Source: Escherichia coli
GTDB lineage: Bacteria; Pseudomonadota; Gammaproteobacteria; Enterobacterales; Enterobacteriaceae
Length of the DNA stretch: 244 nt
Strand: one strand, 5' to 3'
Assembly: GCF_003334335.1 (NCBI RefSeq)
Contig: NZ_QOWQ01000231.1
Shown: positions 1-244 of the stretch, one piece after another
Numbering within the stretch: the first letter of the stretch is position 1
Layout: the number at the start of each line of letters is the position of its first letter
The notes under the pieces: model-generated
What the model was told of the DNA's origin: nothing
Database searches by the model: none
Seen by the model: the letters and a program-made list of their open reading frames with translations, nothing else
Translations under genes and position numbers: made by a program

Positions 1-150
1 CCGGCAGAGCCGGAAGCTGCATCCGTAGCGGAAACCGATGGTAAAGCCTTTCCTCAGCCAGCAGGTGTTGCGTTACCTGTCCGGGAAGCAGAAACACAGG
101 AAGAAATAAAAACGGAAAGTGTGGCGGTCACAGTGCAGTCACAGCCGTCG
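1..150 (+). other. Compositionally biased (Ala/Glu/Pro/Val/Thr/Gln-rich, net acidic) segment of the encoded protein; probable flexible interdomain linker or disordered region
   Basis: Codons 1-50 contain 9 Ala, 8 Glu, 7 Pro, 6 Val, 4 Thr and 4 Gln. There are 9 acidic residues (8 Glu, 1 Asp) against 3 basic (2 Lys, 1 Arg). No Cys, Trp, Tyr, Met, His or Asn occurs, and Phe, Leu and Ile occur once each. Confidence 0.5.
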
Positions 151-243
151 TTCACCAGAAAACATCCGGATGGTCTGATTTTACCATCGCTGCATGTGGC
201 TAACCGCGAGCTGCGCCGGGCAAAAGGTCAGGTTCAGAAGTGG
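1..243 (+). CDS. Internal fragment of a larger protein-coding gene, partial at both ends (no start or stop in window); product unidentified, with an acidic low-complexity linker-like segment followed by a basic segment
   Basis: Frame 1 is open for all 81 codons, while the other five frames contain stops; an 81-codon stop-free run in random sequence has roughly a 2% chance. Codon choice is largely enterobacterial-like (ccg, gcg, ctg, cag, gaa). No in-frame ATG or GTG is preceded by a plausible ribosome-binding site, so the start lies upstream of the window. Product is unknown: I do not recognise the peptide with confidence. Confidence 0.78.
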
Positions 244-244
244 G

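Follow-up and report, generated by a model that had tools for sequence, protein, structure and literature searches.

An open window of Escherichia coli DNA lies within a ydaW-family (DUF1627) gene of a Rac-like lambdoid prophage

The stretch of E. coli DNA analysed here (the window, 244 nucleotides) is crossed by a single open reading frame that runs through both of its ends, which raises the question of whether it belongs to a genuine gene, which gene that is, and what the encoded part of the product might do. Six-frame translation leaves frame +1 as the only frame free of stop codons across nt 1–243 and yields exactly the peptide reported in the initial annotation, which had described a single through-reading frame. 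Each of the five other frames carries two to four stops, and the only closed ORFs within the window are of 23 and 33 amino acids. The G+C content of frame +1 is 71% at the first codon position compared with 47–48% at the second and third, which is the usual pattern of a coding frame. An open frame of 81 codons is nevertheless weak evidence for a gene and is insignificant by itself: when the window was shuffled 20,000 times at the mononucleotide level, frame +1 remained open in 2.9% of cases, and 25% of the shuffles had one or more of the six frames open. It is homology that identifies the frame as part of a gene.

The window corresponds to codons 130–210 of a 241-codon ydaW-family gene in a Rac-like lambdoid prophage of E. 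coli. In a megablast search of complete E. coli genomes, the window was matched in 1,016 of 5,426 genomes and was 100% identical to at least seven chromosomes; among the matches listed, the annotation at this position is throughout a CDS named “DUF1627 domain-containing protein”. The whole gene is matched in 2,722 of the 5,426 genomes, at up to nine places per genome. The coordinates in E. coli STEC17-183 (NZ_CP075652.1), also given for the prophage region extracted from it (L001), are as follows.

NZ_CP075652.1 52931–53174 (L001 12001–12244): the window.
NZ_CP075652.1 52544–53269 (L001 11614–12339), + strand: the CDS around the window, WP_000450636.1, 241 aa.
Window 1..243, + strand: codons 130–210 of the ydaW-family (DUF1627, PF07789) gene, a 100% DNA match inside the annotated CDS.

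The window is offset from the start of the CDS by exactly 129 codons and is in frame with it. The CDS starts with an ATG located 8 nt downstream of a GGAGG and ends with a TGA, so that the open frame is bounded by a credible start and stop. The earlier view that the window lies inside a longer gene is thereby borne out, as is the expectation that naming the gene would require a search. The protein matches the complete Pfam model DUF1627 (PF07789; i-Evalue 1.1e-82, score 275.9, model positions 1–155 of 155, aa 76–230) as well as PHROG 630, a group of unknown function (E = 2.4e-119, protein 1–237 against profile 1–252 of 253), and an NCBIfam search with the protein gave no meaningful match. Among diverse homologues, PF07789 is matched by all 34 at E ≤ 0.1 and by 33 of 34 at E ≤ 0.001. 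The homologue in phage Rac-SA53, which carries the label ydaW, shares 66% amino acid identity with the protein over 100% of its length. Early-operon gene order and collinear similarity support positional orthology with Rac YdaW, in the case of K-12 ydaW up to the K-12 deletion.

Protein homologues at E ≤ 0.001 form only 156 clusters among the 1.84 billion cluster representatives searched, and AFDB50 yields, as structural neighbours, DUF1627 proteins from members of the Enterobacterales (Escherichia, Shigella, Salmonella, Klebsiella, Serratia, Citrobacter, and Hafnia). Homologues of the window with approximately 80–83% identity are found in a few very large plasmid records and in twelve phage records, including Rac-SA53 and PPompW/Stx2a-converting phages. 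The YdaW family is narrow and tied to phages. The gene belongs to a named family that is already known, RefSeq annotates copies identical to the window, and the finding is an ordinary one, namely part of a gene that thousands of E. coli genomes carry in annotated form. This confirms the observation and supports the interpretation offered in the initial annotation. The family is very common, with a match in about half of the complete E. coli genomes, and it has a fixed place between the replication genes and a Ren-like exclusion gene. Should it prove to be an anti-defence or replication-coupled factor, a gene of most Shiga-toxin-producing and many commensal E. coli prophages would be annotated.

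There is next to no probability that the frame is open by chance, or that the window is instead a non-coding RNA or a regulatory element. The 25% of shuffles with an open frame would be compatible with a chance ORF, against which stand the full-length annotated CDS with its ribosome-binding site, the strong Pfam and PHROG matches, the protein homologues in 156 clusters, and dN/dS values below 0.4 over the window codons. As judged from these comparisons, the reading is already refuted by homology. A non-coding element was looked for as well. With permissive Rfam thresholds, the 6-kb region L001 9000–15000 gave only a 27-bit chance match to Plasmodium RUF2, outside the gene, and thus no RNA or non-coding homology over the window. 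Folding z-scores of the two window strands are −0.22 and +0.11, which leaves no RNA structure signal, and the window contains no promoter-like sites. Its terminator-like sites (three compared with 1.6 expected) are not in excess, nor are its repeats, which are short and at chance level. On these scans, the window was rejected as an RNA or embedded-signal element.

Selection was examined by the Nei–Gojobori method against the homologues of Rac-SA53, vB_EcoS-673R7, PhiR5_2, and Shigella phage 75/02. Taken together, the dN/dS values are 0.2–0.45; that of the whole gene is 0.32–0.44. Over the window codons, it is 0.20–0.38 against the three closer phage homologues, while synonymous sites are saturated in the comparison with phage 75/02 and yield no ratio. 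At the sequence level, this indicates that the window frame is under purifying selection as a protein.

The architecture of the product was derived from an alignment of 34 full-length diverse homologues (A1) and from an AlphaFold (AF2) model built on that alignment. The model has a mean pLDDT of 83, and values exceed 94 in both winged-helix domains and in the C-terminal helix. Its parts, in order, are the following.

aa 4–52: winged helix 1, pLDDT >94; L34 and W50 invariant (A1).
aa 54–65: linker 1, variable.
aa 69–123: winged helix 2, pLDDT >94.
aa 127–169: linker 2, pLDDT 47–56, no secondary structure; net charge −7, 72% P/E/A/Q/S/T/G.
Window 1..120, + strand (aa 130–169): window part of linker 2, disordered, acidic, and Pro/Glu/Ala-rich (AF2).
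Window 121..189, + strand (aa 170–192): motif segment, short helices at 170–176 and 178–181, pLDDT 64–71.
Window 190..243, + strand (aa 193–210): first 18 residues of the C-terminal helix, modelled by AF2 as a helix at 193–240 with pLDDT about 95.

The part of the product encoded by the window thus comprises most of linker 2, the whole motif segment, and the beginning of the C-terminal helix (18 residues). The inference of a multidomain protein from a linker-plus-domain layout, made in the initial annotation from the window peptide, agrees with the two winged helices, disordered linker, and C-terminal helices of the model. Within the family, conservation is lowest in linker 2, which has a mean top-residue frequency of 0.23 and 24% gaps in A1. 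The motif segment contains a family motif, hydrophobic-x-x-I-P-x-F-(T), represented here by QPSFT at window nt 142–156; P178 is conserved in 85% of the aligned sequences, F180 in 68%, and P191, encoded by window nt 184–186, in 88%. Arg201 (window nt 214–216) is invariant in 34 of 34 diverse homologues and lies inside an E-[IL]-R-R-x-K block, in which E199, R202, and K204 are conserved in 79%, 71%, and 68% of A1. The C-terminal helix is basic (net charge +6), and 71% of its heptad a/d positions are hydrophobic; each winged-helix domain has a net charge of +4. The model and alignment together show a predicted modular product composed of two minimal winged helices, an acidic linker, an IPxF(T) motif, and a basic amphipathic C-terminal helix.

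The number of winged helices in the family ranges from one (P0182, P0232, P0249) to three (P0200), and all forms retain the N-terminal winged helix together with the C-terminal module. Searches that included an AFDB50 fold search found no relatives of the C-terminal module outside the YdaW family. The C-terminal helix has a hydrophobic heptad-like seam. As a test of self-association, two C-terminal modules were joined by a (GGGGS)x6 linker, and the resulting AF2 model was of low confidence, with a mean pLDDT of only 55; the PDB profile matches of the linked-module alignment were only Gly-Ser-linker fusion proteins and were discarded as an artefact of the construct. A search of solved structures with the single protein sequence gave nothing significant, and the same search with the family profile gave only weak winged-helix matches (E about 1e-3). 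Fold searches of BFVD and AFDB50 yielded nothing beyond family members and generic tandem winged-helix proteins of no known function. Two proteins (P0126 and P0146) have a DUF1376 (YdaU-like) N-terminus joined to the C-terminal part of YdaW, and are probably deletion fusions in decaying prophages.

The host prophage in E. coli STEC17-183 is Rac-like and lambdoid and starts beside rspB. It opens with integrase, excisionase, exonuclease, and dicB genes; next come, on the opposite strand, a RelE/RelB pair and a repressor-like gene. The + strand then carries a cro-like regulator, YdaT, a DUF1376 (YdaU-like) initiator, and a P-like helicase loader, after which comes the DUF1627 gene. Downstream of it are DUF977, DUF4406, ead/Ea22, hokD, RusA, a methyltransferase, three tRNAs, and lysis genes. 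The ydaW-family gene belongs to the rightward early operon. For comparison of synteny, twelve lambdoid loci (L001, L002, L004–L007, and L017–L022) were examined. In 11 of the 12, a helicase loader gene of P-like or DnaC-like type is immediately upstream of the ydaW-family gene, and in 11 of the 12 a DUF977/LygF (Ren-like) gene is immediately downstream. More distant members occur in other settings: behind a lambda-P-type loader and ahead of an Rrf2-type gene, behind an unannotated 315-aa gene, and, in the early region of a P2-like element, behind an exonuclease VIII gene. A short form of the family (117 aa, one winged helix) is located in the leftward accessory region near int.

The closest family-level likeness is with YdaW of Rac, DUF1627, and PHROG 630, which share the two winged helices, the C-terminal helix, and the position after ydaU/ydaV-type genes. 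Compared with the 253-aa YdaW of Rac-SA53, the protein studied here, at 241 aa, has a shorter first linker and represents an allelic variant. The downstream neighbour (DUF977/LygF, L001 12355–12747) matches PHROG 142, “Ren-like exclusion protein”, at E = 3e-41, and its comparison with lambda Ren gives an hhalign probability of 94.5%, including the C-terminal ECRxSxxMxRVLA block. Like Ren, it has a single N-terminal winged helix. By these profile comparisons, the neighbour is a true homologue of lambda Ren; its RefSeq name is only DUF977, and literature searches returned nothing on the function of LygF/DUF977. Lambda Ren and the DUF977 proteins are small early proteins with a winged helix whose genes directly follow that of the helicase loader. 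YdaW resembles them in this, and its second winged helix aligns with that of DUF977 over 45 columns (hhalign probability 81%, E = 1.2e-5) and with PHROG 142 at E = 1.4e-5. It differs from Ren in lacking the C-terminal ECRxSxxMxRVLA block and in having a second winged helix, long linkers, and a C-terminal module of its own. Direct homology of YdaW to Ren was considered and rejected, as BLASTP against lambda Ren and DUF977 was insignificant and the profile link covers only the winged-helix core.

Pseudogenes and mosaics are frequent in the ydaW family. The ydaW gene of K-12 (b1361, 186 aa; NC_000913.3, L016 6753–7313) matches the gene only as far as nt 414 (window nt 27), beyond which it continues into unrelated sequence beside rzpR. 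By this alignment, the deletion junction of the K-12 Rac prophage is placed inside the window-homologous stretch (window 1–27). The K-12 protein keeps both winged helices and only the first nine window-encoded residues, and is without the rest of the linker, the motif, and the C-terminal helix. The YdaW of PhiR5_2 (L005 5001–5771; compared with L004 and L002) is of the Shigella phage 75/02 type over its first approximately 125 residues and of the Rac type over the rest, which implies a putative recombination breakpoint where the second winged helix ends, directly before the part homologous to the window. Further decay was seen in a DUF1627 gene with an internal stop (L020 1949–2710), a DUF977 gene with an internal stop (L018 2930–3346), and a DnaC-like loader gene interrupted by an IS3 element (L017 120–2179).

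Taken as a whole, the best explanation, to which we assign a probability of roughly 85%, is that the window is a ydaW-family segment of a Rac-like prophage, that the product is modular, and that its proposed role is that of an early accessory protein. The identification is demonstrated directly; the mechanism is inferred. YdaW would be expressed early, its winged-helix heads may bind nucleic acid, and the acidic linker encoded by the window could act as a flexible tether. The C-terminal motif and helix, half of which are encoded by the window, may serve in self-association or may bind a partner protein. An accessory regulatory or anti-exclusion/anti-defence role is favoured over an essential replication function because the number of domains is plastic, mosaics and pseudogenes are frequent, some members lie in accessory regions, and the neighbouring gene is Ren-like.

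The two winged-helix domains of the AF2 model could also be those of a sequence-specific, MarR-like transcription factor that acts on phage or host promoters and dimerises through its C-terminal helix. Weak MarR/ArsR/TrmB-type matches point the same way, and K-12 YdaW appears in E. coli transcription factor catalogues as an uncharacterised regulator of the MarR type (PMC4797297; PMC9308461). Such a role is possible, if rather doubtful: none of the 34 homologues reaches PF01047 or PF12802 at E ≤ 0.001, NCBIfam scores are well under their cut-offs, and the PHROG MarR match (E = 1.7e-4) extends over 46 residues only. In the AF2 model, the domains are of about 50–55 residues and lack the dimerisation helices that flank the winged helix in MarR proteins. 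Neither a target nor an operator is known, and a family with one to three winged helices would be unusual for an operator-specific repressor. More generally, YdaW shows no family-level sequence membership in the known groups of minimal winged helices (Z-alpha of ADAR1/ZBP1/PKZ, ArsR/MarR cores, AspA, FeoC, and the SelB winged helix). In Z-alpha domains, Asn173 and Tyr177 in the recognition helix of ADAR1 are key contacts with Z-DNA, and a Pro-Pro-x-Trp sequence is conserved in the wing. That the YdaW winged helices are domains of this type, binding Z-DNA or Z-RNA, is very improbable, and is rejected because the Z-DNA contact residues are missing. The family consensus has Ala at both positions aligned with N173 and Y177, the wing Pro-Pro is absent, and the winged helices of MarR, ArsR, and SelB score almost equally. 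Moreover, the best-aligning ADAR1 Z-alpha entry (PDB 2l54; sequence KKEIARVLASLAKKG) itself has Ala at both contact positions. The resemblance to Z-alpha is at the level of the fold only, and this reading is largely refuted by the sequence comparison.

The main alternative to an accessory role is a replication-coupled one, in which YdaW would assist phage replication, for example at the origin or with the loader, its motif and helix contacting the loader or DnaB. It is retained because of the near-constant position after the loader, which holds in 11 of 12 lambdoid loci for P-like and DnaC-like loaders and any type of initiator, and which fits a replication-linked role equally well. It is nonetheless unlikely. 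Lambdoid gene order is conserved by module, the short form lies far from the replication genes and near int, the distant form of the P2-like element follows an exonuclease VIII gene, and lambda, with the order O-P-ren, replicates without a YdaW homologue. Nor does the IPxF motif fit the β-clamp consensus, the Q not being conserved. As a clamp-binding or SSB-tip motif, IPxF was rejected, both for the non-conserved Q and for its internal rather than C-terminal position.

Within the favoured accessory role, a more specific and tentative proposal is that the YdaW family is a prophage anti-defence or anti-exclusion factor acting together with the Ren-like neighbour. In this proposal, which we consider unlikely, the heads would engage a nucleic acid that forms part of the defence system of a host or competitor (e.g., ligands of the retron msDNA type), and the IPxF motif, together with the basic helix, would serve to recruit or neutralise a protein partner. 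A conjugation-based overexpression screen lists K-12 ydaW among the prophage-gene blockers of the retron-Sen2 toxin RcaT, and reports that 11 blockers were re-tested individually (bioRxiv 10.1101/2020.06.22.160242; PMC11951105). The listing is compatible with an anti-defence reading. It is uninformative about the window-encoded part because the truncated K-12 protein keeps only the first nine residues of it; retron blocking, if real, would not need that part. Among the defence and anti-defence models of PADLOC-DB, only SWIM_XIII was matched (E = 0.006, 13 bits), which was treated as noise.

Several other features of the STEC17-183 prophage region were recorded. The RelE/ParE–RelB toxin–antitoxin pair (L001 8333–8812) lies between the dicB side and the immunity genes. 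A DNA methyltransferase gene and three tRNA genes (Ile, Arg, Arg) are followed by a SASA-family carbohydrate esterase gene (L001 19150–20498 and 21469–23451), a layout that usually surrounds the late-gene regulatory region in Stx-type lambdoid phages; the L001 stretch carries no annotated toxin gene. Near the integrase end, the host rspA gene (L001 403–1617) is annotated as a pseudogene interrupted by an internal stop.

Follow-up and report, generated by a model that had tools for sequence, protein, structure and literature searches.

Among described proteins, the nearest to the one considered here is YdaW of the Rac prophage, a predicted E. coli transcription factor of unknown function whose length varies between strains (PMC9308461). 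Over-expression of K-12 ydaW is reported to block the RcaT toxin of retron-Sen2 (bioRxiv 10.1101/2020.06.22.160242), and DUF1627, the Pfam family concerned, is cited as a marker gene in the vicinity of PasA and PasC, two prophage sRNAs (bioRxiv 10.64898/2026.05.13.724894). Searches for a functional study of DUF1627 or YdaW in the literature, and for a solved structure in the PDB, found none. The K-12 YdaW (b1361, 186 aa; L012:2253-2813) matches only aa 1-139 of the intact protein, ending inside an acidic linker at about codon 10 of the window, where the Rac deletion joins it to rzpR. Unlike the intact protein, it is without the C-terminal module that the window covers, and the result with RcaT does not, therefore, bear on the region described here.

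Three further systems invite comparison, each with a different part of the protein. Lambda Ren (NP_040633.1) is encoded directly after a P-type gene and gives a weak profile match to the second winged-helix domain of DUF1627, but is a protein of 96 aa with a single winged helix and has neither an acidic linker nor a conserved C-terminal module. Tandem winged-helix proteins, namely ScpB, the C-terminal domains of SelB, ESCRT-II subunits, and the N-terminal region of AlkZ/AlkX, resemble the two N-terminal winged helices (Foldseek E = 1e-4 to 1e-2), a likeness confined to the fold of aa 1-124, outside the window, and with TM-scores brought down to about 0.2 by a different arrangement of the domains relative to each other. 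The acidic linker and basic helix of DUF1627 are lacking in ScpB, SelB, ESCRT-II, and AlkX. bZIP proteins and coiled coils share with DUF1627, by analogy only, a basic cluster followed by a 3-4 hydrophobic repeat on one helix; no sequence or profile match joins bZIP to DUF1627, however, and the hydrophobic stripe of the latter extends through the basic cluster itself.

The window, meaning the whole stretch of 244 nucleotides of E. coli DNA that was analysed, is an exact copy of part of an annotated RefSeq protein gene, the Pfam DUF family of which was already known. It lies within the CDS of WP_000450636.1 and is found at 100% identity at NZ_CP075652.1 52931-53174. Frame 1 of the plus strand is its sole open frame and agrees with the annotated CDS, encoding aa 130-210 of a 241-aa "DUF1627 domain-containing protein" homologous to Rac YdaW; stops interrupt each of the other five frames, which yield no more than two short ORFs (23 and 33 aa). 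A first-pass annotation, made from the letters of the window, had held that the family could not be determined from such a fragment and had placed it in a large protein. Both statements fall: at 241 aa the protein is small, and it belongs to DUF1627 over the full length of the family, matching PF07789 from model position 1 to 155 of 155 (aa 76-230, E = 1.1e-82, score 275.9) and PHROG 630 over aa 1-237 (E = 2.4e-119). With PF07789, PHROG 630, and Rac YdaW the protein thus shares a full-length, family-level match and the same early-right operon position. NCBIfam gave zero matches for the protein and PADLOC a single, insignificant one, and there is no sign of an embedded RNA element, since an Rfam scan of the 2 kb around the window (both strands, E up to 1) returned no match.

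Copies of the sequence are common in E. coli. Among the megablast matches listed, the 244 bases recur at 100% identity in at least 7 complete chromosomes, and copies of at least 80% identity were found in about 1,000 of the 5,426 complete genomes, with a median of two per genome, the CDS over every E. coli copy being annotated as a DUF1627 domain-containing protein. Twelve phage records, comprising Rac-SA53 and PPompW/Stx2a prophages, carry copies of 80-83% identity, and the homologue in phage Rac-SA53 is annotated as ydaW. The family is small: among 1.84 billion representative proteins, searched exhaustively with HMMER, it makes up 156 clusters at E <=1e-3.

In E. coli STEC17-183, the gene (L001:7614-8339, 241 aa) sits in a lambdoid/Rac-type prophage, the genes of which run in the order integrase, excisionase, exonuclease, DicB, repressor, cro-like regulator, and YdaT, followed by DUF1376 (YdaU-like), replication protein P, DUF1627, DUF977, and nin-like genes. 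Replication genes of the DnaT/DUF1376 type lie within one gene of DUF1627 in seven of the eight elements with visible upstream genes; all seven have the DUF1627 gene downstream of cro/YdaS and YdaT, and six of them contain a lambda-P-type gene. A comparable arrangement is found in Rac-SA53 and five further metagenomic or genomic loci. The link to replication genes is not universal, as one divergent homologue follows a RecE-like exonuclease in an element also encoding Cox- and Ash-like proteins. A small winged-helix gene, of Rrf2 type or DUF977/LygF, is often found directly downstream (L004:4938-5264, L007:2532-2876, L001:8355-8747, L011:5684-6037), which hints at a conserved pair with DUF1627. 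In the same STEC17-183 prophage, a RelE/RelB toxin-antitoxin pair lies by the immunity region (L001:4333-4812) and the type I toxin hokD farther right (L001:11991-12146); the DUF551 gene of this prophage survives as two pseudogene fragments.

Conservation and predicted structure divide the protein in the same way (Table 1). In an alignment of 50 sequences, the query and 49 full-length members of the family sharing 19-76% identity, aa 1-52 are well conserved (consensus METVLDALKAMGKAT.REIAARL, with L34 and W50 invariant in all 50 sequences), aa 53-68 form a variable spacer, aa 69-124 are again conserved, aa ~125-170 are poorly so, and conservation returns over aa 171-230 with the consensus v.sIPsF..r.DDLiiPT...i..EIRRTK..L..LEkLR.AvRe..KH., P191 and R201 reaching 90% conservation or more. 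The C-terminal module is as strongly conserved as the winged helices. AF2, run with this alignment, gave a model with a mean pLDDT of 83 and predicted an H-H-H-E-E topology twice at pLDDT >94, both of these winged helices lying outside the window. The alignment, the model, and the census of architectures described below agree on the canonical DUF1627 arrangement of wHTH1, wHTH2, variable linker, and C-terminal helix module.

Table 1. Features of the 241-aa DUF1627 protein, with their positions in the window where they fall inside it.
Feature	Window positions	Strand	Codons	Residues (aa)	pLDDT	Remarks
Winged helix 1				1-52	94-97	folded
Winged helix 2				69-123 (conserved to 124)	94-97	folded
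Linker, whole				125-170	52-56	no secondary structure
Acidic linker, part in window	1..123	+	1-41	130-170	52-56	<1.1 bits, occupancy 0.5-0.7
Short motif v.sIPsF(t)..r.DDL(i/v)(i/v)P(t/s), here VTVQSQPSFTRKHPDGLILPS	124..189	+	42-63	171-192		occupancy 0.94-1.0, 1.6-2.1 bits
Conserved motif as modelled				170-188	59-64	weak helical turns
TRKH basic patch	154..165	+	52-55	181-184		specific to this allele; makes the apparent sharp switch
C-terminal amphipathic basic helix, first half	190..243	+	64-81	193-210		AF2
Basic cluster RELRRAK	205..225	+	69-75	198-204		family consensus (n/s)rEIRRTK
C-terminal helix, whole				193-222 and 224-240	~95	helix

The two N-terminal domains account for the likeness to known DNA-binding proteins. 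Foldseek against the PDB retrieved the tandem winged-helix proteins DIP2311, ScpB, SelB, ESCRT-II, and AlkX/YcaQ, and the family profile matched AspA, MarR, ArsR, and Z-alpha over aa ~70-130 (E = 9e-6 to 1e-2), while Pfam gave weak HTH matches and a weak AlkZ-like match on aa 62-136. A winged-helix fold of the kind seen in MarR/ArsR-like transcription factors is therefore present in the protein, in domains outside the window. Among the proteins matched by the profile over aa ~70-130 are ADAR1 and ZBP1, through their Z-alpha domains, which bind Z-DNA and Z-RNA (E = 9e-6 to 5e-3), and AspA, a centromere-binding protein of archaea; this likeness may be no more than that of winged helices in general. 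The recognisable DNA-binding folds of the protein are, according to these models, the two N-terminal winged helices, which would make DNA binding by them plausible.

The segment that follows, rich in Ala, Pro, Glu, Thr, and Val, connects the second winged-helix domain to the C-terminal module. The first-pass annotation had taken the acidic stretch of the window for a flexible linker, and this is borne out by its low model confidence, its lack of predicted secondary structure, and its variable length: from the second domain to aa 171, the 50 homologues have between 16 and 60 aa, with a median of 34. Across the same homologues the linker consists of 16% A, 14% P, 12% E, 10% T, and 9% V, and in 94% of them it is net negative; in a charge-hydropathy plot it falls on the disordered side. 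The linker is thus acidic, variable in length, and predicted to be intrinsically disordered. It had also been proposed that homologues should keep the basic segment and vary the acidic one in length and sequence, and that the opposite pattern, with a conserved and structured acidic part or a poorly conserved basic part, would speak against a linker; the 50 homologues show the former pattern and not the latter. The label of an acidic low-complexity region holds for the acidity and the biased composition of the segment, but not in the formal sense, the lowest entropy of any 12-aa window in the region being 2.36 bits, so that none reaches the SEG trigger of <=2.2 bits.

The switch in charge had been described as sharp and placed between codons 50 and 51. 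On recount the residue numbers were exact for both segments: codons 1-50 hold 9 D/E against 3 K/R, with A, E, P, V, S, T, and Q making up 41 of the 50 residues, and codons 51-81 hold 7 K/R and 2 H against 2 D/E. When the 81 residues were shuffled, the split as originally fixed gave a permutation p = 0.014, but a free, scanned split point gave p = 0.10, and the charge switch in this single sequence is therefore suggestive rather than compelling. The family makes the stronger case. In 96% of the 50 homologues the 60 C-terminal aa carry a net positive charge (median +5), and the family-averaged charge is slightly negative over the motif at aa 171-189 and positive from about aa 190, with peaks in mean charge of +2.8 at aa 196-204 and +2.6 at aa 217-225. 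The charge switch is confirmed as an observation, and is convincing across homologues rather than in one sequence.

What does not carry over to the family is the sharpness at codon 50/51 and the boundary itself. Two alleles are found among close E. coli copies, a TRKHPDG/S type in 77 of 115 rows (the query counted) and a TET(R/Q/K)ADD-like one. The latter and most family members are acidic at the TRKH site (TETRADD, ..R.DD), Rac-SA53 reads AETQADD there, and the mean family charge at the site is slightly negative. The TRKH allele shifts the apparent switch some 10 residues upstream, which makes the sharpness allele-specific; across the family the sign changes at about aa 190, or codon ~61 of the window. 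Conservation, for its part, begins earlier than codon 51, at about aa 171 (codon ~42), and TRKH is not itself conserved. The conserved basic feature is, judging from the alignment, the RELRRAK cluster rather than TRKH. Elsewhere the E. coli copies concerned share at least 86% identity, but at window positions 154-174 (aa 181-187) they carry either basic TRKHPDG/S or acidic TET(R/Q/K)ADD, which suggests a small mosaic replacement within the conserved motif.

The conservation of the segment after the linker, evident from the occupancy and information content of the motif, agrees with the first-pass annotation, which had further expected the start of a folded domain here, possibly one binding nucleic acid. 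AF2 instead predicts a short motif of low confidence and then one long amphipathic helix to the end of the protein. In the motif, positions 188-190 are hydrophobic in 74-94% of sequences, and confidence is low in the tethered dimer described below as well as in the monomer; it probably serves in docking or capping and takes up its fold only when bound. The helix spans aa 193 to about 240 and thus runs on for 31 codons past the end of the window. A hydrophobic stripe is formed by positions 193, 196, 200, 207, 210, 213, 217, 220, 227, and 230, in a heptad-like pattern with an irregular 3-3 step, and the conserved basic residues lie on helix faces other than that of this stripe. An amphipathic 3-4 spacing of hydrophobic residues is typical of helix-helix packing. 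The share of sequences with a basic residue is 100% at position 201, 86% at 202, 94% at 204, and 94% at 222, and the share with an acidic residue at 199 (E199 in this protein) is 68%. No PDB match to aa 130-241 was obtained with either the single protein or the family profile, the part of the protein encoded by the window matched no known structure or DNA-binding family in Pfam, NCBIfam, PDB, or BFVD, and the matches of Foldseek against the PDB and viral predicted structures were to generic winged helices alone, with nothing informative on the C-terminal helix.

The modularity of the family was examined by running sub-HMMs for the three modules over 150 representatives. The canonical WH1-WH2-CT is the commonest architecture (52 representatives), followed by WH1-CT (15) and WH1-WH2-WH2-CT (2), the remainder being fragments or fusions, and this census makes the C-terminal module the constant partner of one to three winged helices. 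Three winged helices are found in P0170 and P0200 (308-311 aa) and one in P0153, P0182, P0232, and P0249 (117-151 aa). In the chimeras P0146, P0126, and P0123-P0125, O-like/DUF1376 replication or unrelated N-termini are joined to the DUF1627 linker and C-terminal module, with junctions in or near the linker or wHTH2; these chimeric proteins are probably deletion fusions in decaying prophages.

With moderate confidence, we read the window as the tether and the start of the C-terminal interaction module of a modular DUF1627 (YdaW) prophage early protein. The two winged-helix domains (aa 1-52 and 69-124) would bind DNA, the acidic disordered tether (aa ~125-170) would give reach, and the motif together with the C-terminal helix would serve as an interface between proteins, at which YdaW either self-associates or docks onto a partner from the phage or the host, for instance the replication module. 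The negative charge of the linker may keep it extended and off DNA, or may shield the basic helix. Should the C-terminal part be such an interface, the charge switch would mark the junction between tether and interaction helix and not the entry to a nucleic-acid-binding domain. Self-association was modelled with AF2 from two copies of aa 166-241 joined by (GGGGS)x6 (30 residues), using a paired alignment of 40 homologues; the mean pLDDT was 58.7 and the pTM 0.46, and the pLDDT of the helix fell from about 95 to about 80. As no confident assembly was obtained, homodimerisation is unsupported. Counting against the interface as a whole, the conservation of R201, K204, and K222 fits direct contact with nucleic acid equally well.

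That contact, already raised in the first-pass annotation, is the basis of the strongest rival, which we regard as unlikely, in which the basic C-terminal helix itself binds nucleic acid in the manner of a bZIP, the EIRRTK cluster preceding a zipper-like repeat and the acidic linker acting as a spacer or an autoinhibitory DNA mimic. What keeps this explanation alive is the strong conservation (71-100%) of basic residues at 201, 202, 204, 218, 222, and 224 amid surface neighbours that vary, and the two family charge peaks, the hydrophobic positions that follow the basic cluster at 207, 210, 213, 217, and 220, and the retention of linker acidity where the linker sequence is not retained are all consistent with it. 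The stripe, however, also crosses the basic cluster at 193, 196, and 200, unlike the free basic region of a bZIP; the dimer that a bZIP requires was not confidently predicted; searches of Pfam, NCBIfam, and the PDB gave no match to a known DNA-binding family; and the protein already has two canonical winged-helix domains.

Less probable still is a kinship with lambda Ren, of which the protein would be an extended relative; the region covered by the window would then serve in escape from Rex-type exclusion or in anti-defence and not in replication or regulation. The gene occupies the same slot as ren, directly after the P gene (lambda ren L006:2281-2571), and profiles hint at a possible relationship: weak matches to the PHROG 'Ren-like exclusion protein' were obtained over aa 71-120 (E = 1.4e-5 and 5e-3), and hhalign aligned lambda Ren with the family profile over the winged helix only (probability 66%, E = 5.8e-5). 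The reported block of RcaT by over-expressed K-12 ydaW (bioRxiv 10.1101/2020.06.22.160242) would fit a role in anti-defence. Homology to Ren does not, however, extend over the full length, the hhalign alignment covering 49 columns and the PHROG matches being weak and partial; the likeness is to one winged helix only, the linker and the C-terminal module are both absent from Ren, and the K-12 YdaW lacks the C-terminal module of the window.

The weakest rival, and a very improbable one, is that the charge switch has no functional meaning and is a chance fluctuation at a mosaic or recombination joint in a decaying prophage gene: lambdoid genes are mosaic, the scanned permutation test and the allele-specific TRKH patch accord with chance, and many database copies are truncated or fused, the K-12 copy being truncated in the linker, but the family alignment and the charge counts largely refute it, as the great majority of homologues, some with as little as 19% identity, keep the charge signs, the linker retains its charge although its sequence does not align, the C-terminal module is conserved like the winged helices, the canonical three-part architecture is the commonest, and the DUF1627 gene of the source genome is intact.

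The reading of the window as tether and interaction module makes the charge switch an ordinary junction between domain, linker, and tail in a known and widespread prophage family, present in about one fifth of complete E. coli genomes and often in several prophages per genome. The useful output is accordingly a sharper description of a very common, unstudied prophage protein and not a discovery. A bolder version, which we consider improbable, is that the IPxF...DDLiiP motif and the basic amphipathic helix form a previously undescribed docking element for O/P-type replication machinery or a host target, to which the acidic leash would tether one to three winged-helix domains. In that event, DUF1627/YdaW would assist lambdoid replication or the evasion of defence as an accessory factor, and might be an extended relative of Ren. 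If the tail does dock onto the replication module or a component of host defence, a gene that most Stx-converting and Rac-like prophages carry would thereby gain a role.

Follow-up and report, generated by a model that had tools for sequence, protein, structure and literature searches.

The 244-nt stretch of Escherichia coli DNA analysed here, referred to as the window, raises the question of what a handful of rare codons can say about the origin and the expression of a gene. An earlier note, made from the letters alone, had pointed to rare codons scattered through an open reading frame and had suggested that the gene was either weakly expressed or horizontally acquired. The analysis described below indicates that the window is very probably an unremarkable internal piece of coding sequence, belonging to a DUF1627/ydaW-family gene in the early region of a lambdoid prophage. 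Its surplus of ATA, AGA and CGG is best explained as a codon signature that lambdoid phage genes share in general, a reading to which we assign a probability of about 0.9.

Coding status and features of the window

Frame +1 is uninterrupted across all 244 nt, and the remaining frames contain only two short ORFs (23 and 33 aa) that are mechanical. Several E. coli strains carry a chromosomal sequence 100% identical to the window, each time within a CDS annotated as 'DUF1627 domain-containing protein'. In strain STEC17-183 the match corresponds to L001:20001-20244, inside the CDS L001:19614-20339. The gene is 726 nt (241 codons) long, and the window covers its codons 130-210 plus 1 nt. Comparison of the window with six other alleles gave dN/dS values of 0.17-0.38 (Nei-Gojobori), which shows purifying selection in frame +1. 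This frame is therefore real, given both the match to an annotated CDS and the dN/dS values. The features of the window are listed in Table 1.

Table 1. Features located in the window, with allele comparisons based on a codon-by-codon alignment of nine alleles.
Feature	Position	Strand	Basis or observation
Internal CDS segment, DUF1627 domain-containing protein (WP_000450636.1; ydaW family)	1..244	+	100% match; PF07789, E=1.1e-82; dN/dS
Most of linker 2, residues 130-169	1..120	+	AlphaFold pLDDT, homolog alignment
Start of conserved C-terminal module, residues 170-210	121..244	+	Alignment, pLDDT
CCT (Pro147), CCA (Pro149)	52..60	+	Ordinary minor Pro codons, no enrichment
TTA (Leu154)	73..75	+	Fixed in 9/9 alleles; TTA not enriched over core
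CCT	76-78	+	Ordinary minor Pro codon, no enrichment
CGG (Arg157), truly rare	82..84	+	Haplotype-specific; CAG (Gln) or GGG (Gly) in other alleles
ATA (Ile165), truly rare	106..108	+	ATT in 7/9 alleles, synonymous
AGA (Arg182), truly rare	157..159	+	GAA (Glu) or GCA (Ala) in other haplotype
TTA (Leu190)	181..183	+	TTG or TTT (Phe) in other alleles; not enriched
CCA	184-186	+	Ordinary minor Pro codon, no enrichment
CGG (Arg202), RR(A/T)K motif	217..219	+	Rare Arg codon, CGG or AGG, in 9/9 alleles

A search for non-coding signals gave little. An Rfam scan of positions 19000-21000 of the STEC17-183 locus returned no match at E<=1, and no promoter-like site was found in or around the window. Terminator-like matches numbered 3, against 1.4 +/- 1.2 in shuffled sequences, which is not clearly above expectation, and the window showed no more predicted RNA folding than its shuffled counterparts (z = -0.22). 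Repeats in the window are trivial and only 10 nt long. One of them is a perfect inverted repeat, CGATGGTAAA / TTTACCATCG, at window positions 36-45 and 180-189 with 134 nt between the arms; in view of the folding z-score, it is probably a chance occurrence.

Prophage context and distribution of the gene

In the two strains compared, the CDS containing the window is flanked on one side by the gene for replication protein P (or for a DnaC-like ATPase) and on the other by a DUF977 gene. The prophage around it opens with integrase, excisionase, exonuclease, dicB, a RelBE pair and a divergent repressor pair, followed by a YdaT-family gene and the replication genes (DUF1376 plus P, or HTH plus the DnaC-like ATPase). 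Then come DUF1627, DUF977 and nin-region genes, RusA, a DUF1133 gene in the Q-region, a DNA methyltransferase and three tRNA genes, and finally the lysis genes, terminase and portal. The insertion site of this prophage type differs, adjoining rspB in one strain and yccA in another. Diverged DUF1627 alleles are also found in the complete phage Rac-SA53, whose attachment site is ttcA and in which the gene is annotated ydaW, and in the PPompW phages (ompW site, as taken from the phage name). Among six further alleles, a replication gene lies directly before DUF1627 in all six and DUF977 follows it in five. A DUF1627 gene has in addition been reported, together with RusA and TerB, as a conserved neighbour (<=10 kb) of the prophage sRNAs PasA/PasC (bioRxiv 10.64898/2026.05.13.724894).

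The window sequence is present in 1016 of the 5426 complete E. coli genomes (19%), in a median of 2 copies per carrying genome (range 1-6), and some part of the gene is matched in 2722 of the 5426 (about half), at up to 9 places per genome and invariably beside the replication genes. With this presence, copy number and range of sites, the gene is neither part of the species core nor syntenic. Full phage modules surround it, and its presence, copy number and location vary as in the lambdoid-prophage accessory class; the distribution and the element context together make it an accessory, multi-copy, prophage-borne gene. The suspicion of horizontal acquisition is thus borne out, the source being a lambdoid prophage with variable site, presence and copy number, and an inspection of the genomic context, as the earlier note had proposed, revealed an integrase and phage genes around the gene, as well as differing insertion sites.

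Some copies of the DUF1627 gene are decaying. The ydaW gene of the cryptic Rac prophage of K-12 (NC_000913.3 1423011-1423201) is a truncated remnant comprising about a quarter of the gene, and the allele of strain E62 (L013:249-1010), interrupted by a stop codon, carries a pseudogene annotation. Elsewhere, in the second strain (L002:21393-24559), the IS21-family element ISEc10 (istA/istB) breaks an ead/Ea22-like gene about 1 kb downstream of DUF1627, and several nin-region genes near the insertion are truncated. The prophage of that strain is therefore probably defective.

Codon counts against reference usage

Three sets of genes served as references. The highly expressed (HE) set consisted of 31 K-12 genes (ribosomal proteins, EF-Tu, EF-G, rpoA) and was the source of the weights for the codon adaptation index (CAI). 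The core set comprised 64 chromosomal genes from the mra/fts/ace region of K-12, from host DNA flanking the two prophages and from a few other places; it is a sample rather than the whole genome, and comes mostly from K-12, a different strain from the holder of the exact match. The prophage set was made up of the 40 intact CDS of the prophage of strain STEC17-183. Expected codon counts were conditioned on the encoded amino acids.

All 10 codons named in the earlier note were found in frame +1 where it had placed them. Most of them lie within the span 73-219 that it had given, the exceptions being CCT 52-54 and CCA 58-60. It had further described all of these codons as little used in highly expressed genes. 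This is true of ATA (0.3% of Ile in the HE set), AGA (1.1% of Arg), CGG (0.7% of Arg) and TTA (3.6% of Leu). CCT and CCA, at 19.4% and 12% of Pro, are on the other hand non-preferred rather than rare, and CCT even makes up a larger share of Pro codons in the HE set than in the core set (15.2%).

In an 81-codon segment the rare codons could simply reflect chance in a small sample, being no more numerous than in any E. coli gene. For some of the codons this holds. TTA occurs 2 times in the window against 0.63 expected from core usage (P=0.12) and 3 times in the gene, against 2.38 from core (P=0.43) and 2.65 from prophage usage (P=0.51). Similarly, CCT and CCA together number 4 in the window against 2.71 from core usage (P=0.27), and 5 in the gene against 4.40 from core (P=0.46) and 5.38 from prophage usage (P=0.68). 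The CAI of the window (0.423) also falls within the distribution simulated under core usage (0.471 +/- 0.050, with 17% of the simulations lower). ATA, AGA and CGG, however, exceed chance: 4 are observed in the window against 0.66 expected from core usage (P=0.002), and 10 in the gene against 2.97 (P=4e-4), the latter number being in line with prophage usage (8.25 expected, P=0.30). Furthermore, the six classic rare codons (ATA, AGA, AGG, CGA, CGG, CTA) make up a fraction of 0.050 of the gene, which is above every one of the 64 core genes (median 0.019) and about equal to the prophage median (0.049). Chance alone is thus a very unlikely account of the whole pattern. The genuine signal consists of four codons in the window, to which the Leu and Pro codons add nothing; the supposed excess of rare codons stands for ATA, AGA and CGG and falls away for TTA, CCT and CCA.

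The codon statistics of the complete gene, which had been put forward as a check on a foreign origin, gave an answer that depended on the measure. The CAI of the gene is 0.403, against medians of 0.410, 0.343 and 0.678 for the core, prophage and HE sets, respectively, and its GC3 is 0.529, against medians of 0.550 (core) and 0.501 (prophage). Both values are near the core medians, whereas the rare-codon fraction, as seen above, is higher than in any core gene. When the same protein was resampled with synonymous codons, core usage gave a CAI of 0.452 +/- 0.030, placing the gene at P of about 0.05, and prophage usage gave 0.356 +/- 0.029, so that the observed value falls between the two sets. 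Since CAI and GC3 are not atypical for core genes, the 'foreign' signature is limited to few codons (10 in the gene).

Prophage-wide codon usage and the phage tRNA genes

The same codons are over-used throughout the prophage. ATA accounts for 16.5% of Ile codons in the prophage against 5.7% in the core set, and among Arg codons AGA reaches 12.1% against 2.3%, AGG 7.7% against 1.2% and CGG 17.8% against 8.6%. About 8 kb downstream of the DUF1627 gene lie three tandem tRNA genes with the anticodons CAT, TCG and TCT (L001:28249-28498), and the same trio is present in the second strain (L002:31566-31817). In Stx phage 933W this trio is called ileZ-argN-argO. The tRNA with the CAT anticodon, annotated as tRNA-Ile, aligns with ileX of K-12, the tRNA-Ile2 that reads AUA, rather than with metU, and the prophage tRNAs should therefore read ATA, CGA/CGG and AGA/AGG.

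This raises the possibility that translation of the DUF1627 gene depends on the prophage tRNA-Ile2(CAU), tRNA-Arg(UCG) and tRNA-Arg(UCU), codon usage and tRNAs being co-adapted. The trio indeed reads exactly the codon classes enriched in the prophage, where ATA, AGA, AGG and CGG are enriched 2- to 6-fold, its CAT member is ileX-like rather than metU-like, and lambdoid tRNA genes downstream of Q are thought to supplement host-rare codons (PMC3636060). A stronger bias in the tRNA-bearing phages was looked for among three phage genomes, but was not found. Rac-SA53 lacks tRNA genes altogether, yet it uses the matching codons as much or more (ATA 17.2%, AGA 13.8%, AGG 8.7%, CGA 12.6% and CGG 14.4% over 66 CDS and 15,346 codons). 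The PPompW phages carry tRNAs with the anticodons CAT, TTT (Lys) and TCT, lacking TCG, yet show the highest use of CGG (21.1%). Moreover, most of the rare codons in the gene vary from allele to allele. A dependence of this gene on the phage tRNAs is accordingly highly unlikely, and equally hard to credit is its more specific form, in which DUF1627 synthesis would depend on the phage tRNAs with the always-rare Arg202 codon as a conserved control point. Because a tRNA-less relative shows a bias just as strong, which departs from the pattern described for tRNA genes downstream of Q, the bias appears to be a property of the lambdoid gene pool.

Rare codons among alleles and along the gene

The 12 rare codons of the gene are located at residues 13, 51, 97, 124, 157, 165, 182, 202, 212, 218, 224 and 228. 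Such codons could in principle be programmed to slow translation, pausing the ribosome for co-translational folding at domain boundaries. CGG157 and ATA165 do lie in the linker after winged-helix domain 2 (see below), and the Arg202 codon is uniformly rare among the alleles aligned. On the other hand, a search across the whole gene revealed no clustering of rare codons at domain boundaries: they are spread roughly by Arg/Ile/Leu content, the segments of the protein holding 2, 0, 2, 2 and 6 rare codons against 13, 1, 15, 4 and 19 Arg/Ile/Leu residues. In addition, most alleles have CAG in place of CGG157 and ATT in place of ATA165. Given this lack of clustering and of persistence between alleles, we rejected the translational pause, which we regard as extremely improbable.

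Two codons are more constant than the others. The uniformly rare codon at Arg202 may reflect shared descent, given the few independent lineages among the alleles; the nearby Arg198 and Arg201 use CGC or CGT. A site-specific role for the Arg202 codon and TTA154 is conceivable, if unlikely. CCT147 is likewise fixed in the nine alleles.

The alignment also revealed a mosaic structure. Around window positions 82-174 (residues 157-187) the alleles fall into two haplotype blocks, REAETQEEIKTESVAVTVQSQPSFTRKHPDG and QEAATQEDIKTETVADIVQSLPSFTETQADD, which are reassorted with different N- and C-terminal segments, indicating mosaic recombination within the gene. Divergence is greater in the 5' half of the gene, which encodes the winged-helix segments (dS about 0.2-1.4), than in the 3' half (about 0.1-0.6), as is typical of mosaics. 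At window positions 37-75 (residues 142-154, DGKAFPQPAGVAL), the DNA is nearly invariant in the nine alleles, third positions included. This segment falls in the predicted disordered linker, and distant homologs lack it. It may represent a short linear motif for binding, or else a block shared through recent recombination; as dS in this segment is only 0.25-0.4, the excess conservation is not clearly significant.

Protein family and predicted structure

The protein matches Pfam DUF1627 (PF07789) over the complete model (1-155 of 155, residues 76-230), which makes it a member of this family, and the residues encoded by the window, 130-210, fall inside the match. It also matches phrog_630 (E=2.4e-119). 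The family is small, with 156 clusters at 50% identity among 1.84 billion representatives, and its members are mostly from E. coli and Shigella, every named one being called DUF1627 only. PHROG, NCBIfam and the sequence clusters assign no function to family members. The gene around the window represents one allele of the known, mosaic DUF1627/Rac ydaW family, from which it differs in nothing material; it is 98% identical to the nearest representative of the 90% clusters.

Two winged-helix domains, at residues 1-52 and 69-123, are predicted by an AlphaFold model (mean pLDDT 81) for which 33 diverged homologs were used. They would be followed by a disordered linker at residues of about 126-169, which is rich in Pro, Glu, Ala and Thr, has a pLDDT of 44-58 and no predicted secondary structure, and is indel-rich and variable in length and sequence among the 33 homologs. 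The C-terminal module carries the pattern IPsF..LxxP..E(I/L)RR(T/A)K and is predicted to end in a long helix from residue 193 to 240 (pLDDT 91-94). Within this module, R201 (window 214-216, CGC) is invariant in the family.

Searches for relatives of assigned function were uninformative. An NCBIfam search with the protein gave no match, PADLOC returned one marginal match (E=0.006) and nothing meaningful, and PDB sequence profiles gave weak winged-helix matches only, with no function. Foldseek searches of PDB and BFVD likewise retrieved generic tandem winged-helix proteins at low TM-scores, pointing to no function. Among them, ScpB, the SelB C-terminal domains, ESCRT-II and AlkX/YcaQ match both N-terminal winged-helix domains (E from 5e-5 to 1e-2). 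With TM-scores of 0.2-0.25 and identities of 12-22%, this is a generic likeness of fold, and it concerns a region of the protein other than the one that the window encodes.

A parallel in position is provided by Ren of phage lambda. The DUF1627 gene occupies the same slot, first after P (L001:19614-20339, compared with L016:1781-2071 in lambda), and winged-helix domain 2 (residues 69-126) weakly resembles Ren residues 4-62 (phrog_142, 'Ren-like exclusion protein'). The PHROG match to phrog_142 has an E of 1.4e-5 over 50 residues and the hhalign match an E of 0.0016 with a probability of only 16%; lambda Ren itself matches phrog_142 at E=1.6e-41. The two proteins differ in architecture, Ren being a single domain of 96 aa, whereas the DUF1627 protein, at 241 aa, combines two winged-helix domains with a disordered linker and a C-terminal helix. 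Homology between them is at best tentative.

Discussion

The prophage fits what is known of prophage and horizontally acquired E. coli genes in its enrichment of ATA, AGA, AGG and CGG relative to the core and in its tRNAs with CAU (Ile2 type), UCG and UCU anticodons, but the CAI and GC3 of the DUF1627 gene are not atypical. If the excess is the codon signature of the lambdoid gene pool, as we consider most probable, it could have arisen as follows. Lambdoid phage genes move between hosts and recombine as mosaics. Judging from the position of the gene, they would presumably be repressed in the lysogen, with a short burst of expression once the prophage is induced; because of this, selection for host-optimal codons would be weak, which is the usual explanation, and synonymous usage would then lie between host-core and unselected usage. 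The individual rare codons, scattered as they are and mostly differing between alleles, would have no site-specific role, and the phage tRNAs Ile2-CAU, Arg-UCG and Arg-UCU would act as genome-level compensation that is not specific to the DUF1627 gene. The other suggestion of the earlier note, weak expression, is compatible with these data, in that a position in the early operon would imply repression in the lysogen.

The rare-codon pattern is an already known phenomenon, seen here in a known prophage gene family. The result mainly classes the window as prophage DNA with the codon signature expected of lambdoid genes, and goes little beyond housekeeping. For the reading of such sequences it carries some practical points. 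Counting TTA, CCT and CCA as 'rare' dilutes the signal, and CAI and GC3 can miss a prophage gene that the truly rare codons (ATA, AGA, AGG, CGA, CGG) flag. Unlike CAI and GC3, the genomic context settled the origin of the gene at once. Apart from its codons, the DUF1627 family, widespread in prophages and uncharacterised, could merit experimental attention.

Follow-up and report, generated by a model that had tools for sequence, protein, structure and literature searches.

The window analyzed here, a stretch of Escherichia coli DNA 244 nt in length, lies entirely within a protein-coding gene of a lambdoid, Rac-like prophage (Table 1), and is 100% identical to positions 52931-53174 of E. coli STEC17-183 (NZ_CP075652.1). 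The enclosing coding sequence (726 nt; L001 5614-6339) specifies WP_000450636.1, annotated as 'DUF1627 domain-containing protein', and is recognized by Pfam PF07789 over the whole of the model (E=1.1e-82; positions 1-155 of 155, residues 76-230), alongside weak winged-helix-type matches, and by phrog_630 in PHROGs (E=2e-119), which identifies the product as a member of the DUF1627/YdaW family. Its location is also that of a family member: the gene sits between the integrase/excisionase side and the lysis, head and tail genes, in the order YdaS/YdaT-like gene, DUF1376 gene, replication protein P, DUF1627 gene, DUF977 gene, and this position in the early-right operon, after the replication genes, is conserved. 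Homologues are found at 2,627 places in 1,016 of 5,426 complete E. coli genomes, with up to six in one genome owing to multiple prophages, and named phages that carry the gene include Rac (where it is annotated ydaW), Rac-SA53, several Stx2a-converting phages and Shigella phage POCJ13. The window is thereby assigned to a widespread, mosaic prophage family, of which many Shiga-toxin-producing E. coli hold two to six copies. The same prophage also carries a RelE/RelB toxin-antitoxin pair, dicB, a YdaT-family toxin gene and hokD (L001 2333-2812 and 9991-10146; L113), as well as three tRNA genes (Ile, Arg, Arg), and its integration site adjoins rspB/ynfA.

Table 1. Features of the 244-nt window (positions numbered from its first letter).
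Feature	Position	Strand	Basis or reading
Internal part (codons 130-210, frame 1) of 241-aa DUF1627/YdaW-family prophage gene	1..244	+	100% match to NZ_CP075652.1; Pfam PF07789
Predicted disordered linker, aa 130-189, from second winged-helix domain to C-terminal helix	1..180	+	AlphaFold2
Repeat copy 1, GTCACAG	127..133	+	Codon phase 0: GTC ACA G = Val172 Thr173, first base of Val174
Spacer TGCA, 4 nt	134..137	+	Read from the window letters
Repeat copy 2, GTCACAG	138..144	+	Codon phase 2: last base of Gln175, TCA CAG = Ser176 Gln177
Start of conserved C-terminal helix (aa 193-210 of 193-240)	190..244	+	AlphaFold2

A 2020 preprint lists K-12 ydaW among the prophage genes that, when overexpressed, block the retron-Sen2 toxin RcaT, a survey paper handles YdaW as a putative transcription factor whose length is strain-dependent, and a further preprint reports that DUF1627 genes often lie within 10 kb of the PasA/PasC sRNAs. 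A literature search on DUF1627 found it solely as a neighbourhood marker for these sRNAs (within 10 kb), with which it does not overlap.

In an AlphaFold2 model built on a 24-sequence alignment, residues 1-52 and 69-123 each form a winged-helix domain predicted with confidence. For aa 130-185 and 187-189 the pLDDT is below 50 and secondary structure is lacking, and residues 193-240 make up a long C-terminal helix in which the alignment columns from K209 to K222 are invariant. Foldseek comparison of the model with the PDB returned tandem winged-helix proteins such as ScpB, ESCRT-II, SelB, AlkX/YcaQ and MarR-like proteins; a sequence search of the PDB gave no meaningful match. The six residues specified by the repeat and its spacer (aa 172-177) fall in the predicted disordered stretch, in agreement with the first-pass annotation of this DNA, which had placed a short direct repeat inside a coding region and had taken that region to be a linker; the reading frame (frame 1) is indeed open and lies inside WP_000450636.1. 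This second linker as a whole (linker 2, aa 130-192; window 1-189) bears motifs that are nearly invariant across the family (DGKAFPQPAG, EIKTE and LILPSL), and instead of being a passive spacer it may hold short linear motifs for interaction.

The repeat itself consists, as first described, of two copies of GTCACAG (127-133 and 138-144) with TGCA between them, and nt 127-144 are translated as VTVQSQ in frame 1, the sole open frame of the window (local reading GTG GCG GTC ACA GTG CAG TCA CAG CCG). According to a repeat finder, the copies belong to a longer, imperfect 10-mer repeat, GCgGTCACAG / GCaGTCACAG, at 124-133 and 135-144 (period 11, 9 of 10 bases identical). The window had also been said to have no other notable nucleotide-level repeat, and this cannot stand, as it contains a perfect 10-nt inverted repeat, CGATGGTAAA / TTTACCATCG, at 36-45 and 180-189, with arms 134 nt apart. 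At p about 0.015-0.02 per window the inverted repeat is rarer by chance than the GTCACAG direct repeat. The conserved motifs TDGK and ILPS are encoded by its arms, whose complementarity across 14 homologues falls to 5-9 of 10 positions without compensatory changes; the RNA fold z-score is +0.13, and the inverted repeat is probably incidental.

The two copies of GTCACAG are read in different codon phases and specify different residues: copy 1 in phase 0 gives V and T (GTC ACA G), and copy 2 in phase 2 gives S and Q (caG TCA CAG). No repeated peptide, then, underlies the DNA repeat, contrary to the initial suggestion that it follows from a repetitive, low-complexity protein sequence. The period of 11 nt is not a multiple of three, so a slip between the copies shifts the frame: an 11-nt deletion allele would end at residue 192 (...VAVTAVVHQKTSGWSDFTIAACG followed by a stop codon) and an 11-nt duplication allele at residue 191, and both products lose the invariant KWERVCAALRELNK helix and, we infer, would be non-functional. 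Slippage at GTCACAG could thus inactivate the gene only and could never resize the linker, which disposes of the proposal that repeats of this kind vary linker length here. As a general rule, the period of a repeat is to be compared with the reading frame before a repeat-driven change in linker length is proposed.

Short direct repeats can mediate deletions, and the repeat could in principle be a slippage hotspot or contingency switch, in which loss or gain of 11 nt varies the length of the linker or phase-varies the gene by frameshift. The first of these outcomes is impossible for a period that is out of frame, and the second predicts alleles that were looked for in several collections. Among the 120 closest protein clusters (at least 86% identity) no indel occurs at VTVQSQ, aa 172-177; two indels are present elsewhere within aa 118-200, in a cluster without PGADLPAE (P0014) and in one without VALPVREAET (P0018). 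Synthetic queries with 11 nt deleted or duplicated at the repeat were compared with the 5,426 complete E. coli genomes, a search in which a true slipped allele would appear as a gap-free match of top rank. Neither query found a gap-free match at the best place per record, and no record reached 99% identity on the same basis; the 95-99% band held seven records per search, all of them wild type and aligned over 244 nt with an 11-nt gap (95.5% and 95.7%). Because these tables give the best place per record among the matches listed, a slipped copy on a more diverged background could be hidden in a genome that also has a near-identical wild-type copy. A 53-nt probe centred on the repeat matched 1,284 places in 645 of the complete genomes; 40 of 40 rows among the matches listed span 53 nt, and in the three most divergent examples, which were fetched, the mismatches lie in the flanks and the repeat is intact.

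The result was the same in viral contigs. IMG/VR was scanned with the pattern GAAAGTGTGGCGGTCACAG-N{0,30}-CCGTCGTTCACMAG, with exact flanks, such that N=0 denotes the -11 allele, N=11 the wild type and N=22 the +11 allele. All 94 contigs recovered have N=11 (93 read TGCAGTCACAG, with spacer and second copy intact, and one has the point change TGCAGTCACGG, giving GTCACGG), and thus a length change at the repeat occurs in none of 94 contigs that match both flanks exactly. Leaving aside two aberrant ORFs (265 and 329 aa), the 84 complete genes with the repeat are between 232 and 256 aa long, and their length differences all lie in linker 1 (about aa 53-68; 0, -4 or +15 residues) and in the C-terminal tails; linker 2 shows no indel in any of the 84. 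Tandem Repeats Finder at a minimum score of 30 reported nothing at the GTCACAG site. The length variation between strains that had been anticipated at this position was accordingly seen neither in the protein clusters, nor in the complete E. coli genomes, nor in the viral contigs.

Length variation does exist elsewhere in the gene, and in part it speaks for slippage as a process. Besides the 8-residue segment absent from P0014, linker 2 lacks five codons in frame at aa 157-161 in one locus (L002) and four codons (PSFT) in another (L003), the latter immediately 3' of the position that corresponds to the repeat, which this allele does not have; in POCJ13 (L015) the linker is largely unalignable. 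The segment absent from P0014 is bounded in the window gene by CCGG...CCGG, 24 nt apart and in frame, which would be consistent with a microhomology-mediated deletion, as judged from the DNA of the window gene. At the 5' end of the gene, outside the window, there is a perfect 9-nt tandem repeat, GCACTGAAA in two copies (L001 5632-5649), which codes for ALKALK and is the sole Tandem Repeats Finder match in the DUF1627 gene; P0061, from Enterobacter cloacae, has three units (ALKALKALK) and is a genuine in-frame copy-number variant. The idea that short repeats give rise to length variants thus seems to hold at in-frame repeats of this gene and fails at the GTCACAG repeat.

Frameshifted relatives are also known. 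One ORF of 280 aa (P0050) is frameshifted or fused and diverges after ...RRAKGQVQKW, and the 329-aa ORF (L083) diverges after ...RELRRA, both from about window position 230-244 onward; gene-disrupting changes therefore occur in the family, downstream of the repeat and not at it. In favour of a hotspot are, then, the in-frame indels elsewhere in linker 2 (8 residues in P0014, five codons in L002 and four in L003) and the three-copy variant of the 9-nt tandem. Against it are the out-of-frame period, the failure to find a -11 or +11 allele in the genomes and viral contigs searched, the downstream position of the breaks in P0050 and L083, and the size of the repeat, two 7-nt copies being far below typical contingency tracts. 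The slippage reading is on these grounds already largely refuted, and we give it hardly any weight.

Comparison of alleles indicates how the repeat may have come about. The DUF1627 gene is strongly mosaic (loci L002-L109), with at least three N-terminal winged-helix variants, a linker 1 that differs by 0, -4 or +15 aa, and alternative C-terminal tails (...SEK, ...REQQR, ...DNG and ...TTK) that occur with a shared linker-2 module; this mosaicism argues for frequent recombination among co-resident lambdoid prophages (up to six copies per genome). The repeat belongs to one linker module, ESVAVTVQSQPSFTRKHPDG, which turns up beside three or more N-terminal variants and several C-terminal tails. 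At the six homologous codons the commonest alternative module, ETVADIVQSLPSFTETRADD, has GAC ATT GTG CAG TCG CTG, and a third allele has GAC ATT GTG AAG TTA CAG; other alleles carry GACATTGTGCAGTCGCTG there, with equal length and without the GTCACAG repeat. Within its own allele the 18-mer does not vary; the module as a whole, however, differs very little from copy to copy, and conservation of the 18-mer is therefore uninformative as to selection on the repeat.

An ancient tandem duplication of 11 nt or more, now fixed in this allele, would also leave two similar copies, and the extension of the match to 9 of 10 identical bases (GCgGTCACAG / GCaGTCACAG) is what it would predict. However, the other alleles have neither more nor fewer codons here, and their codon alignment with this one is gap-free; an 11-nt insertion would have shifted the frame, and the intermediate allele GAC ATT GTG AAG TTA CAG points to piecemeal point divergence. 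Since all alleles are equal in length at the site, the repeat was not born of an 11-nt duplication; this origin was rejected on that basis and is exceedingly improbable. The GTCACAG repeat is confined to one allele and derives from point divergence rather than from duplication.

The frequency of such repeats is also within the reach of chance. When the window was shuffled 5,000 times, exact 7-mer direct repeats with a spacing of 4-15 nt arose in 13.6% of mononucleotide, 16.3% of dinucleotide-preserving and 18.6% of codon shuffles, and with spacings of up to 30 nt in 28-37%. In the real sequence around the window, 12.2 kb in all, there are 19 close repeats of 7 nt or more (0.38 per 244 nt), and the DUF1627 gene itself accounts for three of them. 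The GTCACAG heptamer occurs in the 12-kb locus solely at the two positions of the window. In the 50-kb prophage it is found 9 times against 5.5 expected, and the 7-N4-7 pattern with up to three mismatches 5 times against 3.75 expected, both at chance level. The GTCACAG repeat is statistically unremarkable, and with neither length variation at the site in the collections searched nor recurrence beyond chance in the 50-kb prophage, the observations that the first-pass annotation had itself named as speaking against a role for the repeat have been made.

One further reading gives the repeat a role in cis, as an arrangement of two heptamers (7+4+7) that might be bound by a winged-helix regulator; candidate ligands would be an OmpR/PhoB-type protein or the tandem winged-helix DUF1627 protein itself, and the repeat might alternatively be an iteron-like element of the adjacent replication module. 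The 7+4+7 arrangement with an 11-bp period resembles the geometry of OmpR/PhoB-type operators (the Pho box), and the centre-to-centre spacing of 11 bp is about one turn of DNA. In its reverse complement, CTGTGAC-TGCA-CTGTGAC, about 12 of 18 positions would agree with the Pho-box consensus, which speaks in favour of a cis-acting site, as do the location of the gene directly downstream of replication genes and the two predicted winged-helix domains of its product. If such a site existed, it would be an autoregulatory or replication-linked cis element embedded in the coding sequence of its own allele. However, the repeat is missing from most alleles in the same genomic context, no promoter-like site is found within 1 kb on either strand, the prophage-wide search with up to three mismatches gave no excess, and close 7-mer repeats of this kind arise by chance at about 0.15-0.4 per window. 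Absence from the other alleles, lack of a promoter and lack of recurrence in the prophage together make a cis element very unlikely; a protein-binding site of this geometry would be a long shot, whichever of the candidates might bind it, and an allele-specific site for a winged-helix protein, possibly the DUF1627 protein of the same gene, is equally hard to credit.

A structured RNA was likewise considered and rejected, with no Rfam match in the gene region at E up to 1 and fold z-scores of about zero (+0.13 for RNA over window 30-195 and -0.14 for single-stranded DNA over 110-160), no better than shuffled sequences. A terminator scan gave three weak terminator-like hairpins against 1.2 expected, none of them at the repeat.

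The repeat is thus very probably a chance, allele-specific coincidence in a DUF1627/YdaW coding sequence, without a function of its own, and the original judgement that it is most likely incidental is borne out by its chance-level frequency and its absence from other alleles. The analysis shows its location, codon phase and chance-level frequency, its absence from other alleles and the absence of slipped alleles. In the explanation favoured here, ordinary point divergence of one recombining linker allele (ESVAVTVQSQPSFTRKHPDG) produced two codon strings of different phase, and GTC-ACA-G and G-TCA-CAG thereby came to spell one heptamer 11 nt apart. A later slip between the copies would throw the gene out of frame at the cost of the invariant C-terminal helix, and slipped alleles would presumably be removed by selection, or would be too rare between two 7-nt copies to be seen.

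Comparison with known systems leads to the same view. Simple-sequence contingency loci are phase-variable tandem repeats, as in genes of Haemophilus and Neisseria, and the window gene shares with them a direct repeat within coding sequence at which slippage would cause a frameshift. However, the copies here are two non-adjacent 7-mers and not a head-to-tail tract, and copy-number variation is not seen, either in the matches listed for the 1,284 E. coli places or in the 94 viral contigs. With the Pho box the repeat has in common two heptamers, a 4-nt spacer and an 11-bp period, which is a resemblance only; unlike a Pho box, it lies inside a coding region without an associated promoter, does not occur in other alleles and has a spacer that contains G+C, and its agreement with the consensus is only partial. 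Within the DUF1627/YdaW family (PF07789, PHROG 630) the window gene is an ordinary member in which no difference was found, and in Rac, Rac-SA53, the Stx2a phages and POCJ13 the gene likewise follows P or the DnaC-like YdaV and precedes DUF977/LygF. The closest likeness is to the incidental short direct repeats (microhomologies) of coding DNA, which the GTCACAG repeat equals in having two close 7-nt copies at chance frequency; nothing sets it apart from them, and it is not conserved beyond one allele. The repeat therefore matters little and can be dropped as a candidate mutational hotspot, regulatory site or RNA element: it is real as a string and is not a biological feature, but an ordinary chance microhomology in a known prophage gene family.
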